NCBI RefSeq assembly: GCF_006345805.1
Contig: NC_043000.1
Location: 40,238,001 to 40,302,000 of the forward strand
Source of the DNA: Octopus sinensis
Taxonomy: Eukaryota
Length of the DNA: 64,000 bases
Reading direction: 5' to 3'
Made by a program: the position numbers and the translations under genes. Of the stretch, positions 1 to 64,000 are shown piece by piece. Position 1 is the stretch's first letter. Each line of letters opens with the position of its first letter. The notes beneath the pieces are model-generated. The model was not told the DNA's origin and searched no databases. It saw only the letters and a program-made list of their open reading frames with translations.

Positions 1-250
1 CAATGGCTTCATTCCCGCCAGGCTTCCGAACCTGTTATCAAACAAGGATGGTATGAACAGAAGGTCAGGTTGTGCGTTGGTAGAATTTTAAAGGAGTCTG
101 GCATTTTGAGCTTTTCCCAGGTGGTCGTGCTATTAACGTTAACTTTTATGCTGAACAACTGCAGCAGTGAGAGTATGATGCATTGAAACCCCGCTACTCG
201 GCATTGGTCAGTCGAAGATGCGCACTCCTACAGCATGATGACAATACACC
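1..250 (+). mobile_element. Mariner transposase fragment (degenerate)
   Basis: Translates with frameshifts to KVRLCV..NFKGVWHFEL..GRAINVNFYAEQL..ALVSRRCALLQHDDN, the mariner catalytic-domain pattern (KVMLCVWW..HFELL..LLQxDNA). Confidence 0.75.
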
Positions 251-365
251 AGAGTATATATATATATATATACATACATGCATACACATACATGCATACA
301 TACAACATATACATACATACACACATACATACATACATGCGTACGTACATACATGTGTACATAAG

Positions 366-1375
366 TACGAAGGTCAGTTGAAAAGTTTATAGGTTGACCA
401 AAGTACTCTCATGAAATGCGATCAAGTAAGGTTAATTGTTCAACATAGTCCGCTTTGCGATCCACACACTTCTTCCAACAATGTTGCAGTGCTTGGATCT
501 CATTGGTGAAGAAGCTTTTCCTGTTGCTCAAAAAAAGTCATCATCAGCAAATATGACGCCATCATCACTGCGATACTTGTTCCCAGCCAAGGCTTTTCTT
601 GTTGGGGAACAGATGATAATTAGATGAGACCAAATCAAAAGAATAAAGAGGTTGATCAATCAGTTGAAAGCCATAGTCATGCACAGCGGTCATTGAAAGC
701 AAGGATTTGTGTGCTAGAACACTGCTGAAACTAGGCTCTTTTCGTCAGTTTTCCTGGGCGTTTTGGCCTTGATAGCCTTTCGTAACTGCCTCATAGTACT
801 CTTCATTGATGGTGTGTCTTTTTGATATAGTCAATAAACACAATGCCTTTTGCATTCCAAAAAACTGAGGCCATCACCCTTCCTGCAGTCAAACGACCTT
901 GGTCTTCTTTGGAGCAGGTGAGGAAGGGTGTTTCCACTGCATGGAATATGAATCAACACTCATTCTGGGTTACGCAACTTTCAAGGAAACCACCTGGATC
1001 TACCTCAACTAATGTCAAATTTTCCCGTGATGTGATCAGCCTGGTGCACTTTTGATTAGGCGTCACCAAGGTGATACTCACCAAGCTGAAACCTTCTTCA
1101 TGCCAAGTTCATTGTGCAGAATATTTTCAACTTTCTCATAGAATATCCTAAGAGCATTGGCTATTTGATTTATACTCAATCACCTGCTATCCATCAACTC
1201 GTGGTGAACACGATCAATATTTTCTTCAGTAGTGAGAGTTTCAGGACGTTCAAACCTTGGGTCATCTTCAAGTAAAGCCCTTTTTCTGCAGCTACTTGAT
1301 AACACATCGATGCCGAATTTTGTCGATTTTCAAGAAAAGTCGCCACTACTTACTTTTGAAGTCTTCTCTAAACAG
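366..1375 (-). mobile_element. Mariner element remnant (3' TIR plus decayed transposase)
   Basis: Starts TA+CGAAGGTCAGTTGAAAAGTTTATAGG (TIR similar to that at 51551). Minus strand gives the mariner C-terminus WKKCVDRKADYVEQ. Truncated at the (TA)n array. Confidence 0.75.
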
Positions 1376-1380
1376 ACAGA

Positions 1381-1520
<140 letters not shown>

Positions 1521-1921
1521 ATAGATGAGTGTATTTTCACCTTGTTAACAATTAACACGGAAAAATAAATACATAGTTACCAGGGCAGCAAAAATCTCAC
1601 AAGTAAAGGTGTTGTAACTCCTTGTTTATAAAGGTTGAAACTTCGTGTTTACGTTGAATATTTTGAATAATATGAATAAAAAATGGAGTTAACGCAATGC
1701 AATCTTTTCTTCGGGAAAGTGAAAAAAACGAAACTCGTCAATACGACATTTTAACAAAAAATGATGGATTTGTATAGCGATAGACAGAACGCTATTAATA
1801 TTGTTTAAAAAAACGTTATATGATATAACGTCATAAGTAGCTAACAGAAAGAGTAGGGATATTAATAGTGAATGTTAAATATAAAGGAAATTAAAGTTCA
1901 AATTATATATAATGATAGAGA

Positions 1922-4100
1922 CTACTTATATGCACTAAATGTATGTTTCTGCCAATGCTTACATCTGTATGCTCGTTCTATAACCGTGTTTACTAGAGTA
2001 TTTTTAGAAAAAATAATGAAAAATAGCTCAGAATTGCAGAGAAGACAGAATTTATTGCCTTTGTCATATGGTATCGAAATTGAGAGGATCAACCATTCTA
2101 AATGAAATTGTTCATTGTGGTCTTTTAAATCCCAAATCAGTTTGCTGAGACCGGTACTATTCCGTTTATTTCTATCCCTAAATGTTGAGTAATGGATAGA
2201 AATTATTTTAGATAACTCTAACGATGTGCTTCCAATGTAAAATCGTACTTTATTACGAGTACTGATTATACACTGGTATATAGAATTTTTAATCTTAGAG
2301 TTACTTGACATAAATTTAATTCTATTGGAATTGACTTCAGATACAATAACCTTGTTATTAATATTTCTAGTGGGTTGGATGGTATTAGCTAAATTAATGT
2401 TAGTATTAGTAAATGTATTAATATTTAACAGTTTGTTATTATGAGAGGATATAATTTGCAAGAGATTTTTTGTGTTTGAAAAACCTGTCCTAACCTTATG
2501 TGAATTAATTATAGAGTAATATCTAGAATTGTTTGGAAAATTCCTGGCAATAGCTTGACGAAACAGCAGTGGTAGATTAGATTTAATTTGTCTCCCGTAA
2601 GGAATTATTAACCAAATATTTTTACTAGTATTCATAGCGTAATTACTTTTGAAGGTGTTATACTTACTTTTAGATCGATAATAGGGGATTAAATAAGGGT
2701 TATCTGCCTTCATTCGCTTTGTATCGGTGCGTAAGTTATGTTTGTTATCAATAATTCTTTTACGACTAGAAATCTTATCTACATTATTGAATTTACAATT
2801 AGACTGAGCAGAATCAATGTAGAACATTTTTTTCTGTATAACCTGCTTTGATTAAGGCAGAGTTATAGAATTCAGCGTTATTATTGAAAATATCAACATT
2901 AGCAGATAATTTAGATAATCTAATGAAATATTCTTAACTAAATTCTTAGTAATTGCTCCAGGATGATTACTAAATTTGCTAATGTACTTAAGATTGGTCA
3001 ACGGTTTATGATATGGGAAGTAAGAGTCACTGTGTAAATTAAGCGTAATATCTAAAAAGTTGGCCTTCGTCAGATCGTCATCAAAAACGATTTTAAGCCC
3101 ATTCTACTGAAAAAATTAACTAAACTATTCTTAACCCTTTGTACCTTTTGGTTGGAAACATTTTGGAGGTAAAGTAAACAATCATCACGATATAGACCTC
3201 CATAAATGTTAGGGAACTCTTCAGCCATTTCAAAAAGAATATATATACAGACCAAATCAGCTATCTGTGCTGAATCAGAACTTCCCATTGGTATATCGAA
3301 ACTATCTGGTGTGTCTTTACGGACCCACAACTTATCATCAAATTTAATAATAGATCTTCTGGCTGCCAACACAACATTAATTTCTTCTCGGGTGAGACCA
3401 GCTTTGTTATGAGCAAGCCAAAGTGCCTTATTAAGTACTATCGGATTAATAGACGAATAAAAATTGGAAATATCAAACTGGGTAAACTTTGTACTCACCT
3501 TACTGTTAATAGACCTAAACAAGTCAACTACTTCAAATGAATTAGTCCATAAACTAAGTTTTAATGTTTTGATTAAATTAGGAATATATTTATCTAGTAT
3601 ATTTTTACTAAGGATACCGATGTCAGAGCTAGAAGGGCAGATGAGCCTTAATGATGGGTTAGTAAAAAAATTTGGTTTGTGATCCTTCAAAATGAACCGA
3701 GGTTGCTTATGAACAAGTGGTTCTGTCTTCATTTGTAGGTTATATTTCTCCATGATTTTCATAGCCTCAATGTTGGCTTTCTTAAGTATTCTTTTATCAG
3801 CAATTTTATACTTTTTCTGAATTTCTTTTTTAAGTAATTCCAAATAATAGTCTTTATAAAGTTTGTACAGATTTCCAGTCTTATCAGATTGAACCAACAT
3901 AGTATCCATAGAATTGATTTCTTTGGTGATGTTGCGAAGATACCTCAGATGTTTATTTCTTAGTGGTGATCGTTGAAATTTTACATTTCTCACAATGGAC
4001 CAGAGATCATCTTCAAATTGCTTCAACCTTGGGTTAGGCGGCGGACTATTTTTAGATTTAGATAACTTGTTGAACTCAGATGTTTTATCATTAGTGTGTT
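1922..4100 (-). pseudogene. PLE RT + GIY-YIG endonuclease ORF with three 1-bp frameshifts
   Basis: ORFs 3070-4149 (RT) and 1922-2827 (SIY...FYIGSTS...STGLSKLIW...CLLC...RCKH) are joined by NFLDITLNL..PYHKP..SNHP..AGY. Shifts occur near 3093, 2921 and 2830, with no in-frame stops once corrected. Confidence 0.88.
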
Positions 4101-4298
4101 GTTCTGAGCTATTTTCATTATTTTTTTCTAAAAATACTCTAGTAAACACGGTTATAGAACGAGCATACAGATGTAAGCATTGGCAGAAACATACATTTAG
4201 TGCATATAAGTAGTCTCTATCATTATATATAATTTAAACTTTAAACATAATATATAATTTTTTGTTAAAATGTCGTATTGACGAGTTTCGTCTTTTTC

Positions 4299-4384
4299 AC
4301 TTTCCCGAAGAGAAGATTGCATTGTTTATACCATTTATTCTTTTGAATAGTATCAGTGGAATTTTCGAAACATGTGTAGAAAGT
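4299..4384 (+). ncRNA. Type I hammerhead ribozyme-like motif (variant core CCGAAGA, long stem II) in the PLE inverted terminal repeat
   Basis: Stem I ACTTTC/GAAAGT; core CCGAAGA; stem II GAAGATT/AATTTTC extended by CATTG/CAGTG and a TATTC-TTTT-GAATA hairpin; GAAA; quasi-palindromic CATGTG; UA cleavage site. Confidence 0.7.
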
Positions 4385-4423
4385 AAAAATACTTGTTTAA
4401 ACCTGCGTTAACTCCATTTTTTA

Positions 4424-4477
<54 letters not shown>

Positions 4478-4888
4478 ATATATATATAGATAGATAGATT
4501 GATTGATTCATTCATACATATATACCACTAGTAACACACAACTATACCTATCATAAAACCAAAAACTAAAGACATTCTGGCTGCAAACTTGATGAATATG
4601 TAAAATAATAAATAAATAAGTAAATAGATAAGGAAAGAAACAAACAACCCCTCATAAAATAGAACTGAGCCTGTAGTATACCTAATCACAAATTAATAGT
4701 AAGTATATATTACAGTAACACAGAACTAAAGCATCTTATTAACGTGAAAACACACAGTAGCAAACACCAGAACGCACTTCAGACAACCAATGTAATATGT
4801 AAATTTCATTGCACACACAAAAGTTGCAAACATCATAATTAAAAGCTGTTTCAACAGACAATACGTGAACGACACTAATACATCAGCT

Positions 4889-4989
4889 GGATTTACGACG
4901 TTATAATTATTATTATTGCTTCCGGGATTTACGACGTTATTATTATTATTATTGCTTCCGGGATTTACGACGTTATAATTATTATTGCT
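4889..4989. repeat. Minisatellite, about 3 x 36 bp (GGATTTACGACGTTAT(TAT)nTGCTTCCG)
   Basis: Units start at 4889, 4925 and 4961. Confidence 0.9.
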
Positions 4990-5462
4990 ACCGCTATTTG
5001 TAGTGCGTAACCAATTTGTTATCACAAATTAGAAATTATAAAAACTGTAATTCTAACAATGTCCGTTGAGCTGTACGTTTGTTGCCCATGTGCAGCAATC
5101 TCAGCTAATAAAATAGTTATATGTACCCTGCTGTATGTATCGAGTTCCCTTTTTCCCATTTATAAAACCAAACCTAAACACACGCACATACACACACGCA
5201 TATTCCTACATGCATGCGCCCACATACACATATACACATTCACATATACATACCTGAAAGTAGATCTGTACTCTAATACACTTATGCCAGATCTAGGAGC
5301 TATCAAGTTTTGTTGTGTCTCCAAGATATTACGACGAAGAAACGAGAGACAAAACCAATAAAGATGGTATAAAAACACTGGCTCTCATTTCTTTCATTAA
5401 ACAATGTAATAAAACCACCGAATACCTAATTGACAGTGTATGTGTATGTGTGTGTGTGTGTG

Positions 5463-5499
<37 letters not shown>

Positions 5500-6348
5500 G
5501 TGTGTGTGTAGGGAGAGAGACCGTCAGACAGACAGACGCACAAATATCTGATATTCTAGTTTTATACTTTTATCAACATTTCTCCAATTTTCCTTCCATT
5601 CTATAGACATTACCTTTGTTGTTATTGTTCTTATGATGATCGTAGGTGTTGTGATAGCGGGGGTAGATAAGGAAGTAATGGCTAATAGTTGTAGTTCTGT
5701 ATGTAAATTGGTAAATATTTCTGTGTGTATATGTGTGTGCGTGTCCCTTTCTATTTTTTTATCCTTTGAACTCTTTCTATATAGAAAGTGTTGATTTTTA
5801 AGAAAGAAAGTAGTTTAGTTGGAATGTTGATAGCAGTAAGATAAAAATGTTATTGCTATTTAACCCTTTTTTTATTTTAAAAAACCAAAAAGAATTAAGA
5901 AAAGCACATATACATACATCAATACATACGTACATCACCATCGGATCTCCCATGTTTCCGAGTATTTCTTTCTTAGGTGAAGAAAAGCCAGTGTTGTGGT
6001 TTCTATTAGGGTGGCTCCTGACTTGGAAGGAAGTAACCCATGCACTGTGACCTCGAAGACATCCTCTGCGACGCGTGAAATATGACGTGCAGGACGAGGC
6101 AAAGAAATTTCCACGGACTGCTGTCAGACCAGCTTTTGCTAGAGCTGCACTTTCATAACCAGTCAATTTTTCGCCATTTCAACTGTTAAGGTCATAGATC
6201 ATAACTCATTTGCTCTGCTGTTGGGGACTGCGCTATTTTATTCGAGGCGTGCTCACACATATTAGTGAGAACAGGATACCTTGTGAAGGTTTTAGTTGGA
6301 ATGGTTGTGCTATTAAATCAGAGGTTCAGGTCGCCCCACAGACACACG

Positions 6349-6349
<1 letters not shown>

Positions 6350-6415
<66 letters not shown>

Positions 6416-6491
6416 GTCTGTCTGTCTGCCTGCCTGCCTGCCTGCCTGTCTGTCTGTCTGTCTGTCCGTCCGTCCGTCCGTTCGTCCGTCC

Positions 6492-6539
<48 letters not shown>

Positions 6540-6540
6540 G
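6350..6540. repeat. Compound tetranucleotide microsatellite (TATC/TGTC/TGCC/CGTC)
   Basis: Direct observation. Confidence 0.95.
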
Positions 6541-6560
6541 GACACACACACATTTATATA

Positions 6561-6948
6561 TTTTACTTCTTTCAGTCATTAGACTGAGGCCATGCTAGAG
6601 TACCACCTTGTAAAATTTTTAGCCGAATGTATCGAGCCTAGAACTTATTTTTCAAAGCCTGGTACTTATTCTATCGGACTCTGTTGCCAGACCGCCAAGT
6701 TATGAGGGCGTAAATACACCAACACCGGTTGTTTGCCAAGCGGTGGTGAGGAGACAAGCCCGCCCACGCAGACACACATATATACGATAGGTTCCTTTCA
6801 TTTCCATCAATCAAATCCACTCACAAGGTTTTGGTCGGCTCGAGGCTCGAGTAAAAGACACTTGCCTAAGGTGCCCCTCAGTGGGACTGAACCCGGAACC
6901 ATGTAGTTGGAAAGCAAGCGTTTTACCACATAGCCACGCCTACGCCTA
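6561..6948 (-). mobile_element. tRNA-derived SINE, family A (octopus-type)
   Basis: Minus strand starts GGCGTGGCTATGTGGTAA (A box)...GGTTCAGTCCC (B box)...CACCTTAGGCAAGTGTC. Many copies in the window. Confidence 0.85.
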
Positions 6949-7104
6949 TATATATATAATTATATATATATATATAATTTTTATTTTAAAAAAAGGAGTT
7001 CAAAGGTATTGAAATACAAAAATAACAACAATAAAATAGCAATAACTGCCCCAACAACAAAAACATATAATTATCCTCAGTAATGACGACGCTACCACCA
7101 ATCA

Positions 7105-7400
7105 CCACCAACACTACCGTCAGATGAAGGAAGTTACTTCATGGTTACTCCACATGTCAAAATAGCAGCCAAAACACCTTCAAATTGAATCCTAACGCCT
7201 TAGCAGAAGGACATGCTGGATAATGTCTCTTGGTTACTTCCTTATATGAAAATCATAGGAAAGTAAGGTTGAAATACTTTAAAGCATAAGTGTATCTATT
7301 AGGCTAACTCGGAGCTAAACTGCAACGCCACCACCACCACCACCAACAACAACAACAGTAGCAACAGCAACAACAACAACAAAAGCAACAGCAAGTACAA
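7105..7400 (+). mobile_element. Old SINE-like 3' fragment with (CAA)n tail
   Basis: AAATAGCAGCCAAA..CAAAT segment resembles reverse-oriented pieces near 34470 and 57590; ends GGAGCTAAAC plus CAA repeats. Confidence 0.4.
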
Positions 7401-7423
7401 CATCAACGACAGTATTAATGATA

Positions 7424-8695
7424 TGAGTGTGAGTCAAAAATTAATGCATTATTTTTTTAAAATAAGGAACGCAAATATAGTGCACATCAAAAAGTAGCTA
7501 TATATCACAGGTTAACGTCCCTATTTTCCAACATATCCATCACTTCTTTCAATTATAGTGTTCCACCTGTGAATGAGGGCTTGTCTCAGCTTCATAAAAC
7601 TGCTACTGACCTAACAAATTCCTTACAGCAGATTTTACTTCTTAATTATGTTTTCCTCTTTGTATTTCATTCATTGGACAAAAGAGATGGAAATCTAAAG
7701 GTTCGAAGTCAAGTTAGTAATGAAAATGCGGTAGAGTTGTCCACCTGAAAGAGGTGATTGCCTCCCTTGTTCAGAGGCTTGAGTGAGGCCTGACATTGTT
7801 GTGTTGAAGAACTTCATTAATTTCCAAATTTGGCCTTACTCAGCAGATTCTTGATCTAAGACTTTTAAGGGTCTCAATATATGCTTCAGAGTTGACTATT
7901 TCTCTTCTTTGAAGAAATCAATAAGAATAACACCTTGAGCACACCAGATGACAGTCTCTGTTTTTTTTTCAGTTGACTTTCTACTTGGAGCTTTTTAGTC
8001 TTTGTAGACGTCGGATGACGCCATTTCATTGATTGTATTATTTTTATATTCTGGTTCATGATGAATAATCCAAGTTTCATCACCGGCTATGGACCTTTGA
8101 AAGAAAATTTTCTCTCTCACTGAATTCAAAGAGTTCAGTACAGCAGTTAACTCTTTCAGTCATGCGCTTATCTGTCAGTTGTTTTGGTACCCAACTGACA
8201 CACACTTGAGAATATCTATGATACTCAATAATGTAATGAGTACTACCATGGCTAACTCCAACCTCTAATGCCAATTCAGCTCTAATAAAAGCATCTGCTT
8301 TTTACCTCTTGGCAAAGTTGTGTCAGTTGATGGGTGGCTTCTACGAAGCATGTCTGCTAAGCTTGGATTTCACCAATTCTTTTTGCTCTGTTGAATTCTC
8401 ATTCAGACAGCAGGCCTATCTCCACACGTTGCTGTAGTCTAAAGTTTTATCTTTGTAAGCATTTTTCAGTCTTTTGTGAATGTTTACTAGATTTTTCTCC
8501 TTCGGCATCAAGGAACTCAATTACGGACTTGAAGTAGGAAAACCATTTTGATATTAGCTCATGTATTCATAATTCTAAAAGAAAAAAATAACAACTAGAT
8601 AATTAACTATCTGTGCCTTTACCAAATACCAAAAGATTTCATTGAAAAATGCGCCGCTAATGATAAAAGTTGTATTAGATTTTGACTCGTCTTCG
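7424..8695 (-). mobile_element. Full-length degenerate mariner element (about 1.27 kb)
   Basis: Imperfect TIRs TA|TGAGTGTGAGTCAAAA and TTTTGACTCGTCTTCG|TA; motifs GVSHGST, VCVSWVPKQLT, GDETW, QSMKWRH. Confidence 0.88.
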
Positions 8696-9148
8696 TATAC
8701 AATGGCTTATCTTTTTGAAAAACTGAAACGTTTAATGGGTTTTATTGTATTATTTTGACAGATGTGGCTATTGTTGCTCTTCTTTTCTCTTATATTCCAT
8801 ATATTGCAGAGTTGTGTTATCTTATAGATAATACCACCAAATAAAATCTGTACAATTTATTAATTCTTTACGCCTTAACCCATTAAAAAAAATACGTGTA
8901 CTTACATAATCAGTAATGAAGATAACTGTGTGTATGTATGTATGTATGTATGTATGTATGTATGTATGTATGTACGTAACGTACGTATGTGTGTATGTAT
9001 GTATGTATGTATGTATGAATCAATGAATGTATGCACGTATGTATTGATTTTTGTATATATGTATGAATTTCATGTATATAACATTTCTATTACACGCGCG
9101 CTATCTACACACACATGTATATATATAGACATAGAGATAGATAAATAA

Positions 9149-9229
<81 letters not shown>

Positions 9230-9919
9230 GGCAGTTTCTGTTCAGTTATCAGCCTCAGTGTCTGATATTGTATGTGTGTTTGTGTGTGTCTGTGTGTGTG
9301 TGTGTGTATGGTTGTGTATGAGTGTGCGTGTGTGCTCGCTCGCGCGTGAATATCCATGTTTACAGGGCTGTGTGTGCTGTATGTCGGAATGAATAGATGT
9401 ATGTGTATTAAGCTTTTGCTATTGACTCTGTATGCAGAAACTTTCAGGAACGTTATTGTCAAACTTCTATATCTTAGATATGTCATACGCATCCATTAAC
9501 ACGTCGCATCAACCTTACACACAAATGGACACGCACTCATATAGTGACATGACTCTCACACACATACATAAATACATACACACATATACATATATAAGAT
9601 CATTTATATACTTATATATATGTATATATATTTATACAAACATGCATGTATATATATCTCTATAGATGCATACATAATACATACATACACAATTACATAC
9701 CACACACACGCATACACACATACATATGCATACGTACACATACAATCACACACAAACACATAGTATATGTATATATATGTATATATATATAAATATATAT
9801 ATACATATATGCATATATATATATATATATCAGTTCATAGCAATTGTTTATTTTTTTGGCATTCTAATTTCTCATATATATATATTATATATATATATAA
9901 TATATAGATATATATATAT

Positions 9920-9967
<48 letters not shown>

Positions 9968-9968
9968 A

Positions 9969-10004
<36 letters not shown>

Positions 10005-10677
10005 TATACATAAACATTTATGAATGTGTGTATATATATATGTGTGTTTTTGCGCATGCGTGCGCTCGCCCGCACTCATTCACGCAAATAGCCATTCTAA
10101 TAATTGATCAGAATCAATCCTCTTCTCCATATCTCATTCTATCTATCACTCTTGCAATGTTGCTATCATTGTTGACATCGTTGCTGTTGCTTTTGTTTTC
10201 TTCTACTGCTGTGATTGTTTATTTCATTGTATTTCATCTTTTGTTACTAATATACTTTAGGTGAAACACCATACCACTTGTGTGAACAATCATTCCCGCT
10301 ATGCCGCTTTCTGCACCATCTACAAACCCATCAACATCAAAGGCATGTAAATCAAATGTAGTTTGTAAATAAATATATGATGTTATATTAATACATGAAT
10401 GTGTGTATGTATGTATGTGTATATGTGTGTATGTATGTATGCATGTGTATATGTATGAATGTATATGTGTGTGTATGTATGTATGAATGTATATGTGTGT
10501 ATGTATGTATGTATGTATGAATTCATCTGAGTGTATGTATGCATTAATGTATGTATGTATACGTGTGGTGTGTGCACTTATGATTGTATATGTATGCATA
10601 TAATGTATCTACAAATATTACATGTGAACATCCATAAATATTTGCATATGAATGCCTTCAGAGGATGTATGCACATA

Positions 10678-10743
<66 letters not shown>

Positions 10744-10759
10744 AGAGAGAGATCTTCCT

Positions 10760-10809
<50 letters not shown>

Positions 10810-11008
10810 CATACATACGTACATACATAAGAGATACGTGTATATATATGTTTGTGTATGTGTGTGTGTGCACGTGTGAGTGTATATACATGTACACGCA
10901 AGCAGACACATACATATATACGTACATAATTAATTACACTCAAATACATACACACGAACACGCATACACAACCGCGCGCACACACATAAATAAATACACA
11001 ATTAAATA

Positions 11009-11061
<53 letters not shown>

Positions 11062-11389
11062 TATATATACACACATCCATTTATATATATATGTATACAC
11101 ACACGCACTCACACGCGCAGACACGCACACACACATATACGAGTTGCGCCTCTGCATCAGCCTCGATATGCTCTTGTATACAAGTTATTCTTTGTGCCGT
11201 AAATAATGAAAGATTTATACGAGTGATAACACACACTGTGGGAACAGTTTTAATTTGATGATATGTGGATAGTTTTAGTTTCATGATGTTTATAGCAATC
11301 CATACTAACTCGATGTATTATTTCTCTTCTGTTCTCATCCCGCTGTCTTGATTTATCTACATTATTTTTTATTAGGTGTAGGCGTTTCA

Positions 11390-11481
<92 letters not shown>

Positions 11482-12289
11482 TATATATATATATGGACTC
11501 GTAAAACTCATATTCAACCCTTGAATTCCTGATATCATTCCTATGCTATGTAAGTCGGATCTTTTTACATATAAACATATGTACATGTTTCGTATTAAAT
11601 GCATTTACTACTTATTGTATATCGACTTGCCTAACTTGCTTATTCTTACATTTACTCCTATATATATATACTGCCGTTGAAGTAAAGCTACAGTTATTTA
11701 TTTATTGGAATAAATGCATTGCAATATTAAAGAAAATATGTGTTTTATGCAAAGCAATTAGCAGGAGAACACCATGAAAATGAAAAGAAAGTGAGGTTTA
11801 ATGCGATAATACAACATCATTTCTCTAAATGGAAGAGAGATTTTAAAATAGAAGCAATCTAGATATTCTTTCTTATGTCATACCAAAAATTATATGCAGA
11901 ATATATTGGCTTGCCTTTATCTGTATATCGGCAAACGTTGTAAGAGCATTGTACTGTTCAAATATAATGTAGTATGGAAAACGGCGAAATACAAAAACAA
12001 TTTAAATATCAGGACTGCAATATTTTCGATTATGAATTTATACACACACACAGACATGTATGTATGTGTATGCATTTATACATACACACATACATACATA
12101 CATACATACATACATACATACATCATACATACATACATACATACATACATACATACATACATACGTACACCCATATATATCCTAAAGTCAAACCAAATAT
12201 TGATATTTTGAATCCATTTAGTAGACGTGTTTCAGATATTTATGCAACAGGGACAAAAATTAATTTCTTACACAACATCTTCACTTAAA

Positions 12290-12880
12290 CCATTTCAAAA
12301 TATAAATAGTACAGGTAGAATTTGCCCTTTAAATAAAGAGTGAGTTCTAGCTGACGTCAACTCAACATATTGTGCGGTTTTGAAATACGAACAAGTCATC
12401 ATCAGGAGATCAAATACCTGGAGCATTTCCATCGGCAAGGACTATACCGTCAGCATATAATGAACCGTGTTACGATGGTTAGGACATGTGAGTGAAGTGA
12501 CAGAAGATATATTTTCTCGTCAAATACTCTTTGTCGAAGTAACCACCGAGAAAAGACCGAGTAGTTTCTTTTCCGTCGTTACATAAACCAGCTAATACCA
12601 ATCTTCAAAATGGTTGGAATTAAAGCAAAAGCGTGGTTAAATGAGTACCATAAGCGCTCCAACTGGCGTCACTCCATTACCAACGAAAATGACTCTTTTG
12701 AAGCCAAAAGTAAAACAAAGACGTAAAAAACACAAGACGCAACAACTGCGCCCTCTATCATATCTTCCTTGCCATCTTTGTTCCCGCCTATTTTACGAGA
12801 GGAATGGCCTTCTCAATCGTCAACGCCATCAACACAAGGATCACTCAGTCACGAGGAAATTAAAATTCTCAGATACAAGA
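12290..12880 (+). mobile_element. RTE-clade LINE 3' fragment
   Basis: LRWLGHV..RQILF..KRP..RSNWR and a terminal zinc finger PCHLCSRLFYERNGLLNRQRH. Confidence 0.7.
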
Positions 12881-12996
12881 AATAACATGTGTGTGTGTGG
12901 TGAATACATAGACTATTGAGTAACAATAGTTTTACTGTGCTTGAGTCGCACAAATTTTTATAGCGCTTAAAAATCTATGATACTAATAAGCAGAAC

Positions 12997-13146
12997 CAAC
13001 TGTGTGGTTAAGCAGTTCGCTTCGTAAGCGTGAGTTTAGCGTCCCTCCCGCAGCATTGTATTTTTGGCAAGTATCATCCACTATAGCTCCAGATCGACCA
13101 ATAACATGAGTAGAATCTCAAAGAAGAAATCTGCGGAAGCCAATGG

Positions 13147-13227
<81 letters not shown>

Positions 13228-13450
13228 GTCTATCTGTCTATCTGTCTGTCTGTCTGTCCAACACAGGTCGTCAAGCAGTGGAGGGAGGACAAAGATTCAC
13301 ACAAAGACAAACACACATGTACGTCGGGTGACCAGCGTAGTTTCTTTCTACCAAATTCACTCTCAAAGCATTGGTCAACCTAAAGCCAGTGGATCTGAAC
13401 CCGAAACCACATGTTTGTAAAGTAAGCTTCTTAACCACATAGCCATGTCT
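12997..13450. mobile_element. Two diverged family-A SINE heads in opposite orientation around a (TATC)n
   Basis: TGTGTGGTTAAG..GGCAAGT..ACTATAGC on +; TTAACCACATAGCC/GAACCCGAAACCACATG on -. Confidence 0.55.
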
Positions 13451-13825
13451 CCGAATATGCAAATCCCTTCGACAGTACTTTCTGAACAACTAGACATATA
13501 TGTACTTATTAGAGTAAATGAGTGCTTTATTGAGCAATTCGCTCAAGAGCTCAACAAAAATTTCCAAAATAGTACAAATGTTTCGTGGTTACAAAATGTA
13601 TAAGTAGTCGGAGAAAATTCATTTCAAGAAAACTACGACTGATATAAAATAAATATGAGTATACTGCCCTCACACGGTACTACAAGGAATGAGTTATTGT
13701 TTCCCTGTAAAGCTCTCAATCTGTTCAACAGGTGCAACAGGTTTATGACAGGAGAAAAATATAAATACCGACATGTTCTGTCAATATAACAGTGCAGAGC
13801 CATAACCATTATCACGACAGTGTAA

Positions 13826-14070
13826 GGTGGCGAGCTGATTGAACCGTTAGTACGCAGGTCAAAAAAGAAAATGCATATTGGATTTTCGTCCATCTTTACA
13901 TTCTGAGTTCAAATTCTGCCGTGGATCACTTTTCCTTTCATCATATCAGGGTCGATAAAATAAGTACCAGTGGAGCACTGGTAGATGGGGGTCGATGTAA
14001 TCGATTATACTCTTCCATCTAAAATTTCAGGGGATGTGCCTATAGTTGACAAGCTTATTACGACAGTGAT
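13826..14070 (+). mobile_element. tRNA-derived SINE, family B (Meta-domain-like)
   Basis: GGTGGCGAGCTG..GAGTTCAAATTC..CCTTTCATC..GGGTCGATAAAATAAGTACCAG. Confidence 0.8.
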
Positions 14071-14073
14071 TAT

Positions 14074-14360
<287 letters not shown>

Positions 14361-14929
14361 GTGTATATATATATATATATATAATATATATATATGTATG
14401 TATGTATGTATATATAGTACAAATGACAATATATATATATGTTTGTGTGTGTGTGTGTTGTAGGAGGACACAAATCAATGAAGACAAACAACGTTTATCG
14501 GAGAAAACACAAGAGATCAAGCAAACAAGCTGTTGAATAAATGAGAAATGATGTTGTATGGTTGCTTTATCTTACAAGACACTGTTATTTTACAGAAATT
14601 TGAAGACATGTCGACAGGCAAATCTGATTCTAGATTTCTAATTTACGGCGGGGGTGGAGGTTAGGATGAGCATTTACTTATTATGAGGCAGATACCATAT
14701 CCTCTTGACATTTGCTTGTCTGTACACAAACACACCCCCACACGAATGCACACTTATAACGCGTCATATGTATGCATGTATGTGTGCATGCGCGCGTGCC
14801 TGTGTATGGGTTTGTACTTATGATTGTGTGAGTGCGTTGGTGTATGCTTATATACATATATATAGGTATATATATATACACACACACATGATTTCGTGGT
14901 TCTCTCTGTCTTTCTCTCTCTCTGTCTCA

Positions 14930-14963
<34 letters not shown>

Positions 14964-15427
14964 TTGTCTGTCTGTCTCTCTCTCTCTCTAAAGAAATTGT
15001 CTATGCAATGACTATTACATACCCTTACAATACACACCAATATATGCATATATATTGCAAGCATTCAAACACATACACAAACACACACGCGCATGTGTAT
15101 ACACACACACTCGTGTATATGCATATATATATGCATATATATATGATATATATATATATATGTGTATACAATACATGTAGATGCGCACATAATGAAACAG
15201 AAACAAATGCAGCATTTACTCCCCCACGCAAACATGCAAAACCATTTGGTGCTATGGCATTTTAGTTTGAGGCATGTGTGTTGTGTGTGTGTGTGCGTGT
15301 ACGTGTGTGTAACATGCTAAATGAGTGAGTATATATTTATGCGTTTATGTGTGTGTGTACGTCTGCGTACACACTTTGGTGTTAAAAAGAAGAAAATCTA
15401 CAGAACATTGTTTTTCATACGATTATT

Positions 15428-15660
15428 CTTATTTCATTATTGCCCACAAGGGGCTAAACATAGAGGGGACAAACAAGGACAGACAAATGGATTAAGTTGA
15501 TTACATCGACCCCAGTGCGTAACTGGTACTTAATTTATCGACCCCAAAAGGATGAAAGGCAAAGTCTACCTCGGTGGGATTTGAACTCAGAACGTAACGC
15601 TGATGAAATACCGCTAAGCATTTCGCCCGGCGTGCTAACATTTCTGCCAGCTCACGGCCT
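15428..15660 (-). mobile_element. SINE family B, full length
   Basis: Reverse complement of the copy at 51808-52015. Confidence 0.88.
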
Positions 15661-16072
15661 TCCTTATGCGATTATTCTATGGTGGGTTATACCATATAAT
15701 ATTTCACTTACTAATGTTTTATGGCGGTGGTTATTAGGTATTAAAGAGGACTTTCTTCTTTCTTATTATTGACGTATATAATGAATTTCAGGTCGGTTTC
15801 TGTGATTATTACTGTATCCTCTGGAGAAAATATATAAGCAAAAAGACTGAAATGATTTCCACTTCCCGACAGTACGATAAGCCCACAACCATCGAGAATA
15901 AATTTATCAGTTTCGAACTCACTGATGTGCACTGCAAGTTCAAAAGAACACACGGTTTTTGTTATGTAATCTTGTTTGTCAATTAAATCGACACACAAAT
16001 ATGCACACACCCAAACACACGAGCACATTCATATACTTAGATCCCTTTTCTCCTCCTCTCTCTCTGCACACA

Positions 16073-16120
<48 letters not shown>

Positions 16121-17316
16121 CAGGGGTTGGACAAAATAATGGAGACACCTTAAAATTTCAAACAAATTTATTTTAATAAGGGGTAGGACTGCCTTTGGCA
16201 GTAATTCCAGCTTGAATTCTACGAGATATGGACTCGTACACAGTTTAAATTGTTTCATTTGGAATTTTGTCGATTCTTCAGCTGAAACAGTCTCCAGATC
16301 TTGTAGTGATGATGGTGGAAGATTCGACTCCTCACAATGCACCTTAAATGTTCAATATTGAGATCTGGGGACTGTGGTGGCCAGATAAAATGTTCAGCTT
16401 CACTAGAATGTTTCTCGTACCATTCAGTAACAACTTTAGCTGTGTGAATTGCTGCATTATTATCCTTAAAGATTGCATTTCCCCCCGGAAACAGTTCCGC
16501 AACCATTAATTCTACCTTGAAGGGAAACCATTAGGCCGGCGGATCATCACAAATCCTCCACCATGTTTAACAGTTGGAAAAAGGCAGTCAGGGTCAAATG
16601 CTTCTTCTGGTTGTCTCTACACGTATACTCGGCCGGTGGTCGTAAATAAGGTAAAGGATGACTCGTTCGAGAAAATAAAATTCTTCCACTGCTCAAGGGA
16701 CCAATTCTATAGGTTTTTACTCCATTCTAAACGCTTTGCAGTGTTTGTTTTTTAAAGTAGTGGTTTTCTGATTGCAGCCCTCCCGTGAAATCCGGCTTTG
16801 TGCAGCTCTCGGCGAACAGCTTTTATGGAAGCTGAGTTCTCGTGGTGGTCATGAAGCTCTGCAGTAATTTTGGGTGCTGCACTTTTGTGATCCTTTCTAA
16901 TAATTCACGTAAGAGTCCGACGGTCCAATCTGAAAGTTTTGGTTTTCTTCTGGAGTTTTGTTTCGATGAGGAGGTTTTTCCCCTCTTTCTCAAAGGCTAT
17001 CATTACTTTCGAGACAGTACTTCTTGATACACCAATCATTTCGGCTGTTTTCGTTACGCTAACGCCTGCCATACGAGCACCAACAATTTGACCTCTTTGA
17101 AATCCGATAGATCTGTTATTTTAGTGAATTTTAATTACCTTTTACTGATGATATCTGAAAAAAAAACCAGCAATTTTAGCAAAACGTATTAAGCAACACT
17201 AATAATAAACAAAAAAAAAACAACATAAAAATAAACATGCTCTTGGCGGTTTTATAGATATTTCAAAATTATGATGCTATGATGCTAGGTGTTTCCATTA
17301 TTTTGTCCAACCCCTG
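16121..17316 (-). mobile_element. Tc1-like DNA transposon, full-length termini, degenerate transposase
   Basis: 30-bp TIR CAGGGGTTGGACAAAATAATGG(A/G)ACACCT at both ends; FQRGQIVGAR..GVSRSTVS..FSNES..PTVKHGGG..DNNAAIH..WPPQSPDLN. Confidence 0.93.
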
Positions 17317-17723
17317 TATATGTATTTATATACACACATATACAGATACATAGAAAGAAAGAAAAAAAGAGAAAGAGAGGAGGCAGAGAGAAACAGACAG
17401 ATAGATAGATAGACAGACAGACAGACGAAGATAGATACATAGATAAATCATATGCCATGTCTCTAATTAAAAGCTACAAATTATTGTCGGAAATATATCA
17501 CCGTTTGTGTTCAAAATCCCTCCGCGGTCGACTCTATCATTCTTCTGGAATCGATAGAATATGTACTAGTCAGAAACTACGTTCAGCCTAATTGACAGGA
17601 CTTGTATTTATATTATAATCAATATTGTATTGTCTTTTAATGTCTGTGTGCTTTTTTTAAATGACACTACATTTTATTATTGTCTATGTGGAGCATATTT
17701 CCCACAGTACGTAAGTATAAATT

Positions 17724-17845
<122 letters not shown>

Positions 17846-18618
17846 AATAAATTTATTTATGAGTGCTATTGTTTCTTGCGTGTCTGCATATATACTCTTT
17901 TTTACTCTTTTTTTTTGTGTGTGTGCGTTTATTTATATCTACAGTTTGTGAGATGTCTGTTTTGTATTGAACAAAGTCTTGAGAAGCGAAATGATGGACT
18001 TCATTTGATTGTGTTAATTCTATTATTTTAATTATCTTGTGAAAGGTTTTATCGTATATAGCAGTGACTGTGTGAAATATTTCTTGTGGGTTGCGAAGTA
18101 ATCGTTAGCTATGCATAATACCCGTTTTGTGAGTTATTATATAGGAAAATTAACTGTGGGATCCGACGTTACCTGGATTCCAGAAATGTAGAAATCTATT
18201 CTCTTAATTATAAATGGCAAGGTTGTGTGTAGTCATTTTATAGTACTTATATTTACATACATTTTAATTTTAATGAAGATAAATGTCGTATAACTTTCAG
18301 GCTTTCAGGTGGGAAGTTTTTGAGATTATTATGCTTATCTTGGAAATTGCAAAATGTAAGAACTCTCACACAATCGCAGCAAAAATATTGTTGGAAGAAA
18401 ATGTTTCAAAGAAACTGGATATTCTGTCACTAAAAAATGATTTTGCTCGTTGAAAGATATCTGGTATGCTAGATAATATTTAAAAAAAAAGGAAATCAAA
18501 GCTTCCCTAACTTTAATATTCAACATGACGCGTTCGCGCACGCTCAGAAACACACTCACACAGACACACAAACACACTCATGCATACATATATGTATTTA
18601 TGCATGTCCATCTATCTT

Positions 18619-18678
<60 letters not shown>

Positions 18679-18777
18679 CCCTTTCTCTCTTTCTCTCTTT
18701 CTCAAAAAAACAACAACAAGGCGAGGACGTGGTACATGAAAAGTATTAGCAGGCGCTCAGGGAAGGAAAGAAAGATG

Positions 18778-18812
18778 GTTTAACGTTTCGAGCAAAGCCC
18801 TTCTTCAGAAAC
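18778..18812 (-). ncRNA. Minimal type I hammerhead ribozyme, canonical core
   Basis: Minus strand GTTT-CTGAAGA-A-GGGC(TTT)GCTC-GAAA-CG-TT-AAAC, within an approximately 170-bp repeat (18720-18885) abutting (TA)n. Confidence 0.75.
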
Positions 18813-18889
18813 GGAGGAAAGTCCAATAGAAAAAGAAGACGGAGGAAAACAAATCGCCAACGATTCACATGTGGTTACATTTTGAATCT

Positions 18890-18921
<32 letters not shown>

Positions 18922-18982
18922 ATGCATATATACAAGGAAAAATCTTTAATGAACACCCTTGTATATATATATAATAATATAT

Positions 18983-20053
18983 AATTGTCTAAAGTCGTAA
19001 GACGCCCCCTGTTTTGTCATGCTTACCATACTTGTTTTTTATTTCTATTTTGTTTCTTGTATTTATATCGTGTGCATCCTGTCTTGTTTCGTATACATTC
19101 GATCCTCTTTCCAGAAATCTAATGCCTGTGGCTTTGTTTTTCATTGGGGCTGGCCGGTTCGGAGTGATATCAAGATAAACAGCCGAAATTGCTAAGATGA
19201 CCGGTTCGACTGAAGATTAGAGGCTTCGAGTACCCTCTGTTTTTTTTGTGTCGTCTCTTTGTGTGTTTTTGCGTTCTTGTCCCACTTTGTAATTTATATT
19301 TTATATTTAATTCTATACATATATTACTGCGGCGTAACGTACCCCTATCGCTATGTATACACATTTTACCTTGTACGACGCCTTTACACACACTCTCTCT
19401 ATAGTCTGTATCTTTTCTTTCCTGCTCTGATTCGTCCCCTATTCTTATTGCACCGTCATTTCTATTGCTAAGCCAATCCGTTTCTTCTCCCCTCTTTGCT
19501 TCCTTCCTTCTCTCTCTCTCCCCCCTGGTGCCTTCGTCCCTTTCTTTCTCTCTCTCTTTTGATCCTTGCTCCCTGTTTTTTTTCTTCTCTTTCTTCCGTG
19601 CTCTCAGGTGACCGCATTCAACCGGTCTTTTCGGCTTGACTGCTGCCATGTTAACGTTTGTTTTCGTTTTGCCGCAAAGGCATTTTTCAAATACGCCAGC
19701 CAAGATGTGTTAAAATTGCCTAAAGTCTTAAGCCGCCCGCTTTTTGTCCTGCTTACATTCTTGTTTTTTATTTCTATTTTTTGTTTCTTGTATTTATATT
19801 CGTGTGGCACCCTGTCTTTGTTTCGTATACATTCGATCCTCTTTCCAAGAAATCTAATGCTGTGGCTTAGTTTTTCATTGGGGCTGGCGGTTCGGAGTGA
19901 TATCGAGATTAAACAGCCGAAATTGCTAAGATGATCCGGCTCCGACTGAAGATTTGAGGCTTCGAGTGACCGTCTGTTTTTTTTGTGTCGTCTCTTTGTG
20001 TTTTTTGCGTTCTTGTCCCACTTTGTATTTATATTTTATATTTAATTTCTATA
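18983..20053. mobile_element. Unclassified non-coding element with about 335-bp direct repeats (18983-19317, 19714-20053) in (TA)n
   Basis: The two copies align throughout, with small indels; about 400 bp unique interior; no TG..CA ends. Confidence 0.7.
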
Positions 20054-20069
20054 TATATATATATAATAT

Positions 20070-20114
<45 letters not shown>

Positions 20115-20199
20115 AATATGTATCTGTATATGTATTGTATATGAATAGTGGTATATAATATATATGCGTGTGTGTGTGTGTGTGTTTCTATGTATCTTG

Positions 20200-20760
20200 C
20201 AATGCGTAGGTCTTTGTAAAGCACAGCGAAAAGAGACGATATATTTGAATGGTCTTTTCGAGGAAATGGTACCTGCATAAGTGGTAGAGCTACGGCAATT
20301 CAGGGTGGTAGATGAATTATTTTAGCAGAACTGTTAAATGTCACACTTTGCGTAAATTATTTGCGCTCTCTGAATCATAAGCATGCTTTATATACGATGA
20401 TGCTGCCTTCAGCTCTCATATCCATTCTCAGTGATGCAAAGAGATCTTTGTCATATCTAGTCCTTGGGACACAACTAAATTGCGTTTGTTGTGTCAATAA
20501 TTAAAGGCTGATCGTTAGCGCTGCAGTAACGAGAAGGTTGAACTAAAATAGATCCTTTTAAAAATAAAGAAATAAAGTTTACAAACTAACTCTCTAACAG
20601 TAAATAGAGAGCAATATTAGACTACTTGAGTGATATTTCTTGTGGCTCACTTGAATCAAGATGTAATTTGAAGGCAACCTAAATACCGTTAAAGATTTCG
20701 CCAAAACGTAAAAACCACTCCAAATGTAACTTCAGTTATTGAATAAAAGAAATTAAAGAG
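20200..20760 (-). mobile_element. Possible ancient RTE-like LINE remnant
   Basis: Weak traces such as NGYES* (compare LYGxETW) and YRL; heavily decayed. Confidence 0.3.
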
Positions 20761-21449
20761 GGTAGTTATGACAGTTTTAAGACTATGAGTGAAATTATTA
20801 TGCTGCTTGCAACAATGTATGATGACCTATAAGCTTTTAATTTCACAGCCAGACAGCCAACACAGCCAGACAGAAGAAAGGGATGTATCGGGAGAAGAGG
20901 TTTGAGAATTCCTAGTGTAGAATATAGTATAGTGCACGTGTCATTGCATTGGAATATAATTCTCAAGAATATAAGTTGTGTGTACCGTGTTAGCATACAG
21001 GGAAGAGGGGGTGACTGTAGAATAAAAATTGGAACACCAGGAAATGCTGAAATTAATCGCAGGGCATAGTGGAAAAGATTTCAGGAAAAATTTACGCAAC
21101 TTTAAAGAAAAAAAAATCAAAGCAAAAAACAAAAGCTGTAATCAAAGAATTAACATATTCTGAAGAAAAGAAAAAAAACGTACATATAACACACATATTG
21201 CAGTTAGTTTTCCACTTTTCTACCTCTCGCTTTGCTAGTATGACGTCAGTCGCTATCGTTGCTCTTCTCTACCTCCCTTTTTAATGGTGTCTATATCTTC
21301 CTTATCCACCTCAGCCACAAACAGTTCGTACTTATGTAGCCTGGTTGTTGTGTCTACACGTCCACCTATCTAATTTGGAGATAAAATATGTTGCCTCTTG
21401 AGAATAATCATCGTACTGACTCTCATTTACTGATTACATTCGCTTGTTT

Positions 21450-21908
21450 GCGCTACGGATACTGTTAGTTGTCATACTTGGTTTGGTTTCACCTATGACC
21501 CAAGTTAGTACAAGTGACAATAGGAGCCAAGCTCAAATGAAAGCTGTCAGAAAAAAATGACAAATATGTGGAATATAATTTTATATCTGTCTTAGACACC
21601 TTGGTGGTCCTGATGAAACAGAGTGTGTTTTGTAACTTTATAGTGTGAAGTTCGAATTATAAATTCGCAAGAATTCCACGGTAATTAAAAGGCAAACAGT
21701 CTGACAATTTGTTCGATATGAAGAAAAAAACTATTCCAGTTAGATTCTGCCTCTCACCAAAACCAATTCTTGAATCTTGTTGAAGAGGGGTGTATTTATA
21801 TTAAGGAAAAATCTATCCCTGTGAACCAAAGAAGATTGCCAAACCACTTCAAGGATAAGAAAATTTGAGTCACTATCTCTGTCTGTCTGTCTGTCTGTCT
21901 GTCTGTCG

Positions 21909-21940
<32 letters not shown>

Positions 21941-21943
21941 CCC

Positions 21944-21982
<39 letters not shown>

Positions 21983-23119
21983 CATTCATTCATTCAATAC
22001 GCCCACTCTCTTTCCAGTATCATTGCAATCGAAAAATACAGAAATGTGGGATGATGTCCTCGTTTACCTGATAAAGGAAATGAAACGACAAATATGTTTC
22101 ATTAGAATTCAATTAGATGAATCGGCTGTCGTCTTAAATACGTGCCAATTGGATGTATGTAATCGATATGTGCTCGATGATACACCTTGAAATATGAATT
22201 TATTTTGTGCGTCAACCATGTTGACATTTTGAACATAATGAAATGTTGTGGAAAATCCTTGAGAGCTGAGTATATTGATGGTGCACTACCGATGACTGAA
22301 CACAATTCCAGTTTTGCAGTTCTGGTGAAGCTGAGAGTTCTTCACATAAATATTTTACCACAGTATGCTTCATCGGTAGGAAATTACTGTGAAGACTTTA
22401 CAACTGAAATTTTAAGAAATCATGGATGTTGTTATTAAAACTTCAAATTTCATTATCAGTTACAGGATTACAAGAAATTGAGAAGTGAATATCAAATTTT
22501 GTTTTTCCACCTTGTAGTGTATTAACTTTTATGAAGTAGGATTTTCAATGGAATTGTTATTATGTCTAAGGAAATAGCCATTTTTAAAAATCGAAAACAG
22601 AAATAATTCGGTAGAAAACTTTAAGAGCCATTAATTCATTTTGTCCGTTGTTTATTTCTTAAACTTATTAGACCATCAGAATAAAGAGAAACTCACAATG
22701 AAGATGCTGGAAGCAAACAGGTTGCAGTATCTTGATATGGTTGAGTTATTTGATAAAAAGGTCTCACTTTGGAAACTCCAAATTGAAAAAGATCTATCGT
22801 CGTTTCACCTTTTTGTGGAAAGAATCAGGGAACATTTGGAAATCGATCCATCATTGAAAAAAAGAGGCCGGTATCATCAAACGGAGCTTCAGAATATGTT
22901 AGAGAAATATATTCTCTTTTACTTGTTTCAGCCATTTGACTGCGGCCATGCTGGAGCACCACCGTTAGTCGAGCAAACTGACCCCAGGACTTATTCTTTG
23001 TAAGCCTAGTACTTATTCTATCGGTCTCTTTTGCCAAACCACTAAGTTATGGGGACGTAAACACACCAGCATCGGTTGTCAAATGATGTTGGGTGACAAA
23101 CGCAGACACACAAACATTT

Positions 23120-23170
<51 letters not shown>

Positions 23171-23720
23171 CATATATACGGCGGGCTTCCTTCAGTTTCC
23201 GTCTACCAAATCCACTGACAAGGCTTTGGTCGGCCCGCAGCTATAGTAGAAGACACTTGTCCAAAGTGACACGCAGTGGGACTGAACCCTGAACCATGTG
23301 GTTGATAAACAAACTACTTACCACCCAGCCACTCCTACTGAAAGAAACTTGACAACAGGATCCGGCGACCCATCTTGTCGGGCGTGGACGATGACTTTAA
23401 AGTGAAATTGTTGGAATAACAGTAACGAAGCCATTAAAATTTTTTCCTATCGCTTTCCTTGATAGAATTCTGGTTAAAACAGCTAAATGTTTGCAAAGAT
23501 AGCGCTGAAATCAATAATTCTGCTTAACACAACTTATCTATGTGAGACTGTATTTTCTACTATGCAGCATATAAAAATACTGCATTTTATACTATGCTGC
23601 CTACTAAAAGAGAATCAAACCAAGAACAGAATGGAATTAGGTCTCGTTCATGGAAGAAGATTGGCGCTCGTCATCAAACGTCAGCAAATTAATGAAAACT
23701 AAACAACCACCGAGTCACTA
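21450..23720 (+). mobile_element. hAT (Buster/ZBED5-like) transposase fossil, interrupted by a microsatellite and a SINE
   Basis: IQLDES..CQL..RYV..YEFILC, IDGALPM..SSF..LVK, and the dimerization motif TTYLCETVFSTMQHIK. Confidence 0.75.
22914..23337 (-). mobile_element. SINE family A, full length
   Basis: Aligns with 6561-6948 and 42882-43378; internal (CA)n. Confidence 0.88.
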
Positions 23721-24299
23721 ATTTTGTTTGTTCACTATTTTTTGCAAGCTATGTTCACTGTTAAATCTAGAAAGACGGTGATTTTCATGAAGCTGCTAAT
23801 TATCTATCAATTTTCCTTAATCATATTTATTTTCCTTTTTCTTTCCTAGTTTCTACAACAATAAAATGTCTAATAAGCACATTCGAATTAAAATTCAATC
23901 TCATTTGAATACCACAGCAGAAGATTAAAGGAGAAATACGGATCAAATTCGATTTGTCATTAAAAGTGGGCGCTGGATTGACGAAAGATTGACACTGGTG
24001 TTCACAATGTCGTGTAGGCTGTGTTATCGTATACAGTGGTAGTTTTGTATAATATACTTTAAATGAATTTTTATTGTACAATGGAAATAAAAGCATAGAA
24101 CGTGTTGTGGAAGTTACTATATAAAGAAGTGATCATGTTGTGGGAGTGTAGGGAAATAATTCAGCTGTTAGTGTTGTGGTTATAATAGATAGGAAGTGAC
24201 TGTAGAGGATATGTATTGTGTAAATTGTGATATCAAATCGCAAGTATTTTCTATGAAAGGTGTATCTTGTCAAATAAGACATATTTTTATTAAATGTAA

Positions 24300-24941
24300 A
24301 GTCGGAAGCAATCATATGGTTTTTTTCATGTTTTAGCTTATATTTCTTTTACTTTTAATGATTCTCAATGGATGAATTATTATTGATGCAGTTTTTACTC
24401 AAAACCCTATCTCAAGCTGTCTCCATTTCATGCTCTTTGCATTTTGTTTATCTCCATCTTCTCTTCGGTCAATGTTTCGGTCCGAAAGGATTGACTTATG
24501 GATAAAATTTACTTTGCCTTTGATTATGATACCCAAGAATGTTTTCTTTTTTACTTCTTTATCAATTTAGACCGACAGGAATGTCTCAGAGTTTCATGGC
24601 TTTGTCATTCTCTCATACTGGCTTTGATGCTTCATAACATTTTTTATTTTCGCTTTCCATGCAGGAATGACTGTATATTATCTAATGGACGTAACTACTA
24701 AATGCAGATATATTACTATAAGTAGATATACAACTATACGTTGATTTACTCTATCTTCGTGACGATTGCGATGGCACAAATGATGGGTTCCATTACTCCT
24801 TTGGTGCAAACTTTGTTCTTCATTGTTTTATTATGGAAGTCATTTATTGTTAGATATTGATTTTACACAAGAATCACTTACGGGGACTTTTTGGTTTTAT
24901 TCCCACTTTATATATATATAGTGGCTAGCGATCTATCATGG

Positions 24942-24994
<53 letters not shown>

Positions 24995-25920
24995 GGCTCA
25001 TAATATAATGGCTCATATCTTTCCTGTCTAGTCTTGCAGGAAACTCACCATGGCGAGGTTAGTTCTTTCCATTTAGTATTTAATATCCTTTGAAGATTCC
25101 CTTTTATATTCATACCTTTTGCGTTTTCTATTGTTTTGTCTTCATCCAAAACGTTTCCCTCCAAGTAATTCTATTTTGCACTTCATTCCTTGTTTAGTTC
25201 CAGCCTGTGAGTTGCGGCCTTAAAGGCAATTAAAAAATTTCCTTTTTCCTTTTCAGATTTTTTTTTAATACATTCTTATTATAATTTCAGTCTACCTCTT
25301 TCTAGTTTATAAGTATTTTTCAAGACCCATAGTGGCTATTGTGTATAGTTCGCTAGAAGTATAAAGCTTTTTTCCTTTCTGTGTGTGTGTGGTAGGTACA
25401 CCATATCATTATCAGCTTTAAAATGATGCATTCGGAATGCTGTGAGAAATTTTACTGTTTTTCCTATCTGACTTATACAGTTCACTTAACTTCCAATCTA
25501 TTATATGAAAGTTTAGTTTATCACTGGGATTACCATAGTATTCATATTTATCTTATTTATGGCACTAAGTTCGTATGTTTCTTGACTGATTCTTTCATTT
25601 TATTCTTTTCTAGTTTTCCTATTTTTCCTGTGCTGTATCGTATCAGTTTCAACTACACCTAAGTACTTTTATAGGCTGTTCTGTTTTAAGCTTCTTCTTC
25701 TTGTTGTTATTATTTAGGGATATAACCATAACTTCAGTTTCAGTTTTAATTAATTTTCCCATTGTTTCAGAAGATATTTGACAGTTAATTAATCGCATAA
25801 TTATTTTCATATCATTACTGAATCCATCTGTTGTTTCAGTAAGTTTTCAAGCTGGAATGGGGCGTGTTTCTTATTTGTAGTTATAAATCATCCCCGCAGA
25901 AAAGATGCTTTATGCATAGT
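24300..25920 (-). mobile_element. Old R4/Dong-like LINE remnant
   Basis: Minus strand traces HLFCGDDL*L (compare HLLYMDDLKL), KWKE..HGEF and ENDK..L*D. Confidence 0.5.
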
Positions 25921-25967
25921 TTGTCGTATAAGAATCCTGTCTGGTTTTGAATTTTATTTGAATTATT

Positions 25968-26180
25968 GGTTTCAAATTTTGGCACAAGACCAGCAATTTA
26001 GGTGGAGGGGATAAATCGATTCTATTGGCCCCAGTGCTAACTGATATTTATTTTATTGACACTTAAAGATGAAAGGCAAAGTGGACCTCGGTGGAATTTG
26101 AGCTCAGAACGTAAGGACAGACGAAATGCTGTTAAGCATTTTGTCCGGCGTGCTAACGATTCAGCTAGCTCACCGCCTTA
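25968..26180 (-). mobile_element. SINE family B
   Basis: GATGAAAGGCAAAG..GAATTTGAGCTCAGAACG..CAGCTAGCTCACCGCC. Confidence 0.8.
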
Positions 26181-26279
26181 TTTTACTTAAATTATTAATC
26201 ATAATAGCGGGATACGAGGAAATTCCACGGAACGAAAAAGATTAAGAGAAGCTATTTAAGAAAGAAAAGCTGATTTTGC

Positions 26280-26401
26280 ATTATCATCATCATCATGATT
26301 ATTGTTGTTGTTGTTGTTGTTGTTGCTGTTGTTGTTGTTGCTGTTGTTGTTGTTGTTATTGTTGTTGTTGTTGTTGTTATATTATTATATTATTATTATT
26401 A

Positions 26402-26462
<61 letters not shown>
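26280..26462. repeat. (TTG)n/(TTA)n microsatellite
   Basis: Direct observation. Confidence 0.95.
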
Positions 26463-26463
<1 letters not shown>

Positions 26464-27630
26464 CACTTCCAGCCACAATAATATATTATATGGTTTTAAA
26501 ATTTCCCTCTGCTAAAAACTTTATATTTCTCTCCTTCTCTCTATCTCTTCATCGCCTCTCTCTTCCACTAACCACATGAGTGCCAGCATAGTGCATCGGC
26601 TGGCTTTCTGCTCTCTCACTCTCTCTCTTCACCTCCTCCTCCTCTCTAACAAACTAAAGCGTGAAGTATCAAAGAACAGGCAGAAGAATAATATTATAGA
26701 TTTAGTTCAAGAAAAAAATACATTTCACTCTCAACATATTACCACTACCACCACCATGAGTAACAAAGCTCATTTCCTTTCAGTTCAGTTCAGCTGTTTG
26801 TTTATATCTACTTTTTCTTACTGTTGATGTATCTCTACTTAGACAATACAAACTATCTCCCTCCCTCTCTCTCTCACTCTTTCTCCCCCTCTCTCCCTCC
26901 TCCCCCTCTCTCTCTCTCACACACCACACGCTCTTAATGTAGCTGCCTTCCCAGTCCATCTCTCTCTATTTGCCTCTCTTTAAACTCACCCACAGAATAT
27001 CACCGTCTGCTAAATATTGCATCCTAAACATATCTCTTTCCCATTACCTTTCTTTCCCTACCCTACAGCACGTTATTAACACTTCTCTCTCCCTCTTTTC
27101 TCTCTCTCTCTTCTCTCGTTCTTCGCCTCTCCTTTCAACCAACCACGTGATGCACTTGGGCTTATACATCTTTCTCTACTTCTTCCTCACTTCTTTCATT
27201 GTTACTCACACTTCCCCCTCTCTCATTTTTACTCCACCCCTCACCCATCCAGCTCCACCCCTCTAACTAACTAAAGTATAACATACGAACGAACAAGCAG
27301 ATTAGTACATAGATTTTTAAAGAGATTCTTAATTTTATTGCACGCTTTTTACTGCACAACTAAATGCAGACCCGTATATCTTGTGTACATTTAGTAATTT
27401 GTTATTTTCTATTAGACTAAAAATCCTCTATTTAGTATGTGTGCAATGTCTATTATTTTTGTTTTCCGTATGTAGGTATATATCCAAGTACTGGAATTTT
27501 ATTTATGTATTCGTCTGTATTTTTTATTCATTTAAAAACAATTTTTTGATCACCTAGTAATGTAAGAACTATTTCTGGTTTTCATTCTCACATTTTGCTA
27601 ATTTTAATCTCTAGATCTCTATGTTTCGAT

Positions 27631-28680
27631 AGTAGGCATCCGTCGATTTCGAGGGGATATGGATCTGTGCCCAAGGAAATCGTGTCAGCTGCTGATGGTG
27701 GTGGAGCGTCTTTTGTGGCTGTGGAAGCCCATATGGGAGTGGCAGTCATGCATACAGCGACTGCATTTGAAGGAGCTCTCTGTCGGCGCTACTGATTTTT
27801 CCTTCAGTCGAGTGTGCTTTTCTTTGGTGGCGAGTTCCTGTTTTTGTTCCGCTCTCTTCCGCAGTATTTGTCTCCAATGAGGACGAGCATTTGCAACCTC
27901 CTCCCATCTCAGGACGTCCAGATCAAGTGACTTCACATCCCTCTTACAGACGTCCTAGAAGCGAAGATGAGGTCGTTCTCGTACTCTTATGCTAGTGGCC
28001 AATTCCCCATACCGGAGGTCTTTTGGGATCCTTCCGTCCGGCATGCGATGTACATGACTGAGCTAGCGCAAACGAAGCTGCTGGAGCAGGATGAGTATGC
28101 TGGGTATCTAGGCTCAGTTGAGGACTTCGGTGTTGGTGATGTGGTCAGTCCACTTGATAACTAAGATGCGTCTTAATTTGCAAAAGTGAAAGACGTTGAG
28201 ACACCGCTCCTGTCTGGAGTAGAGGCTTCACATCTCACTGTCGTAAAGTAGCGTACTAAGTTTACACGCCTTAAAGACAACAATCTTACTGTTTGCAGTC
28301 ATGTTTCTTTTGTTTGTTTTTCTAGACTTTCTTTGTGAGCCTGGAAAATGTGGAGAATGCTTGACCGATTCGCCTGTTGATCTCAGGGTCCAGGGAAAAG
28401 TCATCGACGATGGTAGAGCCGAGATAGGTGAATTGGTGGACCATATCCAGCTTTTGTTGATGTCAATGAGAGTAGGGTGCTCGACACTTTGGCCTATTAC
28501 TTGGGGCTTCTTCAGACTGATAGTCAGACGGAATTCCTGACGAGCCTTTGAAAGTTTGTCCACGGGGTGCTGCATTTGCTCTTCAGAGTGCGCTGTCAGT
28601 GTTGCGTCGTCCGTGAACATCATTTCTCTGACGAGTACCTAGCACACCCTGGATTTTGTTTTCAAGCTCGACAGTCTAAA
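27631..28680 (-). mobile_element. RTE (BovB-like) LINE, 5'-truncated
   Basis: MMFTDDATL..TISLKK..LSTLLYDSE..CSRCMHDCHSHMGFHSHKRR; 3' end GGATGCCTACT. Confidence 0.88.
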
Positions 28681-28924
28681 TGATGCTACTAATCTTTACT
28701 CATATTTCACTACTATTATACGTTGCTTTTAAGTACGTGCTTGCTCATGCGTTTCATAATGCTAAGTGTCATGAGTAACAGATGTATATGTTAGTATTTG
28801 TGTTATGTTTTTAGTGAGGAGTGCAGTTTGGTAAATACTCATAACATGCTTCTCTGTAGTTATTTCACTATACTAGATTGTGACACTTACTATTACTGGG
28901 ACAGTTTTTTCGTTCGTTTATGCA

Positions 28925-28938
28925 CATCTATCTATCTA

Positions 28939-29015
<77 letters not shown>

Positions 29016-29042
29016 GTCTGTATGTCTGTCTCTGTCTGTCTT

Positions 29043-29101
<59 letters not shown>

Positions 29102-29128
29102 GTCTGTATGTCTGTCTCTGTCTGTCTT

Positions 29129-29189
<61 letters not shown>

Positions 29190-29245
29190 ATCTATCTAAC
29201 TGTCCGCTCGCCCGTTCGTCCGTCCGTTCACCTGTCTGTCTGTCC

Positions 29246-29300
<55 letters not shown>
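28925..29300. repeat. (TATC)n with a higher-order 68-bp duplication
   Basis: TGTCTGTATGTCTGTCTCTGTCTGTCTTTCTGTCTG occurs twice. Confidence 0.9.
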
Positions 29301-29303
<3 letters not shown>

Positions 29304-30120
29304 TTATTTCTCAAATGGTTAATTGGTACAGAGAGGAGGAGTAAGAGAGGGGTCAAAGTTGAAATATATATGTAGATTGGGGAGAAAAATTTGTTTCCAG
29401 TTTTTCAGTTGAGACCAATATCCGAACATGATATAAAAAGATGTAATGTTTTGATGTTGATAAGAAAAATATAGATTGGAAATAAAGGATATTGTATAAA
29501 TAATCCTGCTGTTTATGTATCTTTGCTGACAGAAGTGCAAGGCCTTATGGGTATGTTCTTAGATTATAAAAACTGTATGAGATAAATCACAGCTAGGAGT
29601 CGTATAAATAAACGGAGAGACGAAAGAGCTACTGAATATAATTAATGATAACATAGTAAGTGTGTGTGTGTAGGGAGTATACATGTATTCGTTTGTACGT
29701 TTGTGCGGTGGTGTAAATGTGTAAGTGAACTTATGGGTAGATGTTTATTACTTATATGCTTACACATTCACAAATACACATTCAGTTTACACACACTGAC
29801 ATGGTCATATGTATATGCATATGCAGCCCACATACACACGTACACGCATGTATGTATGTATGTATGTATGTATGTATGTATGTATGTATGTATGTATGTA
29901 TGTATGTATGTATCCTTGTATGTATATATATATATACATGTATATACATGTATATATATGTGTATATGTAAGTTTTATATGTGTATGCATATATAGATGT
30001 GTTTATGTATATATATATGTATATATATATGTATATATATATATATAATATATATATATATATACATATACATACATACATACATATATATATATATACA
30101 CATATACATACATACATACA

Positions 30121-30154
<34 letters not shown>

Positions 30155-30171
30155 CATACATACATACTATA

Positions 30172-30259
<88 letters not shown>

Positions 30260-30814
30260 TAGTGAGAGAGAGAGAGAGAGAGAATTATAAGTGTGTGTAT
30301 ACAGCAAATAGGAATAAGTTAAAAATCAGCTTCTGAGTAAAATACAAATTTAATTAAAAAGAATTTCAATTAATTTCTTTCTTTCCGTTTTCGCAAATTC
30401 TGAATCTCTGATCTTCAAAACATAAAAATCCGAATAGCCTTTTTTTCCCTTTCACTTAAAAAAGAAAAGAGGCATTGAAAATAAACAAAAAGAAGAAATT
30501 AGAAGGGCATGGGGCAGTTAAAATAAATACTCGCAAAAAATGTGTTAGTGCTGAGACGAAAACTAGTCAACTGTCAAACATAGACCGACACCCTAGTCAC
30601 ATCCTAATTGTATTTCTGCAGAATATGAATCCATGATTTGCTTTAATATTAGCATCTCTCTTCCCACTCTTGATGTCTTTAAGAAATGTATAAATATCAC
30701 ATGCTCTTATATTTGCCCTTCCTAGTCAGTTCTTGACAACCGACGGCCTCCCAAGGCGTTACATAATAAAGTTATGCTTAGTTATCTTTGTTGTTATTGT
30801 CGTTATTTAAACTA

Positions 30815-30943
<129 letters not shown>

Positions 30944-31043
30944 TATTATCATTATTATTGTTATTGTTATTGAAAGTGTTTTGTGTAGGATGTGTGCAGT
31001 GGCCTAATAGTGCTATTTTCTGTATGTTATATATACATGTTAG

Positions 31044-31478
31044 GTAGTGGGTGGCAATTTTCTTCACTACTTCAGGGAGTGACGACCCTGCCTGACACGA
31101 GTCCTGGGCCCAGCTGGCTCCGGCTGACAGTACCCGATATGGGCCCCTATCCAGAGTTACAGAAAGGAGACAACCTTCAAAGAAATCCGGAGTGGAGCCC
31201 TGTAGGTGATCTAGTGTTCGACTCAACACTCTTCCGGTAGCTCCTGCAACCAAGCTGGGGCCAAACGTAATGCTCTGCACTCCTTTGGACTACGTCAGCG
31301 AGGTCGAGAGAGGGATCCTGACGATTGGGCTACCCAGGATTTTCTTACATCTAGCCCAGGCCTGCGCAAAACTGGGGAGGAAACTGGAGAGGACATGAAA
31401 TGTGAAAACCAGACTGGATTAGTTTATGCGCAACTCCATTGTTTTCCGAGACGAAAGGATGCTAACAACAACAACAAC
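31044..31478 (+). mobile_element. Non-autonomous RTE-tailed short element nested in Dong, 15-bp TSD
   Basis: TSD ATATATACATGTTAG (31029-31043) / ATATATACTTGTTAG (31479-31493); 3' end CCATTGTTTTCCGAGACGAAAGGATGCT(AAC)n resembles the RTE 3' end at 27631. Confidence 0.8.
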
Positions 31479-33767
31479 ATATATACTTGTTAGTCCTGGT
31501 GTTTTTGTTATGTATTTATCTGAATATTTTTTATCATACTTAATGCGCCCATCATGATAAGAATTGCTTCTGTTTTTAGACACCACATTCGAGTTGTGTC
31601 TATTTTCAGGTCTTTGTATTTTGAAAGTTTCTCCATTTCTTTGAGAGAAACATTATCATATGTTGGTATTGATACATAGATTAGAAAGCATTTTCTTTCT
31701 TGATGTTCTCTGGCCTCAATATCTGGCCTGGAATATTCCTCTTCTAATGGGGATGGCTTTGGTTTTTCTGAGTCCCTCTTTTGTTTGGAGCTGTAACACT
31801 GTCTGGCATTTATTCATAGTGTGCCTTATGTAGCTTATGATTATTGGTGCTACCTTGTTCATGGCTAGTGTTTCTAGGACCCATGCGTGGGGAATGCTAT
31901 CAAAAGCCTTTCGGTAGTCGATCCAGGCCATACTTAGGCCTTTCTTTCTGCGGTTGTCTTCAGTTATGGCTTTATTGATCATTAGTTGATCTTTACAGCC
32001 GTATGAACCCTTGCAGCATCCATTCTGCTCTTCTGGAAACGGGTTGTTTTCTTCCAGATGCTTGCTCAATCTCTGCGATATTACTGCAGTAAAGGCTTTG
32101 TAAATTGTAGGGAGACTTATTGGTCTGTAATTCTGGGGTTTGCCGTTTCAGTAGATTTGGGAATTAGGATAGTTTTCCCTTTTGTGAGCCATTCAGGCAT
32201 TGTCACTGACTCTGCTAGTATGTCATTAAATTTTTCAGCCAAATTTTTGTGTGTTCCTGTCAGATATTTTAACCGGAAGTTCGGGATCTTATCGTGCCCA
32301 GGTGCCTTCCAGTTTCTTAGTTTTTGCAGTGCCTGAGTGAACTCTTTAGTTGTTATAGGAGTCTAGAGTTGTTCAGGTGCTAAGTTCGTTTTTTTGAAAG
32401 CCCTTTTCTGAGGTTGTTCCCTCGCCGACTATATTTCTTTCCAAAATTCTTCCACTTCTGTTGTTGGTGCTGCACTGATTTTATAAGACACTCTATGATA
32501 TTATTTATCTACAGGGTTTGTTTGGGTGGTGGTACTCCTGTTTGGATGGATTTGAGGGAGTATCCAGATTTTTTTGTGGCCACAGTGGCTGCTGCATATA
32601 TTATGTCATTTAGCTCGGTGATATTAACATTTGTTTCTGTGGTTATTAGTTCTGTGACGACCAGGTTCATACTATTTATTATTAATGTTATTTTATTATC
32701 TATTTTGGTTTTTGGGAGGTATAATTGGCGGTCCATACTGAGATCCGTGGCTTTCAGTTCTTTGACGATGCTCATTTTTAGAGTAACATAATCATTAGAT
32801 TCCCCTTCACTGTTTCCATGTTTTAGATGTGTTTCGCAATCCTTCCTGTTCATATGTTTGTCTGTGGTGTTCTGGTTGGGTGCTTTTTGCACATTATTAT
32901 CAATTCCTACGGTCTGAGTTTGTTGTCTTTTGTTGTTTACTTCGCTTTTGTTGGACACGTTATGTCTGTCTTAGTGTTTTACAGTTCCAGTGCTTATGAT
33001 CGCATTTGGCATTGTCGTGTGGCTACTATCTACATTTTCCTAATGCATTTTTCCTTTTTATTGTTCTATTTCTATTTCTGATATATTTTTTGTTTTGTTT
33101 TGAGAATATATCTTCATATGTTAGCTAGTTTATTAGGGTTCATTGCTGTATCCAAGTTTATATTTAAGTTATTTTTCTTCCAGATTTTATATGTATATGT
33201 TGTGGCGTTTTCCTTCTTTGGGTAGAGCGCTGCTGTAAAATAAGCGTATAGGATTGAAATATATTTGTCACGTGCCCATTTATGCTCTTTTAAAAATTTT
33301 ATTTACGAGACATGAGGAACAACGTCCGGCCCTTTATTTTGATGGTTATCATTTTCGTAGGGTACCTGTCGGTTCATTTCTTGTGTTAAATTGTTTAGCA
33401 CGTGTAGTTTTTCGTACTTTTTGAGTAACAAGTCTAAAGTACGTACTTCCCGATTGTTATTCTTGGGTTGAATAATACCGGTGTTATTTAATTCATTTGT
33501 ATTTTTTTTTTGTCCATGATGTTTGGGAACGGAGATGGTCCGGTGCTGATGGGCTCGTAATGTGTCGAGCGTGTTTACATGCGCTGTGCCCTGCAGTGGA
33601 GATATCCAGTTAAAATACATAATTTCATTTGGAAAATAGAAATACATTTCACTGAGTATTATTTACTCGGATATAGCCCAACCGTTTGTCAGCTATTTTT
33701 GGCTCCATGTGATGTCTTTATTCCCGATGTTTTTGGATAGATTTCGGAGCAGTGTTTTATCGCTCTC

Positions 33768-34010
33768 ACATGTTAAATGTCATCGGTGTCTTCCTCACAT
33801 GTTAAACGTCCCCGGTGTCTTCCTCAAATGTTAAACGTCCCCGGTGTCTTCTCACGTGTTAAACGTCCCCGGTGCCTTCTCACACGTTAAACCCCGGTGT
33901 CTTCTTCAAATGTTAAACGTCCCCGGTGTCTTCTCACGTGTTAAACGTCCCAGGTGTCTTCTTACATGTTAAACGTCCCCGGTGTCTTCTCACATGTTAA
34001 ACGTCCCTTG
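33768..34010. repeat. Minisatellite, about 8 x 28-29 bp (ATGTTAAACGTCCCCGGTGTCTTCTCAC), at the Dong 5' end
   Basis: Direct observation. Confidence 0.92.
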
Positions 34011-34018
34011 TGCCTTCC

Positions 34019-34111
<93 letters not shown>

Positions 34112-34385
34112 CCTAAGTATCCTAGCTTTTTGGTAAGTCTTGACTGATACATTTATGTCGATTGGGACAGTCATATCAATGAGGAAGCAAGATTTTTGTC
34201 TGAAGTCTTTCAATATAATGCATCTATCTTTCTGTCAGCTTGAATGGTAAACTTCCAGAGGAGTAAGATGTGATCATTTTCAAGCACTGGAGGTGCTTTG
34301 TGTTCCCACCAGTTTTTATTTTTGGGCAGGTCCAAGTTTTTGCAAATTACCCGCGAATATATTGTGCTGCTCTATCATGCCTGTT
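34112..34385 (-). mobile_element. Second R4/Dong REL-domain fragment
   Basis: NRHDRAAQY..ICK..WWEHK..VLENDH..LLWKFTIQADR..CFLIDMTVP. Confidence 0.8.
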
Positions 34386-34560
34386 GATTGTTGTTGGTGT
34401 TTTTGTTGACGACATATATAGATAGTGTCCACCCTCTGTTTAAGACGTAAGCGTTTGATGTAAAGAGATTCAGTCACTATTTCTAACTGGCGAAGAAAGG
34501 GTAACTGAATAGTAACTGGAAAATGCCACGAAGGACCACGTGGGAGTACAGAATGTTGTT

Positions 34561-34592
<32 letters not shown>

Positions 34593-34681
34593 TGTATGTA
34601 TGTATGTGTGGATGGATGGATGTATATATGTGAGTGTAGATATGTGTATGCTTACACACATGTGTACATAGTTTCTCTCTT

Positions 34682-34714
<33 letters not shown>

Positions 34715-34741
34715 ATACACACACACACACACACACATGCA

Positions 34742-34775
<34 letters not shown>

Positions 34776-36254
34776 CATACATACATTCATACATGCTATG
34801 TGAACATAAATATTCTTTCTGCAATATTGAAGCTGATATACGCAAAAAAAGACAGTTTTACGGATTCTTGCCCGACCTACAGAGAAGACGTACCCACTTC
34901 ACCTCTCCAATCAAGAGCATCGAAAAGCAAAATCATTCGTTTTGATTTTACTCTTCACTTAAATTTCTTTTTGTGTTGTGAATTCACCAAAATTTTAAGC
35001 CAAAACATGCCAAACGCCTCTTAGTGGACTCAAGGAAAAAGCGTGTGATTCAGAAACAAAATTAGAGATAAAAACCAAACTGAATGAAGAAAATCGGTTT
35101 CACCCCTTAAGCATAATTCCGATTTGATCTAGCAGACGCCCTCCACCACCCTAAAGGATATGTGCTGCGCTAGTCATGTTCCGAAGGCATCTGCATTTAT
35201 AAAATCTAGTCATCATCAAAAGAAGATATGGGTTAAATGAGGAAATGGAAACATTTTTAGTTACATAATTGGAGGACTAACTTAAAGAGAAGAATACCAC
35301 CCAGCCTTTTAACTAAACAGACTAAGGAAACAATTTGTGTGACGCACAGATAGAACGTGCCTACGATTCCATCAACACGAAGCACGTCACAGATAATTGA
35401 ATGTTTAAAAAAAGTGTCATTATTTCCACAAAGTAAAGGTCAGAGGCGAGGAAGGTAATGGAGAAGGTGCAGTTATATTTGTAAAAAGAGTTGCGTATTG
35501 TCATTGCTTGTAAGATATGTTTGCTAGAGCATATATTTAATTTTGATCATAACTGGCTTATTATAGAGGAAGAGTATATCTGAATACTCTTTAAGAGAGG
35601 AAAACCATGCCAGGTTTCAAGATATTTCAAGATTGTAAGACTTGACGTTTCATAGGGAAAATGTGGTTAAATTTCAATACATTTAATATATATATACAAT
35701 CTTTAAATGTTAAGCTTGCTCGTCAGGTTCAAATGAATCAGTGTTAAAAATAATATTTCAACATAACTTTTTTTTCCAACGTAAGCTGCATTAAGTTAAA
35801 GGTTGTGTATATATTAATGCAGATATGTAAGTAATTTATTACTCATAAAATATAATAAAATAAATTATCCGTACATGGTTATTAAGCTGTGAAACAATTG
35901 TCGTTAAATAAGAATTTCCAATGGTAAAATAAATTTTATCTTGGTATATTTCTCTCGTTTTTATAAATTTATAACACTCTTTATATTTTTCTTTCGTATC
36001 GTACTCCGTATTCTATGTTTTGTAGAATGATACATTAAAGAGCTTTTTCACGTGTACCACCGGATTAGCTGTATCCATATATTGTGACTTAAATTTATAT
36101 ATATATATAAACAATTTATAAGTAAGAGCAAAAGAAAAAAATTTCTAATGCCAAAATATGCCGAAAATAGACACAACGTCAATAACCATGTAATTTATCA
36201 CTACAAGCACGCGTCTCGAAGAAAGCCGACAGAAATTTCTAAACAATCCCGTTA

Positions 36255-36315
36255 TTACCATATCGGACCCGATTTCAGAGTTAGTTCATAAGAACCTTCC
36301 CTTCATCAGTGATAA
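36255..36315 (-). ncRNA. Type I hammerhead ribozyme, canonical core
   Basis: Reverse complement of 36792-36852 with one stem II substitution. Confidence 0.8.
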
Positions 36316-36791
36316 ATGCGGCCAAGAAATAAGTGAAATACTTACTTATACCCACGAATGAAGTGAACACTAAGTCATGAGCACAATTAAGTACCCCAAA
36401 TATATCCAAAATAGAAACTCTCTAGCCCATCTCGAGACACGTGCGATTCGAACTGAAAAACTCTCGTAAAGTGGGAGAGTCTTGAAGTGAACACTATTAA
36501 ATGAACATCTAATGTAGGATAAAATTTTTCGAAAGAAATTCTGTCAATGGCCAGCATATAAAAAATATCTTTAAAGGTTAAATTTATAAACAATTTATAA
36601 GTAAAGGCAAAAGAAAAAAATTCTAATGCCCAAATATACCGAAAATAGACACAACGTCAATAACCATGTAATTTATCACTACAACCACGCGTCTCGAAGA
36701 AAGCCGACAGAAATTTTAAAAAAATCCCGTTATTACTATATCGGATCCGATTTCAGAGTTAGTAAGTATTTCACTTATTTCTATGCCGCAT

Positions 36792-36852
36792 TTATCACTG
36801 ATGAAGGGGAGGTTCTTATGAACTAACTCTGAAATCGGGTCCGATATGGTAA
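36792..36852 (+). ncRNA. Type I hammerhead ribozyme, canonical core
   Basis: TTATCA-CTGATGA-AGGG..GTTC(TTAT)GAAC..CTCT-GAAA-TCGG(GT)CCGA-TA-TGGTAA. Confidence 0.82.
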
Positions 36853-37074
36853 TAACGGGATTTTTTAGAAATTTCTGTCGGCTTTCTTCGAGACGCATGC
36901 TTGTAGTGATAAATTACATGGTTATTGACGTTGTGCCTATTTTCGGCATATTTTGACATTAGAAATTTTTTCTTTTGGCCTTACTTATAAATTGTTTATA
37001 AATTTAACCTTTAAAGCTATTTTTTAATATGCTGGCTATTGACAGAATTTTTTTCGAAAAATTTTATCCTACAT

Positions 37075-37124
<50 letters not shown>

Positions 37125-37238
37125 TGTATGTATGTATATTGTATACGTATATATATATATTTAAATATATATGTATGCATGTATGCATGTATGTATGTAT
37201 GTATATATATATATTATATATATATATATATATAATAT

Positions 37239-37269
<31 letters not shown>

Positions 37270-37280
37270 ATATATGTATA

Positions 37281-37500
37281 TGAAGGAGAGGAGCTTTCTC
37301 CGTCCGGGTTGTGGATCCGTGGAACAAGCTGCCAGACGAGATGGTGATGATGCCGACGACCGCTTTGTTCAAAGCCTCCCTTGACCTCAAGTGGCCTGAA
37401 CTCTTTACATGAACACCACCCTGTACTTAACTCCATGTCCCCCTACATGGCCTTGCTATTTGCTTTTGAGCCAAATTAACTAATTAACTAACTAACTAAC
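37281..37500 (+). mobile_element. CR1-clade LINE 3' end
   Basis: RRGAFSVRVVDPWNKLPDEMV..FKASLD*; (ACTA)n tail. Confidence 0.85.
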
Positions 37501-37623
37501 ATATACATGTTTGCATGTATATGTATATGGTAACATACGTAGCATTCATATATATATATATATGTGTGTGTGTGTGTATATATATGTGTATATATATATA
37601 TATCTGTATATGTATATACATAC

Positions 37624-37669
<46 letters not shown>

Positions 37670-37854
37670 ACTTGAAAATGCTAATTACCTGTTCAAACCC
37701 CTTCGCCTGGGATTTCAATACATGTAACTGAAACTTTGCCACCAACAATTTTTTTCTTTTGTGTCACACGAACCCAATGATACTATTGACCCTCAACCCG
37801 GTGATTCTAACCTCTTTGTCATCTTGCTCCTCCAAGTGAAACAGTTCAACTCCT

Positions 37855-38723
37855 CCGTCACCTCTAAATGTTGTATATATTTAGTCTAATTAATATAAGT
37901 AGTTTTGCATGGACATCATTATCCTATGTGGTTTTTGTTCTTCTTTATTTAAAGATTTACTTTGCGAGAGAATTGACTTCTAACAATTTCGTTGGTTAGT
38001 GTCTGAAATAGATTTATGTAAAGGTATGGAGGTGTGGAATTCAACATTGTATAGATGAAAGTTGAAGGTTAATTTAGCCAGAAAGGAAAAATAAATATAT
38101 AAATAAATAGATAAATATAAATGAATTAAAATGTCGGTTTGCAGAAGAATCGGGAAAGATGTAGTGGAGGAATAAGAGGGAGGCAAGAAGAGGAAGTAGT
38201 TTGTTAGAAACTCAGTGAGGCGTCCAATTAAATACACCAACATCCAAATGCACTCTGTGATATAACAGGGAGGAAGGTGAATGGTAGTGATTGTGATGGA
38301 GGTGGGAATGGTAATGCCGGTCGTCGTCATCGTGGTGGTAGTTACCGCTTTGGTGCTGGTGATGATTGTGGTTATGATAGTGGTGGTGGTGGTGGGGTTG
38401 ATTGGTGCTTGGATTGATAGATGAGGCTTGTTGCTGAGTTTATTGGCAGAACGGAAGCCCCATCACGAACAAACGATTACGACTAGCGAACATGGAACGT
38501 GTAGGGCGTGTGACTTATCGTAACACTCAAATGTGTATGTATATAATGTGTGTGTGTGTGTTTGTTTGTTTATGTGTGTGTCTGCGTGTATGTGTGTGTG
38601 GTGTTCATATGAACTGGGGGAGACAGCTGACACACACAGAATTCTATAAACTTGCAATTACCACATACATGTTCATACATACACACACACATATATATAT
38701 TTACAACAGCTATGTTTGCGCGC

Positions 38724-38777
<54 letters not shown>

Positions 38778-39560
38778 GCGTGTGCGTATGTCAATAAAGA
38801 GAGAAGCACACAGAAATAGAAAGATAAATAGATGGAGCTATAAATAGATAGAAGAAAATAAGTAGCGGGGTCGATTCGTTCGACTAAACTTCTTCAAAGC
38901 GGGGCTCTAGCATGGCCGCAGTCTAATTACTGAAACAAGCAAAAGATTAAAAGATAAAAGATATAATAATTTAATTTAAGTTTTTCTTTGGGGAGTTCAA
39001 GGCGGTTGTTAAAGCGACAAGAGATTTTGAGTTCAGAGAATTGGCGGTGTTTGTAAATATGACGTTGGGTTGGTGAGTTGGTTGATCTGTCGATGTATGC
39101 CCCCCCCACAAGTGTGTACATCTTTTTACATAAGAATCTCAGATGACCAATTTTTGAAATGGCTTATGAATTTTCACTGTGCCACTTCAGAGAATCCGCG
39201 TCAGTTTCTTTTGCTCTTTTACCGTCACCTTTAAGCGTTGTATGTATTTAGTGAAATTAATATAAGTTGTTTTGCAAGCACAACATTATCATCCTATGTG
39301 TCTTTTTCTCTTTTGTTTTTTTTCAAGGATCTGTTTTGCAAAGGAATTGACAATTAACTATTTCGTTGGTTAGTGTCTGAAATAGATTTATGTGAAGGTA
39401 TGGAAGTGTGGAATTCAGTACTGTATAGATGGAAGTTGAAAGTTAATTTAGTACGCCCCCGTTCCCAAAATTAAAAAAAAATTAAATAAAATGTCAGTTT
39501 GCAGAAGAATCGGGGAATATATAGTGTAGGAGGAGGGAGGAAATATGAGGAAGTTGTTTG
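37855..39560. repeat. Two diverged copies of an approximately 340-bp unclassified repeat (37855-38200, 39222-39560); partial third copy near 40470-40555
   Basis: Shared CGTTGGTTAGTGTCTGAAATAGATTTATGT...GCAGAAGAATCGGG. Confidence 0.75.
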
Positions 39561-39599
39561 TGTAAATTTTTGGTGGAGAACGGAGGGATGATATATGTA

Positions 39600-40460
39600 T
39601 GTCATTATTCAGTTTTATTTCAAGATTTCTTGCCAATAGAGAAAGAGCCGGTTTCTAACCTAGATCCAAGGTTTCTTCATTGGAATTTCAACATCAAGAG
39701 GGTATTTTTGTATGTTTGTATGTATGTATGTATGTATGTATGTATGTATGTATGTATGTATGTATGTATGTATGTATGTATGTATGTCATTATTCAGTTT
39801 AGTTCAAGATTTCTTGCCAATAGAGAAAGAACCGGTTTCTAACCTAGATTCAAGGCTCCTTCATTGGAATTTCAACATCAACAACAAGGTATTTTTGTAT
39901 GTATGTATGTATGTATGTATGTATGTATGTATGTATGTATGTATGTATGTGCAGATTTGTATGTTTTGTGTATGTATTCTCATGCATATACTTGCATATC
40001 TTGACATGCTCATACATATTTAAATGATAACCATGTGGAAAGTTTTACAGATTTTTACAGTTCCATTGATGGATTGGATCTGTAGTTTTCGAATTAGCTT
40101 TCTCCTTTCTGGTTTTGAGAAGCCAACTTTTTCAAGATTGGTATTTAGACAGTGTGTTACATATCAATAATTACAGGTATAAACCCGAACTTGTAATCTG
40201 GTATGTCTGTATGTATGTCTGTATGTGTGTGTATGCGTATATGTATGAATATGTGCAGATTTGCATGTTTTATTTTATGTATTTTCATGGGTATAGTTGC
40301 ATATCTAGACCTGCTCATTTATACTTAAATGATAAACGTCTGGAAAGTTTTACAAATTTTTACAGCTTCAGTGATGGTTTGAATCTGTAGTCTTTGAATC
40401 AGGTTTCTGGTTTTGAGAAGGCCGATTTTTCAAGATTGGTATTTTAGGTAGTGTGTTAAA
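39600..40460. repeat. Locally duplicated repeat modules separated by (TATG)n
   Basis: 39600-39710 resembles 39785-39900; 39950-40160 resembles 40252-40460. Confidence 0.8.
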
Positions 40461-41163
40461 AATATAATGAAAAAATGTCGGTCTGCAGAAGAATCGAGGA
40501 AGATGTAGTGTAGAAGGAAGGAGGAAATAAGAGGAAGCAGTTCGCGCAAACTTTTGGTGTATGTATGTATGTATGTATGTATGTATGTATGTATGTATGT
40601 GTATGTATGTATGTACGTATGTGTACATATCACTGCATATTTTTCGCGTCTTCTTCCTAGAAAGTAGAGCCTCGGTTTTTAGCATTTCCTTGTAGTTCAT
40701 CTGTTGCACCGATTCAATCTTCTTGGATTACCACGAATTCCGCTCTGAGTTTGAAACATTGCGGCGACCACGCTTGCGCAACTACACATACAAACATACA
40801 GACAAGCATACATATATATACATCTGTGTGTGTGTGTGTGTGTGTGTATAGATACACATACATATATAAATATTTTTGTATGTATATTTGTATATGCATA
40901 CATAATTTACACACATACTTCGGCTAATATCATAGAGCTTTTAACCTACTTGAAAAAATGTATCGTTATGCAATATTTCAGATGCCAAGGAGCAAATGTG
41001 TGCTAATTAAGTTGATACATACATACATACATGCATACATACATATGTACATACGAACGTACATACATACATAAATACATACTTATATACATATATTCTC
41101 TTGTATGCACTCACATTAAATTTATATAATACATATATGTTATATATACACACACACACACAC

Positions 41164-41219
<56 letters not shown>

Positions 41220-41309
41220 ATATATGTATATACGTGTGTGTGTGTGTGCTTGTGTTACGTACACAAATGCACATACACATATATACTCATGCACTTATAC
41301 AAAATATGC

Positions 41310-41354
<45 letters not shown>

Positions 41355-41649
41355 TATATATAATATATATATATATATATTATATATATATGTACACATA
41401 TCTACATATATTGCATTGTAAATTTCATGTCCATCCACTTCAGTTTTTGAGTATACCTTTGATATTTCATGAAATGTGTGTTCCTAATGATTCATCATCT
41501 GCTTACATATCTTCGTCGTTCTCGCCCCTTTTAACAACAGCATTGAATTACAAATAGTTTTTCTCCGCTTTCTTTTTCACCTTCTTGAATTTCTCCCTTT
41601 ACCTTTAACGGCCTCCACATTAACAACAATAAAGGTTCACTAGTTCGCT

Positions 41650-42015
41650 CACCACCGCCACCACCATCATACTCCTCTTCCTCCCCCTCCTCACCTCCCC
41701 CTCTCTCCCCTCCTCCTCCTCCTCCTCCTCCTCTTCCATATCATCATCATCATCATCATCATTATCATCATCATCATCACCACCATCATCATCGTATCTC
41801 TCGTCATCATTGCTATCCTCCCCTTCTTCCTCCTCTTCTCCTTCTTCTTCCCCTTCGTCAGTATCATCCTCATCATCATCATCGTCGTCATCATCATCGT
41901 CGTCATTGTCTCACCACCACCACCATCACCGCAATAATCGCCAGTTTTCATGATAATCATGACATTATCATCGTCCTCAACATCGTTATCGTCCTCCTCC
42001 TCTTCCTCCGTCATT
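41650..42015. repeat. Mosaic trinucleotide low-complexity tract (TCC/ATC/ACC)
   Basis: Direct observation. Confidence 0.9.
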
Positions 42016-42359
42016 TGACGTGCTATTATTTCATCTTTACTATACCAGCCTTGGCTTCCACATCAGAGTAGTTATCTACACTCTACCACGTCTGTACAAC
42101 CCCTGATTATTATATAACCCCTAATATATCCCTACTTAAGAATGGCTTTTCTTCTACACTTCAAAACATCCATACGTTTCATTTACTCAACACGTAGTTG
42201 GTGTTATTTACTTAACGTAAATTCTTTTACGTTAATTAAAGTTTTTAAGAAAATATGACTTTACAATATCACATTTCCTTTTCTAGGGGAATCCAGTAAA
42301 GACAATGATATGTCAAACCCTAATGTGTAACCTGGTTTCACTTCTCAGATATACACATT

Positions 42360-42600
42360 TACCGTAAATCTTCGAGTATAGTCCGCTCTTGAGAATAATA
42401 TGCAAGGGATTTTTAGGGGACTGTACCTTTGAAAAACCTAAACCTTGTGTATAATATGCACTTTTCTCTAACTTGAGTCATGCGTAATTAAGCAAGCAGC
42501 ACCTAGTCGAACAAACACTAATGGTGATGTTCTTAACTGTTATATGGGAATGCAAATATATTTGCAAATTGTTTTTTACATGTTATTCTGAGTTCTGAAA
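42360..42600. mobile_element. Pogo/Tigger-like DNA transposon terminus
   Basis: TA|CCGTAAATCTTCGAGTATAGTCCGC with a subterminal repeat TATAATATGCA. Confidence 0.5.
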
Positions 42601-42800
42601 ACTGTGTGACCCTTCTGTCCGGCCTTCGCCATGATAGATCGCTAACCACTACACATTCTTTATTTTCTTTCCGTGTTCCTTTCTATGGAAGAGCGTAGGC
42701 TCGAATCGTTAAAGACTTTTTCACTTCCCGAGCGTTATACTAATACATCTATTTGTTGTCTACACCACCTGTCTTCGTTTTTTTTGGGAATTCTCCGAAT
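42600..42800 (+). mobile_element. Copy of the 14183-14360 repeat with a degraded hammerhead (42679-42714)
   Basis: CCGTGTTCCTTTCT..GAAGAGCGTAGGCTCGAA..GAGCG..CTAATAC shared. Confidence 0.65.
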
Positions 42801-42834
42801 ATATATATGTATATATATATATATAGATATATAT

Positions 42835-42881
<47 letters not shown>

Positions 42882-42882
<1 letters not shown>

Positions 42883-43139
42883 ATACTCTTTTACTGTTTC
42901 AGTCATTTGACTGTGGCCATGCTGGAGCATCGCCTTTAGTCGAGCATATCGAGCCCAGGACTTATTCTGTGTAAGCCTAGACTTATTCTATCGGCATCTT
43001 TTGTGGAACCGCTAGGTTACGGGGACGTAAACACACAAGCATCGGTTGTCAAGCGATGTTGGGGGGGGGGGGCAAACACAAACTCACAAACATGCACACA
43101 CACGCACGCACACACACACACACACACACGCACACACAC

Positions 43140-43220
<81 letters not shown>

Positions 43221-43378
43221 ATATGCATATATACCACGGGCTTCTTCAGTTTCTGTCTACCAAATCCACTCACAAGGTTTTGGTCGGCCCGAGGCTATAG
43301 TAGACGACACTTGCCCAAGGTGTCACGCAGTGGGACTGAACCCGGAACCATGTGGCTGGTAAGCAAGCTACATATCAC
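42882..43378 (-). mobile_element. SINE family A with expanded internal microsatellite; a second partial head follows (43395-43515)
   Basis: Aligns with 22914-23337. Confidence 0.88.
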
Positions 43379-44072
43379 ACACATCCACTCCTTTTCACAA
43401 TTTCCGCCAGCCGCATTCACTCAGAAGGCATGGCTGGACTCCAGGGCTACAGTAAAAAAAAAAACTTGCCCAAGGTGCCTCGCAGTTGGACTGAATCCAA
43501 AAGTGAATGGTTCCAAAACGAGTTTAAAGATTTATACCAGTTTTAGCAGGATTAATATATACACATTCAGTTGCACTTTCTTTATAAAACATCTTCTACA
43601 CACGTACATGTACACTAATGCACGTGCGCCCGTAGAAACGCCCATTTACGCACGTAGGCCCCAACAAGTAAACATAAACATAGATACATAAACTGCACAC
43701 GTATGTACACATAGTCGACAGATATACAAATTTGTTCAAGTGAACAAATCTGCTGACATATTCGTACAAAAACATTCGCGCACAAACACATATATTGAAA
43801 ACAAATTTTCATATACATATACTAACTCATGTATATAATTACAAATACATTATAATCAAAAATACCGGCCAAAGAAAAAAAGAATGAAACTGGTGTTTCC
43901 AATTAAAACTTCGAAATATACATGCACACACATATATACATATATGCACGTAGAAATATGCTTACGTTCATACATATATAGAGAAACAAACAGTCGTACA
44001 TACATACGTATTTACAAAAATATTTACAAATGTACGTACGTGTGTGTGTGTGTGTGCGTAAGTATATATATA

Positions 44073-44135
<63 letters not shown>

Positions 44136-44172
44136 TATATATATATATATATATATATATGTAATATATATA

Positions 44173-44208
<36 letters not shown>

Positions 44209-45616
44209 TATATGCATGCATAAATGCATATATGTATATTATACATACATATGAATATGTATATGCATGTATGTATGTATGTATGTATGTATGTATGTAT
44301 GTGTGTATCTAAACATTTCATTTTTGCATTCGGTTTGGAAGATTCTCGGTATTATGATATATATATATATATATATATATATCTATATATATATATGTAT
44401 GTGTGTGTGTATGCGCGCGTGTATATATATATACATATCTACGCGCGCATACACACACACATACACACAAACGTACTTACGCGTTTATAAATATAAACAT
44501 ATGAGAATGTGTAAATTGTGTGTGTGAGCGTTTTTTCAAATGGAATTCTTGTCGGATCTGCTCTGCTCTTCCCTTACATCTCGCACTATTCTTTGATGGT
44601 TTTCCTTACTTTTCCAAGAAGGAGTTTCTATCTCGCATTACAAAATGCTGTTGGGCAGAGAATCTTTAGAAAACATACTTTAAGGGTGTTTCTATTGACA
44701 TTGATGGCAGCCATAAATAAATAAACATTGAAAGTTCCTTTTTAAAAATAAAATCCTTTTAAAGAAGAAATGGTAGCAGTAATTATGATAGACGTTGTTG
44801 ATTGTGGTGGTGGAGGTGGTGGTGGTGGTGGTAGTGGTGGTGGTGGCGGTGGTGGTGGTTGTGGTGGTGATGGTGGTGGTGGTGGTGGTGGTGAGAGTAA
44901 TTGGATGCAAGGATGACTGTTTGCGGATGGATGGCCATGGGTGGTAACTGCTTGTTGGTGTCGGTGTTGAAAATAACAGTGGCGAAGGTGTTGTTAGTGC
45001 TGTTGTTAGTAATGGTGGTGGTAGTAGCTACGAGAGTAAATGGCGGTGGTGGCGGCTGCGGTGGTTGTGGTAGGGGTGTTCAGGGTAATTGGTTGCGGAT
45101 GTTTATGATGCTTTTTTTTCAGATATGTTTACTATTACTTAGATAACTTGAAGAAATTTTATATATATATAATAATTTTATATTTATAACACACATATAT
45201 AAACGTAATCGCTTACTTATTTACTTCTTTCAGCCATTGGAATGCCGTTACGCAGGGGTGGAGCAGTTATATATACATACGCATCCTTTTCCAAGTATAT
45301 ATATATATATTATATATCTATATATATATATATATATTACATGTGTGTGTGTATATGCATATATACATGAATGTATGCGTGTATGTATAATGTGAATACA
45401 TATATATGTATATACTGTTATATATATATATAATATATATAGATATATATATACTAAAGAAAAAAAGACCAGTCAATATATATACATATATATATATATT
45501 ATATATAATATATATATAGATATATATATATATATATATAGATGTATATATATAATACGTATTTATATATACGTGTATATATTGATATATATATATCGTA
45601 TTTTATATATATATAC

Positions 45617-45684
<68 letters not shown>

Positions 45685-45699
45685 TATACACATATATAT

Positions 45700-46200
45700 A
45701 AGTGTTGGGTATGTTCCTAGTAGTACGCGCCGATAAAGAACGTTCACTGCCTATGGCTATCTCACGTCATCCACGGTAATTATATGGCTGTCGTTGGATC
45801 AACCCCAGGAATTCTTCAGAGTACGTTGACTATAAAATAAATGATAGAGATGCAAAATGGAATATAGGAGAAAACTTATTCCTCATGAAGATCGTTCCAA
45901 TACATCCTATGTCGATCCCTCAGAGGATACAATAAATGTTGGTGCATTCCTCGGTCCAAAAGCGTCTCGTCATTAACAACATACATGCTGTATTAAACCT
46001 GAGTGAAACAGTGTTCATTTAACGCGATACAGCTTATTACATCAGCCCACGAGATGCTTCTGCACGCATGATGCACAACAACTAGTGGTATAATTTTAGC
46101 TTTCCCCGCCCTCGAGGGATAGATAGAGGTTGTGTCGAAACGATCGTTGTGAGCAATAAAGTTTTCCGTTTATTCCATTTTCCGTCTCTATCATTTGTTT
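45700..46200 (+). mobile_element. TA-embedded 500-bp cassette ending in a degenerate long-stem-II hammerhead (46061-46154)
   Basis: CACAAC/GTTGTG stem, GAAA-CGATCG-TT palindromic stem III, then AATAAA; the CUGANGA box is decayed. Confidence 0.45.
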
Positions 46201-46230
46201 GATATATATATACGTGGTTTGTATATATGA

Positions 46231-46261
<31 letters not shown>

Positions 46262-46280
46262 ATATATATATATATATATA

Positions 46281-46337
<57 letters not shown>

Positions 46338-46397
46338 GCATACATACATACATTTGTGTATATACGATACGCGTATGTACCTGTCTCTCTCCCACAG

Positions 46398-46425
46398 AAT
46401 TTCTTCAAACACAGCAGCCAGACAG
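46398..46425 (+). other. Candidate 28-nt micro-exon
   Basis: Acceptor TCTCTCTCCCACAG| and donor CAG|GTGAGC, both near-consensus. Confidence 0.35.
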
Positions 46426-47332
46426 GTGAGCATGTGTAGCATTTAATATTTTAAGTAGATTTATGCTCCATTCCGATTGCATGCGTGAAGTCAAAGTATG
46501 TGGTATCCTTTGTTCATTACATGCGTGTGAGAGTGTGTGTGCGCACGAGCGCGTGTATGTATGCATGTATGTGTGTGTGTATATATATACATATAGACAT
46601 GCATATATACATATACTTACATAGATTCATACATATATTTATATATATAGTCATGGATCACATTGTTAACGCCCAATTTTCTTTTAAGAAATGAAATAAA
46701 TGTTTGAAAGAATAATTTAGAACGCATTCAAATATTTTCTTTGTAAACTAACAATGCACACCTTTGAATACCAAATCAAAATCTCAAAATTTAACATGGC
46801 TGTTCATGCATATCCACACCGAAGTTTTCGTCAAACTTTCTATTCTAGATTAAAATTCACGATACAACTATATAATTTAATATTGACAATATTGGATGTT
46901 TTTTTAACGATTTTTTAAAATTATGAAAAGCAATTTTTTCATGAATACAGTTACAGATACACACACACGCTCATAGATACGCACACACACACATACATAC
47001 GCACACGGATATACACACCTGCATTTACATATATACATAAATACGCATATATGTATATACATTGAAAACCACCTACAGACATACCCACACCACATATACT
47101 GTATAGGTAGTTAGGGTAAAAGTCAGCTGTTCCCTCTTGAAGCACAACTGCTTATTCTATTATAACAATCGAATAGGTGGCCTCGGTTGCTGATGTATAT
47201 TAGTTCAAAATTCATATTGGACTTGAGAATTAAGAACAATTTATTTGCAGAGATATTGTATAACTAAAAAGGAAATTGGAAATTTTTTGGCACTATTTAT
47301 TTATCATTAGACATCTTTCATTCGCTAACAGG

Positions 47333-47490
47333 AATTATAAACTTTTACATGTTAAATAGACATGTAAGAAAATTCCTATTAGAAATTCTTCAGTTAAAAC
47401 TGAAAAATAATTTTGTATTATATATTTCTAAGAGAATTTCTAATAAGAAATTCCTTACATATCTATCTAACATGTAAAAATTTGTAATTA
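47333..47490. repeat. Imperfect inverted repeat (about 55-bp arms), MITE or hairpin-like
   Basis: TTACATGTTAAATAGACATGTAAGAAAATTCCTATTAGAAATTCT versus AGAATTTCTAATAAGAAATTCCTTACATATCTATCTAACATGTAA. Confidence 0.75.
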
Positions 47491-47596
47491 CTATTAGGAA
47501 ATGAAACACGTGTAATGGTGAATAGATAATATAAAAAATATTTTCAATTTCCTGTTTTGTTACACACACACAACAAACACTTTGTTTTATTGTTTT

Positions 47597-47895
47597 ATTT
47601 GTTTCAATCATTTGACTACGGGCACGCTGGGGCACCTCCTTTCAAAGGCTTTTTTTAGTCGAAGAAATTGACCCCAAGAGTTTCCTTTGTAAGCCTAGTA
47701 CTTATTCCATCGGTCTTTTTTTTTTTACGGGGATGTAAACAACCCAACATCGGTTGGCAAACACAAAGACGCACACATAAATACATACATGCACACACAT
47801 ATATACATAGATACATTCGAGGGGCATCTTTAAGTTTCCGTCCACCAAATCCATTTACAAGACTCTGGGCGGCCCGAGGCTATAGTAGAAGACTC
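47597..47895 (-). mobile_element. SINE family A, head-truncated
   Basis: Aligns with the other family-A copies. Confidence 0.8.
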
Positions 47896-48963
47896 TTGTT
47901 CAAGAAACATACAAATACGCATATTCATATCCATACACACACAGATATATGTATTTCAGTTACTGTCTCTCTGACATATATACACAAATGAGAGAAAGAG
48001 AAAATGGAATTCACGACATTATATATTAATCACAGCAATTGTGTCGACCCATCTTGCATCGGTCCCCCGTGGGTGAGATACTGTACACATGGATGTGGTG
48101 CTTCCTTCGGGTGCAGAGAGTTTCGTAATGTGACTTTTCAAAAGGTACCTCACTCAATACACTTACTTTCGCTTGATTCTATTCTAATATATGCCTGTAG
48201 ATGATAGCATACGAATTTCGTGGTTTTGAATGATATGCCATTTGTTATATACTCAACAGGCACTGAGGAATTCCTGAGGTAGATTCAGTGGCATTATATC
48301 CATACTGTTGATGAAATTAGGTAGTCGTCGATAGTGAAAGCGCTTTGGTTGACATACTGCTAGGTAGTACACACACATACACACACATACATAAATATTC
48401 ATGTAATATAATGAAAATGGAGAGTGTAAACAGAAAAAATGAATTTATTTATATAATAGTTAATTTCATGTCGTCTACGCACGTTTCAATTCCTCGCCTT
48501 CATTCATACATTACAATTAAAATTGTATTATGAATTTAAAAGGTAAAGATCTCTTCAGGGCAAAATTGACATATATTCATTTACCGCCTAAAGGATGGGG
48601 AGTTCTTTACTGACTTTTCTTAGAGGCTGGCTGCCACTCGTATACCTATTCACTTGTCAAAAAATAAGATACATATATTTGTAAGTATCCAAATTAATAT
48701 ATTTATTTAATTTCTACTTATTTGAGAGAATTTCAATTTTAATATTTAGATGTATTAGATTTATATGTTGATAGTTTGGGCTATTATATATATTAAGTTA
48801 AACTAATTTTTATACATTTTAATGAAGGTACGATTCATTATGTATCACATGCATGGAGTTATATTTTTTCCAAATGGTGAGAGTACATTTCATTTTAAGT
48901 TTTATTCCTATGTTTATTTTAATTTTATCATTCATGGAATTTTTATTTAAATTAATTTATTAA

Positions 48964-49038
<75 letters not shown>

Positions 49039-49054
49039 TATTATATATATATCT

Positions 49055-49380
49055 TTTTCTTAGGAATATAACAAGCTCTCTATCCCTCATTTATTTAATA
49101 GAATTGTTAATCTATTTATTTAGATACATCAGATGATAGTAAGACTTTCAATTAGTGGACAACAAAATCTGCTTTCCCTCTTATTGTTTATTAATTTGTG
49201 CTTGAATGTAATGATCTGGAAAAATTCCTCTACGCAAAAGTCACCTCTTTCTGCCAATGCTATAAGATTTTGCCCAGCTAATTACTTCCCACTTTAGCAT
49301 ATAGTCCTTATTTTTGTCTTTAATTTCCCAAATTAATCTACTTAAACTAGTGTTAGCTTCTTTTCTCTTATTTCTAAAAG
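49055..49380 (-). mobile_element. PLE GIY-YIG C-terminal fragment
   Basis: FRNKRKEANTSLSRLIWEIKDKNKDYMLKWEVIS..DFCVEEFFQII; similar to the 1922-2827 protein. Confidence 0.8.
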
Positions 49381-49810
49381 TTGCAAGCCCAATGCAGAAG
49401 GTTTAATGTAGTATACAAAAGCACGGTCCACCACGTATTGCATAATTCAACTAACCACTGTTTCGGATCTACTATTAATTTTAAAATGAGATATTCTGCA
49501 CATATAAACTCATTTAAGTATGAAGAGCGTAGCAAATCTACCTCCCTAGCCAATCACATACGCCATCTAATAATTAGAAAAATATCATATAGGATATGCT
49601 GGGCCATGGATTCCGGGATCCCATACCATAGCCAGTGATACACTTGTGGATTATGCCTAAAAGAAGCCCTCGAAATATTAATACGCCGCAATAACTAAAC
49701 AAACAACACGAAGCTTTTTCTACATGCTGGCATAGATTCTATCGCCCCTGTAAATTTTTCCATCGGTCCAAATGCAAACAAAATCAACACGCATAACACA
49801 TCCATCAACA
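49381..49810 (+). mobile_element. PLE GIY-YIG fragment of a different family
   Basis: CRRFNVVYKSTV..FGSTINFKMRYSAHINSFKYEERSKSTSLANHI..W..PY..CGLCLKE. Confidence 0.8.
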
Positions 49811-49817
49811 GATATAT

Positions 49818-49861
<44 letters not shown>

Positions 49862-49921
49862 TATATCTATATATATATATATATATATACAAGAAAAAAG
49901 CAACAAGAATGGATTAGTTGT

Positions 49922-50008
49922 TCAGTACAATTGTTTCATACGAAGAACAGCTTTATTAAAAGCTCCAAATATTGCAGCAAATATAAGTGTCCCGTATTCA
50001 TCAGCCAA
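49922..50008 (-). ncRNA. Type I hammerhead ribozyme, canonical core, long branched stem II
   Basis: TTGG-CTGATGA-ATACGGGAC...GTTCTTCGTAT-GAAA-CAATTG-TA-CTGA; internal AGCTTT/AAAGCT hairpin. Confidence 0.78.
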
Positions 50009-50427
50009 AACACATATGAGTTTTCCAAACATCCTAGGGGGTGAGGCTACACTCATGAAGTATCGAAGAGAGTTATATAAACAGCAAAGTTAGATTGTAA
50101 GCAGACTCCAAAAGGTCTCTAATGATGCACAGTTTTATAAAAGGTTTTTTAAAAAGTTTGTTAGCTTCACAGAAAAGGTAAATCCATCCATAATAATGCC
50201 GGCGTAATTTCCGGAGATATGAGGAGATATTTCCTACTCAGAGACGATGAATTTATCCATAATAATGTAGATGTAATTTCCTGATATATGAGAAGATGCT
50301 GATCACACTTCTGTTCATTTCACAAAACTACTATGTTGAAAGAAGAGATTGTCTATATTGGCTAAAAGGAGTCAGTGAAGCAGAAACTAACCAAATGTAT
50401 GTATGTATGTATGTATGTATGTATGTA

Positions 50428-50640
50428 TACAAATATTCTATAATTATAAACATAATTATAATTAGGGGTCAGCTAATTGCTTCACCGCATACCGAATTTA
50501 GAAATAGGAGTTAAAAATTCCTTTTCTACTTACGGTAGTAGAAAAGGAATCTTTAACTCCTATTTCTAAATTCGGTATGTGGTGAAGCAACTAGCTCACT
50601 CCTAATTAAAATTATGCTTATAATTATAGAATATTTGTAT
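50428..50640. repeat. Near-perfect palindrome, arms of about 100 bp
   Basis: ..GAATTTAGAAATAGGAGTTAAAAATTCCTTTTCTACT-TACGGT-AGTAGAAAAGGAATCTTTAACTCCTATTTCTAAATTC.. Confidence 0.9.
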
Positions 50641-50792
50641 AATTTTACCTACAAAGGTTATTTTAACGTACCGATGTACTTGGTAAAATTATTAATTAAT
50701 TGATTGATTAATTAATTAGTTAAATTAATTAATTTTACCCTTTTATTATTAATTTTATATATTTATATATATGTATATGCATATATGTATGC

Positions 50793-50826
<34 letters not shown>

Positions 50827-50828
<2 letters not shown>

Positions 50829-51060
50829 GCGCAGGAGTGGTCGTGTGGTAAGTAGCTTGCTTACCAACCACATGGTTCCGGATTCAGTCTCACTGTGTGG
50901 TACCTTGGGCAAGTGTCTTCTACTATAGCCTCGGGCCGACCAAAGCCTTGTGAATGGATTTAGTAGACGGAAACTGAAAGAAGCCTGTCGTATATATTTA
51001 TGCATGTGTGTGTGTGTGTCTGTGTGTATGTCTGTGTTTGCCCCCCAACATCTCTTGACA
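50827..51060 (+). mobile_element. SINE family A, 5' half
   Basis: AGGCGCAGGAGTGGTCGTGTGGTAAG..GGATTCAGTC..CCTTGGGCAAGTGTCTTC. Confidence 0.85.
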
Positions 51061-51265
51061 TATCTCTATCATTACCTTTACTTTTACTTTATTTTTTATT
51101 TTCATTCTTATTTTTAACCTTTTACACCTATCTTATTTTTATTCCTTCCCCCTCTCTCGCTTTTTCTCTTTCACCTTACCCCAATTAAATTATTCTAAAT
51201 GACTTGAGTTACTCACTCTGCCTTGGTTTTGCTTTTTCCTCTAATATAATATAATATAATATAAT

Positions 51266-51321
<56 letters not shown>

Positions 51322-51384
51322 GTTGCCAGCATGGCCACACACACACATACACATATATATATACGTATGTATATCCATATATGA

Positions 51385-51500
51385 CGTGTTTTTTTTTCAG
51401 TTTCTATCCACCAAATCAACTTACAAGGCTTTGGTGCGTCCAGATCTATAGTAGAAGACACTTGACAAAGGTGCCACACAGTGGGACTGAACACCGAACA
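51385..51500 (-). mobile_element. SINE family A fragment
   Basis: TAGTAGAAGACACTTG..AAGGTGCCACACAGTGGGACTGAA. Confidence 0.7.
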
Positions 51501-51550
51501 CTGTGACACGAAGTAATATACCTGTGCTTATTTGATTACATGTTTTCTGA

Positions 51551-53125
51551 TATGCAGGTGGGCTAAAAAGTTTATAGGCTAAATAAGAAGAAGTGATGCT
51601 AGAGATATGAAATCTTCCATGCATTAATTTCACCTCATCTATTAATAATTGCATCGTTTTTCCTAGGTAAATTGACATCTTACTTTTCCACTAAGATTTC
51701 AAAAGTAATTAGTTATGACAAAATGCGGCATCGTGATGTTAACAAGCACGTACAGAAAAAGGGTTTAGCCCCGAAGAATATTGATGCTAATATGATTACT
51801 ACTTTAGGGCGGCGAGCTGGCAGAATCGTTAGCACGTCGGGCGAAATGCTTAGCGGTATTTCGTCTGCCGCTACGTTGTGAGTTCAAATTCCGCCGAGGT
51901 CGACTTTGCCTTTAATCCTTTCGGTGTCGCACTGAGGTCGATATAATCAACTTAATCCGTTTGTCTGTCCTTGTTTGTCCTCTCTGTGTTTAGCCCCTTG
52001 TGGGTAGTAAAGAAATAGGTATTTCGTCTGCCGTTACGTTCTGAGTTCAAATTCCTCCGAGGTCCACTTTGCCTTTCATCTTGTCGTGGCCGATTAAATA
52101 AGTACCAGTTACACATTGGGGTTGATGCAATCGACTTAATCCCTTTGTCTGTCTTTGTTTGTCCCTTCTATGTTTAGCCCCCTGTGGGCAATAAAGAAAT
52201 AAATATGGTTACTACTTTAGAAGATGACGCTCCAGCTTTATCAACAGTTCGAAAGTGAGCAATTGAATTTAGGAGGGATGGAAGAGTCTTGAAGATGATC
52301 CAAGCTCTGGATGTTCTGCAACTGCCATCACAGAGAAAAAGATTATGTTCACCACATGGTGATGGATGACAAACGATTGACTTTAAATCAAATAACGAAT
52401 GTTATTAGAGTATCCCGTGAAAGACTGAAAATATTCTGCACAATGAACTTGGCAAGATGAAAGGTTCTGCACTTTGTGTGCCACGTCTTTGACACCTGAT
52501 CCAAAAATCACTCATGTCATTGGAAAATCTGACAATATTTGAGATAGGTCATGCTGGTTTCCTTGAATGTTTCCTTAGTCAGGATGAGTGTCGGCTTCAT
52601 CACTTTGAGTTAGAGACAAAGAGGTAATCCATGCGGTGGAAACCTACTTTCACCCCTGCTCCAAAGAAGGCCAAGGTCGTTTCATCTGCAGAGAAGTTTG
52701 ATTATTTTCAGAAGAGCCAATGACGAGTACTATGCCAACTTGCTGAGGCAGCTACGAAAAGCTATCCATACCAAATGCCCAGGAAACCTCACGACAGGGG
52801 TCTTGTTTCATCAGGACAATGGTACAGTACATAAGCTCTTGCTTTCACTAGCTGCTGGCATGACTGGTTTTGATCTGGTTGATCACCATCCATATTCTCC
52901 CTGATTTAGCTCCATATAACTATCACCTGTTCCCCAGCATAAAAAAACCCAGCATCGCAGCGACGATGACGTCATATCTGCTGTTAATGACATTTTTAAC
53001 AAACAGGATAAAAGCTTCTTCACCAATGAGATACAAGTATTGCAGTACTGATGGAAGAAGTGTGTGAACTGCAAGTGGAACTATGTTGAAATATAAATCT
53101 TATTTGCTCAAATTCTTCGTCAGCC

Positions 53126-53127
<2 letters not shown>
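51551..53127 (+). mobile_element. Mariner element, degenerate, with nested SINE
   Basis: TIR-like start; DDAPALSTV, SLEDDPSSG, QDECRLHHF, VLFHQDN, HHPYSP/DLAP, WKKCV. Confidence 0.88.
51808..52201 (+). mobile_element. SINE family B, 1.8-mer, with 19-bp TSD
   Basis: TSD AATATGATTACTACTTTAG (51789-51807) / AATATGGTTACTACTTTAG (52202-52220); the second unit restarts at GGTATTTCGTCTG near 52018. Confidence 0.9.
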
Positions 53128-53202
<75 letters not shown>

Positions 53203-53243
53203 TATATATATATATATATATACATACATATATATATATATAC

Positions 53244-53299
<56 letters not shown>

Positions 53300-53365
53300 C
53301 AGAGACAGAGAAATACACATACACACACAACACACATGTATACACACATATATATATAAACATGA

Positions 53366-53414
<49 letters not shown>

Positions 53415-53970
53415 TGCATATGTATATATGCATATATATGTATATTGTGTATACATTTGTATATATGCGTATGCATGCATATAGACATGCGTATATAAAT
53501 ACACACATAAACATATATACATGTTTGTAAGCGTATTCACACTCACATATATAGACATACACATACATATTTGCGTACACATAATATATACATATATATA
53601 AATGCACACATACGATTTACGCACGCATATGCATGTAAATACAGTGACATCATTATATAGTTACGTACATATTGGGCAGAGACAAGGGGTGAGAGAGAGA
53701 GGTAGGGTGAGTGAAAGAGGGAAAGAGAAGAGGGAAAGAGAAAGAGAGAGAGAGAGGGGGGAGGGAGAGTCACATGAGAGAGAGAGAGAGGGAGGGAGAG
53801 TCACACATACAAACATCGACACCTATTTAGTCCATTGTCACATGAGCGTTGGAAATTTGATTTTCAAGTCGTACTAGGACTTGTTTGACTGGTTGACAAT
53901 CACATGACCAACATTAACGACTACAACTGTACCGCAAAAGCCAACAATAAAGATATTACTACTACTGCTG

Positions 53971-54097
<127 letters not shown>

Positions 54098-54127
54098 TAA
54101 TAATAATAAAAATAATAATAATAATCC

Positions 54128-54304
54128 TTTATACTGGAAGCTCAAGGCCTCAAATTTGGGGGAAGGGATTAAGTCGAGTGCGTAACTAGTACTTATTTCA
54201 TCGGCCCCGAAAGGATGAAAGGTTAAGTCGACCTCAGCAGAATTTGAACTCAGAACGTAGCGACGAACGAAATACCGCTAAGCATTTCGTCCAGCGCGCC
54301 GCCT
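54128..54304 (-). mobile_element. SINE family B between (TAA)n arrays
   Basis: CCCCGAAAGGATGAAAGG..GAATTTGAACTCAGAACG. Confidence 0.8.
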
Positions 54305-54364
54305 TAATAATAACAACACCGTCTTAATAATAATAACAACAACAAGAACAACAACAACAATAAC

Positions 54365-54466
<102 letters not shown>

Positions 54467-54488
54467 AATAATAATAATAATAATAATG

Positions 54489-54528
<40 letters not shown>

Positions 54529-54544
54529 TATTAATATTGCTTTA

Positions 54545-54800
54545 CTTCTCAAAACGTTCAGTCTAGTTTGTTCTGATAGATTCTGTGAGAGCAGACAGCA
54601 GCCTGTTGTCAGAGGTCTCGCAATTATCATGGGAAGCATTCAACATCCTAGTACCAATCTCAAAATGCTTGCTTTCCCCGGCAGAGCAGTTTTTTGGGCT
54701 TGCTCTGCTCTCATGTCAATTACGATTTCTTTGACATATTTCTTGAACTCGGTTGCTAGTGCTCCGAGTGGCCCTACAACTACTGGAGTGAAAGACACTC
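54545..54800 (-). mobile_element. R4/Dong 3' end fragment
   Basis: PVVVGPLGAL..KYVKEI..QKTALPGKASILRLVL*. Confidence 0.8.
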
Positions 54801-55250
54801 CGCGAAATAGATCAGGTGCTAGAGCATTACATACCGGACCTGGTTGTGGCGGACAAGGTGCACCACATATGCTATATATATTTGATGTTGCATGCCCCTT
54901 TGACCCACGAATAATCAAGAAGGGAAGCGAGAAGATAGATAAATACAACCTTCTTAAGTACGAAATAACTCGACTAAGGGAAATGAAGAAAGTGAAGATA
55001 GTGCCAATTATTATTGGGTCCTTCGGAACAGTATCAGAAACCATCAAGGAGAATATAAAGGAAATTGGAATAGAGTACCCAGTAGAACTATTACAAAAGC
55101 TTTGCCTCCTTGGCACGGTCAGAAATAATTGGGGAAGTATTTGATAGCCGAAAAGAACGGATATCATGGTACCGTAGGCTGCAGGTACTAAGCCTGCTAC
55201 GCATTCAAGATTCCAGGAGCTCCAACAAAACCTGTGATAAAGAAAAATAA
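54801..55250 (+). mobile_element. R4/Dong 3' end (REL endonuclease) of another family
   Basis: EHYIPDLVVADK..CYIFDVACPFD..EKIDKY..VPIIIGSFG..LQKLCLLGT; (TAA)n tail. Confidence 0.85.
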
Positions 55251-55264
55251 TAATAATGATAATC

Positions 55265-55413
55265 CTTTCTCCTATAGGCACAAGACCTGAAAATTGATGG
55301 GGAGGAGCTAGTTGATTACATTGACCCCAGAGTTCAATTGGTACTTATTTTATCGCCCCCACCGCCCCGAAAAGACAAAAGCGGTATTTGAACGTAGGAC
55401 GTAAAGCCACCTT
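55265..55413 (-). mobile_element. SINE family B fragment
   Basis: TTGACCCCAG..TGGTACTTATTTTATCG. Confidence 0.6.
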
Positions 55414-55994
55414 ATACTTTCTTGTAATATTTCAATAGGTAATTCATCTTTACAATAAGTGATATAATTACACTCATTATATGAGAAGATTTTCGAATAA
55501 GATGGAGTACGAAAGAAGCTCGCTTAACATTATATTTCAACGCCATCATTAGATATATTTCTGCATTATATTACCTGCACTTGTTATAATAGTTATAGTG
55601 ATAGAATAGCTGAAGATGGTTGCAAAGATGATGATGGTGATAGTTTTGCTAGGTGGTAGTGGTGTTGGGTGTTGATTGTGATAGCATCAAAGATGGCGGT
55701 CGTGGCACTGATTATAATGATGCCGGCGGCAGCAGTGGTTCGGTTTGCAATTGTCGATGTCACAAGTCATAATGATGCTGCAGTTATTGTTAATGATGTG
55801 CAGCAGGTAATTACTGCACATTGCAACCTATGCAGTGCACTCACGCAGTTCACATACAGTGCATATGTGCTCTTCATATGAATACCTTTTGCATTCAACT
55901 CGTACTGAGAAGCTAGAGAAATGATATACAAACAACACCGGTGCATAAATCACTGAATATGGAAATATTCACACATGTACAGATGTATACCCAT

Positions 55995-56032
<38 letters not shown>

Positions 56033-57352
56033 ATATACACATACATACATACATACATACACACATACGTAAATACAGACATACATACACACATACATAC
56101 ATACACACATACACACATACACACACATACATACGTATATACGTACATGTGTACATACATACATACATACAAACACATGGACATCAATGCACTCACATCT
56201 ATGCACTCACACAGATGTATCCACGTATCTATGTATGCATAATTATGTACGTGCGTATATGTTTGCGCATGTAGGGATGTACGTATATTGAGTATATTGG
56301 TATGTCTGTCTGCCTGTCTGTCTGTATGCATGTACGTATGTCAGTCTGTTTGTCTGTATGTATGCGTTGTGTATGTATGCATCCACGTACATATTTATGA
56401 GTTTGTATGGCTATATATAATAGACGGTTGAGTCAACAACTTTCCCTCTACAAATACAAACCTGCATTCAGTGCTTTTTTCTTTCGTTCGTACATATTCA
56501 CAAACATATGTATGCAATCAACTATTCTTTTATGTTTTTTTTAATGGACAATGGTACCCGGCAATGCCCAGTTATTGTATTGGCGTTACACTATACACAA
56601 ATGCACAAATTTAATAAATGTATTTTTGTCAATAGAAACCAATATACTAAATCAACTCAGATGTTTTACTATTAATAAATATCTGAGATTTTTAGTAGTC
56701 CCCTAATTAATTGATAAAAAAATTCTTTTATGAACCAGTATGAATTCAGACAAAGGTTTGTATGTAAGTATGTATGTAAGTATGTATGTATGTATATGTA
56801 TGTATGTATGTATGTATGTATGCATGTATGTATATAACTGGAATCCAATAAATAATCATCAATACGAATTTGAACGCCAATATCATCAGTACGTTTTTAA
56901 TATTGCTGTAAATGAAAATCTGTAATTATTTCCAGCACTGTATGTTTAAATAATGGGAAAACCCGCCTTCATTTAATATAAATGCACGCTGCAATAGGGT
57001 AATGGATGTTATCTGCTTTTATTCAGACATCCATCTTGCTGCATTCATTACGAATTCGTATCTAAAATAAAATACATTAGTAGTTCACTCAAGAAATGTT
57101 TTGCAAAGAGCTGTTTAGGTAAATAAGCGGTATTTAATTTTCAAACTTCCACCGCCATAACAGCCGCTATTCACCCCAAGAGAGAAAGATTAAAGAGGCT
57201 TATGAAGAAGAAAATGAGAGACTGTCGCTAGAAATATATATCGACATTATCATCAACACCACTCTCTTTATTTCTCTTTCTTTAAATTCACGTGGGACTT
57301 TCATTCAATATCTCCTTACATTCCGTTATTCAAGGAGAGAGAGAGAGAGAGA

Positions 57353-57383
<31 letters not shown>

Positions 57384-58143
57384 GAGTGACTGAGGGAGAG
57401 AGAGACAGAGAGACAGAGAAAGTGTGTGTGTGTGTGAAAGAGAGAGAGAGAAAGAGACAAAGAGTGAGAGAGAGAAAAGCAGACAGACAGACAGACAAAG
57501 ACTAAGATGTATAGAAACATATATTACCACTCTTCTGCACCATTTGAACTTTGTCTTTCTCCATCCTCAAAGAGAGTAAAGTATAATTTGAGGGAGAACT
57601 GACTGTTATTTCTTAAAATAAATGTTATATAAACCTATCCTTTTAGATGATGGATTATTATAATATGTAGCGTTTGTTGGATGTTCATTTTGTGGTTTTT
57701 GAAGACAAGATGAAAAAAAAACCACACACATATGCACCCACACATGTATACCCACTCACATACACATATACAAGCATACTCAAGCATACAGACTACTCAC
57801 ATTTGCATATACTTTTCAGCTGTTATGTTGCAGTCATGCTTGCGCACACTTTTCAAGATATTAAGTTGATTTTATCGGCGGCAGGGCAGTATTTCTTTCA
57901 ACTTCAGAGGTTTTTTTTTATCGAAACCTTTTTGTCGATTCAGTAGGTCACATGACATAAAGAAATGGTACCTAAAAAACGGCTCTCAGACCTCGCACGC
58001 ATACACATGTAAACATACATACGACGGCCCTCAGTCAGTTTCATTCTAACAAATAGTAATAGAAGGCATGTTCCCGGGACTGGACTCGAAATGTTGTGGT
58101 TGGGAAGCAAGCTTGTTACCACACAACTATACCTGCATGTGTG

Positions 58144-58199
<56 letters not shown>

Positions 58200-58999
58200 C
58201 GTGCGTGTTGTAAGTGTATATATGATTTGTATGTTTGGTATTTCCGTATAGAAGGAAATACCAATGTTTGCTAAATGAAATAATAGAAGTAATGACAGAA
58301 AGGAAGAAACGATACCAAACAGAAATCAATTAATAAAGAGACATAATTCTGCAGCAAAGAATAGTAATGAAGTTAATACCAAAAAGTAAGTTAATGTCAT
58401 GAAGTGTGTAAATATCTTTCTGTCAATACAGGTGGATTGTTCTGGTATTTGTTTGAAAATATCAGATAAAGCCAAACTGATCGCGTTATTGTCTTATACT
58501 GTACATTCAGAGCTGACAGAATTGTTAGAGTGCCGGAAAAAATATTTTGCAATATTTGTTCCACCTTCTCATGTTCTGTTTTCATTTATATCTTTTGCAC
58601 TTCTTTGTACTTCGTTAATTCCTGAGTATTTGTAGGTCCGTACTTGATCTAATTCTTTTTATCTATCATGATATTGTCCTTTATTAATTTCCTTCTCTTC
58701 ATGATTTCCTAGGCCCATTTTCCTAATCCGATTCTCATAGCAATTTGGCTAGTAAATCTCTATACTATTTGAAGCAGTGTTTCTAACTGTTTATCATCTG
58801 CAACATGTAATTCCAAAAGAGGGGTGCTTGTCTTCCCGCAGAACTTGCATCCGAGTCTTGTTTGAATTAAAGACTTTAGCGTCAGGCAGTAAAGGGTGGA
58901 GAAAATGAACTGTATTTCAACATTTCTCGTCTAATTGAGATGGTGTTAGTTTATGATTCCTTCTTCTGTATGTATTTTCAGGGCTGTTTACCATTTATT

Positions 59000-59420
59000 T
59001 ATAGTGCATTTCATGCAACTGGTTTTGTTGGTGCTGCCACTGGTGGCTGGCATATGTTTCCAAGGTCCACATATGAAGAATATAATCAAAAGCCTTTTTG
59101 TAGTTAATCAATTTCATACACCAAAGCTTTTTAAATAGCCTTCAGTTATAGCAATGTTGAGCTTTACAGCCATATGGGCACTATCCTTTCTACGTCCCTG
59201 GAAACAGACCGTTTCTTTTACCTTTTTCTTCAAGGCAAGTGTTTTTTCCTCTACGATATTCTTATAGTTGAGATTTTGCAAGGTGTGGAAAGGTATGTTA
59301 TAGGTGTGTAGCTTTTAGGATCTGCTGTATCTGTACTCTTGGGATTAAAATGTTTTTCCTTTCATTGACCCAGTCAGGTATGGTCTCTGTTTCCTTCAGT
59401 GTATTGCTAATCCTCTCTAC
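59000..59420 (-). mobile_element. Old R4/Dong RT fragment
   Basis: IPDW..ILIP..DPKSYTPIT..LFP..YGCK traces. Confidence 0.55.
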
Positions 59421-60136
59421 CGGGACTACTGCAATAAGTAAATGTAAAAGAGAGTATACACCATGTAATGCTTATAACTTACTAAATAAAAATAGTCAAA
59501 ATCAACTCAATATACTTCAGAATAAGTGAGGCAAGAATTAAAGCGATGCGCTGCGCTCTTTGGTAAACAGCAAAGTTGTGGAAACGTAAACAAACCAACA
59601 CCCGTAGTCAGTCAAGCGGTGATCAGGAACAAGCATATCCAAGCCTTGTCTGTTCATCCCTGCATAACATTGAAATGATGGAGATACCTGGAAGATTTTG
59701 TTGCCTCCAGGCAGAAACTGCCGTAAGGAACTAGTACCTGCACACCCATTTATATTTTTGCTCATTTGTTTCTAAATGAGTGTATGTATTCACACCCTTG
59801 TCTATGCAGTGACCAGCTTTTTCCACTCGTTACTCTGTATCACTCATATATGCATGTGTATTCATCCAATACAACTGAATAAATAGACATACTTGAATGT
59901 TTATTGGCTGATGTCTGCCGATTTTATATCCTCTCCGTTTTCTTATTTGCCGTATAAATCATGGGTAAATCATGTTTTTTACCCCGCCCATATATAATAT
60001 TCAATAGCGAGATTGCTATGCAATAACTAGCACCTGACTCTGAATAATTGGGCACACTACCAGCAGTATATTGGATAGGTACTATCCCTTGGTTGGTTTC
60101 CCAAACTCTAACTCACACAGAAATATATGTATATAT

Positions 60137-61000
60137 ACTAGCTGACGTACCTGGTATTTCCCGGGAAAGCGGGGCTTATCCCTTGGTTCCGTTCTCATAA
60201 TTGTTTCGCTAATCCAATAACAACAATACAAAGTATATTACTCTTAAAACAGCTTTTGTGTATTTACAGAGAATAACGAACTGCCTTATACAGGATATTG
60301 CTTTTAGTAATTCCCAATAAGTTATGAATACCCAAATTGTGAAGTCAGCTATGTAATAACATGAAATTAGTTACCCGATAGTAAGAATTCAAATAATGTA
60401 GCCCCAAAAAGGGCTCTAATTCATTCCCAGAGTATACAGAACTTAGGAGGAAATGCTAATAATTTATGTATACTAAAATCGTGAAGCATGTTACGTAATA
60501 ACAGGCTAATCAGATATGAGATAACAATTCAAAGTAAGTAACTCTGAAAAGAGCTTTTGTGCGTTCCCAGAGAATATTACCCTAAGCGGCGCTAGTGTTG
60601 GTATATTCATGACTAAGTCACTAACCGAAATAAGTGGATATATTGTTTAGCAAAATACTATTTACTTGTTTAAGGGTTGTACTGGATAAATTGCGAAAAT
60701 AACTCTAACAGTTCAAATACTAAGAAATAAGCATACTCAATTTGATTTATACCAAATAATTTAGTAAAATAAATGGCTTATTTCCCTTGGCTGTTAAAAT
60801 GAAATATATTAAATATATATAAGGATCCCTCCTAGGGGCCCTATTATCTATTTGTTTTCAACAATCTTAGTGTGCCACGAGATTTCCAGACATGAGTTAT
60901 ATTCACATGTCAAGTTTCATCAAACTCGATAAAACGAAGTAGGAGTTAGCTAACAACTCCGCAAACACACCCACAGACAGAACTTCCCACTTATGTAGTA
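60137..61000 (+). mobile_element. Helentron/Helitron-like non-autonomous element
   Basis: 5' ACTAGCTG..ACCTGG..CCCGGG; internal subrepeats about 150 bp apart (AAAA.AGCTTTTGTG..CAGAGAATA); 3' AAGTTTCATCAAA..ACAGACAGAACTTCCCACTTAT. Confidence 0.55.
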
Positions 61001-61569
61001 CATATACATATGTATATATATATTTATATATATATATACAGATAGATAGATAGAGAGAGAGAGAGAGATACATATATACATACATGTATATGTGTACACA
61101 CACACATGATTTAAGCACTCAAGCAATTGAAGTTTAGGGGCTCATTGTTAAGCTTTGTACAATTGAATTTATAAAGCATCTACATAGATTAAACTTAATC
61201 ACGTTAGAAAAAGTAATATTTTTTACCGAGTTAGTCAATAGTTTAGCCGTATATATTTATTAATAATTATATAGCATCTATACTAAGGGAATTTTTTTCC
61301 GAGTACATCAAAGAACGCTTCTACTAATAGGGTGACGAGGAGAATTATACCAGCAATTTTTACGTAAATTCTTTTTGCAAACGCCTCTAGATTATCCTTT
61401 AAAATTTGCATATGAACCTAATGAAGCTTTCCAGCCGAAGAACTTAGTTATGTAGTTTGAGAGATGAATAAGTGTTTAGGTTTTGATTATTTTTGGAATA
61501 AAAAAAAGGCAAACACTGGGTACAACAAATATGTATTTGTTTTATTGAAGAGGTCCATATATGGTTACT

Positions 61570-61927
61570 TATTTAAGTCATTAGACTACGGCCATGCTGG
61601 GGCACTGTCTTGAAGGATTTTTAGTCGATTGAATAGACTCTAGTATTTATTTATTCTTTGCACCGAACTGCTATGTTGCGGTAGTGGGGACAAATACAGA
61701 TACAAGGACACACACCACACATACACACACACACACACACACGTATACACACACTCATGGGACGGGCTTCTTTCAGTTTCCTTCTACCAAATCCACTGAT
61801 AAGGGCCTGATCTGCCCGAGGCCATAATAGAATACACTAGGATACAATAGAATACGTAGGTGCCACGCAGTGGAACGGAACCAGAAAGCATGTGGTTGTG
61901 AAACAAACTTTTTACCTCACAGCCACA

Positions 61928-61930
<3 letters not shown>
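61570..61930 (-). mobile_element. SINE family A, diverged
   Basis: AGTCATTAGACTACGGCCATGCTGG..CTACCAAATCCACT..CACAGCCACACCT. Confidence 0.78.
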
Positions 61931-61982
<52 letters not shown>

Positions 61983-62297
61983 GTGTGTGTGTGTGCGTGT
62001 ATATATATATATATATAACATAAGTATGTATATATATATGCATGTATATTTATAAATGTATATATGTACACTCACGACTATATATATACATACATATACT
62101 TATACACGCATACATATATAAATATATATCCACACATGCACACACCCACGCATGCAAAGACTAGACAAAAGAGAGCGAGTTTTTTCATTGCAATTCATAG
62201 AAATCTTCTCCTTTCTTTTCTTTTCTTCTCTTTCTCCCCTTTCACTAAATATATATATAAGTATATATATGTATACATGTGTGTATATATATATATA

Positions 62298-62347
<50 letters not shown>

Positions 62348-62924
62348 TATGTGTGTATGTATGTATGTATATATATATATATATATATACATGGGTATAT
62401 ATATGTGCATATATGTGCATATATTCGTATATATATTTATATATATATATATGTATGTATGTATCTATATATATGTATACATATATATATATACACACAT
62501 ATATATACATATATATATACATATACATATGTATAAATATATATATGTATGTATGTATATATATACATATAGATACTTACACACATGCATGCGTATTATG
62601 TATGTATTATGCATTTATTTGTATAATGTCAACTTATCACAAATAGAGGAGTTATTCAACACAATAGGACATGAACTAAAGAATAGATTTGCGTCATGGA
62701 TCTTCGTTGGAATTTGGACTGAGTTGACCTTCAGAACTGGGTTATAGGTCAGTTTGACACTGGGCTCGTCTCCAATGAACACAATTGCATTAAAGAAAGT
62801 AATTCAATTTCTTCTACGTTATCGTCGTTGTCGTTGATGTGGCTGCTGTTGCTATCGCTTCTGTTGCATTCGCTGCCTCTCTTCCCCATTCTGTTCCTAC
62901 TGATGCTGCTATTGTTGTTGTTAC

Positions 62925-63008
62925 CCAGTCAAAGCCAGGACCATACACGCTGACAAAGTTGGGGCTTTCATATTCAGGTGAATGGTTTTCTGGTTGCTCA
63001 ATATACAC
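62925..63008 (-). CDS. Putative coding exon (84 nt), unknown gene
   Basis: Acceptor TTCTTTTTGTAG|G, donor GG|GTAACA; phase-0 frame VYIEQPENHSPEYESPNFVSVYGPGFDW. Confidence 0.4.
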
Positions 63009-63306
63009 CTACAAAAAGAACCTTTGATCTTATAATCATGTATTTAACTTACTCTACGCTAAACCACAACTTTTTAAAATAAATTTTTATTTTTTGCTTT
63101 AAGTATTTTCTAGATCTTAATTTCTGCATGGAGATTATTTCAACGTGTACTTGAAAATGTGTAGACTTCGCACACATACGTAAAATACATGTGTAAAGCA
63201 AAGAAAACTTCCAGTATTCTACATATCTATTCAACAAAGTATTCTAAGAGAGTAGAATGCTTTTAGTACAGTAGAAACAACAAAACGAACAAAATGCTCT
63301 CCATAC

Positions 63307-63414
63307 ATAAGGTGCATAGGGCTGAGCTCGATAGATCAGCGAAGGACTGTAATGATTTATATAAGTAATAGCCATCACGCACAACATTCTGGATCTTATA
63401 GACAGACCTGAAGT
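63307..63414 (-). CDS. Putative coding exon (108 nt), unknown gene
   Basis: Acceptor TTGCACTTCTAAACAG|, donor AT|GTATGG; TSGLSIRSRMLCVMAITYINHYSPSLIYRAQPYAPY, in phase with the next exon. Confidence 0.38.
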
Positions 63415-63912
63415 CTGTTTAGAAGTGCAAGTAAACAAGCTAATGATGGACAGGAGTTGGTAGGTGTCCGAAAGGATAAGGTCGAAGTAATAGATGCTGG
63501 AAGAGATGATACAGTTAGTCTGTCATTTTGACGGCTAGAAGCGTATGTACGAGGTGCAAAGAAAGAGAGAAAGAGAGAGAGAGAGAAAGAAAGTGTGTGT
63601 GTGTGGGGGGGGTGAAGACTAAAGGCACATCTGCTGTGTATTGGGATCCAGTTGATAGAATCAATGAGCTCATCGAAATAGTTGATGAGTCCAGGAAAGG
63701 CTTACAGTACCGATTTAAGGATTCGAGAAAGAAGCTTGAACATTATTTATAAAATTCTTTCTAAGTCAGAGACAATAGGTCTAGTCTCAAGTATGGCTTC
63801 AGGTTTGCGTGTCTTGATGCGTTGGTAGGTAGTAGTAAGGTTTGATCTTTCTTTTTGTTTCTAGTGATGAAGTCGGTTAGGTGTCTTCGGGGATTACAAG
63901 TTGTTGGCCTAG

Positions 63913-64000
63913 CTCAGAGGTTCTCAAATTTTTGGGGCCAACGCCCTACTCATGACCACATAATACCCTCAGCACCCACCCCTATTTTTATGTATAAATA
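63913..64000. mobile_element. Possible hAT-type MITE terminus
   Basis: CAGAGGTTCTCAAATTTTT resembles hAT TIR starts; runs off the window. Confidence 0.3.

Follow-up and report, generated by a model that had tools for sequence, protein, structure and literature searches.

A dispersed 478-bp hammerhead repeat of Octopus sinensis with head-to-head insertions in TA microsatellites that point to a Penelope-type enzyme

Non-LTR retrozymes are described as short repeats with a type I hammerhead, whose RNA occurs as circles in coral, mussel and axolotl (PMC7229834). In the part of the literature seen here, a 2026 preprint treats them as non-autonomous derivatives of Penelope-type elements (PLEs), arguing from co-occurrence and terminal-repeat kinship (bioRxiv 10.64898/2026.07.22.740005). 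The same text reports cleavage for one of nine predicted Xenopus dimers tested (Li, Clavereau and Pollet 2026, 10.64898/2026.07.22.740005); as eight of the nine did not cleave, a hammerhead motif is no proof of self-cleavage. For the hammerheads of PLEs, cleavage as a dimer has been described (review PMC6765202). PLE copies, in the account of Craig et al. (2021, PMC8557442), form 5'-truncated partial tandems with an adjacent inverted copy and a tail of 30-40 bp that is often found at one end only, and those of the Naiad group have (TA)n targets. The PLE protein PAc, as described by Frangieh et al. (2024, PMC11167929), is a predicted dimer that cuts and extends both strands. It uses mainly uncut RNA and starts at two neighbouring RNA sites, which delimit the tail and are not homologous to the target.

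The window, by which we mean the whole 64-kb stretch of DNA analysed here, contains at 36100-37079 a direct repeat, of period 478 bp, together with an inverted copy; sequence and alignments place both outer ends of the arrangement in TA tracts (Table 1). Self-alignment places the direct copies at 36131-36285 and 36609-36763, at a spacing of 478 bp and an identity of 93%, in good agreement with the copies A and B about 480 bp apart of the initial annotation. The inverted copy C had been said to join B directly, and it does so through three shared nucleotides. The proposed B-C hairpin of about 250 bp is likewise present, with arms at about 36507-36763 and 36822-37079, a loop of 58 nt and about 93% identity. 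A closer inverted pair was overlooked, namely A-C (36100-36346 and 36761-37006; 247 bp, 95%), which is the main contributor to the predicted fold of the locus. Folding back of the whole locus has a predicted energy of -456.6 kcal/mol.

The 478-bp unit is non-coding, being overlapped by no frame of 110 aa, and GC content across 36001-38000 is 0.32. The earlier statement that no reverse transcriptase (RT) is encoded at the locus holds: tblastn with two PLE proteins gave no match in the 64-kb window, and the only PLE-like RT/GIY-YIG frames in it, read by eye, lie 32 kb off at 1922-4233. Without an ORF for RT and GIY-YIG endonuclease, 36100-37079 is rejected as an autonomous EN+ PLE. The distant frames, on the minus strand and 387 and 309 aa long, read like a PLE RT with a C-terminal GIY-YIG domain, and relatives of them occur in several of the loci fetched from the genome. 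A further direct repeat of the window (37855-38140 and 39222-39500) has a spacing of about 1,370 bp and is 77-85% alike.

Table 1. Features of the locus in window coordinates; P and D are the proximal and distal sites at which arms of the family end.
Feature	Position	Strand	Basis
(TA)n target microsatellite, proximal (P) end of sense arm	36093..36109		sequence
Sense arm, 1.39 units (B + spacer + A), truncated 5' within hammerhead stem II and ending 3' at site P	36100..36763	-	alignments
Complete type I hammerhead A: stem I UUAUCA/UGGUAA, CUGAUGA (from 36309), bulged stem II, GAAA, self-complementary stem III AUCGGGUCCGAU, predicted cut after 36261	36255..36315	-	motif scan, folding
478-nt monomer, cleavage site to cleavage site	36261..36738	-	folding vs shuffles
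Hammerhead remnant B: 3' stem II strand, GAAA, stem III, cleavage site, mutated stem I strand; no CUGAUGA	36733..36763	-	sequence, alignments
Head-to-head junction, 3-nt microhomology AGT	36761..36763		alignments
Inverted arm C, truncated 5' some 37 nt upstream of its core and ending 3' at distal site D	36761..37079	+	alignments
Complete type I hammerhead C, core from 36798, predicted cut after 36846	36792..36852	+	motif scan, folding
Tail of about 78 nt between sites P and D, at C-arm end only	37001..37079	+	alignments
(TA)n then (TGTA)n target microsatellite, D end	37076..37135		sequence

The hammerheads attributed to A (minus strand) and C (plus strand) are both complete type I motifs by motif scan and folding. 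Rfam returned no hammerhead family for 36090-37080, where all nine rows are microRNA-type fold-back matches below gathering score, so that the call depends on the motif scan and folding; among the 150 matches listed, of 258, for the whole 64-kb window there were again sub-gathering fold-backs of microRNA type and no hammerhead family. Copy B had been singled out for its perfect stem III palindrome, and ATCGGATCCGAT is indeed found at 36740-36751. As a family feature it is ruled out, since its GGATCC centre is a private change, present in one among 100 listed of 135 genome matches. B is otherwise a coreless remnant. The form of stem III typical of the family, AUCGGGUCCGAU, is self-complementary too, by way of G-U pairs. 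Two consecutive complete hammerheads are absent from the locus, B having no core, and we file it as a truncated offspring copy rather than an active retrozyme. With one core per strand, a 478-nt monomer cannot be released from it by double cleavage in cis.

We searched the 2.72-Gb genome for the family and obtained 3,864 first-look candidates; exact patterns matched 62 (core), 135, 441 and 2,299 (an 18-mer near P) times, and controls 0 times. A profile of eight natural units, applied to 162 fetched loci (numbered with the prefix L), yielded 257 arms, of which 170 are unique after removal of duplicates and edge cases. The 3' ends of 146 of these 170 fall within two narrow zones about 78 nt apart, zone P (77 arms; 36105 in the window) and zone D (69 arms; about 37079 in the window). 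Of the 170 arms, 121 run into (TA)n of at least three repeats, including 69 of the 77 that end at P. The 5' ends are scattered and form one small hump, some 90-100 nt upstream of the cleavage site. Most arms measure 0.2-1.8 units, the longest (L131) about 2.5 units, and long tandem arrays were seen at none of the sampled loci. The 164 segments compared diverge from the column majority by a median of 5.5%.

The hump comprises 23 of the 170 arms, at model positions 130-158 (about 36340-36370 in the window), and coincides with the apex of a long predicted hairpin. Some of its 5' ends are directly flanked by TA tracts; the hump may possibly mark a transcription start or pause.

The period of about 480 bp was initially taken to suggest the monomer size of a non-autonomous PLE or retrozyme, and a genome-wide search for tandem monomers was suggested. 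The reading is supported by a non-coding, dispersed and partly tandem family with a unit of 478 nt, in which two consecutive complete hammerheads occur in five of 174 arms (L002, L004, L014, L021, L135). The hammerhead core pattern is intact in 106 of 131 spans. The cleavage site is crossed by 135 of 174 arms and is the starting point of four, which suggests that the templates were uncut or re-ligated; because loci were picked by similarity to the 36100-37079 copy or to hammerhead patterns, the sample is biased towards conserved ribozymes and towards arms that span this site, and the figure of 135 is inflated. The 5' ends do not accumulate at the cleavage site (4/174).

Contigs of three sequencing runs, guessed to be RNA, contain family sequence, from which strand, ends, level and locus cannot be read. 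The 478-bp repeat is present in other organisms too. We found no description of this repeat or of cephalopod retrozymes in the literature searched, though family lists in supplements may include it. The dispersed 478-bp hammerhead repeat is a new family of a known kind. Like the metazoan non-LTR retrozymes of the cited accounts, it has a short, non-coding, low-GC unit with one type I hammerhead, many dispersed copies, a self-paired monomer (predicted here) and co-occurrence with PLEs, and it would work like an element of that type. Its 478 bp lie above the 150-450 bp given by Cervera and de la Pena (2020, PMC7229834) and inside the 51-972 bp given by Li, Clavereau and Pollet (2026, 10.64898/2026.07.22.740005). 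Unlike those retrozymes as described, the family is often arranged head-to-head, and neither long arrays nor a sister PLE terminus were found; retrozymes are also known from RNA circles, whereas the present family is known from DNA and predicted folds.

Conservation was assessed on 111 segments, from loci found by DNA search, in non-CpG cells. Substitutions affect 14 of 756 core cells (1.9%), compared with 5.5% outside the ribozyme (3.7% without subfamily sites). Subfamily changes are absent from the core; four lie in stems and all keep pairing, one stem II pair being A-U, G-U or G-C depending on the subfamily. The isolated motif is predicted to misfold, with a stem III probability of 0.005 and CUGAU paired to AUCGG, while in a dimer of the isolated motif the double hammerhead is the minimum-energy fold (-40.2 and -36.0 kcal/mol). 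These folds suggest that the ribozyme works mainly as a dimer by means of its self-complementary stem III. Five natural tandems do not favour the dimer fold, the inter-unit stem III probability being 0-0.30 and the gap 0.8-7.1 kcal/mol (two L131 stretches were left out). The palindromic stem III and the predicted double-hammerhead fold of the isolated motif are shared with the dimer-cleaving hammerheads of PLEs and of newt and axolotl repeats, as far as the sources describe them (PMC6765202, PMC7229834). The monomer of the family differs from these in having four possible stem III pairs, which are out-competed by mispairing between core and stem III. As a whole, the sense monomer is more structured than shuffled sequences (z -5.44 linear); in circular form z is -4.36 for the sense and -1.46 for the antisense strand.

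At 36100-37079 itself, an RNA that starts at B is predicted to pair the stem III strands of B and A (0.977) and to mispair the core of A, and B offers no core for a second cut. Read-through transcripts of the two strands are each predicted to have their hammerhead in a duplex with the antisense arm (mean probability 0.999 and 0.982), which is transcribed first in both cases. Self-cleaving RNA from either strand, as initially proposed, is thus not what the folds predict, and because of this pairing the copy is probably inert; double-stranded RNA from read-through is plausible.

When the arms were grouped, they resolved into 124 insertions, 50 of them head-to-head and 74 single. An arm ends outside P and D in 12 of the 50 pairs; in 36 of the 38 classifiable pairs one end is P and the other D, where half would be expected (binomial p 2.5e-9). 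In a second sample of 30 further loci, chosen solely by the 18-mer near P and counted by hand, 17 pairs were present: one repeats an earlier insertion, one runs past D, and the other 15 of 15 combine P and D, so that 51 of 53 classifiable pairs overall, and also 36100-37079, follow the rule of one P and one D. Small overlaps or gaps mark the junctions at most of the 50 pairs. Arms within one insertion differ by 7.3%, compared with 11.8% for other copies (36 pairs with sufficient overlap), and share more derived sites in 28 of these 36 pairs. Such kinship is as expected from one type of template, and gene conversion could contribute.

We conclude that the locus is a 5'-truncated head-to-head insertion of the dispersed non-coding 478-bp hammerhead repeat, and that a Penelope-type reverse transcriptase-endonuclease, working in trans, very likely placed it in a TA microsatellite. 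The PLE enzyme would nick both target strands and prime a cDNA from each, one cDNA starting at site P and the other at site D on the same kind of RNA. Both would run towards the RNA 5' end across the cleavage site, which would be uncut or re-ligated, end at differing positions and then be joined by microhomology. The fold-back would be a by-product of the insertion. The pairing of one P with one D end and the tail of about 78 nt between them match the footprint of PLEs, with a tail at one end.

Further likenesses to EN+ PLEs (Neptune, Poseidon and Naiad), as these are described, include 5' truncation, a partial tandem, an inverted 5' copy, two 3' end sites, TA-rich targets and a hammerhead with a self-complementary stem III. 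The family differs from them in having no ORF and a longer tail (about 78 nt against 30-40 nt), and its hammerhead departs from their minimal motif, as given in the cited descriptions, by a canonical core with C3-G8, a long bulged stem II and a 12-nt stem III. Sites P and D also adjoin AT-rich, target-like sequence, whereas the PAc starts are reported as non-homologous to the target (PMC11167929). More tentatively, one may imagine that a dimer of the PLE enzyme copies one 478-nt RNA circle, derived from a dimer-dependent hammerhead, at two fixed sites about 78 nt apart, one per target strand, and that kinship to the enzyme's own terminus is not needed; we regard this version as rather doubtful.

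The strongest alternative would make the repeat no more than the pseudo-LTR of a coding PLE and its copies products of truncation, a possibility already raised in the initial annotation. The host genome holds many RT-GIY-YIG elements. We examined 72 PLE loci, drawn from 150 scored of 5,029 GIY-YIG candidates, a sampling that leaves some room for such an element. No homologous terminus was found in the 72 loci by blastn and the eight-unit profile, and family matches there are inserted copies only (L091/L111/L112, L104, L130). The alternative is favoured by a full-length Neptune-type PLE (L091/L111/L112; L111/L112 at G000:C1:207472484-207480091; the label Neptune-type is our own, from a C-x2-C linker motif), which is framed by direct terminal repeats of 1.67 kb, 99% identical, that contain a family copy. 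Each such repeat consists of Neptune's own 3' end, flank DNA, the family copy and another repeat, and a family copy of this type is absent from the 19 other Neptune loci able to show it, save for an unrelated match in L130; together this reads as 3' transduction. At L139 (4035-5493) an inverted family arm is fused, with no TA tract between, to a decayed Neptune-type RT frame, either by insertion into a PLE or as a template-switch chimera. Against a pseudo-LTR, TA tracts intervene between PLE frames and family copies in L104, L238, L232 and L073, and about 1 kb of other sequence does so in L220. PLE frames also lie near copies in L157, L212, L146, L136, L140, L227 and L230; the neighbours read in detail are those of L139, L104, L238, L232, L073 and L220. 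Long arms moreover extend into the 478-bp unit before, reaching about 2.5 units in L131, and no PLE frame lies between the same-strand pair of L211, 7.1 kb apart. None of the copies sampled serves as the terminal repeat of a coding PLE, and we consider this alternative improbable.

Two resemblances between the family and Neptune were set aside: a stretch of 12 nt matching the Neptune 3' region does not form a hammerhead, and a hairpin followed by ATCCTA before site D, common to the family and the Neptune tail, is too short to carry weight. In L126, which belongs to a Neptune-type family with a 781-aa protein, a head-to-head copy has just one arm with a tail, of about 40 nt; this coding PLE thus has the layout of the 478-bp family and serves as an internal control, of a single case. 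The 781-aa family is abundant and has a conserved hammerhead-like motif (L091:5340-5390 and related loci L114-L130) in which UUGAUAA replaces CUGANGA, with a 4-nt palindromic stem III; the U3-A8 swap in the core is compensatory. Upstream lies a 479-aa frame with no Pfam match. An unrelated type I hammerhead motif, with a long stem II and a CAAUUG stem III, is located near a TA tract at 49940-50015 of the window (minus strand), and stem III sequences like it occur in inverted repeats beside PLEs in L092, L114 and L115. Several additional hammerhead types lie near PLE frames in L034/L100, L039, L094 and L109; their stem II is long and their palindromic stem III measures 6 nt.

Spread of the family as DNA, by rolling circle or satellite dispersal with later inversion by repair or recombination, would agree with the short tandem units, and inverted repeats can arise in repair. 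Fixed 3' ends together with scattered 5' ends, the strict pairing of P with D and the TA at both outer ends are unexpected from later rearrangement, and the sampled loci show no long arrays, which makes this explanation very unlikely. Opposed hammerheads are routine among the insertions, both cores being intact in 11 of the 50 head-to-head pairs. The least credible explanation, close to the special cassette initially seen at 36100-37079, is a selected bidirectional self-cleaving or dsRNA-producing regulatory unit: two intact opposed cores and the fold-back of -456.6 kcal/mol speak for it, but the head-to-head layout recurs in 50 of 124 insertions, 11 of them with both cores intact, read-through RNA is predicted to sequester the hammerheads, and an arm divergence of 6.6%, close to the mean of 7.3% over other head-to-head pairs, gives no sign of special conservation.

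These findings bear on the route by which animal retrozymes return to DNA. To the co-occurrence and terminal-repeat kinship on which the published link between PLEs and retrozymes rests, in the part of that work considered here, the family adds a countable PLE insertion footprint. This footprint and a short RNA with defined priming sites make the model of mobilisation in trans directly testable with purified PLE protein. If the tentative version is true, in which an enzyme dimer copies one RNA circle at two fixed sites, the family would be a minimal trans substrate that shows how retrozyme circles re-enter the genome, and it would explain why PLEs carry a tail at one end only.
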